NCBI GenBank assembly: GCA_964016885.1
Contig: OZ024742.1
Coordinates: 282,906,001-282,970,000 of the forward strand
Direction of reading: 5' to 3'
Length of the DNA stretch: 64,000 nt
DNA from: Eledone cirrhosa
Taxonomy: Eukaryota
The notes below the pieces were generated by a model. The model had not been told where the DNA came from, did no database searches, and saw nothing but the letters and a program-made list of their open reading frames with translations. This document shows, in pieces, positions 1-64,000 of this stretch. The stretch's first letter is position 1. Every line of letters starts with the position of its first letter. Made by a program: the position numbers and the translations under genes.

Positions 1-46
1 ATATGTGTATATATATATGTATGTATGTATATACATATAATATATA

Positions 47-124
47 CAGGGTATCCAAAAAAATGTATACATACTGTTATTAGAATGCTATTGGAGTTGG
101 TATACATTTTTGGGGGACATCCTG
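47..124. mobile_element. Minimal Tc1/mariner-type MITE (78 bp) in a TA tract
   Basis: Terminal inverted repeats CAGGGTATCCAAAAAAATGTATAC (47-70) and GTATACATTTTTGGGGGACATCCTG (100-124). Left end preceded by TA; the CAGGGT-like terminus is typical of Tc1/mariner. Confidence 0.6.
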
Positions 125-125
125 A

Positions 126-202
<77 letters not shown>
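126..202. repeat. (TA)n microsatellite, representative of dozens of TA/CA/TATG tracts in the window
   Basis: Seen directly. Other large tracts lie near 1165-1380, 5960-6200, 9530-9820, 10740-11240, 13880-14140, 37640-37885, 40590-41168 and 58850-59300. Confidence 0.95.
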
Positions 203-205
<3 letters not shown>

Positions 206-271
206 TCATCATCATCATCATCATCATCATTTTACGTCCGCTCTTCCCTGCTCGCAAGGGTGGGACGGGTC
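203..271 (-). mobile_element. 3' tip of RTE LINE family with (GAT)n tail
   Basis: The reverse complement resembles the 3' end of the LINE at 34841-37580 and closely matches 42105-42160 (CCCACCCTTGCRAGCAGGGAA..GGACGTAAAATGATGATG). Similar tips at 4253-4295 and 44779-44815. Confidence 0.7.
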
Positions 272-1161
272 TTATATATATATATTCACACACATACACA
301 CCAGTATCATATTATATTGTAGTGTAGTAATATAACTATATATATATATATATATACCACTATTATAGAAATGCAATTATATATATATATATATATACAC
401 ATTGTTGTTAGTTACCAAACAAACTATGACTTCTCCACTAATTAATTATACTTAATGATCATAGTGATGATAATGATGATCACAATATTAATGATAACAG
501 CAATGATGATGTCAGCAATGATTACAATTATGATGGTGGTGATGGTGGTGCTGGTGGTGGTGGTGATGGTGGTGCTGGTGGTGGTGGCAATGATGATGTT
601 GACTATAATAGTGGTGGTGGTGATAGTGGCAATGATAATGATGATGGTAATGATGTTGACTATAATAGTGCTAGTGCTGGTGATGATGATGATTATGCCC
701 ATAATAGTTGATGATGCTGATGAAGATGAACCATTCCAGTAGCCAAATATGGAAACTTTACAACAATAATTCCTTAAGATTCTTATCTTAAATGTTTCCA
801 GTGTGTTGCAAAAATAAATAATTTTCCTTCTTATCTCATTTGTTCATCTCATTCTTCTATCGCCCATCTTAATAAGCCATTTTCTATAACTAATGGCCAG
901 TTTGACCATTTACAAAAAAGGTGAACTGACCTCACTATAAGCAATTTATCTCTCTCTGCTACTACTACTACTATTGCTACTGCTGCTGCTACTACTACTC
1001 TAGATAATCAATAGATCTAGCTAATAATGGCGCAGCTATTGCTAATAAACGCAGTTGAAATAATCTATTATAAGACATAGTTAAACTTATGATTGAAATA
1101 ATTCTCATTACAAATATATATATGTATACATACACACATTCATGTGTGTATGTATACATAT

Positions 1162-1197
<36 letters not shown>

Positions 1198-1225
1198 CTA
1201 TATATATATATATATATATATATAT

Positions 1226-1299
<74 letters not shown>

Positions 1300-1742
1300 C
1301 TATATATATATATATATATATATATTGCTATATATATATATATATATATATATTGCTATATATGTATATATATATATACTTATATACTTACATATGTATG
1401 TACATACATATACAAAATTTCACTCACACATCAACATACATCTCTGTCACGCACAGTCCAACACACCTTCTCTCTCTCTCTCTTTTTCTCTTTCTCTCTC
1501 TCTCTATCTCTCTCTCCCTCTCTTTCTCTCTCTTCCCCATCCCCCCTGCACACACATTCATATACACATTCACAGTTCTCACCCAACCATCAACACCCTC
1601 TCCCTCGCCACACACACATAAATACAAACACTTAAACACACACGAAAACACAAAAACATACACATCTCTCTCACAAAAGCACAGGTGCACACATACACAT
1701 ACCAATGCACACACACACACTCTCTCTGACACACACACACAC

Positions 1743-1808
1743 CGTGCCAGTTGTATGTCTAGACTTGAGTACTCCCATCACTCCATTATCTTCAAGTTTG
1801 TCTTCAAG
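1743..1808 (-). other. Candidate 66-nt coding exon ([22 protein letters not shown])
   Basis: Minus strand has a pyrimidine-rich acceptor TTCTTGTCTTGCCTTCTTGTTTAG, 22 open codons and donor ACG|GTGTGT, in unique sequence between repeats. No protein recognised. Confidence 0.3.
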
Positions 1809-3499
1809 CTAAACAAGAAGGCAAGACAAGAAATAAAGAAAGTTTATAACAAACCAAAGTTTGTGCTGAAATTTCCTATTATTTCTACATTCCAATATTA
1901 ATTAATGGGGTGAAATGAAGGATTGGTCGAATGAGAGGGTAGAAGAATTTGCCCTGAAGCATAATTTAGTTTGTTTCTTTCACATATTTGAGTTCAAATC
2001 CTGCTGAGGTCAAATTTTAACTTTCATCCTAAAGGCTATTGATGTAATAGAATATCAGTCACATACTGGTTAGGTGTCAAACAATTTAAATTTAAATTTG
2101 AATTTAGATTTAAATTAAATGTCTTTACCCCCCTAACGCATGTAAATTAATTCTTAATTTTTTTAAATCATCTGCCCCTTTTTCTTTAAGAGTTGCTAAC
2201 GATTATTCCTTGAGGGTCTTTTTTTTTTTTTGTACCTTCCAACTATGAGGAAAATTTCAAGATCTTTCCTTTTCAGAATAGTACACTATATACCTGTGTG
2301 TTGTAAGTTAAAGGTAATGAAAAGGGGTTGGCAACAGGAAGGGCATTTTGTCATAAAATACTGCCTATTAGTATTATAATTCTGTATTTGCCAAGCAGTT
2401 TAAATTTAGTTTCAAATTGACTTTCTTAATTTTTTCAAATTATCTCCCCTTTTTTCTTTGAGTGTCGCTAACATTTGCCTGTAGGTTTTTCTTTTTTGTT
2501 ATTATTTTTTCTTTCACTTTTTAACTAAGAGAGAAATTTCAATATCTTTTGTTTCCAGAATAAGTACATTGTATTTTTGTGTGCCTTAAGTAAAAGACGG
2601 CTGAAAAATTTGGAAACAGGAAGGATATTCAATCATAAAACATTGCCTTTGGTATAATAATGTATCAGTCATGTACTAGGGTCAAACAATTTAAATTCAA
2701 ATTGACTTTTTTCTCCCCTTAAGAATTAAATTAATTTCTGATTCCCCAAAACTATACCACACTCAGTATATAAGCCCTTTTGTATGTGTGGATCAGTAGA
2801 GCCTAGATCTGAACACATCCAATTTCTTTCAGAGAGAGAGAGAGGAAAATCTGCTCCAATATTGAACTATAGATAATTTATCAACTTTGAAAGGAAGAAA
2901 AGCAAAGTTGACCTAGGCTGGATTTTAATTTATAGTGCAGAGAGCCAGAATGAATACCACCATGTTTTAATGACTGCCAATACATTGCTTATATTACCAC
3001 TTAACTTACCCAAATCCATGTCATAGACTTATTTGAGTTATTTCGCTTACTTCATTGACTATCCCACCCCCCTGCATCAGAAAAATGTTTGTGACCTTAT
3101 GTCAGTATTTAGAAATCAATATTGATTATTGATTGATTGGTGGATTGGTAAAATTAGTAGACAAAATATGCCTTGTAGTATAGTATTTAATAGAAAATAT
3201 TTAATTAACAAAGGCAGCAAATTGGCAGAGTTGTTGAGATGTTGGATACAGTGGTTTACGGTATTCGTCCCACCTCACTGCACGCTCAGAGTTCAAATCC
3301 CGCCGTGGTCTACTTTGCCTTTCATCCTTTCGAGGTCGATAAAACAAGTACCAGTCCAGTACTGGGGTCAATTCTTCCTCTATAGAAAAAATCGGCTGTG
3401 TTGGGCTCCGCCAGGTTTAAAAGTGCCCTAGACACGCCGTATGACAGTGCCTCTACAACTCTACAAAGAGCTGTGGGATCTTTATCCTTTATCCTTATT

Positions 3500-3880
3500 T
3501 TTTTAGCTACATACAAGAAGAGGGGAGTATAGTTAATAGAAACCTATATATACACAAATCACTACAAATATCTAAAAATGGAAAAGGAAGGGAAAGGCAA
3601 GGGCTCTAGGGTCCCAGAATAGTGGTGATGGGCTCTGGGTCTAGAGCGCGATGGTGTTGGGGTTCTCCCTGTGGACCAAATCATAAAAGCATTTCTGGGG
3701 ACAATGGCCAGTGACACCCGCTGTAACAGCCACCCTACCTCACATGGGTCCTTTCTCAGACTGGTTGCTGATCTTCCAATCTTGCGGAGGAGCTCGGCAA
3801 TATGAGGTCCGAGTACACCTGAGGTCTCGACGGCAAGTGATGTGAAGAGTAAGTGGCTGGATAATCCCCAATATTTGTTC
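3500..3880 (-). mobile_element. CRE-clade non-LTR retrotransposon 3' fragment (REL endonuclease C-terminus)
   Basis: Manual minus-strand translation from 3879: NKYWGLSSHLLFTSLAVETSGVLGPHIAELLRKIGRSATSLRKDPCEVGWLLQRVSLAIVPRNAFMI. This matches the KY..F.P.A.ET.G..G...DP.E...L.QR.S.AI.RGNA pattern of CRE-type elements. Confidence 0.7.
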
Positions 3881-4047
3881 CCTCTAACTCTTTAGCATTT
3901 AAACCGGCTGCATCTGGCCAGAATTTTCTCAACTTAGGACATAAACTAATGTCACTGCTTGCTTCAAAAGACCCATGAAGAGATAAAGACAGACATAAAC
4001 ACACATACACATATCTCCATACTGTTGATGTCTTTTAATTTTCTTAA

Positions 4048-4313
4048 TCCTTTAACATTTAAGCCGGCAGTATCTAGCCAGAATGTTCTCGCCTCTTTCT
4101 GTTCAAACCAGCTGTCACTGGCTACTCATACTGATGTTAAGGTATTGTTCTCAAAATAAATATCAAAATCTCATAGATTCGATAGTATGTGAAGTAATTA
4201 CAAGAGGTTAAAGCCTTTACTGTGAAAATACAATAGTAAATATAGAGTAAATCATCATCATCATCATCATCATACGTCCGCTTTTCCCTGCTTGTAAAGT
4301 AAATACTAAATGG
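4048..4313 (+). mobile_element. piggyBac-type MITE copy with an inserted LINE 3' tip
   Basis: Homologous to 9023-9234, with TTAA at both ends. The (CAT)n/LINE tip is at 4253-4295. Confidence 0.7.
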
Positions 4314-4513
4314 TTAACACCTGGAGTACAAATCCCAGTGAAGTCAACTTCCAGGTGGAATCAATAAAATACAGTAGCAGTCAAGTTTATTACTTTAATT
4401 AGCTACATGTTGTTGTTATTGTTTTTGTTGTAGTTGTAATATATTACTTTAAATGGGATGCTTGGTGTTGTTATTGTTGCTGTTGCTGCTGTTTTTGTTG
4501 TTATTATTATTAT

Positions 4514-4705
4514 GGCGGTGGATTGGCAGTATCGGTAGAGGGTCGGACGCCATGCTTTCCAGCATAGTTACGTCCCTTTACGATCTGAGTTCAAATCCCG
4601 CCGAGGTTGACTTTGCCTTTCATCCTTACAGGGTCGATAAAATAAAGTACCAGTAATGCACTGGGTAATTGCTAGCCTTGTGCCTAAAGTAGAAACAATT
4701 ATTAT
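4514..4705 (+). mobile_element. tRNA-derived SINE (Meta/MESC-like core), full length
   Basis: Pol III A-box TGGCAGTATCGG, B-box GAGTTCAAATCCC, core GCCGAGGTTRACTTTGCCTTTCATCCTTACGGGGTCGATAAAATAAAGTACCAG, tail AGAAACAATTATT. About 20 copies in the window, e.g. 3213-3372, 8557-8690, 12504-12715, 16710-16820(-), 18472-18688(-), 38392-38497, 43844-44037, 52060-52255, 61742-61950(-). Confidence 0.85.
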
Positions 4706-4929
4706 TATTATTGTATATTACCTTAAATGGGACTTAGTTGTTGTTGAGGTTGTTATTATGATGTTGCTGTTGTTGTTGTTATTGTTACTGTTGCTGCTGT
4801 TTTTGTTATTGTTATTGTTGTATATTACCTTAAATGGGACTTATTTGTTGTTGAGGTTTTTGTTGTTGTAGTTTATCTCCCTAAATTGGCCTTTGTTGTC
4901 ATTGTCCTTGCTGCTTATGTTGTTACTAT

Positions 4930-5085
4930 GTCTAGAAGAGGAAGACCAAGGTTAACGTATGTTGATGCCCTAAGGACAGACACTGGTCTGTTGGAGATGC
5001 AGGACATGGCAGCAATAATGAGGGACAGAGACCGCTGGAGAGAACTCGTCCATGGATCTCGGGAATTTTACCCGCCTTAGATAGA
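4930..5085 (+). mobile_element. RTE LINE C-terminal fragment
   Basis: Translates as SRRGRPRLTYVDALRTDTGLLEMQDMAAIMRDRDRWRELV, the RGRP...DR..W C-terminus typical of the RTE clade. Confidence 0.65.
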
Positions 5086-5682
5086 TATGTTACTGTTGTT
5101 GTTGAAGTATATTACTTTAAATAGGATCTTGTGGTTGTTACTATTGTTATTGTTGTTGTTGCTGTTGTTGTGGAAGTTTATTACTTTAAATGGGACCATC
5201 TTATCTAGTTGTTGTTACTGTTGTTGTTGTTTTGGGTACCTTGTTGTTGTTGTTTTGATGTTATTGTTGTAGTTGTTTAAGTTTATTCCTTTAAATAGGT
5301 CCTTGTTGTTTTTGTAGTTGTAGTGATGTTCCAATGTAGTTTAGTTTATTACTTTAAATTGTTGTTGTTGTCGTTGTTGTTGTAGTGATGTTCCAATGTA
5401 GTTTAGTTTATTCCTTTAAATTGTTGTTGTTGTTGTTGTTGTTGTAGTGATGTTCCAATGTAGTTTAGTTTATTACTTTAAATTGTTGTTGTTGTAGTTG
5501 TAGTTGTTGTAGTGATGTTCCACTGAAGCTAGCTGGGATTTAATGGATCCCATGGTGTTGATGCAGTCCATCTGGTAGTTTAACAGATCAATTAAGTATA
5601 AACTTCAAAGAGACCATCACAGGGATTAACTAAACAAAAAGTAATATATTTTTTTAAAAGAGAAAATGTGTGTATGTGCACC

Positions 5683-5802
<120 letters not shown>

Positions 5803-5984
5803 ATATCATACAAGTTCACTTAATTCAATAACTGTTACACACATATAGACACACACAAAAGCTCATTCATTCATTATCGATTCTTTAATCATATCTAACA
5901 AAGTTAAGAAACCAAAACGAAAACTCCAAAAAAAATAAACATAAAGGATACACACACATATATATATATATGTGTGTGTGTGTG

Positions 5985-6045
<61 letters not shown>

Positions 6046-6063
6046 TAGATATGTGTGTGTGTG

Positions 6064-6110
<47 letters not shown>

Positions 6111-6349
6111 GTGTGTGTGTGTGTGTATATATATATATGTGTGTGTGTATATATATATCTATGTGTGTGTATGTGTGTGTATATATATATATATACATAC
6201 ATACATACACACAGAGAACAGTTATTTCATTATTTGTATACGTATCTAAACATATGTTGCCTTATGGAGGAGCTAGTCAGATTCGAAATATGATTTCATT
6301 ACAATATATATTATTGATGATTATACTTCGTTATTGGCTTCTGTCGTTG

Positions 6350-6730
6350 ATGGTGGTGGTTGTTGTTGGTGGTGGTTGTGATTGTAGTGGTGGTTATTGT
6401 TGTTGCTGGTGGTGGTGGTGGTGGTGGTGGTTATTGTTGTTGCTGGTGGTGGTGGTGGTGGTTATTATTGCTGGTGGTGGTGGTGGTTGTTGTTGGTGGT
6501 GGTGGTTATTGTTGTTGCTGGTGGTGGTGGTGGTGGTGGTTATTGTTGTTGCTGGTGGTGGTGGTGGTGGTGGTTATTGCTGGTGGTGGTGGTGGTTGTT
6601 GTTGGTGGTGGTGGTTGTGATTGTGGTGGTGGTTATTGTTGTTGCTGGTGGTGGTGGTGGTGGTGGTGTTGTTCTTATTGTTGTTGCTTCTGTTAATAAG
6701 CAATAATGGTGGTGGTTATTGTTGTTGGTT
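6350..6730. repeat. (GGT/GTT)n compound trinucleotide repeat
   Basis: Seen directly; gives the spurious poly-V/W/G ORFs. Confidence 0.9.
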
Positions 6731-6959
6731 GTGGTCCTGTCTCTCTCTTCTGTTAATAAGTGTTGGTAGGGGTGCTGGAGGAGTTATTGTTAGTATTGGT
6801 GGTGGTGGTGGTGGTGGTGGCAATGGCGGGGTTGTTGCTCTCTCTCACTCTTCTGTTAATAACCATCAGTAGTGGTAGTGGTGGTGGTGTTGTAAAATGT
6901 TTTCTTTCTCTCTCTAAATAAAATTACAATGTAATTAATACTATTCCTTCTTCCCCCAT

Positions 6960-7830
6960 CACCACCACTACACACACATACATCACCACCACTACACACA
7001 CACACACACATCACTACCACTACACACAGGCATCACTACCACTACACACAGATCACCACCACTACACACACACATCACTACCACTACACACACACATCAC
7101 CACCACTACACACACACACATCACTACACACACACACATCACCACCACTACACACAGGCATCACCACTACTACACACACACATCACCACCACTACACACA
7201 CACATCACCACCACTACACACAGGCATCACCACCACTACACACACAGATCACCACTACACACACACATCACCACCACTACACACACAGATCACCACTACA
7301 CACACACATCCACCACTACACACAGGCATCACCACCACTACATACACAGATCACCACCACTACACACACAGATCACCACTACTACACACACACATCACCA
7401 CCACTACTACACACACACATCACCACCACTACACACACATCACCACCACTACACACACAGATCACCACTACACACACACACATCACCACCACTACACACA
7501 CATCACCACCACTACACACAGAGACATCACCACCACTACACACACAGATCACCACTACACACACACACATCACCACCACTACGCACACAGATCACCACTA
7601 CACACACACACATCACCACCACTACACACACACATCACCACTACACACAGAGACATCACCACCACTACACACACAGATCACCACTACTACACACACAGAT
7701 CACCACTACACACACACACATCACCACCACTACACACACAGATCACCACTACACACACACACATCACCACCACTACACACAGGCATCACCACCACTACAC
7801 ACACATCACCACCACTATACATACACACTC
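6960..7830. repeat. Minisatellite, unit ~CATCACCACCACTACACACACA (19-23 bp)
   Basis: Dozens of degenerate tandem units built from CAC and CA motifs. Confidence 0.9.
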
Positions 7831-8416
7831 AACACACAGGCAACACCACTACACCCCCCCCCTCCCTATATATTCATACCACTGTCCAAATCTCCCAGAG
7901 ACTCTCTTACAGCCACCACCACCTACCACCAATACATCTATACCATCAACACTACCACAACCACCACCGTACCACCATACAACCATCACCACTCCACCAA
8001 CACCTACCACCAATACATCCATACCACCACCACCACACCACTATCACCACCACCACCACCACCACCACATACCTACTTCCTGATTAAAACTTGTCAGTTC
8101 AACTTAACACCATATGTTCATGCCAAAGAGGTAGGGAGGAGGAAGTGGTGAGGTGGGAAGGAATGGTTGTGAGAGTGGGCAAACTGGAAGGTTTGTGTTG
8201 TTCTGCTCTCAAACTAAAGATCTATGTTCAAGGTATTCCAACAATGACCATCCTATCTATTTTCAAACATATATTCTACAAACAGCTGGCACTATAGAAC
8301 ATTAATCAATTTTTATTGATTTTTATTAATATTAGTATTAGTATGGTGTTGGCTTAATGATAAAATGCACCCAGTGCACCTTGTAAAGTGACTCGCATTA
8401 GGGAGAGCATCTCGGC

Positions 8417-8890
8417 CAGAGGTTCTTAAACTTTTGGGACTACCACCACCCCCTCATGGCCACATAATCTCCTCAGCGCCCCCACCCCTATTTCCAGAGA
8501 GACCTTCCTATATGCAAATTGTAAATAATATATAATAAATAAAATCATTAATTTATAGTTACATCCCTTTACAGTCTGAGTTCAAATCCCGCCGAGGTTA
8601 ACTTTGCCTTTCATCCTTACGGGGTCGATAAAATAAAGTACCAGTAATGTACTGGGTAATTGCTGGCCTTGTGCCTAAAGTAGAAACAATTAATTTATAT
8701 ATAATAAATAATATAATATATACTGTGTATAAATAAATATATGTTTTTTATTTTGCTATATAATATGTACCATTTGATGTTTAAATTTAATGTACTATTA
8801 TATCATCTCTACTGCCCTCCACTGGTCCCTTAGGCTTCAGTGCCCCCTGGATCTTCTCAACGCCCCCCCCCTCTCCTTTGAGAACCTCTG
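8417..8890. mobile_element. hAT (Charlie-like) MITE containing a nested SINE
   Basis: TIRs CAGAGGTTCTTAAA / TTTGAGAACCTCTG. 8-bp TSD ATCTCGGC (8409-8416) / ATCTAGGC (8891-8898). A 5'-truncated SINE lies at 8557-8690. Confidence 0.8.
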
Positions 8891-9022
8891 ATCTAGGCCT
8901 AGAACCATGCTGAATATAAAACGTAATGAGTAAGGTGAGGTCACTCCAACTCGTCTGGTCTTGGATTATGATAACCCATCCAACCCATGCCGGAGTGGCG
9001 CCTTATTTCACAAAACCTTTAA

Positions 9023-9234
9023 CCTTTTAGCATTTAAACCGACCATTTCCAGCCAGAATTCTCTCACCTCTTTCTATTCAAACCGGCTGTAACTGACCAC
9101 TCATACTGATGTTATGGTACTGTTCTAAAAATAAATAATATCAAAATATCATAGATTCGATATTATGTGAGATAAAGCCTTTATCATGAAAATACAATAG
9201 TAAATATAGATAGAGTAATGCAAATGCTAAAGGG
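9023..9234 (+). mobile_element. piggyBac-type MITE (~210 bp), complete
   Basis: TTAA on both sides and TIR CC(C/T)TTTAGCATTT / AAATGCTAAAGGG. At least 8 copies in the window. Confidence 0.85.
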
Positions 9235-9654
9235 TTAAGCCTTTCACATTTTAGGTTTTTCCTTTCATGTGTCCACCAAAGGCAGTGCTGACTTGAAAAT
9301 CAGAACGCTTTTGTCATGTCAGACCATGCCATAAAGTCAGAACATTGTTGTGGGATTTCTTATGAAATACACCAAAGTTGAATCAATTAATTAAGTATTT
9401 GAAAGGATTTGCTAAAACCATTATTTCATTATCATTATAGTAACTGTAAACATGATTTAACAAAATGTTCTTTTTATCAAATCAAGTTGAAAGATAATTG
9501 TTGAAAGTTTAAAAAGGAACCCTTTAGAATATATATATATATATAAAACACTTATATATATATATAAACATGTATATATATATATGTGTATATATATATA
9601 TGTGTATATATATATATATATGTGTATATATATATATACATATATATATAAGTG

Positions 9655-9685
<31 letters not shown>

Positions 9686-9770
9686 ATATATATATATGTG
9701 TATATATATATATATAAATATATGTGTATATATATATATATATATATACATGTTTATATATATATATAAG

Positions 9771-9803
<33 letters not shown>

Positions 9804-9821
9804 AGTGTTTTTATATATATA

Positions 9822-10020
9822 TACTGACTGTAGTAGGTTTTACTTTGTATTTAGGTAAGGCGGGTCTTCTCTATTACTGAGTACCGCCAATGATCTCGGT
9901 CCAGTGACATTGTCTTGGAGAGGTGTAAGTGTGTGAGGTCGGAATTTATCAAGTCGTCCCAGGTTTTTCTGGGTCTGCCTACTCCGTGGCTACCGTCTAT
10001 TTTTATTGCCCTGCACTTAT
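9822..10020 (-). repeat. Inverted duplicate (left arm) of the 5' part of the LINE fragment at 10181-10379
   Basis: 199-bp reverse complement of 10181-10379 with two substitutions (GATCAT vs GACCTT). Confidence 0.9.
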
Positions 10021-10062
10021 ATACACATATATATATATATGTATGTATATATATATATATAC

Positions 10063-10149
<87 letters not shown>

Positions 10150-10180
10150 CACACATATATATATATATATATATGTGTAT

Positions 10181-10740
10181 ATAAGTGCAGGGCAATAAAA
10201 ATAGACGGTAGCCACGGAGTAGGCAGACCCAGAAAAACCTGGGACGACTTGATAAATTCCGACCTCACACACTTACACCTCTCCAAGACAATGTCACTGG
10301 ACCGAGACCTTTGGCGGTACTCAGTAATAGAGAAGACCCGCCTTACCTAAATACAAAGTAAAACCTACTACAGTCAGTAGGCACCTCTAACAAAATACAC
10401 CCCCGTCCCACCACCCCCACCCCATCCACACCGCCCCTTTCAATGAAAGTTATGTTGGTGCCACAACATCCAGGCCGAAACAAATGAGATCGTGTAGGTG
10501 TCACGACAAAAAAAACACACAGTCCATGCTGTAATGTGGCCGTGTAGGCAACACGGTAAAAACCTCCCAGCCCCACACTGTAAATGTGGTTGGTGTTAGG
10601 AAGGGCATCCAGCTGTAGAAAACCCGCCAAACAGTCCTATGCGAGCAAGACAACCACTCTTGCCTCAAGTGGGAAAACTCCCGTCTAAACCCATGCAAGC
10701 GTGGAATATGGACGTTAAACGATGATGATGATGATGATGA
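10181..10740 (+). mobile_element. RTE LINE 3' fragment (ORF end, 3'UTR, (GAT)n tail)
   Basis: Encodes [28 protein letters not shown]..., nearly identical to 37043-37580. Confidence 0.9.
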
Positions 10741-11132
10741 TATACATATATACATACATATATATATATACATGTATATATATGTATATGTATATATATA
10801 CATATATATATACATACATATATATATATACATATATATATATGTATGTATGTATATATGTATGTATATATACATATATATATATACATGTATATATATA
10901 TATATATATGTATATATATACATATATACATACATATATATACATGTATATATATATATGTATATATACATACATATATACATACATACATATATATATA
11001 TGTATATATATATACATACGTATATATATTTACATATATATATATATATATGTATGTATGTGTGCATATATATATGTATGTATGTATGTGTGTGTGTATA
11101 TATATGTATGTGTGTGTGTGTTTATATGTATA

Positions 11133-11169
<37 letters not shown>

Positions 11170-11653
11170 TTATATATTTATATATATATAAATATATATA
11201 TATATATACACACACATACACACACATATATGTGTATGTATAATATGTATTTAAGAGAGATTAAATCTGTACCACAATTCCCTATTGTGTTACACTGCCT
11301 ATACTGTAATAGTTGCAGCTGTTGTTGTAGCTGTTGTTGTTGTAGTTGTTGTAGCTGTTGTTGTAGCTGTTGTTGTTGTTGTTGTTGTAGTTGTTGTTGT
11401 TGTTGTCCTTTATTAACATTATCCTCAATCAAGCTGGAATGGAGAAAAGTATTGCTTTTTTTTTTCTGTCCTTTGCAATAAGTGTTTTTAATTAGAGTAA
11501 ATGTAAAAGTGGAGGTAGTGGTGATGGTGGTGGTGGTGGCGGCAGTGGCGGTGGTGGTGGTGTAAATACATATATGTATATATGTAGAAGTGTGTGCTTT
11601 ATTGTTGTTGGTGGTAGTGTATATGTGTTTTTTTGTTGGTGGTGATGGTGTAT

Positions 11654-12035
11654 CATCATCTTTTAACATCTATCTTCCACGCTAGCATGGGTTAGATTGT
11701 CCCACTTGAGGCAAGGTTGATCGGGTGACCGTGTCTCGCTCGTATAGGACTATCTGGCAGGTTTTCTATGGCTGGATGCCCTTCCTAACACCAACCACAT
11801 TTACAGTGTGGACTGGGACCCTTTTTTTTTTACCATGTCTCCTACATGACCACTTTACAACCTGGACTGGGTGCCTTTTTTGTCATGGCACCTACACAAC
11901 CTCTTTAGTTTGGACTGGATGTTTTGTGGTACCAACATAACTTTACAGAGAAAGGGTGGTGTTGTTGGGAGTGGGAGGATGGAGTAGGGGTAGTGGGTTG
12001 GGTGTATATTTGGTTAAGAGGTGCCTACTGACTGT
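11654..12035 (-). mobile_element. RTE LINE 3'UTR fragment
   Basis: Reverse complement of the 3'UTR seen at 31140-31640 and 37210-37580. Confidence 0.8.
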
Positions 12036-12989
12036 AGGTTTATATACATAATATGTATATACTGTAGATTTATATACATAATATGTATGACTGTAGGTGT
12101 ATATACATATATATGTGTATATACATCTATATGTGTATAAATGCGTGCATTATTGTTGTAGTTGGTAGTGGTGGTGCTGATGGTGTATATGTGTATATGG
12201 CAAAAGACAGGAAGAGACAGGGAGTGCTTGTCCATAAGCCCATGACCCCACCCCACCCCCCAACCCTCAGATATGAGGAGGGGATCAAATGAAGTATAAC
12301 CAGGGCTTACCTAGAGCTAAACAACAAAACAACAACAATAGTCAACATTATGTTTAACACTTTTGTGACCATATTTCTAACAAGAATATATTAATTAATC
12401 AGAGTAATCAAAAATTATGACAGGTTTAATGAACTAACTTTTAACTAAATAATAAAAGACAAAATATTTAACTATTGAAATCTTAATACTATCTGTTAAA
12501 GTAGTGGATTGGCAGTATCAGCAGAGTGTCGGACAACATGCTTAATGGCATAGAGTTATGGCCCTTTATGATCTAAGTTCAAATCCTGCCAAAATTAACT
12601 TTGCTTTTCATCCTTATGGGGTCAATAAAATACAGTACCAATTAATGCATTAGGGTCGATTTAGTCGACTTTCCCCTCCCCCATAATTGTTTTCCTTGTG
12701 CCTAAATCAGAAACCTATATTATCTGTCATGTTGTTACTGTGAGATTTCAGTCCAAGATTTGGAACTAATGTTGAATACTTGAACTCTTGATGTCCCCTA
12801 CCACATGAAACCACATTAGCAAAACATTCTTGAAATTTATAAAAGATCACTATGACTGCGCTGCATCACATTAAAAATGTATTTACTTTAGTTTACTCCA
12901 AATTTTCAAGATACTCTGTCCTCCAGTAAAGATACAATGGATTTAAAAAAACATTTTTAGATATTTTCTGCTACATTATTGATTTCTCC

Positions 12990-13430
12990 GATACTATGAG
13001 CATGTGGTTAGAATGTCTCAGGAAAAAAATCGCTGGGCAGATTTTACGGGAAAAACCAGTCGGTACGAAACCCAGGGTAAACCTGGGGTAAGATGGTTGG
13101 ATAACCCTCCAGTAAAGATACAATGGATTTAAAAAACATTTTTAGATATTTTCTGCTACATTATTGATTTCCCTGATACTATGGGAATGTGGTTAGAATA
13201 TCTCGGGAAAGAATCGCTGGGCAGATTTTATGGGCAAAACCAACTGACAAGAGACCCAGGGGTAGACCCCAAGCAAGATGGTTGGATAACATCTTTGAGC
13301 TTGGCTGGTCATGCTTGGGGATCCAGCTGGATCAGTTGGAACCGGTTACATCTGACAGGATCCACTGGAGAGAGTGTTTAATGACTCTGCCCCCACAACC
13401 TTCTCAAGAATAAGTGGGCAAAGAAGAAAT
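12990..13430 (+). mobile_element. RTE/BovB-like LINE 3' end, partly tandem-duplicated
   Basis: Translates as YYG.VVRISRERIAGQILWAKPTDKRPRGRPQARWLDNI...DRIHWR. Units at 12920-13105 and 13106-13290. Confidence 0.65.
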
Positions 13431-13914
13431 GGTAAAAGTTGATTAAATCAACCCCAGTACTTGACTGCTACTTTATTTTATTGCCGACCCTGGAAGGATG
13501 AAAGATAAAGTTGAAATTGGAGAGATTTGAACTCAGAATGTAAAGAGCCAGAACAAAAATATCCCAGTGGTGTTTTATTGACACTTGACCAATTATGCTA
13601 CTCCACCACTCTTTCCTCACTGTTAAATCATTACAAGATGTTGAGGGTTAATAGTTGCTCTGGTGGGTTGGCGTTTAAAGGGTTAAGTTCACCTATTGAG
13701 GGATATGTCTGTATAGTCATTTAAACTACTTGGTGTTGTTTCTTTAACTGTCCCTTCCCACTGCTGTTTTTCTTCTTTTAGCTATGTGATAAATTATTTA
13801 TCACATAGCTGTGATAAGTACTCTGTACATCCCACACTCACCCCATGCGCATCACACAAGCATACAAGCACACGTGTATGTGTGTGTATATATATATACA
13901 TGCATGTGTGTGTA

Positions 13915-13964
<50 letters not shown>

Positions 13965-13967
13965 GAC

Positions 13968-14032
<65 letters not shown>

Positions 14033-14035
14033 GAC

Positions 14036-14114
<79 letters not shown>

Positions 14115-14322
14115 CATATATACATACATAAAACATACATACACATACACTTTTGCTGTTTCTATTAATATCTATTATCTTGGCCACCAAGTCCTGAGTA
14201 AAAGAGCAAAGACCATTAATTAAAAATGAGAGGTAGTCTTTATATTATGTCCAGTATATGTGTATATGTATGTATGTATTATACGTATGTATGTATGTGC
14301 GTGTTTGTACATGAGTGTGTCT

Positions 14323-14358
<36 letters not shown>

Positions 14359-14746
14359 TGTGCGTCAGTTATGTATAGTGTGTACATAAATATGTGTATG
14401 TGTGTGTTATGTTTAGTATGTGTATTATGTATGTATGTGTATGTTATGCGAAGTATGTGTGTACTATGTGTCTATGTTATGTGTAATGCTTGTTTGTGCC
14501 TGCGTGTGGTGTTTTCCTAAACAGCCCATCTATCTGTTCCATGTAAGTGTATATTTAAGTGGTCCAAATATTTCTACTGCCCCTGGTATTATTAAGAAAG
14601 CCAGGCCTAAACTATATGGTATATTTTGCCAGGAGTGAGTTGTCATTGATTGGTCAATGACTGGTCAGTTTAAGTCCAGTTGGTCAGTCATTCTTGCTAC
14701 ATACATACTTGGTGGCATTGTGATTAAACTGTTGCTTTCCAACTGT

Positions 14747-14747
<1 letters not shown>

Positions 14748-14782
<35 letters not shown>

Positions 14783-14882
14783 TGTCATCATCATTACTAT
14801 CATTATCATCATCATTGTTATTGTCACAATCATCATCATCATCATCATCAACATCTCCATAATCATTGTTATGGTCACCACT

Positions 14883-14913
<31 letters not shown>

Positions 14914-15980
14914 ACATCTCCATAATCATTGTTATGGTCACCGCTATCATCATGGCCATCATCATCATTATCATCATCATTCATTCTCACAGTCCTGGTT
15001 TGGAATTAAAAATATCTCCCTTACTATCTATCTACTCCTATCTGTCTCTTCTTCCTTCTGACCCCCTTCTCTATCACCACCACCACTACTACCACCACCA
15101 CAAACACCACCACCACCACAAACACCACCACTACCACAACCACCACCACCACTACTACCACCACCACAACCACCACTACCACAACCACCACCACCACCAC
15201 CACCACAACCACCACCACTACCACAACCACCACCACCACCACCACCACCACCACCACTACCACAACCACCACCACCATCACAACCACCACCACCACCACA
15301 ACCACCACTACAACCACCACCACCACCACCACAAACACCACCACTACCACAACCACCACCACCACCACAAACACCACCACCACCACCACTACTACCACCA
15401 CAACCACCACCACCACAACCACCACAACCACCACCACCACCACCACAACCACCACCACTACCACAACCACCACCACCACCACCACTACCACAACCACCAC
15501 CACCACCACAAACACCACCACCACCACCACTACTACCACCACCACCACCACCACTACCACAACCACCACCACCACCACCACTACCACAACCACCACCACT
15601 ACTACAACCACCACCACCACCACAAACACCACCACCACCACCACTACTACCACCACCACAACCACCACCACCACAACCACCACAACCACCACCACCACCA
15701 CCACAACCACCTCCACTACCACAACCACCACCACCACCACCACTACCACAACCACCACCACCATCACAACCACCACAACCACCACAACAACCACCACCAC
15801 AACCACCACAACAACCACCACCACCACAAACACCACCACCACCACCACCACAAACACCACCACCACCACAACCACCACCACAACCACCACAACCACCACC
15901 ACAACCACCACCACCACCACAACCACCACCACTACCACAATCGCCACCACCACCACAACCGCCACCACCATCACCACCAT
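14748..15980. repeat. (CAT)n then (CAC/CAA/TAC)n compound trinucleotide array
   Basis: Seen directly; source of the 427-aa poly-His and 322-aa poly-Val ORFs. Confidence 0.9.
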
Positions 15981-16259
15981 CTCAACACCCACATGTCTTT
16001 AATTAAGGACTGTAACTCTGATTTCTGCATCACAATATTTCTGTGTGTGGAGTGTGTAAGTATGTGTATAGTGTGTAAGTATGTGTATATACACATATAT
16101 AAGTGTGTGTTTCTGTGCACACATACATGTATGTATTTGTTCATGTGTATGTAGAGATGGTGTTTGTGAGTTCTGAGTGTGTATGTAAGCCAGGAAGTGA
16201 AAAGGTGTAATTTCTGGTAGACTCAACCATTAATTTACTCTACTGATTCCATATAGTAT

Positions 16260-16316
<57 letters not shown>

Positions 16317-17341
16317 TAGTAGTAGTAATAGTAGTATTACTAGTAGTAGTAGTAGTAGTTGCTAGCAAGGAATGTTGGAATCTTCAGGTTACTTCCTTCC
16401 AGCCATTTACTGATGGTAGTTGTAGTTGTCCCTGTGGTTGTTGTTGTTGTTATTGTGTTGGTGGTGGCTAAAATGGTGTTTGTAGTCATAGAAATTGTGT
16501 TTGTGATAATGATGATGGTAATTGTAGTATTGGTGGTTGAGGTGATGGTGGTCCAGATCTCTCTACACATTAGGAAATAGATTATGAAGGTCACATCCGG
16601 GAAACATTGGATCATAGGTCTGCTGGATCATGACTGGCCTGGGGCTAAAATTCAATGATACAGATTTGTTTTTTTAATTTGTTAATAATAATAATAATAA
16701 TAATAATAATTGTTTCTATTTTTGGCACAAGGCCAGCAATTACCCAGTACATTACTGGTACTTTATTTTATCGACCCTGTAAGGATGAAAGGCAAAGTTA
16801 ACCTCGGCATGATTTGAACATAATAATAATGATAATAAATCAACTATAATAATACGCCATGTGTTTGGATATATATATATATATATATGATTGTAACTCT
16901 TTAAGATTTGCATACACAATTATATATATTTTTTTAACTAAACATACATTTGCTCTCTCTCCCTCACAAAAAATTATGTTTCCATTTCTTCCTTTTTTCA
17001 CTCTCATCTATCTTTCTATTTCTTCTTCTATTTCTCATTATATCATCTGATGAAAGAGCAACGTCCGAAACATTGAGACTCTTTTCCTACTATAGCAAGT
17101 GTTAAATTAATATATAACCTCATTGTACTGTATGGTTTCCTGTGTTGTTTATCCATTTATTTTTTTGTACGTATCAGGGGTGGTGCCCCAGCAAGGCCTC
17201 AGCCAGATGGCTGGAACAGGTAAAAGGGTAAAAGGATATATATAATAATTAATATACTTATATATATACATATATATATTATAGAGCGAAATGACTGGAG
17301 GCCGGATTGGTGAAATTCCATTCAAATTTTTATTTCTGCAA

Positions 17342-17399
17342 ACACTATGTACATTTCAGTGGCTAGGTTATGTAGGAACCTGGTGACATCATCAGGTGT
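17342..17399 (-). ncRNA. Minimal type I hammerhead ribozyme (Penelope-like element type)
   Basis: Minus strand: ACAC-CUGAUGA-[UGUCACCAGGUU CCUACAU AACCUAGCCACU]-GAAA-UGUACA-UA^GUGU. Stem I ACAC/GUGU (extendable by UGCAA/UUGCA), palindromic helix III AUGUACAU, partly decayed stem II, AAUAAA just downstream. Confidence 0.75.
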
Positions 17400-17798
17400 G
17401 TATTGCATAATAGTTATATAACAAAGGAATGATGGTAAATACATTCCAAGAGGCTGGAAGGAGAAAAAGCATTATTGATGGCACGGATCCACTAAAATAA
17501 AAGAATTATGCAGATCTGTGCTTATTGTGAAAACTACAACACAGAGGATGGTAAAAATATCACACATGTCTATCAATAGAGTATACTTACACCCACACTC
17601 ACACACATATGTGCATGTAATAAGCCTTGAAATGTGACCATTGGGATGAGGGAGTGATTGTGGCTTTATTCAAACTATATATAGACAAGCTTAGGTCAGA
17701 ATCATGATGTTGTGGGAGTCACTCTGACATAAGTTCCTTCTTCCAATAAAGGTTTTAAATTTAAAATTAGAACAACTATCTCACTCACCTTACTGCCA

Positions 17799-17840
<42 letters not shown>

Positions 17841-17894
17841 AATATATATATATATACACACATATGTATGTGTATCTCTCTATATAGCTATCTA

Positions 17895-17932
<38 letters not shown>

Positions 17933-18310
17933 TTTTTCTCTATGGTAATATTCATGTTAGGTTCCTGTCTGTAACATACATACATACATACACACTGGTC
18001 CTGGTATTGTGGCAGAACATCTGGTGTAGTATTTTTGGATTCCTAACACCATCGCCAATACCAACACCACCACCACCACCACCAACAACAACGACAACAA
18101 CAACAACAACAACACCGTCAATACCAACACCACCAATGCCAACAGCAACACCATCGGTACCAATACTACTACTACCACCACCACTGTAACCATTAACATA
18201 ACCATCATAACATCTAGCATCAACAACAACAACAACAACAACACCAATACATTGAACGTGGCAAATTTTACAAGGCTGATTTCTTTTATATGATTTTTGG
18301 TTTATTTATT

Positions 18311-18343
<33 letters not shown>

Positions 18344-19397
18344 TGAATACTCTCCCACCTTCTCCCTTTCACTTCCTCTCTATTGAAAACGTAACTATAT
18401 TTAATATAAAAAGTCTGTTGCTAATTCAGGAACCACCGGAATTACCATCATCTATTGTGTGTAGAATAATGATTTCTGATTAAAGCACAAGGCCAGCAAT
18501 TTTGGGGGAGGGGGAGAGTTAATTAAATCAATCTCAGTGAGTGTTTGATACTTTATTTTATCGACCCTGTAAGGATGAAAGGCAAAGTTAACCTTAGCGG
18601 GACTTGAACTCAGAACGTAAATGGCCGTAACTCTATGCCGTGAAGCATGTTGTCCGACGCTCTACCGATACATGCAATCCACCGCCCTTTTGTGTGAAAT
18701 TATGATAATTTGTAATTTAGGCACAAGGCCAGCAATTTGGGGGAGATGAAAATGTTGATTTTGTCAACCTCAGTAAAAAACATTCCATGTATTGGCATCA
18801 ACAGAGAGAGGTCCAACACAATACACACAAACACACGTGTGTGTGTGTGTATATATGTGTGTGTGTGTATTTATATGCATGTAATATATGTGTGTAATAA
18901 GAATATTTATATTTATATATGTTTGATACAACTATAAATATGGAGGGTAGTACTAAGTACTAGCCTTACACCTTACATAACAATACCTACATTACCACCA
19001 CATGCCTCTCTAACAAATTGCACACTATCTTAAACATGTATAACAATTATAACATGCTTTAACACCCCACACAAAATATGTTTATTTCAACTGCAGTATA
19101 GCTCTTTCCTCACACATGCCTTATTGACTGTATTGACTCCTGCATTGTACAACAATTTTCCTTGCTTGTAACTTTTTTTTTTTCCTTGTATTTTTTTCCC
19201 TGAATTTTTTTTTGCTTGTGCTTTTCACTTATACATGTTACACTCTCAACCAGTGCTACCTGTAATTGTGTTCTTTCAATCAGAACATTTTGTTAACTCC
19301 TGACTCTCCACATGATGCCCTTGACACTAAAAATAATTATGTACCCTAAATGTTCTAAATGACTAGGATTTTAGTTACATGTTTCAACATTCCCTAA

Positions 19398-19442
19398 GCT
19401 CCGATGATCCCAGACCTCCCTCTGGAAGAAACAATTGTCAGC
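19398..19442 (+). ncRNA. Minimal type I hammerhead ribozyme with a variant core (CCGAUGA)
   Basis: GCU-CCGAUGA-[UCCCAGA CCUCCC UCUGGAA]-GAAA-CAAUUG-UC^AGC followed by AAAUAAA. Palindromic helix III ACAAUUGU, GUC cleavage triplet, U4->C substitution. Confidence 0.65.
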
Positions 19443-19473
19443 AAATAAATGTTCTAAACTAAAATTTGATCAT

Positions 19474-19652
19474 GGCAGTATCGGTAGAGGGTCGGACGCC
19501 ATGCTTTCCAGCATAGTTACGTCCCTTTACGATCTGAGTTCAAATCCCGCCGAGGTTGACTTTGCCTTTCATCCTTACGGGGTCGATAAAATAAAGTACC
19601 AGTAATGCACTGGGTAATTGCTGGCCTTGTGCCTAAAGTAGAAACAATTATT
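19474..19652 (+). mobile_element. tRNA-derived SINE copy
   Basis: Nearly identical to 4524-4702. Confidence 0.85.
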
Positions 19653-20549
19653 TGTATATGTGTGTATGTAAAGTCCTACCTTGCACTCCCAAATCTACTA
19701 AATTTTTCTCCAACTCCTTTCTTTCACCCTCATATTAACACTACCCATCAACCCTTTATCTGGGGAGGGAGTTGTGGGTTACCCCCTATTGCCCCTCCAT
19801 CCAACTCCCTTATTTTGCTCTGTGGTGTCTGGAATATGTCTTCAAATAGAAGGAGCACTCTTTCTTTACTTCCCTCCATCTGTCCCCACCCGCTCTCTTC
19901 TCATGGGGACTGTAGACTAAGTGGAGGGGTGACATTATATTACCCCACCCCCTATTGCACAGCCAGGCCACTTCTCTCCTTCAGAAGTTTTATTACCCCT
20001 TATAAATCTAATATAGCAGTACGCCTCCATCTCCACTTCCCTACATTCTTCCTGCTTGCCCCTTTCACCCTGTTTTTCTGTCTCTCATATATATATGTAT
20101 ATATACAGTCTCACCTACACATCCCTTATATATAGAAATACACAACTATAAAAAAACCACACACACATACAAACATGCCTGTGTGTGTATATATATATTT
20201 ATATACACCTGTTATCCTTCATTTTATACTTTGTTTGGGTATAAGTGGGTGTGAGTTATCTGGAAATGGTGAGTGATGCAAGATGGGTTGTGGACATACT
20301 GGTGATGATGGTGGTGGGGATATTGATAGTAGTAGTAGTAGTAGTGTATAGGTAGTCAAGTACACCTTTCCTAATAAATTATGGCACTTGAAAAGTGTTA
20401 GTAAGGGTTTATTGGTAATGGTTGTGATGGTTAGGTTTGCTGGGAGTAATGTGAATGATCTTCCCTTTGGTCCTTCATAATGTTTGTGGGGCGGGTATAG
20501 GCAGTAACAGAGGGGGGGGGGGGGCTTTGATACCAAGCTATGCCTTTAA

Positions 20550-20754
20550 ACCTTTAGCATCTACATTACTCTATATATACTATCATAGTTTCACTGTAAA
20601 GGCATCTCACATAATATCGAATCTATGATATTTTGATATCATTTATTTTGAGAACAATACCTTAACATAAGTATGTGCAGCCAGTTACAACTGGTTTGAA
20701 CAGAAAGAGGTGAGAGAATTCTGGCTGGATAAGGTCAGTTTAAATGCTAAAGGG
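20550..20754 (-). mobile_element. piggyBac-type MITE copy
   Basis: Reverse complement of the 9023-9234 family, TTAA-flanked. Confidence 0.8.
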
Positions 20755-21646
20755 TTAAGCTGCCCCTTCCATTTTTCTATTAAAACATTCCAACATAATC
20801 TTATGTAAGAACTTGGTGGGATTTGAACTCAACATAAAGTGCCAAAGCATGTTTCCGGCGCCCAGCTGATACTGCCAATTCACCGCCCTATGATAATAAT
20901 AATAATCAGCATTTTATGTCTGCTTTTATGTGTTGCATGGGTTAAATGGGTCTTTTCCAGCAGAGTATCCCTCTATTCATTTGCAGTCCTTTGTCATCTC
21001 CTCTGTGAGCTTCAGCAATTTGAAAACATCTCACACAAGCTCTACCCAAGTCTCCCTTGGTCTCTCTTTGCTGCAGCTTCCTTCCACTGGAATTTCTAGG
21101 CAACTCTTCACCCAATGATTATTATCCATACCAGCATAGTCATACAATATGAGAAAAAGTCTCTAGAGCAAGGTTTCTCACCTGAGGAAGGAGTTCTATG
21201 AAGTGGAATTACTGTTGTGTTGGGTGTCACTGGTTGTTTACTGTGGCAATGCTTTCGCCAACTTGTCCATGGGACACAGCCTAGCTGTACTAGCCAACCA
21301 ACCAAGAGTGTCAAGTTTTCCTCCTTCCTATTTCTCACCCCATTTTTTTTTAATTCAATTTTCTTTCCCCCTTCTTCTACTTTTCTCTCTTACTGTTTTT
21401 TAAATATATGCAACTGAATATGAAATTTTGAATCAATAAAGGTTAATGTAAAAGGTAAATAAATATAACATTTAGCCTCACACATTGTTTAGAAAGAGGG
21501 ACATTTTGAGTTAATGAGAACCAAAATAGATTTAGTAGTGGAAATGTTCAATAGTTTTAGGTACAGCTACCTCTCCGCTTTCTTCAGTAAATATACATAT
21601 ATTTCAATGTAGTGTAATTTATTTGTCAGGTTGTTTCCTTTCCCAG

Positions 21647-21713
21647 CTTCTGTTAACTAGAAGTCAGATCACTCCTGAGTTTATAACTCCTCTGGCCCCT
21701 CTGGGAAGAACTG
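21647..21713 (+). other. Candidate 67-nt exon (LLLTRSQITPEFITPLAPLGRT)
   Basis: Acceptor TTGTTTCCTTTCCCAG and donor CTG|GTAGGT; only one frame is open. No protein recognised. Confidence 0.3.
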
Positions 21714-22129
21714 GTAGGTACAAGTTATTGTGACATTAGATTTATGAGGGTCATAAAATAAGCACATCACCACCGCTACCACAACAGCAACATCATCAGC
21801 AACAGGGAGCTAGATGGCTGGTTGTGGTGAAATTTCCTTGGAATGCCTATACTACCTACTATCACACAACTACTCCACTGCAGTAGTCTAAATACTTTTA
21901 GAGTGAAAATTACTTTAACCTGTACTGAGGTACACACCATTATTGCTAATTGCAAATTGACATCAACAGTTGCACTCTAGTCAGGTCAACTTTGTCCCCA
22001 ACACTGTTTTGGCTACCATAAGTCTACAAAGGCATGTATGTTTTAGAATTTTTAAAGCCAGTAGTCTAGTATTTGAGGAAGATTTTGCTGCTATTTTCTG
22101 CATGTAAAACGACTGCATAGAGGTATGAA

Positions 22130-22505
22130 ATAAGACTTAACACCTGATGTAACACTTAATGTAACAATCATGGTTTAATGTAATACTGTAACAGTTAATG
22201 GAACACTTAAGAATTAATACTTATGACTAAATGTAACAGTTAACACGACAATACTTAGGACTTAATGTACAATTAAGATTTAATTAATACTTATGATTTA
22301 ATGTAACCTTAACACAATACTTAAGACTTAATGTTTCACAGTTAAGTCTTAATGTAATACTTAGGACTTAATGTTACACAGTTAAGTCTTAATGAAATAC
22401 TTAAGATTTAATGTAACACTTAAGATTTTATTAATACTTATGACTTAATGTAACACAGTTAAGTCTTCGTGAAACACTTAAGATTCAGTATAACACTTAA
22501 CACTA
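22130..22505. repeat. Degenerate ~19-21 bp minisatellite (AATACTTAAGACTTAATGT-like)
   Basis: Recurrent ACTTAA/GTTAAG/TTAATGT motifs over ~380 bp. Confidence 0.75.
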
Positions 22506-22590
22506 GTGACTGAATGTAAAAAAGAAATCCACTGTCTCCTTTCTTAATAAGTAATATCAGATAATATCAGGGAATATCAAATACAACCAA

Positions 22591-22662
<72 letters not shown>

Positions 22663-23984
22663 TACACACACATAGAAAAGTTATAAAAATACTTGAAGTT
22701 ACTTACAACACCTCCACAACATTCCACAACACACATAAAATACATAGATAGTAAAGAAATCAAAATGACGGCACAAACATATTTACAACAATTACAAGTC
22801 AACAGAATGAAACAGCACATTAGATCCATGCTAGACTATCCCAGGCTTATTTGAGCTCCAATCTCTTCACAACAGACAACAATAAGTTACAAAGAACACA
22901 GACCAGTGCACTACATCTATAGACCATCAATCTTATTACCTTCCCTTTCTTTTCCTTTCCTTTCCTTTAGCCCTCCACATCTGATAGTCATGTGTTTTGG
23001 GCATTGGAAACAGGGCAAATCCAATTCCTCTTCAGTGATAAAGAGAGAATTGACTCCAGTACAAGACTGGTACTTTATGGGTGTTGGGATGTATGAAAGT
23101 TAATGTTGTCTTTGGAAGTATTTAGACACTAAGTACAGAGAGCCAGAACAAAAAAATACTATAAGCCAATTCACTGCCTTAAGTCACCACAAAAAAATAG
23201 CAGCTGGTTAAAATACTGTTACTTACAACCCCCTGGCATCTCCCCCCCCCCCGCTCTCTTGACCACCACTCATGACCACCACTCATTTGATTGTCCCTCT
23301 CTTTCACCCTTACCCTCACCCTCACCAAAATGTTAGACAATATTTCAACAGGTCTTGAATGTCCTGTTCTAAAGAGATAATAGTAAGATAACCCCTAATG
23401 TCACCCTCACCTCTACCTCTTCCATACTACTCCCCTCTCTCTCTCTCTCTTCTCATCCTCAACCTCTTGCAATGGTATCCCTGGATCATAAACAGACAGA
23501 CAGACAGGAGAGATTATTTGGTTTCTCCTCCTCCAGAACTGACATTGCTGTATTTTATGGGGTTTGTCCCTTCCCACAGCTGATCCCCCACCACACCACC
23601 ACCACACACACACACACTTCCACTACCGCTACTACCTCACCCTACATCAGACTCTGGGAATTGGTGAATGTGTGAATGTGCCATATCAACACAACTATAT
23701 TCTATCAACTGACACCACCCACAACCATTATCTCTACCATTGCAGAGCTTGTATCAGTCATCAGGACCATAACAATCATCACAGCAACCACCACCACAAC
23801 AGCCACCACCACTACAGCCACCACCACTACAACCATCATCACTATCGCCACTACTGAGAACAATAATCATGACCATCATCACTAGTAGCACTATCCATTT
23901 CAACCACTATCATCAGCTATGCCACCACCATCCACTACCACAACCTAAACATCATCACCATCACCCCATCCAACTCTCCATCAC

Positions 23985-23986
23985 TA

Positions 23987-24034
<48 letters not shown>

Positions 24035-24187
24035 CCCTACTACTACTACTACTACTACTTCTACTACTACTACTATCCTACTACTACTACAACTCCTACT
24101 ACAACTACTACTACTACTACTACTACAACTACTACTACTAGTACTACTACTACTACTATCCTACCACTACTACTACTACTACTATTC

Positions 24188-24226
<39 letters not shown>

Positions 24227-24240
24227 TTCCTACTACTGCT
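23985..24240. repeat. (CTA)n microsatellite
   Basis: Seen directly. Confidence 0.95.
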
Positions 24241-25864
24241 ACTGTTGCTGGACTGGGACTTTCAGTAACCTTGACTAACTCCTTTGAAGATATGAAAGGT
24301 ACAGTTTGACCTCATTGAGATTTGAACTCACATCTCTGAGAGATGAAACAAATACCAGAAAGTACATCATACAATAAAATACACTAAATAATTCCACCAA
24401 TCCACTGTCTTTGACTTATCAACCCTAAAGGGATGAAAGGCAAACTTGATTACATTTGGGTTTGAACTCAAAGCACAAAGAGTTATACCAATAAGCAACT
24501 AAGTGCTGACACAGTTTACAGAGATTTTTGTCATCACTCTATCTCTTTATTTCCTCACACTTGACTTCATTCTCTCAAAGTGGAGATTTAAAAAAAAAAA
24601 TTGTCAGGTGGGGAAATGAAATGGTGAGTAAGGTGATATGAGGTGAAGGAAGAGGAGGTGGAGATAGTTGATCCAGGTGGTGGAGTGAGTGAATGTGAGA
24701 ATGGTGTTTAGAGCTGGTGGGTGCAGTAACTGAGGGTAACTGGGTGGGTTTATTTTTTAAAAAAAAAACCCATTGTTCTTCAATTTCAGTTGTGTTGTAT
24801 GTTTTTGTGGTCTTGTAATGGATTTTGGTACACATATTTGGAAATTGACTCATTTTAAAATATGAGAGTCAAGAAAGAAAGAAAGAAAGAAAGAGCAAGG
24901 TTGTGTGAGAGAAACATAAGCACAATGAGAGTGGTGGGGAGAGAAAGAGAAAGAGAAAGAGACAGTGAGAGTGTGACGCAGAATACAGACAGTAAGAGAG
25001 TGAGAAGGAGAGAGAAAGAGTAAGAAGAAAGCAAAAATGAGAAATATTTTCATTTTTTTTTTTACTATATTTTATTTTTATATTTATAATTATTTTTATT
25101 TATTTATCTGTTTATTTTTATTTTATTTTTTGAAAATTTTATTTTCAGTAACCATATACCTGTAATAATAGGTTGTGTAAGGGTAGTGGTGGTGTTGGTA
25201 GCTGTGGGGGGTGTGGTATCCATTCTTCTTTTAATTTCCTCCTCCTCCTTTTCCTCTGATTTTTTTCTCTCCTCTTGTTATTATTTTGGGGATAGGAGGC
25301 ACAGATTAAGGGGCTGGTGGGGGATAGCTTGTATCATTGTTCTTCAGAGTCTTCTTATTGAACTAATATGTATTGTGTTGTCGTTGTTTCCAGGGTAGAG
25401 GGCTGTATGTATATGGAAGACTGCACGTATGTGTACGTGTGAGCTTATGCCTATACCTCTGTCACTAAGTATGTGTTTGTGTGTGTATCAATTAAGTTTG
25501 TGTGTGTTTGTGTACATTGGGTGAATGTATATGTATGCATATGTGTGTTTGTATATGTATGTGTACCTGTTTTGCTGAATGCCTGTGTATGTGCGCATAT
25601 ATATCTGAGTGTGTGCCTTTATGTTTGTATATCTGTACCACTAATGTATTGTGTGTGTGTGTGTATAAACATGCCACTAATGTAGTGTGTGTATATGTAT
25701 GTATAAACATAACGAGCAGTTGTGAGGTGGTACATCTATAAATTGGCATACTACTGTATTCTTCAACATATATCATCATCATCATATGTCTGTATTCCAT
25801 GCTTTGTATGGCTTAGGCAGGTTGTCACGTTCTGAGGCCAGACAGGTCAGAATAAACAAAAATA

Positions 25865-26450
25865 GTTTTAGACAGAATAAATCGACTGTCTCACAAATAT
25901 TGACACTGTGGAATCTACCAGAAGGCATCATCAGATCAAAGAACCTGAAAGCTGTAATAACTTTCATTAACTTCAAAAAGGCTTTTGTCTACATCCATAG
26001 AGGAAAGCTTTGGTCAATCCTAGTTACATATGGCATACCTGATACCATAGTTTCTGCTATAAATGTACTTTACATAAACATGGAAGCTCAAGTTCTCTCT
26101 CCTGATGGTGATACCAAGTTTAATTAAATAGTAGCAGGTGTCTTTCAAGGTGACACTTTGGCATCATATCTTTTCATAAGTACCCTGGACTGTGCCATGA
26201 TGGAAGCCATTGTTAATGAACAAGATCTTGGCTTTAGATTGACACAAAGGAGAAGTGAGCAAATCCCACCAACTGTTATATGAGATACAAATTTTACTGA
26301 TGACAAAGCTCATCTATCATACCATGGATCAAGCTCAAGAACTTCTTCATAAAGTCAAATTCTATGCCAGGAAAATTGGTCTCACATAAATGTTACCAAG
26401 ACAGAGTACATGTTACTAAACCAAAAAGATGGAAATCTTGTCACTGGATG
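25865..26450 (+). pseudogene. Decayed RTE-clade reverse transcriptase fragment
   Basis: FINFKKAFVYIHRGKLWSILVTYGIPDTIVSAINVLY..., followed by GVFQGDTLASYLF and an FTDD (YADD-like) motif, with stop codons. Confidence 0.75.
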
Positions 26451-26477
26451 GTGAATGATGGTATATATATATATATA

Positions 26478-26679
26478 ACAACAAGGAGGGTGTGGTAAGA
26501 TACCAGGTGGACCATAACACACCAGAGTACTCGATACTTGAGGTAGTAGAGTGGGTAATATGAAAAGATTCAGGACCGACAGCTGAGCTCAAGCTGTTTT
26601 GACAGCTAGATCCGAACATTCGGATCTAGCTGTCGAAACGGCCAAAGCTCAGCCATCGGGGTCCTGAATCTTTTCATAT
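26478..26679 (-). mobile_element. Probable Penelope-like element 3' end with fold-back hairpin, inserted in a TA tract
   Basis: Shares CCATAACAC.CCAGAGTACTCGATACTT..GTAGTAGAGTGGGTAATA.GAAAAG.TTCAGGACC with the reverse complement of 45490-45557. The hairpin 26558-26679 has a 16-bp perfect core followed by GAAACGG. Confidence 0.5.
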
Positions 26680-26968
26680 ATATATATATATATATAGTCA
26701 TAGATTATAATAAGAGGTGTCAAATGCATTCACAGATCTGCAAAATGTGCCTCCATATTATAATGTCAAGCAGTTCATGACCATCCTGATTAACAAAAAT
26801 AAGAACTTATATTTCTGAACAAGGCTACCTAAAATGACATGAATTTTGAGGCTGGTGGTATAAATCTATCTGCACACCATTGATTAACTTGTGCATTAGT
26901 ATCTGCTCATGAAAATGATTGTAAACTAATAAATTTATAACTACCTTATTTTTTTTTCTTATTGTTAA

Positions 26969-27381
26969 CCCTTTAGCATTTATATTACTCTATATATACT
27001 ATTATATTTTCATGGATTGGCAGTATCGGTAGAGGGTCGGACGCCATTCTTTGACGCATAGAGTTACGGCCCTTGCCATTCTGAGTTCAAATCCCGCCGA
27101 GGTTAACTTTGCCTTTCATCCTTACGGGGTCGATAAAATAAAGTACCAGTAATACACTGGGTAATTGCTGGCCTTGTGCCAAAAGTAGAAACAATTATAT
27201 TTTCATGGAAAAGCTTTACCTCACCTAATTATCTCACATAATATCGAATCTCTGAGATTTTGATATTATTTATTTTGAGAACAATACCTTAACGCTAGTA
27301 TGAGTGGCTGGTTACAGCTGGTTTGAATAGAAAGAGGTGAGAGAGTTTGGGATGGATATCGCCGGTTTAAATGCTAAAGGG
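26969..27381 (-). mobile_element. piggyBac-type MITE with a nested full SINE (27013-27198)
   Basis: MITE halves flank the SINE, which has a ~16-bp TSD ATTATATTTTCATGGA. Confidence 0.8.
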
Positions 27382-27657
27382 TTTCAACAATATGTATATA
27401 AATGTATACATATTCCTTGCAAAGACATGTTTTTTCCTAATATTGCATAATCATGCAACTTTGGTAATCCAATGATAATGGCAGTGATGATGAGTGTTAG
27501 AATAATGATTATGATATAGATGTTGGTGATGATGATGTTGATGGCAGTGATGAATCATGACTATGATCATCATGATGTTACTCATGACTAATGTGCTAAT
27601 GATGAAAATAATATTATTTAAATGTTGTCCTCATGCCTAAATTAGAAATCATTACTA

Positions 27658-27724
<67 letters not shown>

Positions 27725-28356
27725 CATTATCATTTCTGATGATGATAATAATAAATATTGGTTGTTGTTGTTGAAGTAATGGTAACAATGAAAGTTTCTT
27801 TTTTATAGTTCTTTATAATGAATATTTTTCCCCTTAAATATAACAAAAAAACAATTCTCCTGAAATACCAGTGCTTGTTGTTATTTTGATCTAATTCTTA
27901 ACCCCTTCTTTCTCTCACATTTTCTCTCTCTCTCTCATTATGTGTGACAATAGAATATGAGACCCAGCTCAAGTTGACTCACACACAATAAGATATTACC
28001 TTAAATCATTCAGCAAAACTTCCCATCTACCCCCCCCCCCCCACACACACACACACACTGCCTCCTGTGTAAGAATGATTTAGAGATAAATTAGGTTAGC
28101 AGGTCAGAAGTCAGTACCATAAGGAGTGCAATAGAGTGCACTTGATGGGATAAGAAGTGCTGAAAGAGTGGTGAATAAACTGATGTCTTTGAGACACTGA
28201 TCAAACTTAGTCAGCACTGAAGTCCACGACGATAATCTCTCTTTTTTTATTTTTTTGACATTTTAGTCAGCAAGAGGAAAGCAGTGTCCATGATCCTTTT
28301 TATTTTGTTGAGTACCTCTGAGAACTGGTGGTAATAAGAGAGGAAGTTGTCTTTAA

Positions 28357-28559
28357 CCATTTAGCATTTAAACTGGCCGTATCTGGCCAGAATTCTCTCA
28401 CCTCATTCTGTTCAAACCAGCTGTAACCGGCCACTCTTACTGATGTTAAGGTATGGTTCTCCAAATAAATAATATAAAAATCTCATAGATTTGATATTAT
28501 GTAAAGCCTTTACCGTGAAAATATAATAGTATATATAAAGTAATGTAAATGCTAAACAG
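28357..28559 (+). mobile_element. piggyBac-type MITE copy
   Basis: Homologous to 9023-9234, TTAA-flanked. Further copies at 32218-32406(-), 39066-39279(-) and 56273-56460(-). Confidence 0.8.
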
Positions 28560-29208
28560 TTAAACCAAAGACTTGGCTTGAGGTCTGATGGCTTGCAATA
28601 GAGTGGACTCTACTAAAGGTACCCAAGACAACAGATTAGCTCTTAGCATCCTATAATGATTTAGCTAAAAATATATTAAAACAAGTTTTGTAAATTCAAA
28701 TGTTTAAAATATCTTTATGAGTGGATAGATCATTGTGAAAATTTGCTATAAACTAAGACGTTAATTTAGTTATAATGCTGTTTTGTACTTTTTAACAATC
28801 TCTTGCTAGTGTGATTTCATGTGGTTTGTTAATTCAGATGTTTACATTATATTTACTAGTGGACAGATCGTTGTGAAAATTTGCCAAATACTAAAGACTT
28901 TAATTTTTAATGTGATGTAGTTATAATTCTGTTTTATATTTTTCAAGAATTTCTTTCCAATGCTATTTCATGTGGTACAGAACGTTAGGAATTAAGTCTA
29001 GCACAGCAAGATTTATCTTGTCAGATGATATCTCATGTCAGATGATATCTCATCTGACATTGTAACAACACAGCCAACCCATTATCCTTGACTCATAAAT
29101 TATTTTAACACTAGACAGTGAAATCTAGCAGCATTTGAACCCAGGACTATTTGGTAACAAACTATCACAGATAGACTAACAGCATTTATTCTGGAAATAT
29201 GATGTAAC

Positions 29209-29400
29209 TGTGGTTGAGTAATCAAAAAGTTCACTTTGTAATCATGAAGTCGTAGGTTTGATCCCACTGAGTGGCATTTTGGGAAAGTGTATTTACAATA
29301 ACCTCAGATCGATCCAAGCCTTGTGAGTAAAATTCGACAGGCAGAAACTATGTGGAAGCTTGTCAGATAGATTGTATCTGTAATTGAAAGGTCCAGTCTT
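29209..29400 (+). mobile_element. Older tRNA-derived SINE of a second family
   Basis: B-box-like GGTTTGATCCC, then ...CCAAGCCTTGTGAGT.AAATT...GAAACTATGTGGAAG. Related pieces at 43300-43420, 54215-54325 and 59980-60015. Confidence 0.5.
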
Positions 29401-30640
29401 GTCAGACTGATTCTGCTTGAGAATTATGTTAAGGGGACACATGGCTGTGGAATACTCAACCATTTACACTAGAGTATAACATGGATTGTACTTGTAATTC
29501 AAAGGTCCTGTCATGTATTTTGTCATGCTGATTCAGCTTGTGATTACATTAACAGTATATGCGTCTGTGAAATACTCAGCCACTTATATGTTCAATCAAT
29601 GACATACAGTTGATCAAACAACTGAATGATCCTCGTCAAAACCGACAGAGAATCTATCTCTTAATGTAACAGCAATTCACAATAATAATATGATTGTGTG
29701 AATAAAAAGTTTGAGGAAATTGAATTTCAATTTGAAATATAGTAACAAGTTCTAGAGATTGCTTTTGAAATTGTCTTGTGTAATGTGTGTTTGTGTGGTG
29801 TGTATGTGTGTGTATTATTGTAATTTTAATGTGTTTAAATGTTTATAGGTCTGCATATGTATGAATAACACCATACACATACATGCATGTTTGTTTACAC
29901 AGATCTTAAAGTATGATTTTGCACACCCAGATATATATTCTTATTGTCACTTTATATATATATATATAAGAGAGAGAGAAGAGAGAAGATTGAACCTGCT
30001 ATATTAAAGGTAGCATATTTGGCAGTGATACTGTGAAATGTATATGGTGTTTATTTAGTTCTTATTCTCAGTTAAAAAGCATATATATATGTATATATAT
30101 ATATATATGACACTAATGTCTATAGTTCTCCTGCAAAAGAAATATTCTTCTCCTCAATTTTATGTAGATTTATACATTTTGATGTCTCTGGAGATTCAGA
30201 TGGATTGATAATTAGTATATATAGCAATATTTTTCTTTGTTTTATTTTATTATGTTCTTCATTTTTCCTTGTTTTTTTTAACATGATTATTTGTATAAGA
30301 ATTTACTTCCATATACTGGTATCGTACTAAATCATAAAATTGTTATTAATTATTGCTATTTAGAGATTTTTTAAATTTATATAAAACTAATAAAATGTTA
30401 TAAATTCTCCCTTGTTGAATTATTAGTTATATATATGTATTTATAATACATATATCATCATCATCATTACCGTTTAACATCTATTTCTCCATATTTGCAT
30501 GGGTTAGATGGGTTGTCATGTTATGAGACAAGTAAGGTCAGGTGACCTTGTCTTGTGTATACGGATTTGTATTTTGACTTGGTTTCTATGACTGGATGCC
30601 CTTCCTAATGCCAACCACATTAGGGTGTGGACTAGGAGCT

Positions 30641-30667
<27 letters not shown>

Positions 30668-30671
<4 letters not shown>

Positions 30672-31640
30672 GTTTCTCTCTAAAAATGAAAGGCAGATTG
30701 TATGATGATTGTATACGAACAGCAATGCTACATGGCAGTGAGACATGGGTTTTACATGCAGAGGACCTGCGCAGACTGGAAAGGAATGAAGCATGCATAC
30801 TCCGTTGGATGTGTAATAATAATATACGTGAACGGCAAAGCATAAATGAACTAAGTGAGAAATTAGGAATAAGAGGGATCAGATGCTGTTTACTTGCGAG
30901 AAGACTACGTTGGTATGGCCACGTGATGCGGATGAAAGATGACAGCTGTATAAAAAAGTGCAGAGCGATCAAAATTGATGGTAGTTACGGAGTAGGTAGA
31001 CCCAGAAAAACCTGGGACGATCTAATAAATTCCGACCTTACACACTTGCACCTCTCTAAGACAATATCACTGGACCGAGATCTTTGGCACTACGCAGTAA
31101 TACAGAAGACCCACCTTGCCTATGTACAAAGCGAAACCTACAGTCAGTAGGCACCTCTTAACCAAATATACCCCACAATCCACTACCCTACCCTATCCTC
31201 CCACTCCCACCAACACCACCCTCTCTCTGTAAAGTTGGTACCACAACATCCAGTCCAAATAAATGAGATAATTGTTTCTACTTTAGGCACAAGGCCAGCA
31301 ATTACCCAGTGCATTACTGGTACTTTATTTTATCGACCCCGTAAGGATGAATAAATGAGATAATGAGATTGAGATTGTGTAGGTGTCACGACAAAAAACA
31401 CACAGTCCACGCTGTAATGTGGCCGTGTAGGTAACACGGTAAAAAGTTCCCAGTTCCACACTGTAAATGTGGTTGGTGTTAGGAAGGGCATCCAGCCATA
31501 GAAAACCTGCCAGATAGTCCTATATGAGTGAGACACAGTCACCTGACCAACCTTGACTCAAGTTAGGACAACTCCCGTCTAACCCATGCTAGCGTGGAAA
31601 ATGGACATTAAACGAAGATGATGATGATGATGATGATGAT
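30668..31640 (+). mobile_element. 5'-truncated RTE LINE copy with a SINE fragment in its 3'UTR
   Basis: KGFSLKMKGRLYDDCIRTAMLHGSETW...RRLRWYGHVMRM, 3'UTR and (GAT)n tail. Begins at a TA tract. Reverse SINE piece at 31270-31350. Confidence 0.9.
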
Positions 31641-31704
31641 ATATATATATATAGAATAATGAAAATGCAAAGTTGTAGATGTGAAAGAGTCCTTTATTAA
31701 TAAG

Positions 31705-31779
31705 GCTGTGATATATATTTCAATGACAACAGTTGCCACATGATTTCACGTAATCAGTGCCGTAATCTCATCAGACAGC
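31705..31779 (-). ncRNA. Minimal type I hammerhead ribozyme with a long stem II
   Basis: Minus strand: GCUGU-CUGAUGA-[GAUUACGGCA CUGAUUACGUGAAAUCAUGUGGCAAC UGUUGUCAUU]-GAAA-UAUAUA-UC^ACAGC. 5-bp stem I, intact core, palindromic helix III, AUC triplet, AAUAAA a few nt downstream. Confidence 0.8.
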
Positions 31780-32532
31780 TTCATTATATAATAAGGTAAC
31801 ATTCTCAAGGCAATCCAAACTAAAGTGACAAGGGAACAGATAAAAATAATGTTTATGAAGCCTTCATCCATTCTATATATAAAAAACAGAAAATCCTTAT
31901 TGCATATTATTGGAATTTTTAGATTGATGTAAACAATGTACAGATGAAGGCACTTGCATGAATGGTTAGGGTTGTTCATCCCATGATCTTCAGATCATTG
32001 TGGTACACTGTAATCTTGGGCAAGACACTTTAGTTCACATTGCTTCAATCTACTCTGAAGGAAAAAATATGTTGTACCTGTAATTTCAAATGACTGACTT
32101 TGTCACAAGACTGTGTCTCACTGAATCACCCTGGGACATACATTAAGATTACACGTGTCTATGAAATACTTAGCCATTTGCATGTTAATTCCCTAAGTAG
32201 CCTGTTCCATTAGTTAACCCTTTAGCATTTACATTACTCTATATATACTATTGTATTTTCGCGGTAAAGGCTTTACCTCATAATTATCTCATAGAATCTA
32301 TGAGATTTTGATACCAATACCTTAACATCAGTATGAGCAGCCAATTACAGCTAGTTTGAACAGAAAGAGGTGAGAGAATTCTGGCTGGATGTGGCTGGTT
32401 TAAATCCAACAAGTGGATGCAACTCTCATCATTAGATTCAACAGAGATCCAACAGGCAAACAGACAAAACAAGTACAAAACAGTCTTTCTAGCATTCTGC
32501 CTGTCTGACTGTCTGTATGCTTGTGTTCTTAC

Positions 32533-32677
32533 CTGAAGACAGTTATTGTACTTCACACCTGCCTGTGTATGTGTTATTAAAACAATGAGTGGAATATTTT
32601 ATAGATGTACACATAGATTGAGAATGTTGTTCCTTCTCAATATACAATGAGTAGTAGACAGATATGTGGTTTGATAG
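32533..32677 (-). other. Candidate 145-nt non-coding (UTR or lncRNA) exon
   Basis: Strong acceptor TCCTCCTCTCTCTTTCACAG and consensus donor CAG|GTAAGA. All three frames contain stops. Confidence 0.35.
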
Positions 32678-32704
32678 CTGTGAAAGAGAGAGGAGGATTA
32701 ATTA

Positions 32705-32758
<54 letters not shown>

Positions 32759-33331
32759 AATTTACAGCCCCACCACCACCTTGGTTCTATGCTTGGTTCT
32801 TTGTTTGTTGTTCTGTTGTTATTGTTGTTGTTGTTATTATCACAATTATTAACATTATTATCAGTATTATTATTATTATTATTGTTGATGTTAACTGTGA
32901 ATGTGTGTATGTATATATGTGTACATGTGTACATGTGTGTGTGTGTATACATATGTGTATATATATATATGTATATATACATATATGTATATGCATTTCT
33001 ACATATTTGTATATCTATATATATATATATATACAGACACACTTGCACATATATATATATAGGCATATAAATTTAGGTTTTGTTCTTTTTCCAAGAAATC
33101 TAAATTAAGTTTCAATATGTTTAAATTAGAATTAATTGTTATATGTATATAGAATCACATATTAACTGCTGTTGTTGTTGCTATCAGTATTGTAATTACC
33201 TGCATTGTTGTTGTACATCAGTATTAATACATTAGTTTTAATTCAGATTCTTTAAACAAGTCAGCACCACATCATTTATATTATGTACACACACACACAC
33301 ACACAGGCTCACACACACACACACACACATG

Positions 33332-33373
<42 letters not shown>

Positions 33374-33575
33374 TTCACACACACACATGCATACATATAC
33401 ATGATGATTATGATGACAAACTTAATAATGAATATGAACATTGCTTGTTAATTAATAAGCTGCAAAACAAAGATGAACTTTATACTCCGGTTGAAGATTT
33501 CTAGCTTTTACTGTAGCTGTTAGTATTACATAAATATCTCTTCTCAGTTAAATGCAATACAGAATAAAGACCAGA

Positions 33576-33975
33576 GTGGATTGGCAGTATCGGTAGAGGG
33601 TCGGACGCCATGCTTTGCAGCAAAGATTTACGGCCCTTGCCATTCTGAGTTCAAATCCCCCCGAAGTTAACTTTGCCTTGCATCCTTACGGGGTTGATAA
33701 AATAAAGTACCACTAATAGCAGGCCTTGTGCCAAAAGTAGAAACAATTATTAACACCAATGTGGATTGACAGTATCGGTAGAGGGTCGGGCGCCATGCTT
33801 TGCATGCAGCACAGTTACGTCCCTTTCCGGTTCATCAACGTCTAACATCTATCTTCGGTCTGAGTTCAAATCCTGCCGAGGTTAACTTTGCCTTTCATCC
33901 TTACGGGGTCGATAACATAAAGTACCAGTAATATACTGGGTAATTGCTGGCCTTGTGCCAAAAGTAGAAACAATT
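33576..33975 (+). mobile_element. Tandem pair of tRNA-derived SINEs
   Basis: Copies at 33576-33750 and 33761-33975, flanked by a 48-bp direct repeat. A third copy is at 34339-34520. Confidence 0.85.
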
Positions 33976-34124
33976 ATTACATAAATCTCTCCTCTCAGTT
34001 AAAGGCAATACAGAATCAAGACAATGATTTAGCCTTGTGTACAGACAAGTATCTCTTCAGATCGCCACTAGAGGGATAATGTTTGATATATGATTAACAG
34101 ATATATTCTTTCAAGTGGAAATAA

Positions 34125-34325
34125 TTTATTTATTTATTTATTTGCATTCCAGCTGAGGGGATGAGGCCATGCTCAGGCACCACTACTGCTGCTACACTTT
34201 CTATAGCCAGCCTTCAAAAGGGAGTTTGTTGCTGCTGCTTTTATTTGTGCTTCACCTTGTACTGTGGGTTCATCTGGAATCTTGTTCAGTACAATGTTGA
34301 GATGTCTCTTGAACACATCTACATG
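34125..34325 (-). mobile_element. CR1-group LINE 3' end
   Basis: Minus strand translates as DVFKRHLNIVLNKIPDEPTVQGEAQIKAAATNSLL (FK..LD.FL..IPDEP...AA.SNSL-type C-terminus), followed by a short UTR and a (TAAA)n tail. Confidence 0.55.
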
Positions 34326-34800
34326 CAAATTATTAGCTTGGCAGTATCGGTAGAGGGTCGGACACCATGTTTTGCAGCAAATAGTTATGGCCCTTTATGA
34401 TCTGAGTTCAAATCCCGCCGAGGTTAACTTTGCCTTTCATCCTTATGGGGGTCGTTAAAATAAAGTATCAGTAATACACTGGGATAATTGCTGACCTTGT
34501 GCCAAAAGTAGAAACAATTATTAGCTTACTTTAGTTCATGTGACCCTGAGTGGCTCAGAAGACTGGCCAGCCTCTTAAAAAGACAAATTTTGGTTATAAG
34601 TTGATCATTTGAAAAAATAAAACAAAAATGCTAAAAAGTCTGAACCACATTTAATTTAGAACTGTTTCATTTGAATGAAACAGTTCTAGAAACCATTTCT
34701 ATATTAAACATAACATTTACACTCTACTAATGTATTGAGTTCTTTACTTACTGTAGTTACCCCCTGATTGAACCTGGGACAGACACACACATATATATTA

Positions 34801-34840
<40 letters not shown>

Positions 34841-34846
<6 letters not shown>

Positions 34847-37222
34847 ACTAAATCCCTCCCCCATGAAGAATGCACCTCCCAACATAGACTGATAATTAGC
34901 GACCTCATAGTCAGGACGAGCCGTACTCGACAGCAGAAGAGGACTATCCTCAGGAGAAAAATATGGAAGCTAAAGGACCCCACAGCCAAAAATAAATTTC
35001 AAAACATATTACTTGATGCTTTCGACAGTAAGGAAGAACATTTAGAGTCGGACAATATAGAGGGACAGTGGGAATTTCTGAAAGCAAACCTGCTGTTGGC
35101 CACAGACGAAGTCTGTGGCTGGAGCAGGCCTGTAGGCAGGAGGAGAGTAACATGGTGGTGGAACAGTAAGGTGGAGGGGTCAATTAAGGCCAAAAAGCAG
35201 GCTTGGAAAGTATGGCGGGATGGGGGAAGTAGAGTAGACTATCAAGTGGCCAGGAGGGAAGCTAGGAGAGAAGTGTACTTAGCAAGAAGGGAAGCTGAGG
35301 AAAGAAAGTTCAAGCATGTCCTACAACGCGATGACCAAAAACGTGAGGTGTTCAGGATTGCTAGGCAATGCGTCAAGGAAAACCGTGATATTGTCGGGGA
35401 GAAGTGTGTACTTAACGATGATGGCATACTTGCCATCACCGACACTGATAAGAAGGTAGCTTGGAAGTGTCACTATGAAAGGCTACTAAATGAGGAGAAT
35501 AAATGGGAGAAAGACAGTCTCCCCCATGTCGACCCAATAGAGGGACCAGCAGTGTTAGTCGAGGGGAGTATAATAAGTAAGGCAATCAAGGATATGAAGA
35601 CAGGTAAGGCGGCTGGGCCTTCGGAAATAGTTGCTGAGATGCTGAAGGCATCTGGCACGGTGGGACACACCATGGTCACCCGCATAGTTAACCAAGTCGT
35701 ACAGAATGGGGTTGTTCCGAAGGACTGGCATAGCAGCATCATCGTTAACTGTTATAAGGGTAAAGGAGACGCCCTAGATAGGAGTAACTATAGAGGCATT
35801 AAATTAATCGACCAGGTCATGAAGGTCACAGAAAAAGTAATAGCGCAACTAATCAGAGAGAGAATTGACCTAGATGAAATGCAGTTCGGGTTTGTGTCAG
35901 GCAAAAGTACCACAGACGCTCTTTTCATAGTACGACAACTACAGAAGTACCTAGCTAAAGGTAAACCCCTCTACTTAGCTTTTGTCGACTTGGAGAAAGC
36001 CTTCGACAGAGTCCCCCGCTCCATTATCTGGTGGGCTCTTAGAAAACTAGGCGTCGACGAATGGCTTGTGAGGGCTATACAAGCCATGTATAAAGAAACA
36101 GTCAGCAAGGTTAGAATTAACAACGAATATAGTGAAGAGTTTAGCGTAAAAGTTGGCGTCCATCAAGGCTCTGTTCTCAGCCCCCTACTATTTATTATTG
36201 CCCTTCAGGCTATAACAGAGGAGTTCAAGACAGGCTGCCCATGGGAACTCCTATACGCAGACGACCTGACACTCATAGCGGAATCAATGGCCGAGCTAGA
36301 GAAGAAATTCCAAACATGGAAGCACGGCCTAGAGTCAAAAGGACTTAAAATTAACCTGGCTAAGACCAAAGTTCTAGTTTGTAGGAAAGAAAACAAGGCG
36401 GCGGTCCCTTCTGGGAAATGGTCGTGCTCGGTGTGTAGGAAAGGCGTAGGTAGAAACTCCATTTTGTGTCCTAAATGCAAAGTATGGGTGCATAAAAGAT
36501 GTAGTGGGATCACAGGTAAGCTAACTAAGAACATAGATTTTACATGTGGCCGGTGTTCTGGTGCAATAAGTAGCAGCAAGTGCCCACAAAATACTAGCTC
36601 TTTCAATTGCGCAGAGGGTTCTATAGAAATAGTGGACAGCTTCCGTTACCTGGGCGATAAAATCAGCAGTAGGGGAGGGTGCTCTGAAAGTACTGTAGCT
36701 AGAGTCAGAACTGGTTGGAAAAAGTTCAGAGAGCTTATACCACTATTAGCTGCTAAAGGGTTCTCCCTAAAAATGAAAGGCAGGTTGTACGATGCCTGCA
36801 TACGAACAGCAATGTTGCATGGCAGTGAGACCTGGGCATTGTGTGCAGAGGATATACGCAGACTAGAGAGGAACGAAGCTTGCATGCTCCGCTGGATGTG
36901 TAACAGTAATATACGTGAACGGCAAAGCATAAACGAACTAAGGAAAAAATTAGAGATAAGAGGGATCAGATGTTGTTTACTCGAGAGAAGGCTACGTTGG
37001 TATGGACACGTGATGCGCATGAAAGTCGATAGCTGTATAACAAAGTGCAGGGCAATAAAGATAGACGGTAGCCACGGAATAGGCAGACCTAGAAAAACCT
37101 GGGACGAGCTGATAAACTCCGACCTCACACACTTACACCTCTCCAAGACAATGTCACTGGACCGAGACCTTTGGCGGTACTCAGTAACAGAGAAGACCCG
37201 CCTTGCCAGTAGGCATCTCTAA
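34841..37222 (+). CDS. LINE polyprotein: end of APE endonuclease, reverse transcriptase and PHD-like zinc finger (5'-truncated, ~794 codons)
   Basis: The frame is open upstream of the called ORF (TKSLPHEECTSQHRLIISDL...). RT motifs NYRGI, FVDLEKAFDRV, GVHQGSVLSPLLF and LLYADDL. Cys cluster CSVC..CPKC...H..C...CGRC. C-terminal RGRP-like GRPRKTW. Confidence 0.92.
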
Positions 37223-37580
37223 CAAAATACACCCCGTCCCACCACCACCACCCCCACCCCATCCACACCACCCCGTCCTATGTAAAGTTATGTTGGTGCC
37301 GCGCCATCCGGGCCGAAACAAATGAGATCGTGTAGGTGTCACGACAAAAAAACACACAGTCCACGCTGTAATGTGGCCGTGTAGGCAACACGGTAAAAAC
37401 CTCCCAGACCCACACTGTAAATGTGGTTGGTGTTAGGAAGGGCATCCAACTGTAGAAAACCTGCCAGACAGTCCTATGCGAGCAAGACAATCACTCTTGC
37501 CTCAAGTGGGACTACCCCCGTCCAAACCCATGCAAGCGTGGAACACGGACGTTAAACGTTGATGATGATGATGATGATGA
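34841..37580 (+). mobile_element. Young 5'-truncated RTE-clade LINE inserted in a (TA)n tract
   Basis: Uninterrupted ORF, ~350-bp 3'UTR and (GAT)n tail, bounded by TA tracts on both sides. Confidence 0.95.
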
Positions 37581-37635
37581 TATATATAAATAAAGTTTCT
37601 ACACAAGCTGCAAATCTGACTTTAATTATTTTCAG

Positions 37636-37717
<82 letters not shown>

Positions 37718-37718
37718 T

Positions 37719-37782
<64 letters not shown>

Positions 37783-37814
37783 TATGTATATAAATATATA
37801 TATATATATAAATT

Positions 37815-37895
<81 letters not shown>

Positions 37896-37942
37896 CTGAA
37901 AATAATTAAAGTCAGATTTGCAGCTTGTGTAGAAACTTTATT

Positions 37943-37976
<34 letters not shown>

Positions 37977-38042
37977 TATTAATATATATGTGTGTGTCTG
38001 TCCCAGGTTCAATCAGGGGGTAACTACAGTAAGTAAAGAACT

Positions 38043-38088
<46 letters not shown>

Positions 38089-39354
38089 TTATATATATAT
38101 ATTGATGATCAGTAAGCCAAATCAAACCATGCCAACACAGCAAGCAGCAGACATAAAATGAAGATAATAATTGTCATTTTGAAATTATTTCAGTGACACC
38201 TGCTAAGATATAATTTGATATCTGATTTCTATCTTATTGCATTAGAAAATAGTATGACTTGTTGTTGTTGTTGTTGTTGTTTGTGATGATGGTTATTTTT
38301 GGTTTTGGTGGTGGTGGTTATCTTGATAATATTGGCACTGATGACAATGATGATGATGATGGTGCTGTTGGCATTGTTCTTCCATATTATGTTTGAGTTC
38401 AAATCCCGCCGAGGTTAACTTTGCCTTTCATCGATAAAATAAAGTACCAGTAATGTACTGGGTAATTGCTGGCCTTGTGCCTAAAGTAGAAACAATTATG
38501 TTTTAAAATAGTAGGCTGTGTTGTAAATGAGATTTACCTGGTGTTTCTAGCAAATCATGCAACTTTTATTTTTAAAGACAGCATGGTGTCTGACCACCTA
38601 GAGAGTCACATTGATGACATAACAGTCATTCTGCTCTGTCTGAAGAGAAAAACCGCATTTCATTTGATTTCAGTAAAGAATGTCTTACCACTTTAACACT
38701 TAACCACCTCCCACCACCACCACTTACTACTTCATACTTAACCACCTCTCACCAGCATCACCACCTCCCTCCACTATCACCACCATCACCTACAAATACT
38801 ACTTTTACATTTAATCATGATCCCCACCACCACTATATTATGCTCAGTAGCAGCATTAAAATGTGTGTATGTAATATATTTTTGCTGGACAGTCATTAGA
38901 CCTAACTGACCAGTCAGAAGGACTAACTGACCAACTGTTGATGGAAGGAACAGTCCTCCTACTATATCTATCTTATCTTATCGAGATTTCAAACAGTGAG
39001 CTTGTTCATATCTCTGGAAGTTCATAAGGTGGGGGACCTACAGTACTGCAAATTTCCCCCATTAACCCTTTAGCATTTACATTACTCTGTTTGTATTTTC
39101 ACAGTAAAGGCTTTATCTCACATAATTATTTCACATTATATCGAATCTATGAGATTTTGATATTATTTATTTTGATAACAATATGTTAATATCAGTATGA
39201 GTGGCCAGTTTCAGCCAGTTTGAAGAGAAAGAGGTGAAAGAATTCTGGCCGGATACAGGCGATTTAAATGCTAAAGAGTGCAGAAAACATGAGTTAAACT
39301 AACTTTTAGATATTATCTGTTAAATCAGGGTGTTTAGAGTTAAAAACCAAACAG

Positions 39355-39508
39355 TCCCTATCATCTCATTTCTACAGCTGAGTAAACTGGAGCAATGTGA
39401 AATAAAGTGTCTTGCTCAAGGAAACAACACATCACCCGGTCCGAGAATTGAACTCACAACCTTTCGATTGCAAGCCCAATGCTCTAACAACTAAGCGATG
39501 CGCCTACA
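39355..39508 (-). mobile_element. CORE-like tRNA-derived SINE (third family)
   Basis: Reverse complement of 55932-56116; a partial copy lies at 41887-42003. Confidence 0.7.
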
Positions 39509-40220
39509 GGTTCAATAAAATAAAGTATCAGTAACGTACTGGGATAATTGCCAAAAGTAGAAACAATTATTAAACTAGTGTTTAGTGTGTAGTTAAAGAT
39601 TCTTACATAAAATTATGAAGGAAGATGTTAAAATGAATATGAAGACTTTAAAACAAACAGTTTTGTATAGACGAACTAACCCTAACCTAGTACCAGATTT
39701 ACCATTGTAATTAGGTGTGCTTAAGTACAGGGGCCCATAGCCCAAGGGAGGGGGGGGCATCTTCCTGCAAAAAAGAAATGTTTTATTTCCTTCAGGGCCC
39801 AAATAAGGGGCCTCATAACTTAACTAGTAGAAGGCTTCATTTGTCCTAAATCTGGCACTGCCCTAACCCCTCTATTCCCAACAACTGACTGTGGTCAGTC
39901 AGTAAAAATATGAAGATATATGATGTAATTTTCTCTTGCTTTTAATTAACACTAGTGGCCATTATAATGGTGGTGGTGCCTTTGCTGCCATTATGCCAAT
40001 ATGTTGCTAATAGCAAGAGTATCTATGAGAAATAACGATACTTTGACTGTAATGGCGACACTTGGGAGAGTGGGGGAGTGGTTAATGGGGCTGGAAAAGA
40101 AAGGATTACATAAAAATTGTAATGTATTTCATCTTTTACTGGTTTATATTCTGCACTATTTAAGTACCTTGATCTCTGAAGAAATTTATGGTCTTTTCTT
40201 TCATAACAATACATGTATGG

Positions 40221-40252
<32 letters not shown>

Positions 40253-40340
40253 GTATTTATGATAAATATAACATTTATGTATGTGTGTATGTATGTGTGT
40301 GTAAACAATGGTTAAAAGCAAAACAGCCTGAAGGGAGTGC

Positions 40341-40376
<36 letters not shown>

Positions 40377-40566
40377 AGTGTGTGGTGTGCATGTAGTAAA
40401 GAGCAGACATATATTGCTTACACACAGGTATGTATGTGCATAGGTGTGTTAGTGTGTACTTAAAGTTCATCTCAGTTGTAATTTACATATTAAGTTCCTT
40501 CATGTAAATCTTGATTTATGTATTTGCATGCTTGTGTGTGTGTTTATCTCTCTCACCCCCTTCTCC

Positions 40567-40665
<99 letters not shown>

Positions 40666-40873
40666 ATTATATATATATATATATATAAATGAAAGGTATA
40701 GAAAATATTGTAGCAAAAAGCCAACAGTATTCCATAATATATATATATATGTATGTATGTATGTGTATATATATATGTATGTATGTATATATATGTATAT
40801 ATGTATATATATGTATGTATGTATATATATATACGTATGTATATATATATATATGTATGTATGTATATATATG

Positions 40874-40919
<46 letters not shown>

Positions 40920-40945
40920 TGTATGTATATATATATGTATGTATA

Positions 40946-41013
<68 letters not shown>

Positions 41014-41026
41014 TATATATATATAT

Positions 41027-41067
<41 letters not shown>

Positions 41068-41087
41068 TATATATATATACACATACA

Positions 41088-41173
<86 letters not shown>

Positions 41174-41205
41174 AGATCAAAAGATGGTTAAAGGAGTTCC
41201 ATATA

Positions 41206-41272
41206 TTTTATTATGCGCATTTCAAAAACAAACATCATCAAACAATGATATTTGTGTTTTCATCAGATAAAA
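41206..41272 (-). ncRNA. Type I hammerhead ribozyme (mirror copy in the left arm of the palindrome)
   Basis: Exact reverse complement of 41395-41461. Confidence 0.85.
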
Positions 41273-41394
41273 CAGGAGAACATGATATGAAGGCTAAAAA
41301 ACACTTGTTGATAGTGCAGTTTTAAATCAACATATGTTGATTTAAAACTGCACTATCAACAAGTGTTTTTTAGCCTTCATATCATGTTCTCCTG

Positions 41395-41461
41395 TTTTAT
41401 CTGATGAAAACACAAATATCATTGTTTGATGATGTTTGTTTTTGAAATGCGCATAATAAAA
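41395..41461 (+). ncRNA. Intact minimal type I hammerhead ribozyme
   Basis: UUUUAU-CUGAUGA-[AAACACAAAUAUCAUU GUUU GAUGAUGUUUGUUUUU]-GAAA-UGCGCA-UA^AUAAAA. 6-bp stem I, ~15-bp stem II, palindromic helix III AUGCGCAU, predicted cleavage after 41455. Confidence 0.88.
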
Positions 41462-41595
41462 TATATGGAACTCCTTTAACCATCTTTTGATCTTATATTA
41501 TGCATACTCCAGTCCCACAAACTGTAGAGTGCTTCTTATCCGATATCTGCATTGCTTTATTGTACTACAATAAAACTCACCTCCTACATTATATA

Positions 41596-41657
<62 letters not shown>

Positions 41658-41661
41658 CACA

Positions 41662-41800
41662 TATGGTGGCTGCCAACTCGTTTTCGAGTACGGCCACTAC
41701 TTTATATCCATGTAGGAGAACCCCTACTCATGCGTGTGACTTTTTAGGTGAGCCAGCGACTTGAAAACTCTGGTACAAACACTACACTTGGGACAATTAT
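41662..41800 (-). mobile_element. RTE LINE 3' end with a C-terminal C2H2 finger
   Basis: CSVCTRVFKSLAHLKSH followed by a 3'UTR shared with 51447-51520. A related double-finger remnant (CRQCAKGCKSLAGLKSH) is at 59690-59925(+). Confidence 0.55.
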
Positions 41801-42236
41801 TGACACATAGGGCTGGGCCCATGGTACCATGTGACGACAAGTGCAGAGAGATCTCCAGATATAAAGCAATGCCTGTGCCGTTTCTGAGACCGGGTGATGT
41901 GTTGTTTCCTTGAGCAAGACTCTTTATTTCACATTGCTCCAGTTTACTCAGCTCTAGAAATGAGATGATAGCGACTGGGGTCCCTATCATTCCACTGCAA
42001 AGTGGACGTGTAGGCGCCATGGTAAAAAAAGCACCCAGCACTTACTGTAAATGAGGTTGGTGTTAGGAAGGGCATCCAGCTGTAGAAATCAAGCCAGAAT
42101 CAGATCCCGTCCCACCCTTGCAAGCAGGGAAAAGTGGACGTAAAAATGATGATGATGATGATATATATACACACACACACACACATACATGCATGCATAT
42201 ATGTGGGTGTATGTGTTGAGGGCAAATATTTGCTTA

Positions 42237-42422
42237 GGATTGGCAGTATCGGTAGAGGGTCGGACGCCATGCTTTGACACATAGAGTTACGGTCCTTGCC
42301 ATTCTAAGTTCAAATCCCGCCGAGGTTAACTTTGCCTTTCATCCTTTCGGGGAAAATAAAATAAAGTACCAGTAATACACTGGGTAATTGCTGGCCTTGT
42401 GCGAAATGTAGAAACCATTATT
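42237..42422 (+). mobile_element. tRNA-derived SINE copy
   Basis: A/B boxes and core as at 4514. Confidence 0.85.
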
Positions 42423-42462
42423 TTACATTCAAAGTAGTATGTATATAATAAGAGGACACATG

Positions 42463-42498
<36 letters not shown>

Positions 42499-44600
42499 CA
42501 CACACCCCTTACATATATATAATATATCAGGGTATGCTTTATTGGAAGAAAGTTCATCAGGTACACAGACATCAACACCCAACCACACAGACACTCACCC
42601 AACCACACACACTCGCACCACACACACACACACACACAGGCACTCACACACACAGGCACTCACACCTTCATTGCTATATAATCTATGATCTACACACTTG
42701 GCATTTTGTTTAGTCTCCACTCTCACACACTTTCTGCTCTCTCCCCCCTCTTCCTTTCTCCCCCTACTTCTCTCTCCTACTTCTCTCCTCTCCCTACTAC
42801 ATCTTTTCTTTTCTCCCCTTTCTCCCCCCCCCCTCTATCTCTCTATCTTTCTCCCTTATCCTTCTCGTCCTTCTCCCCCTACTTCTCTCTCTTACTTCTG
42901 CTCTGACTGTATTATACATACATGCATACATACATACACGTGTATATGCATGGGTGTTTGAGTGTGTGTGTGTTAGTGTGTATTATTTATTCACAAGGAT
43001 ATACAGGTGTAAAGTACAAATACATGGGTGTATGTATAACTATCCAACTATGTTTATGTGTGTATGTGTGTATATGCAAATATACACATATAACTATATA
43101 TCTGTATGCTCATGTGGACACATCTTCATGCATAAGTATATTCCTGTATGTATATGTGTGTAGTGTAAAGTACAAATACATGGGTGTATTAAAACTATGC
43201 AAATATGTGTATGTACACACAAGTAATATGTCTGCATGTGGATACATCTTCATGCATAAGTATATACCTGTATATATATGTGTGTATGTGTGTAGTCATG
43301 ACTGGGTGGATAAAAACTTCTCTTTGTAATCATGAAGTCAAGATTTCAATCCCATTGCATAGTTGACCTAAACCTTATGAGTGAAATTGAATAGAAACTA
43401 TGTGGATGTCTGTTAGGTGAACCATATCTGTAATTCAAAAAGCCAGTCTCATTCGACACAAACTCGTGCATATTCTGCCTGAGATTTATGAGGCCTTAGG
43501 TTCTGATTTTATGTAATTTCATGCTGGACCTATGAGACGGGGCTCCAACTGGTACTTTGTTCTGGGGCCCAAGAGCTAAGCAGGCCCCCACAGCAACCAT
43601 ACAACATCCATTTTGAGAAAAATCTTTGTCTGCTTTGGTCTTGTACCAACTTCAAAAATTTCTTTTGGAGTCCCTGATTTCATGACAATGAGGACCTAAA
43701 ATTGTATCGGTATCATTTATCTGTGGGGCACTCAATCACTTATTCTGAACTATACCTGTAAATTCAAAGTTACACCTCGTGCCTTGTTACACAGGCATGA
43801 GGTGTTCAAGATTGCAAGGCAGGTGTATCAGGGAAAATTATAGGGTGGATTGACAGCATCGGTAGAGTGTCGGACACCATGCTTTGCAGCATAGAGTTAC
43901 GCCCCTTTACGATCTGAGTTCAAATCTCGCCAAGGTTAGCTTTGCTTTTCATAAAGCATCAGTAATGCACTGGGGTCGATTTAATCAACTTTCTCCTCCA
44001 CAAAATTGCTGGCCTTGTGCCTAGAGTAGAAATCATTATAATACAATATAGATTTGTACTTGTTATTTAAAAGTCCAATTTTGTTACAGTGTTCAAATCA
44101 TGCTGATTCTGCCTGAAGGCTACATTAAGAGTACACATGTCTATGGAATACTCAACCACTAATACTATATGACAATATATATTGCAGCTGTTATTCAAAG
44201 GTTCTGCTTTGCTGTACAGTTTGTAAGACACATTAATTTTTGTCTGAGAGTTACCTTAAAAGTACATATGTCTATGGAATACTCAACCATATACACTATA
44301 ATTTAATGAGCTGGTAGTTCAGGTGAGAGAACAACTCATTGTATAAAGCCACCCACAGTGTTTCAGCTACTTTGTATGTGTGTGTGTGTGGAGGCGGAGG
44401 GGGGCTCTCTCACCTTTGTTCAATGTTTCACTTGATTTATATCAGCTAATTACCTCTTACCTGTGTTTACCTTTGTATTTTTCTTTGATTGTTGAAGCCA
44501 TGAATAACCAGGTTTTCTCTGTGAAACAGATCTTGAGGGTCTATGTGTGTGAGCACACAGGAGGGGAGGTTGCACACACACACACATATATTACACATGT

Positions 44601-44664
<64 letters not shown>

Positions 44665-45077
44665 CATAGTGAACAAAGGGTGATGGAATTATTACAGAAG
44701 TGATAGAATTATTTTTTTAAAAGACATTTTATTTATTCAGTGCACACACTCACACATATATATATTTCTATATATATATCATCATCATCATACATCCGCT
44801 TTTCCCTGCTTGCAAGTATACATATATATTCTAAATTTAAGTTTAATCAATACATATAGTATATATATCGATTATGTTTCTCAATAAAAAAAAGTTCCAT
44901 GATTATTAGGTTCAGAGCATCAATTATGCAAAAAGTTTAAATGATATACAAGAATATTTATCGATATTATCAATTGAGAAACTACTAGTATTTTGAATAT
45001 ATACACACAACATTTGTGTGTATGTGTATTTATATGTATGCACACGGTATATTGCATATACCTTAGTCTTATATATG

Positions 45078-45413
45078 CAGTTGCCCGCTGGTATTCGCAG
45101 GGTTTACGTTCCCAGAGCACCCGCGAAGAGTAAAAAACCGTGAATATTGGACGTGGTCCATAAAAATGCCTATAAACGTCAAAATATAACATAAAATATA
45201 GGCCGGCAAATATGGTATATTGTTATAAATAAATTAGCATTAAAAAGTGGGAAAAAATATTACCACGAAAAAATCCATTAAATATCTTGGAAGATATCTA
45301 AGATTCCGCGAATATGCGGTAGTCTCCACGAACAAATATTAGTTAGGTTCTAAGGAAATTACCGCAAATAACCGGGCCCGCGACTATCGACCTCGAATAC
45401 GCGGGGTACACTT
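45078..45413. mobile_element. pogo/Tigger-like MITE
   Basis: Degenerate TIRs CAGTTGCCCGCTGGTATTCG / CGAATACGCGGGGTACACTT in a TA context. An inverted homologue at 49068-49380 starts TA-CAGTGTACC. Confidence 0.65.
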
Positions 45414-45430
45414 TATATATATATGTGTGC

Positions 45431-45458
<28 letters not shown>

Positions 45459-45463
<5 letters not shown>

Positions 45464-45565
45464 AAAAGGTTCAGGACCCCAAACCACCTGGGGTCCTGAA
45501 CCTTTTCCTATTACCCACTCTACTACTCAAAGTATCGAGTACTCTGGTGTGTTATGGCTTCTGTC

Positions 45566-45570
<5 letters not shown>
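45459..45570 (+). mobile_element. Probable Penelope-like element 3' tip with a 22-bp fold-back, inside a TA tract
   Basis: Hairpin ATAGGAAAAGGTTCAGGACCCC-(9 nt)-GGGGTCCTGAACCTTTTCCTAT, then a tail homologous to the reverse complement of 26512-26557. Confidence 0.5.
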
Positions 45571-45611
<41 letters not shown>

Positions 45612-45744
45612 CAAAGGGTTATTTCATTTGTTGGTAATTCAACAAATATATATATTTATAACAGATTCGAAGCACTCGGCAAGTTTTCTGGAGTATAATA
45701 TCAATGATATTAATAAATGGAAACTATATTTATAAAACCATATT

Positions 45745-45805
45745 TATTCTATTATATATATTTCAAGGGTACCAAAACTTTGGTACGCTCTCATCAGATT
45801 AAATA
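45745..45805 (-). ncRNA. Minimal type I hammerhead ribozyme
   Basis: Minus strand: UAUUUAAU-CUGAUGA-[GAGCGUACCA AAGUUU UGGUACCCUU]-GAAA-UAUAUA-UA^AUAGAAUA. Stem I pairs 7/8, stem II 9/10, palindromic helix III, AAUAAA overlapping stem I'. Confidence 0.78.
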
Positions 45806-46390
45806 CAAAGTTTGTTTTATAAATATTGACATATTGAAATATATGTATTAGAATATATATGGTTTTATAAATATAGTTTCCATTTATTAATAACATTGAT
45901 ATATATATATGGGTGTGTATGTGTATAGTTAGGCACTTATCTGTGATGAACTTGGTATCTATTGCTCTTGTTTTTATGTTTTTGTATGTATACATTTGAA
46001 ATGTACACATGTGTATATTACCGTGCATATAAGAATGGATCTGTGTGTATAATTTAGCATGTGAAACTTGTTCTCCTTCTTGAAAACTATAATATTTATA
46101 CTGAAGTTATTGTGCAAAAAAGAAATATTGCTTATAACTATGATTGTAAAATCCCCATAATACATGATTATTTGTCTGAGTACCCATGTGAACAATACTT
46201 GTGGTGATATTCATGTTAAGTACTATTTCCCATTACGATATTGCACTTTTTTTTAAATGTAAACAAAATGTTCTGTTACGGTAAGGTTTTGGGCGGAATG
46301 TTCTGGTTAAGGTATTTATATATTACATAATTCTGAAGATTTCTATTATTGAGCTTTCAATATTAAGGATGAAACATATGTAAATTATAA

Positions 46391-46580
46391 TTGTTTCTAC
46401 ATTTGGCACAAGGCCAGCAATTATCCCAGTGCATTACTGATACTTTATTTTATCGACCCCGTAAGGATGAAAGACAAAGTTAACCTCGGCGGGATTTGAA
46501 CTCGGACCGTAAAGGGCCGTAACTCTGTGCTGCAAAGCATGGCGTTCAATCCTCTACCGATACTGCCATTCCACCGCCCT
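46391..46580 (-). mobile_element. tRNA-derived SINE copy
   Basis: Full-length reverse copy with the direct repeat CATATGTAAATTATAAT on both sides. Confidence 0.85.
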
Positions 46581-47690
46581 ATTATAATTCACATATGTAA
46601 ATTATAATATGATATAATTAGCAGTGTTTGGTTTTATTTTTAAATTATTTCTTGCTCTACATGTATTCATAAGTGTTTATATTAGGATTTCATACTTTTT
46701 TTATAAAATTGCATGTAGCCTTATGTACAGTTTATTGTAATAAATCTTGTATTTTTTAGCTTTATAACTTCTTCAACTACAATTATCTGTTTCCATATTT
46801 GAAAACCAACTACTTTATACTATATATATATAATCATGCAAAAGTGGAGATGATGTTATCTAAACAGGAATAACTAGCTTTAATATTAAGGACATTGAAA
46901 TGTTTATGGTATTTATGTGTAGTCCAGAAATGGTGACTAACAACTGATAGCACATTATTAGCTATTTTGATACCAACCACTAAGTTTGAGGTGGATTAAA
47001 CCATTTTACTTTCTACTTCTTGGTCCTGGATTTTCATCAGAGAGGATAGATAAGAAACTTTCCTACTTATGCCTGCTATTTGGTTTCTAAGCATATATAA
47101 TAATATATATGTATGTTTGTATGTGTTTGCGCTTAACAATTGTTGTGCCTAGTTATGACAGATTTCACACCAATATTACACCAACACTCACCCTGTCACC
47201 CAACCCCATGTTCTACACCCAAGTTTTCCCTCTCCCTTACCAACACCACCACCATCACCTTTCAAATTACATGAAAATGTTTTACCCCCATCCCAACCAC
47301 TTCTGATTGCCCTGCTTACCATCACCATCACCACAGTCACATTTAGAGGTGGTGTTGATGATAGTGATGATAGTGCTGGGGGATGATGGTGCTGTGATGT
47401 GTTGTTGGTGGTATTGGTAGTGGTTGCTGTGGTGTAGTGATGATGAGGGGGTTTTGGTTGCTGTGAGGGTTGTGTAGGTGTGGTAATGGTGGTGTTGAGT
47501 GGGGTGACAGGTGTCTGACTTGTTTCCTTGTTATCTTGATTGATGTTTGCTGAAATTTTGTTTACTCTTTAAAATCCAGGTGTTTAGTGTGTGTGTGTGT
47601 GTGTGCTTAATTGCATATATGTATATGTGTCAGTGTCAGTTTATGTTGATTTGTATATAAATGTGTCAGTATTTCTGTATGTATGTCTGA

Positions 47691-47776
<86 letters not shown>

Positions 47777-48096
47777 CACATACTCTACTCTTATGTCAAA
47801 CCACTGCTTTCCTTCTCAATGTCATATGTATGCAAGTATGCATGTGCCAGTGTTTGTATGTATGTGTGTCTGTGTATATATGTTCCTCCGTCAACCCCTT
47901 ACTATATTTTTCTCCTCCCTCCCTCCCTCTCTCTCCCTCCCCCATTTCTCCCTCTCTCTCCCTATCCCCCCCTCTCTCTCTATCTCTCTATCTCTCTTAT
48001 GCAGGTATGCATAATGACTGTATGCATGTGTACATTATACACACACACACACCACATACACTACACACACACACCACACACACCACACACACACTC

Positions 48097-48143
<47 letters not shown>

Positions 48144-49864
48144 GTTTGTATACACATGCCTTTGTTTCACTGTGTGTGTACACATACACACTCATTAATT
48201 AACACATCAGTATTCAGGTCTATGCATGCCTGTGTGTGCTTCTGTATGTATACAGAAATCCCTGCATACATGTGTATGTATGCATATGTCTGTGTTTATA
48301 TGCATATGTGGGCGTATGTGTATATGCATGCACATATATTATTATGTATGTATATATGTGTGTGTCACTATATAATCTGCCTCATTTAAAAGTCTTTACC
48401 TGACAAGTAAGACAAGCCAACACACCTTCACCCGCCCCCTCTCATACACACACATCTATACAAATACATATATATATACATACATACTTACACAGACATT
48501 CTCTCTTTCGCTCACACACACATCTATATGAATATACATATATATATATATATACACACATACATACATACTTACATAGATGCACACACAAGCTATATAT
48601 ATATATACATACACAAACAGACATGCACACATACACACACATACACACTCAAGCATACATTTGTGTATACATTTGTATGTATGTGAAGTTGAAAGCCTAT
48701 GTCAGTGTTTATGCCTATGGTGGTGGTGAGGGGGGGGGCTTGTACCCATCCCCACTTCCCAACATACACTTAATCTCTTACAAGTTGTGTACTTGGTCCT
48801 TTGAATTCTGGCCAAGTGAAGCTTATTCGGGGACAACTGACAAGAAGGGTTTGATCTGAAGTGACAGCTAGGGACCAGACCAGGTGATGATTTAGGGTTA
48901 ATATTGACACTGTCAAACTCCTTGTTCTCACCTCTGTATTGCACCTTTATTTTTGTTTTTTTCTCCCTCTATCTCTTTCTCCTCTTCCACCATTCACCCC
49001 CCACCACCCTGAAGCACTCCACTGTGTTTGTCCTGGCTGTCAAGTGTCCACATATTGCATACATATACAGTGTACCTACCGCCATTTGCGGAATTTTCCT
49101 TAGAACCTAATAATTTTTCATGGTAAACCACCGCATATTCATGGAATCATAAATATCTTATGCAATTTTTTGGTGGCTTTTTTCATGGCAATATATATTT
49201 TTTTAATGCTAAATTATTAATAACAATATACGGTATTTGCCGGCCTATTGGACGCCCTTCTCATAAGATGGTCTCTCTTTTTTTATTATATTTTATGTTG
49301 TATTTTGATGTTTATAAACATTTTAATGGACCACATCCAATATTCATGGTTTTTCACACTCCCGGGTACGCGAATGCAGCGAGAATTCTGGCCAGATATG
49401 GCCAGTTTAAATGCTAATGGGTTAAACAATTTATAGCACATCAAATATTAATATAATGCTGCCATTAGCAACCTTTTTTCAGTAGTGGGGCACATAGGAT
49501 GTCTTAACACTCCACCGCTCACCTGATAAGCCCTCTGATCTCTAGATCTACATCTCCCATCCCAATGTACCTTCTCCTCCCCAGCCCCCTGTCAATACTG
49601 TAAATTGGTTGTGTAGGTGTCATGACAAAAATCACCTAGTAAACACTGTACATGTTGTTGGTGTTAGGAAGGGCATCCAGCCATAGAAACCAAGCCAAAA
49701 TCTGTATGAGCAAGACATTGTCATCTAATCTGGCTTGTCTCACAACGGGACAGCTTGTCTACCCCATGCTAGCATAGAAAAATAGATGTTAAACTATGAT
49801 GATGATATATATACAAATATATACACATATACATATATATATATATATACACATATATATATAC

Positions 49865-51276
49865 ATCATCATCATCATCATCACCGTTTTACGTCCGTTC
49901 TTCCACGCTAGCATGGGTTAGACGGGTTGTCCTGTTGTGGGCAGTGTCTGGTCGGCTGACCATGCCTTGCTCATACAGGAACTGATCTGGCTTGATTTCT
50001 ACAGCTGGATGCCCTTCCTAACACCAACCTCATTTACAGTGAGTGCTGGGTGCTTTTTCGTGGCGCCTACACGTCCACTTTACAGTGTGGGCTGGGTGCT
50101 TTTTTGCCGTGGCACCTCCACGACCACCTTGCGGTTGGGGGGGGGGGGGGGGGGGCATATTGTTTATATGCTTCAGCATGTACCCATGGGAGGTCGGGTA
50201 CCCTGTATTACTGCGTGACGCCAGAAGTCACGGTCGTGTGTCATTGACTTTGGGAGGTGTAGTTGGGTAAGGTCGGCTTTTATCACCTCATCCCAAGTCA
50301 TCTTGGGTCTCCCCACTCCGCGGTTTCCATCAACTTCTAGTGCTCTGCACCTTTTTATGCAGCTGTCATCCTTCATACGCATCACATGTCCATACCAGCG
50401 TAACCGCCTCTCCTGCACGCAGCATTTGATTCCTCTTATGCTCAGTCTCTCTCTCAATTCATTTATGCTTTGTCGTTCACGTATATTACTGTTACACATC
50501 CATCGGAGCATGCAGGCTTCGTTTCTCTCTAATCTACGTAAGTCTTCCACCTTCAGCGCCCAGGTCTCACTACCATGCAACATCGCTGTTCGGATACACG
50601 CATCATACAGTCTGCCTTTCATTCTGAGGGAGAAGCCTTTTGCAGCTAGCAGTGGTAGTAGTTCCCTAAACTTCTTCCATCCCGTTCTTACCCTAGTTAT
50701 TGTACTTTCTGAGCACCCACCTCCGTTGCTAATTCGGTCACCTAGGTAGCAGAAGCTGTCTACTGTTTCTACAGGGCCCTCCCAGAGATTGGTGGTACTT
50801 GTTTCCTGTGGCTGTTTGCTTGCTGTTTCAGCACAGCTGCTGCATGTGAATCCTACATTCTTAATTAAGCTTCCTGAGATCCCGCTACATCTCTTGTGTA
50901 CCCATTGTTTGCATTTGGGGCAAAGAATGGAGTTCCTACCTACACCTTTCCTACATACTGAGCAAGGCCATTTCCCTGAGGGGATCTGGGTTCTGTTTTC
51001 TCGTCTACTTATAAGGACCTTAGTCTTTGTCATGTTGACTTTGAGGCCCTTTCTCTCTAGTCCCTGCTTCCAGGTTTGGAATTTATTCTCTAGTTCTACC
51101 ATAGATTCAGCTATGAGTGCGAGGTCATCAGCATACAGGAGTTCCCATGGGCATCCGGTCTTAAACTCCTCCGTTATTGCCTGCAGGACTATGATGAACA
51201 GGAGAGGGCTAAGAACAGAGCCCTGGTGGACCCCAACCTGTACGCTAAATTCCTCGCTATACTCATTGCCAATCCT
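49865..51276 (-). mobile_element. 5'-truncated RTE LINE of a sister subfamily (RT C-half, PHD-like finger, 3'UTR)
   Basis: Open frame 51276->50173: RIGNEYSEEFSVQVGVHQGSVLSPLLF...LLYADDL...CSVCRKGVGRNSILCPKC. (CAT)n tail at 49865-49883; 5' end abuts a TA tract. Confidence 0.92.
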
Positions 51277-52318
51277 ATATATATATATATATAGTAATAA
51301 TAATAAATTTGAAGACTAAAGTCCAAAGAGGGCTCAATAAGGATAAATATATATATCAGAAGATCCCGTTAAGGGTGAAAGCAGCGATTCTTTGCTTAAA
51401 CTTTAATCTGTTATCTTAATAAATATATATATATATATATACATACATGGTGGCTGCCAACTCGTTTTCGAGTATGGACACTATTTTATATCCATGTAGG
51501 AGAACCCCTACCGATGCGCTGAATGTGTGTGACTATACATACATACATACATACACGCACATGCACACCCACATGCAAACATGCACATGCATAAACACGC
51601 ACGTACACACACATGTACCCATCTAACCCATGCAAGCATGGATAATAGACATAAAAAGGTGATGATATATATATGAGAAAATGCATTTTGAGAATCTTAT
51701 TTTTCCCTTCTCTTATTTGTGTTCAATTTTTTTCATCTTTCTCTCATTTGAAACCGCTACCCCCCCCCCTCCTCTTCCCCACATCCCACATCCCACACAC
51801 ATACACATACCAATATTTTTTTCGTCAATTCTGGAGCCAGTAACTTGTGGTTATTGGTTATTGCTATTCATTGTTATTGTTGTTGTAGTTGTTGTTATGG
51901 TTTTTGTTGTTGTTGTTGTAGTGTTTATCTATTCAATGCTGTTATTGCTTGAAAGTGTGTTTTGATATATTTCAGTGTTTTTTTTTTGTTTTTTCTTGTA
52001 TTGCTTAGTAATGTTATGTCATCATCATTATCATCATCATCATCATTATCATTGTCATTGGGTGGTGAATTGTCAGTATCGGTAGGGCAGTATCAGACAG
52101 CATGCTTTGCAGCATAGAGTTATGGCCCTTTTACGTTCTGAGTTCAACGTCGAGGTTAACTTTGCCTTTCATCCTTATGGGGGCTTGATAAAATAAAGTA
52201 CCAGTAATGCACTGGGGTAATTGCTGGCCTTGTTTTGTCAAAAGTAGAAACATTTATCATTATCCTCGTTGTCATCAGTGTCATCAGTGTCATCATCATT
52301 ATCATCATTATCATCATT

Positions 52319-52362
<44 letters not shown>

Positions 52363-52675
52363 TATCATCCTTCTAGCTGTATTTTTAGTTGCTGTTGTTG
52401 GTATGTTGTAGTGTTTGTTGTTGTTGTTGTTATTCTTTGTTGTCATGTAATTATTATTGCTCTTGGTGAATGTTAGTTATATTGTTGTTATTGTTGTTGT
52501 CCCTCTCATGTTTTAGTTGTAGTTGTTGTTATTGTTGTTACTGTTGTTGTCCTTCTCGTGTTTTAGTTGTAGTTGTTATTGTTGTTAGGTACATGTCTAT
52601 TATTTTTTATGCTTCTTATATGTTGTTGTTGTTATTTATGAGTAAATTTGTGTCATTGTGTTGTTGTTATTGTTT

Positions 52676-52715
<40 letters not shown>

Positions 52716-55446
52716 GGTTGTTGTTGTTGTTGTTGTTGTTGTTACTTGTTAGGTACATGTGTTTGTTTTTTGGTTTGTATTTGTTTGTTTCTTATGTGTT
52801 GTTATTGTTATTTAGGAGTAAATTTATGTCATTGTGTTCTTGATGTTGTTCTTGTTCTTGTTTGTCATTGTTGTTATGGTTGTTGTTGTTGTCAGATACA
52901 TGTGTTTGTTTTTGTTTTTTTTGTTGGTTTATATTTGTCTGTTTCTTATGTGTTGTTATTGTTATTTATGAGTAAATTTATGTCATTCTGTTTTTAATGT
53001 TGTTATTGTTTTTGTTGTTGTTGTTGTCATTGTTGTAGTTGTTGTTAGGTACAATTGTTTGTTTTTTTGTTGTTTTTTTGGTATATATTTGTCTATGTTT
53101 CTTATGTGTTGTTATTGTTATTTATGAGTAAATTTGTGACATTGTATAATAAATGACTGCTGCTGCTACTACTACTGCTGGCCTCAGGAAAAGATCTCAT
53201 TGCACTGATGTTTTTTTTTTATTTTCTGAAGCGGACCCGTAATTACTATTTATGTTATGTGCTTGCCATAAAACTTCTATGCAGTAGGGTCTTTTTTTTT
53301 TTTCACCCTCCATGGGGGTGTGCCATGGTTGGGTTGGTTATGATGGTAGTAATGGTGCTGGTGGCAGTTAATTTCTGTCTTTTTTCTTCTTGCCACTCCC
53401 CCCTTCTTTTTTTTTTGTTTTTGTGCTGGTATAGTGTGGAGTCCCCCCCCCCTCTCCACTCCTCCTCGAACCAATAAACCTGTATCATGGTATTACTGAT
53501 TGTGGTGTTGGTGGTGGTGGTGGTGGTATTGGTGGTAATAGTGGTGGTGGTGGTGGTGATATTGGTGGTGGTAGTGGTGAGGAGAGAAGACAAGCCAAAT
53601 GTGGTTGTTTCTTTATACCTACTGTTGCTGGCGCTCCTGTTGTTTTTTTTTTACATTGGAAGGTGGGGGTAATTTTTATGGTGGTGATAGTGTAGGTGGT
53701 GGTATTGATAGTGGTATGAAATATATGAATGTATATATGTGTGTGTATGAATATGGATTGGATAGATTGTAGATGTGTATGAACATATTGATGGATGGAT
53801 GGGGTTAGCAGACAAGTGAACATTCAAAACCAAATGAATGCCTGTGGAAGAAATCAAAGTTTCCTTTCTAATATATTTTATATATTTATCATTATTATTT
53901 TCTTCATACCTCCCAACTTCTGTTATGCTAATACATTTCTTGTGCACCTCCTCAATGGACATTTTTTTTACCTACAAAAAAAAAAAATAAAAAGGAATAT
54001 ATATAATTAGCATTATTGAAAAGCGTGAAATAATGTGCTTTGAAAAAAAAAATTACATTAAAGACTGGTATTTCAAGAGTGACATATTGTGCCATGCCTC
54101 CCAGACTCTGATTTAAACACTGCACTACCTCTTCTTCCCAATACTCTACAATAATTTCCCCAGTCGCATTGTTTTGGTAGGTTAGCCCTTGCAGGCTGGG
54201 GTATATATATATTAGCCATGGATGTGTGGTTAAAGAGATCACTTCATGACCATGTGACACCTTGGACAAATATTTTCTACAATGGCCTTGGTTGACCAGA
54301 CCAATAACTTGTGAGTGAAATTTGATACTATTGGGGTGGAGGTATTTGGGTAAATATGATTGACTAAATTATTAGTGTCTTATGACTGAACTCAATAAAA
54401 AAAAAGATGGACATCAACCACACCAATGTGGCCATGGGTACTCTTTTCTTTCCTCAGACTTATAGAAACTAGAATAAAAAAAAACAATGATTGTAAGGTT
54501 AAGGGGCTTGACTATGTAACCAAATCTTTGATTCTCTTCAGACCATACAGGACTACGCTACCCTATTGGCCTTTTTGTTTTCATTTTTAAGATAGTAGGG
54601 TGTGTTTTAAACCGACTGTATCTGGTCAGAATTCTCTTACCTCTTTCTGTTCAAACCAGCCACATCTGGTTAAAAAATGGCATTGGAAGGATTAAAGTGT
54701 TTATATTTATCTTAAAACCTTCCATCGTGATTTCATGTAACAACTTTTGTTACGTTCCAAATACCAGCTTAATAAACTGTAATTATTTTCAAAATTATTT
54801 GAAAATCATAGGCAGTGTCTTTTCATTAGAAATAACATCAAAATTTCATTAGAAATAACATCAAAATTTCAAGTAAAACTTAAATTAGGCTCCAAACACC
54901 AGATTAATAATAGGAATATTAATTATATTCTTGATTATTTAAAAAAATTATTTGAAAAATCATAGGCAGTGGCTTTCATTAAAAATGCAATAACAAAAAG
55001 GGTTTTAAGCTGTGAAGAAACTCCCTCTCTTGGAGGTGAAATCAGCTTCAGGCTAGTTTCATTCAGTAGCAAGGTTAAGTATGTTAAAATGACATGCAAT
55101 GGTGATGACACAGCAACACAATAACCGTCTTTCATGGAAGGGGATTTTCTCTTATTTAATCTTTGCAAGTATTTTAATAGTGAAACTATAGTGACAACAA
55201 TGTTTGGGGCTGTTGTCTTGTAAATGTCACAAATGACTGCCCTACATAACTATGAATTAAATCCTGACACACACACACACACACACAGAGAGATAGCATG
55301 CTCACACATACATATAGGAGTAAAATGTATAAACATACACACTTAATCACAGATTATTACACACACACATACAGAAAAATGCACAAAACACATGCATATA
55401 TATATGTATGTATGTATATATATATATATATAAACACATGCATACG

Positions 55447-55513
<67 letters not shown>

Positions 55514-55887
55514 AAAAGTTACAGTATCGTAAATGAGGATAGAAAGAGGAGGTACAAAGAGGTGCGATACAGAGTATTACATGCCAAAAGTGGGTGCATA
55601 TATATATATATATATATAGATATACATATATATATATATATATGTATGTATATACATACAGATACACAAACAAGTTCACACACACACATATGTATGTAGA
55701 ATGCAGTTTTTGTCTTAAATATGTAATCCTCAATACAGTTTCCACTTGCCTGAAGGCAAAGTCAAGAAATTCTTCTTTAAACATTTATGTATGTTTACAT
55801 ATATGTACACACACATATACATATACATACACATACACACACACACATATACATACACACACATATACATATACACACATACACCTA

Positions 55888-55922
<35 letters not shown>

Positions 55923-55931
55923 TTACACTAT

Positions 55932-56116
55932 GGAGGCACATGGCTTAGTGTTTAGAGCTTTAGATCCTTGCAATCAAAAGGTTGTGAGTTCAATTCTCAC
56001 ACCGGGTGATGTGTTGTTTTCTTGAGCAAGACACTTTATTTCACATTGCTCCAGTTTACTCAGCTGTAGAAATGAGATGATAGGGACTGGGGTGCCTATC
56101 ATTCCACTGCAAAGTG
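55932..56116 (+). mobile_element. CORE-like tRNA-derived SINE
   Basis: A-box TGGCTTAGTG, B-box GAGTTCAATTC, CORE-like TTGAGCAAGACACTTTATTTCACATTGCTCCAG. Confidence 0.7.
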
Positions 56117-57627
56117 TTGTTCATTAGAGATACAGTCATGAAAGGATTAATCCATCATCTGGTTCAACACTACATATTAATCTGTTAGTGCCTTTAGCAG
56201 TCTCTATTCTGTTGTAAATATTCAGTACAAGTCTCTGGTTTGAGCATTCTTTCTTGGCACAAACTTAATTAACCCTATAGCAATTACATTACTCTACATA
56301 TAGCATTATATTTTCACAGTAAAGGCTTTACCTCACATAAATATCTTAAATAATATTGAATCTATGAGATTTTTATATTATTTATTTTGAGAACAATACC
56401 TTAACATAAGCATGAGTTGCCAGTTGCGGCTGGTTTGAACGGAAAGAGGTGAGAGAATTCTTACACAAACAGTGAACAATTAATAATAAAGGTGTTGACT
56501 TTATGAAGGTGATCCAACTCTAGAAGATTTGCCAAAAAACTGTTGCGAGGACTGTTCATTTGTTGTCGAATACATGTTAGTGCCACAATAAAATGCACCC
56601 AGTACACTCTGGCATTCAGCCATAGAGTATTTGCTAAAAAAAAAAAGGTCTGAGAAGACTCTTCAGTTGTGTCAAAGATGTGAAAACCTCCTGCGTTGGT
56701 GCCACAATAAAATGCACCAAGTACGCTCTGTAAAGTGGTTGCCTCATAACATTTGCCAAACAAACGGTTGCAAGGACTTTTCAGTTGTGTCAAGGACATG
56801 AAAACCTGCATCCATTACACTATTCAGTGGCTGGTGATAAGAAAGGTAGTTAGCTGTAGAAAGCAGGCCAAACAAATGAGTCCAGGGAGGACTATTCAGT
56901 TGTATAAAGGACATAACAACCTTCCTAAGTGTTGGTACCACAATGAAACACACCCAGTATACTCTGTAACGTGGCCAAATATAAATGGGATGCAGCCCTC
57001 TGGTCAACTGAAAGATCAGTAATTCCGATTAAGTACTGACTTGGTCAGTGACAAAATTCTAACAATTCTGCCAATCTACTTCAATAACATCAAGAACAAC
57101 TTCAACAATAACAACAAAAACCAACACCAACAACAAAAAGTATTACTACAAATATAATCTATAGCTTTAATCTAAATTCACAAGATTATAATAACAGTTA
57201 TTTCAGCTAGCTTTTTTTACGACATTATCCATTTGTTGTATAAAATTTTATTATTTCATTATTGTTATTAATCTTATATTAGGAATTTTCTTTGTGTGTA
57301 TATGTTGGTGTGTGTGTGTACATGTTGCTGTGTGTTTGTGTCTTTCTGTCTATGTATGTGTAAGCATGTTTGTGTGTGAGTTTGTTTAGTTTTCATATGT
57401 GCTGCCGGTAATGTGGTGTGAAAGACAAGTGAAGAAATTGTAGGAAGAATGTGCTAATTTTCATTTGTACCTTGTTTATCGGTCAACAGATCTTCTTCAT
57501 ATTTCTTTTCTTCTTTTCCTTCTCATCTCTCTTCATCTGTTTTCTTCTTCCTCATCCCCAACCTTATCTTCTTCATACTACTACTATGACTACTACTATT
57601 ACTCAAGATAGCTAATCGAAAAGATAA

Positions 57628-58090
57628 ACCAACCACCCAACCAGCCACTAAACCAAACCAAACCAAGCAATCCCGCCACCAAACCAAACCATCCCATCAC
57701 CCAACAATCCAGCCAGTCCATCATTCAACCATCCTAGCATCCCACCATCTAACCAGCTCACCATCCAACCATCTAACCATCTCACCACCTAACTATCTAA
57801 CCAGCCCACCACCCAGCAATCCAGCCAGTCCATCATCTAACAATCCCACTATCCAGCCACCCCACCATCCAACAACCCCATCACTCAGCAATCCAGCCAG
57901 TCCATCATCCAACCATCCTACCATCCTACCATCTAACCAGTTCACCATCCTACCACCTAACCATCCAGCCATCCCAGCAGCTAACCAGTCCACCATCCTA
58001 CCATCCAGCCATCCCAGCATCTAACCATCCCACCATCCCACCAGTCCATCATCCAACCATCCAGCCATCTTACCATTCAATCAGCCAAGC
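57628..58090. repeat. (CCAT/CCAAC/CCAGC) degenerate minisatellite
   Basis: Seen directly, with a higher-order recurrence of CAATCCAGCCAGTCCATCAT. Confidence 0.8.
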
Positions 58091-58194
58091 TAACTTAAAG
58101 AAGATACCAGTTGCTTTCACTATATTTTTTATTCTTCCTTGGAGAAATATTAACATGGGAGGAATTAATCACTTTTGAAAAAAATATATTTTGT

Positions 58195-58700
58195 TTTGTT
58201 GTTGTTGTTGTTGTTGTTGCTCTTGTTGATCTTGTTATTGTCATTGTTGTTGTTGTTATTGTTGTTGATGTTCTTGTTATTGTCATTGCTGTTGTTGTTG
58301 TTGTTGATGTTATTTTCATTGTTGTTGTTGTTGATGCTCTTGTTGATCTTGTTATTGTCATTGTTGTTGTTGTTGATGTTCTTGTTGTTGTTGATGTTCT
58401 TGTTATTGTTGTTGTTGATGTTCTTGTTATTGTCATTGTTGTTGTTGTTGTTGATGTTATTGTCATTGTTGTTGTTGATGTTCTTGTTATTGTCATTGTT
58501 GTTGTTGTTGTTGATGATCTTGTTATTGTCATTGTTGTTGTTGTTGATGTTATTGTCATTGTTGTTGTTGATGTTCTTGTTATTGTCATTGTTGTTGTTG
58601 TTGTTGATGATCTTGTTATTGTCATTGTTGTTGTTGTTGTTGTTGGTATTGTTAATATTCTTGTTATTGTACTTCTTATTGTTGTTGTTTGTATTCTTCT
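58195..58700. repeat. (GTT)n array with a higher-order unit (GATGTTCTTGTTATTGTCATT...)
   Basis: Seen directly; gives the spurious Thr/Val/Leu-rich ORFs. Confidence 0.9.
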
Positions 58701-60515
58701 TCTTCTTCTTGTGGTTGTTGTCATGGTTTCTGTGGTTGGTTGTTGTTTGTTTAATTGAGAAGATAAAACAAAATTTGAAAAGAAATAATGCATTATTTAT
58801 TTAGTTTATTTTAATTTATTCACTTTATATGTAAGTGTGTGCGTGTATATAATATATATGTGTGTGTGTGTATTTATGTGTGTGTGTGTGTATGTATTTA
58901 TGTGTGTGTGTGTATGTATTTATGTGTGTGTATGTGTGTGTGTGTGTGTATGTATTTATGTGTGTGTGTGTATGTATTTGTGTGTGTGTGAGTGTGTGTA
59001 TGTATGTATTTGTGTGTGTGTATGTATTTGTGTGTGTGTGTATGTATTTGTGTGTGTGTGTGTATGTATTTGTGTGTGTGTATGTGTGTGTGTGTGTGTG
59101 TATGTATTTATGTGTGTGTGTGTATGTATTTATGTGTGTGTGTATGTATTTATGTGTGTGTTTGTGTATATGTATGTGTGTATGTATGTATTTATGTATG
59201 TATTTATATATGTATATGTATGAATGTTTGCATGTATATGTATGAATGTTTGTATGTATGTATGTATATATATATATATATATATGTGTGTGTATGTATG
59301 TATGTATATTCATCTTTATTTGCAGTTTTACATTAATCACTTCTCTCATGATTACAATAGTCGTTGCATATCTTTGTCTTTTTGGGGCTTTTTTACTATT
59401 ATTGTCATTATTATCATCATTATTATCATCATCATTATTATTGTCTGTAGATTATTATCATCATTATTATCATCATCATTATTATTGTCTGTAGATTGTG
59501 CCAAATACATATATTTGTTGATAATAGTAGATTGCAAAAATTATTGCTTCATCAGCATTCAAATCCATGTTTTGCCTGCCTTTTAATTATTGTCATGTGG
59601 TCAAAAAGATATTTTTTTAAATCTAAGTAATTTGCTTCACAATTTTGCATCCCATGTTCAATCCTACTACTTGGGTATGTGTGATCGTGTGTATATGTGT
59701 ATGTAATGAAGGTGGCAAAGAATGTCGATCTGTAGCAGAACTGAAGTGGCATGTGAAGGTTCACAGCCAACTTGATGCATGACCTGATGCCAAGGAGATC
59801 CATAGTTGTCGTCAATGTGCCAAAGGGTGCAAGTCTCTAGCAGGCTTGAAAAGCCATATCCAAATGTTGCACATGTGAATTTGACAAGCAATTACAGTAC
59901 TCTTAATGTGAGTTTGTAGCCATCATATGTGTGTATGTGTGTGTGGAATATTGAGCATGTTAGTGTCTTTTATCATAGGTTGAGGTTGACCCAGGCCTTG
60001 TGAGTGAAATTAGATAACAAAAAAAAAGATAGAGGAGTGTATTTGTATTACGACCATATTAGACTTTGGGTTTTCCCCAGAAGTTTCTTAACCAAAAAGG
60101 GTTCCGCATTTGAAAAAGTTTGGGAAACCCTGCATTAGAGCATTGGGACAAAATACCTCATGTTATGTATTTGAAGTGTTTATATTCCGAATTCAAATCC
60201 CTCTAAGGTCAACTTTGTCTGTCATTCTTCCAGGTTTGATAAAATAAAGTATTCATTAGACAAGTAATGGGTTTCACTCAATCAAATTTACCCAGACCCA
60301 AACGCTGGCCTTGTGCCGAAATGAGAAGCCATTATAATATTTTTTTGTTTTTTGTTAATAACATATAGTTCTGGAGTGGTAATGTTATTGTTATTTAACT
60401 TTAAACTGAGGTGAACAGTTGCCATCAAATCACATATTTATAACAAACTACCTGTTATACTACCAGAATTTTGATGTTCATGTTCTCTCTCACCTCTTTC
60501 TCTCTCTCTCTCTCA

Positions 60516-60601
<86 letters not shown>

Positions 60602-62423
60602 GACACACACATATATATATTATATATTCAGACACACACAGACACCACATCCAAAGACATATATGCCAACTTTTAAAAAGTTAAAAGCTGACCATGTGAA
60701 CATGCTATATATATATATATATATTATATTATATTATGTATATATATATTTGTATGTATATATGTGTGTGTATATATATATATAATTGTTTCTACTTTAG
60801 ACACAAGGTCAGCAATTACCCAGTACATTACTGGTATATATATATATAATATTGTATTATATTATATGATGTCTGCCAGCTTGGAAAACGGGTGTAAAAT
60901 GATAATGACATAAAATATATAGTGGTGCAGTGATTATATATATATACATATATATATATGTGTATGTATGTGTGTGTGTGTGTAGTAGGTCTTAAAGAGA
61001 CTTCAGTTGAGTTTCAGGTGCAATTAAGTTGTCAAGAGAACAATATTCTTTTTCTCCAGAAAATACTTTAATAAAGACAGCTTAAAATGTGTATGTATGT
61101 TTGGTTGACTGTGTATGTAAAAGGGAGAGAAAGACAAAAAGTAGCTGTATGTTTGTATGTGTGTGTGTGTGTTTTATGTATGCTTGTGTACAAGAGAATG
61201 AGAGCAAGTAAGGCTGTGTGTGTGTGCATGTTGATGTCTATATGCATATGTATATGTGTATATGTGGGTATATAGAAGCAATGTCTATGTGCGTGTATGT
61301 GTTTGGTATTAACTATATTAAATCTTGTTTCGTGTTGTCCTTGTTACTGTAGCGATGGTTGTTGTTATAGTTGTTGTTCCTGTTGTTATTGCTGTGGTTG
61401 TTGCAGTTAGACCCCAAATCAGCTTTGATCCCTCTAGTAGGCCTGGTCCAACAGATTGAGCTCTTTTTAAGGTTACCCAATGACAAGGTGGTGGTGGTGG
61501 TGGTGGTGGTGGTGGTGGCGTTAAACTAGGTGGAGGATTAAGTCTACCAGACAAGTAGGCTACAGTGGGATTTCAACTCAGAATGCTCAGAGTCAGAACA
61601 AATACCACAAGGTATTTCATCCAATGTTCTAACAATTTTGACAATCCACCATTCTGAATTTGGTATTTTATTGACCCCAGAAGGATGACTGGTAAAGTGT
61701 GTCCCAGTGAGAGTTGAACACAGAACATAGTAGTAACAAGGGTTTCTACTTTTGGCACAATGCCATCAATTTGAAGGGAAGAGGAAAGTCGATTAAATCA
61801 ACACCAGTATTTTACTGGTACTTTATTTTATCGATCCTAGATGGATGAAAGACAAAGATAACCTCAGCGGGATTTGAACTTAAAACATAAGGAGAGGTAA
61901 CTACATGACAGCATTTTGTCCAACAGGTTAATAATTTTGTTCTGGCAGTCCCTAATAATAATAATTATTATTATTTCATTTATTAGCCACAAGGGCCCAC
62001 AATAATAATAATAATAATAATAATAATAATTTGAAAAAGAAACACCTATAGTGAATAAACAAAAGCAACAACTATGACCCCCTACTATCCCAAACCATCA
62101 ACACCACCATCCACCACATACAACACCAATACCACTATCATCCAACTCCACCAACAACATAAATGCCCAAACTACCACCCAACAATCCAATGACACCAGC
62201 AACAACACTACCATCAACACTACCAACAACAACACCACCAACACAACTATAATCCCATGCAACCAACAACAGTACCATCCTGCACATCCAACAACTCTAC
62301 TTACAACACCACTACCAACATTTCCACCACAACCATCCCCCTCAACCATCCACCACAAGTTTCCCCCTCAACACTCCACTACAACACTCCACCACAACTA
62401 TCCACCACATCAAACATCAACAT

Positions 62424-62730
62424 CATCCAGTATGTCCAACAACACCCCATCACCAACACTACCTTCCACCACATCAAACAACACCACTACCATCCAGTAT
62501 CTCCAACAATGCCACTATCACCAACACAACCATCCACCACCACATCAAACAACACCACTATCATCCAGGATGTCCAACAATGCCACCATCACCAACACTA
62601 CCTTCCACGACATCAAACAACACCATTACCATCCAGGATGTCCAACCACGCCACCATCACCAACACTACCATCCACCATATCAAACAACAACAATGCCAC
62701 CAAAACTACCATCCACCACATCAAACAACC
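62424..62730. repeat. ~67-71 bp tandem repeat, about 4 copies
   Basis: CATCCAG..TGTCCAACAA..CCATCACCAACACTACC.TCCACCACATCAAACAACACC recurs at ~62424, 62491, 62562 and 62630. Confidence 0.75.
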
Positions 62731-63474
62731 CCACTACCATCCACCATCCACCATCTACCACATTTAACAACACCATTAACACCACTACATTCCATAAAAT
62801 CTAACAACACTACCAACAACACCTCAACCATCAACCTTAACGTTCGCTGTCCACCATGACCACCAACACCGCTGCCATCCATCACAACAACAACACTACC
62901 ATCCAGCACATCCAACAAGAAACCCCACCATCACCACCACCTTCCACCCACGCCCACCACAACCAACAACCGTCATCTTAGTAATAAATTGACTTTCTGT
63001 AATTGCTGATTAGCAAAAGAGTCTGAGATTTAGTGGCAGCAGAAATTTAGTGAGCGGCAAACCTTACCGTTTTAAAGTACTGTGATTAACTTTTCATCTG
63101 ATCAGCCTCGTTAATTGGTAAATTAAAGTAGTGTTCTTAATTGGCTTTTAATTCTTTAATTTGCACATATAACGCATGCCCACACACATATACTCACACA
63201 TATAACGCATGCCCACACACATATACTCACACATATAACACATGCCCACATACACATATATAATGCATGCTCTCTCTCACACACATGTAATGTGCACATA
63301 TATATGTATACATGCCCTTTGTGTGAACACCTGTAGAAGCTATATATGCACACACATATGTGCATGCATACACACACACATATATATATATATGAAGAGA
63401 GAGAGAGAAATTCATATGCCCACATACTGAGAAATTTGTATACACGCATGAAGACATACACAAACACACATATA

Positions 63475-63510
<36 letters not shown>

Positions 63511-64000
63511 CATATGCATTATTCAAACAGGGATACATGCAAATGTGCATGTTTACAGTACACATATACACACACAAACACCACACACACACACACACAT
63601 GTATAATCATACATACACAAATATCCACACATAATTACACCTTCTCAAGCACACATACATACACGAACACGCATGCACTCATGTACACATAGTCATATCA
63701 ATTTAGTTTGAATTTCAATCCTGTTTTATTGGGTTTTAGTCAAAATTTTATTCCTAAGTCTGAAATTTTAATGGAAGCTATCAAATTTAATTAATGTCTT
63801 AAAATAACAATCTGATTTGTGGATTACTAAAAAGGTGGGGAGGGATCTTATTTTTATTTTTAGGGTTTTTGTTTTTTCTTTTTTCTTTTTTTTATAGAAT
63901 TTTGTTTCAATTTATTTTTCATTTTTCAAGTATTTAAAAACATTTTTTTGTGTGTTTTATTTAAAAATTTTTTAGTATTATATTTCATTTTGTTCTTTAA

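Follow-up and report, generated by a model that had tools for sequence, protein, structure and literature searches.

A spacer-free palindrome with 165-bp arms in the Eledone cirrhosa genome, probably a short Penelope-like element insertion formed by twin priming

Features of the locus

The window, a stretch of 64,000 nucleotides of Eledone cirrhosa contig OZ024742.1, contained at 41169-41498 a palindrome whose two arms were identical over exactly 165 bp, with zero mismatches and a centre between 41333 and 41334, within CATATG. The initial annotation, which had described the palindrome as perfect and spacer-free, was exact on this point. A tail of 92 bases, with AATAAA at 41569-41574, followed on the right side only, and (TA)n arrays at 40590-41173 and 41590-41657 flanked the insertion, both ends of which run into them as had been described. 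The features, several of them interpreted through the Penelope-like element (PLE) family discussed below, were as follows.

40590..41168, no strand: (TA)n-type microsatellite, left part of the target
41169..41335, minus: short arm, an inverted PLE pLTR lacking the tail, which spans the interval between the putative RNA start (minus-strand 41335) and the first putative priming site; based on identity to the right arm and on the outer ends of sibling copies
41204..41274, minus: mirror of the predicted hammerhead, in the short arm; based on mirror coordinates
41332..41335, no strand: ATAT, the first four bases of the putative RNA, self-complementary and common to both arms; based on 842 exact centres, on arm stops and on short-read joints at 41331-41332
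41332..41590, plus: tail arm, a PLE pLTR with tail, from the putative RNA start (41332) to the second putative priming site
41393..41463, plus: predicted type I hammerhead; based on the sequence and on comparison of 80 arms and 49 variants
41393-41400 paired with 41456-41463, plus: stem I of the hammerhead
41401-41407, plus: hammerhead core
41408-41443, plus: helix II of the hammerhead, long
41444-41447, plus: GAAA of the hammerhead
41447-41454, plus: helix III of the hammerhead, ATG-CG-CAT
after A41455, plus: predicted cleavage site
41499..41590, plus: PLE tail, about 90 bp between two putative RT start sites
41591..41657, no strand: (TA)n microsatellite, right part of the target

The tail had been taken for unique sequence. 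Its restriction to the right side and its AATAAA stood, but its last 22 bases matched 12,332 exact places genome-wide (reversed-pattern control, 0). The AATAAA sits 13 bases before the CA at the tail end (41569-41590), the spacing typical of polyadenylation sites, and an RNA may likewise have its 3' end there; A-tails were not seen in the insertions.

Among the palindromes listed for the window, the second-longest non-simple arm was 23 bp. An inverted repeat with 23-bp arms at 45459-45511 has a 7-base loop and adjoins TA repeats. No host gene was recognised by eye among the ORFs of the window, where only other retroelement-like ORFs were seen. LINE-type RT ORFs of one family were read by eye at 34805-37219 (+; 805 codons, stop-free), 50176-51315 (-) and 30578-31147 (+). 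A weak tRNA match at 55941-56000 (+), at the Rfam threshold (30 bits), is probably the head of a tRNA-derived SINE. The near-identical reading frames that surround (TA)n 10018-10183 on the two strands (9854-10347) are suggestive of a further pair of retroelement fragments in inverted orientation.

The repeat family and its parent element

Positions within the repeat are numbered from q1, which corresponds to window 41334. A search with 41334-41590 returned 57 matches from 40 scored candidates, with ends mostly at q165-168 or q256-257, and the exact 24-base palindrome centre occurred at 842 loci genome-wide, compared with 0 for the reversed-pattern control. Two loci, L024 and L025, carried an identical insertion with identical flanks on contigs C1642 and C26 and are probably a duplicated haplotype in the assembly, so the genome counts may be slightly inflated.

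The initial annotation had proposed a very young PLE and suggested looking for a parent with RT and GIY-YIG, and both ideas were borne out. An ORF of this kind, 809 aa long in L137, carried FDI, MGAS and YRDD motifs read by eye. ORF-start copies at least 99% identical to the long copy L031, in which the order was inverted arm, ORF, 3' region, q1-168 and TA, numbered 40, and an open frame of at least 790 aa was kept in 20 of 39 long copies (the other 39 ORF-start copies). Pfam GIY-YIG matched the C-terminal piece of the ORF at E=0.0036, below the curated cut-off; the Pfam search of the ORF gave no RT match and nothing significant for the whole ORF, and a PDB sequence search with the ORF likewise gave nothing significant. 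The ORF had the DKT that the Hydra clade carries in place of DKG (HSDKTNNLY), together with the CxCX5C linker and the CxxC and CxH beside E and N of that clade (CNCRIKNKC, CNLCLNE, ICLH); CCHH was absent from the ORF, and the GIY-YIG core held one Cys. Among 90 sampled tail ends, 87 ran into TA repeats, the (TA)n target, and 3 into the ORF leader. The parent is a young C-terminal GIY-YIG Penelope-like element (EN+) with Hydra-clade features. Diverged PLE ORF fragments with similar RT motifs lay at L032:3516-5321 (-), L034:6634-8349 (+) and L037:242-2189 (-), and on that evidence the genome holds several related PLE families.

In tandem copies the tail continues directly into the ORF leader, from which it follows that the palindrome arm is a pLTR, both 5' leader and 3' repeat. 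The designation of the locus as a 3' end was correct as far as the 3' repeat goes, and incomplete in that the same sequence also forms the 5' leader of the element. Partial-tandem pLTRs, inverted 5'-truncated copies and a one-sided tail were all present in the long copies.

At L038:73-4461 (contig C18, also L023) units of about 297 bp, at least 14 of them, were repeated head to tail. Each unit joined q65-257 to about 100 bases of the ORF leader and kept the hammerhead core, with most of the 5' strand of stem I lost, and the array ended in a small inversion. Judged by its composition, it is a retrozyme-like array derived from the pLTR-ORF junction of the parent PLE. The window locus itself, for which a retrozyme-type origin had been offered as the other option, is a head-to-head pair and not a head-to-tail array of hammerhead units.

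Outer ends

As a rule in this family, one outer end lies at about 41498-41501 and the other at 41589-41590. The samples behind this rule were the first loci of contig C1 (50 palindromic, 90 tail-anchored) and were non-random draws. In 41 of the 50 palindromes one arm extended to q255-257 and the other to q165-178, and another ended at q249 and q168; in the remaining 8 one arm ended elsewhere, and none of the 50 had two tails or two short ends. The long copies in which both outer ends were visible at these sites had one of each in 15 of 15 cases; in 9 of these the inverted arm bore the tail, and in the other 6 the direct arm did. At the 90 tail-anchored loci, 32 of the 38 inverted arms with a start motif ended at the short site. 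Exceptions were L186, which had two tail ends, and L142 and L123, whose inverted pieces started elsewhere.

The start site at 41332

The inner ends of the arms concentrated at 41332. At the 90 tail-anchored loci, 23 tail arms stopped there, 28 ran through and 39 ended internally, and among the inverted arms with a start motif 25 stopped and 13 ran through, with both arms stopping at 17 loci. Genome-wide, the base before the start motif was G in 2,593 cases, T in 2,175 and A in 841, and the natural upstream sequence was present in 6,622; with 1,684 palindromic arms added, about half of the arms reaching 41332 stopped there. Three internal positions had 34 to 104 arm starts under a stricter two-base filter.

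The template base before the start is C, and the G is therefore foreign. G made up 46% of the non-C cases at the start, compared with 3 of 33 internal tail-arm junctions counted by hand. Hand reading of 30 G junctions classed 11 as clearly untemplated and 14 as possibly derived from the opposite arm, with three short tandem jumps, one run-through variant and one unclear case making up the rest. A cap-derived extra G has been described for full-length L1 insertions (PMC11702581). We infer, from DNA junctions only, that a capped RNA starts at A41332. The context of A41332 fits the initiator consensus, if weakly.

The long copies behaved differently from the arms, with at most 2 of 39 ending at the start site and many extending upstream of it. 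To account for their lack of concentration at the start, a second class of template, either longer or circular, would be needed. In these 39 copies (L120-L158, chosen for the ORF start) most direct arms ended inside the upstream pLTR and not further upstream, as if something in that pLTR stopped long cDNAs.

The predicted hammerhead

The pLTR contains the CUGANGA, GAAA and NUH core and the three helices of a type I hammerhead, with the core CTGATGA...GAAA at 41401-41447 (+) and its mirror at 41220-41266 (-). The initial annotation had seen a textbook minimal type I ribozyme here; the type and the palindromic helix III were upheld, with stems that pair across variants, while helix II, with about 15 pairs and an A-U instead of a G-C closing pair, departs from the textbook minimal form. 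The Rfam check that had been proposed for the hammerhead gave no match, either at the gathering threshold or among the 61 matches up to E=10. Matches to Rfam miRNA families scored below gathering and were set aside, as they reflect the hairpin.

Conservation of the core was taken from 80 arms, where each position was kept in 75-80 of the 80 and N7 varied most. Segments that had been picked by the core were excluded from this figure, because their core conservation would be circular. Across 49 variants, 97.3% of stem cells were paired, and the common stem variants were wobble-neutral swaps (A-U/G-U or C-G/U-G); covariation in the stems of the same variants amounted to one double change, with no excess over shuffles. 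Folded in isolation, the motif gave z -3.0 and a predicted structure lacking helix III, as would be expected of forms dependent on a dimer or a protein. Arm starts gave no clear cleavage footprint at the predicted cut, with 104 there against 78 and 34 at two control positions; those at the cut included 3-base deletions in 5 of the 20 read, plus one similar case. The lack of a pile-up of cDNA ends at the cut is consistent with an uncleaved template, which is also what PAc (Poseidon from Anolis carolinensis) uses. The hammerhead looks to be under selection, with self-cleavage a prediction.

Origin of the palindrome

Based on these data, we put the probability at about 0.7 that the window palindrome is a short PLE insertion into (TA)n made by twin priming on a capped sense RNA. 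The endonuclease would cut both strands of the (TA)n, after which the two target 3' ends would prime at different sites, about 41498-41501 for one and about 41589-41590 for the other, and the stretch between these sites would be the tail; this reading of the two sites is likened to the two internal start sites measured in vitro for PAc (PMC11167929). The template would be a capped polymerase II transcript from A41332, the extra G being a copy of the cap, and it would not yet have cleaved itself when copied, which would account for the whole hammerhead in each arm. Two cDNAs, likely primed from opposite target strands and templated either by one RNA copied twice or by two RNAs of one source, would each run to the RNA 5' end. 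Both would then finish in ATAT-3', and as these ends are self-complementary, annealing there followed by fill-in would give a spacer-free palindrome with exactly the centre found in the window. We also lean, by a narrower measure, towards a dimeric RT-endonuclease that would prime the two target strands asymmetrically, with one subunit per fixed internal site, on an RNA beginning with AUAU. As the best reading, two cDNAs contradict both fold-back copying and the published model of antisense self-priming.

Comparison of the two arms points to a common source. The arms differed by 1.2% within a locus, compared with 5.7% for the differences from the window copy that were common to both arms. In 13 of 38 sibling palindromes the arms were identical and in 25 they differed, and singleton variants were found on one arm in 50 cases and on both in 16. 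Arms that share differences and yet differ singly imply one source followed by separate decay, which after insertion had reached up to about 6%.

Fold-back or antisense self-priming, in which one strand (cDNA or antisense RNA) would snap back and copy itself, is the strongest competitor, and the initial annotation had likewise supposed a 5' part copied back on itself. Taken alone, the window locus is compatible with such copying because its short arm is identical to the tail arm and lies wholly inside it, and self-priming is the published preference for PLE junction palindromes (PMC3846280). The best case for it is L050, where the same 20-base duplication stands mirror-symmetrically on both arms; this duplication and the 16 shared singletons would also be explained by fold-back or gene conversion, and in L047, L051 and L062 short additional copies of the start stand on one of the two sides. 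As a route for the family, however, it meets 14 of 32 short-ended inverted arms that hold sequence missing from the tail arm, which is truncated further 3' (L178 is ambiguous), and fold-back cannot make these. Independent truncation of the two arms was common, and at L107 and L115 the arms do not overlap. Among 17 double-stop junctions, 7 had the perfect ATAT overlap and 10 a linker or a shifted overlap, and fold-back predicts neither such linkers nor an extra G on the sense side. It also gives no reason for a copy to end at one fixed site, and a zero-spacer fold would presumably need a loop of 2 bases or fewer. We therefore regard it as unlikely.

Much less probable still is a non-autonomous palindromic element that is transcribed and moved whole by the PLE protein. 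The exact centre common to 842 loci and the identical arms at two different loci, L041 and L046, are what such an element would leave, but the palindromes are spread across the sequence variants of the family, their junction linkers vary, and solo arms grade without a break into arms of several kilobases that have the same ends. A recycled hairpin RNA might also leave traces of editing, and the 86 arm differences (two loci being partly misaligned) showed no excess of the ADAR type, with A>G in 2 and T>C in 9 (11 of 86) and C>T in 17.

The self-silencing switch suggested in the initial annotation, in which the antisense arm would sequester the hammerhead in a 165-bp duplex at this locus, fares slightly worse and is highly improbable. 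The stems do keep their pairing across the family, and a 165-bp dsRNA hairpin would form if the locus were transcribed through, with a predicted energy of -278.5 kcal/mol (z -38) that would bury both motifs. The conservation, however, belongs to the parent element, and the arms decay independently after what is a recurring by-product of insertion; the insertion lacks the ORF and upstream sequence, and no host gene was recognised in the window ORFs. With neither a cleavage footprint nor an ADAR signature, the switch is unsupported, and the two predicted ribozymes in the palindrome are likely passengers.

The least probable explanation is an assembly or chimeric-read artefact. The read evidence across a palindrome comes from a sibling copy, whose centre a short-read contig crosses with 44 bases on each side, and not from the window locus together with its flanks. 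A chimera made by fold-back, however, would carry mirrored flanks instead of ending at family-specific sites, and these ends, the differing arms of sibling palindromes and the spanning contig together make an artefact unlikely.

Implications

The window locus itself is an ordinary PLE insertion, and its value lies at the level of the family. The PLE origin of head-to-head repeats, junction palindromes and the one-sided tail is stated as open in the literature (PMC3846280 among others). If the dimer reading is true, an inverted pLTR, a junction palindrome and a one-sided tail would all arise in one step, and that step would replace antisense self-priming; if the RNA does begin with AUAU, the ends of finished cDNAs could anneal to one another or to the (TA)n target. 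Our literature search, with most subscription papers outside its scope, found no proposal of this mechanism for PLEs. On the dimer reading the family would be a genome-scale footprint of PLE integration. With its intact ORFs and more than 12,000 tail ends in a single genome, it supplies priming sites predicted to the base, a capped start that is likewise predicted, and a rule of strand asymmetry for the in vitro assay (PMC11167929). The hundreds of near-perfect 165-bp hairpins could also feed small RNAs directed against the active family, if host transcription crosses them.

Comparison with known systems

The comparisons below draw on portions of the papers cited. Among described PLEs the family most resembles the Hydra clade of C-terminal EN+ elements (Craig et al. 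2021, PMC8557442), with which it shares a single ORF with RT followed by GIY-YIG, the DKT, CxCX5C and CxxC/CxH motifs, (TA)n targets and a canonical-core hammerhead in the pLTR. In that work the entry for Penelope-13_HM includes an attached inverted copy, with hammerheads on the two strands. The present family differs in its unit of about 3.6-3.7 kb and ORF of about 800 aa, longer than the 'generally <3 kb' of the clade (a general, not a strict, rule), in having RWT where the clade has RWK, in its helix II of about 15 bp, and in a tail of about 90 bp compared with the 30-40 bp given for PLEs. Its hammerhead matched none of those tabulated in the supplement of the same paper, Hydra-1_oBim included (PMC8557442).

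For PAc (Frangieh et al. 2024, PMC11167929), a predicted dimer, the protein cleaves and extends both strands, and two internal RT start sites bound the tail. Two start sites bounding the tail and cutting and extension of both strands, all proposed here, AT-rich targets and an uncleaved RNA template, which we propose here as well, are points of agreement. In contrast, PAc belongs to another clade and has its start sites inside the ORF, whereas the putative sites here lie upstream of it; no start-site difference between the strands is apparent for PAc, and inverted insertions are not treated in the portion of the paper used here (PMC11167929).

The Penelope elements of Adineta vaga (Arkhipova et al. 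2013, PMC3846280) also have inverted pLTRs with a tail on one of them, head-to-head junction palindromes and an Inr-like motif in the pLTR, but they are present in few copies and their junction palindromes measure 18-38 bp. These palindromes were read as self-priming on an antisense template, a point that the authors left open. The hammerhead is similar to the min-HHRs of metazoan PLEs (Cervera and De la Pena 2014, PMC4209133) in its type I core, palindromic short helix III and enlarged helix II, although helix II is about twice as long here and the conserved G10.1-C11.1 pair is A-U or G-U. The same study already noted 'dual min-HHRs', which lie on opposite strands at a distance of 100-700 bp. 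Non-LTR retrozymes (bioRxiv 10.64898/2026.07.22.740005) share the type I hammerhead and a PLE pLTR ancestry, but they form head-to-tail arrays and the window locus a head-to-head pair. PLEs typically show inverted 5'-truncated copies and carry a tail on one end.

In the twin priming of L1 the position of the second site varies, and the two segments are not known to overlap; the present family has two fixed sites, and its arms usually repeat one and the same sequence. The two systems are alike in the extra G at full-length 5' ends, and in L1 the second target end primes its own cDNA and end-joining unites the two (PMC11702581). Inverted pLTRs, a one-sided tail and hammerheads on opposite strands are thus already known for PLEs; what is new in this family is the rule that governs the outer ends and the start.
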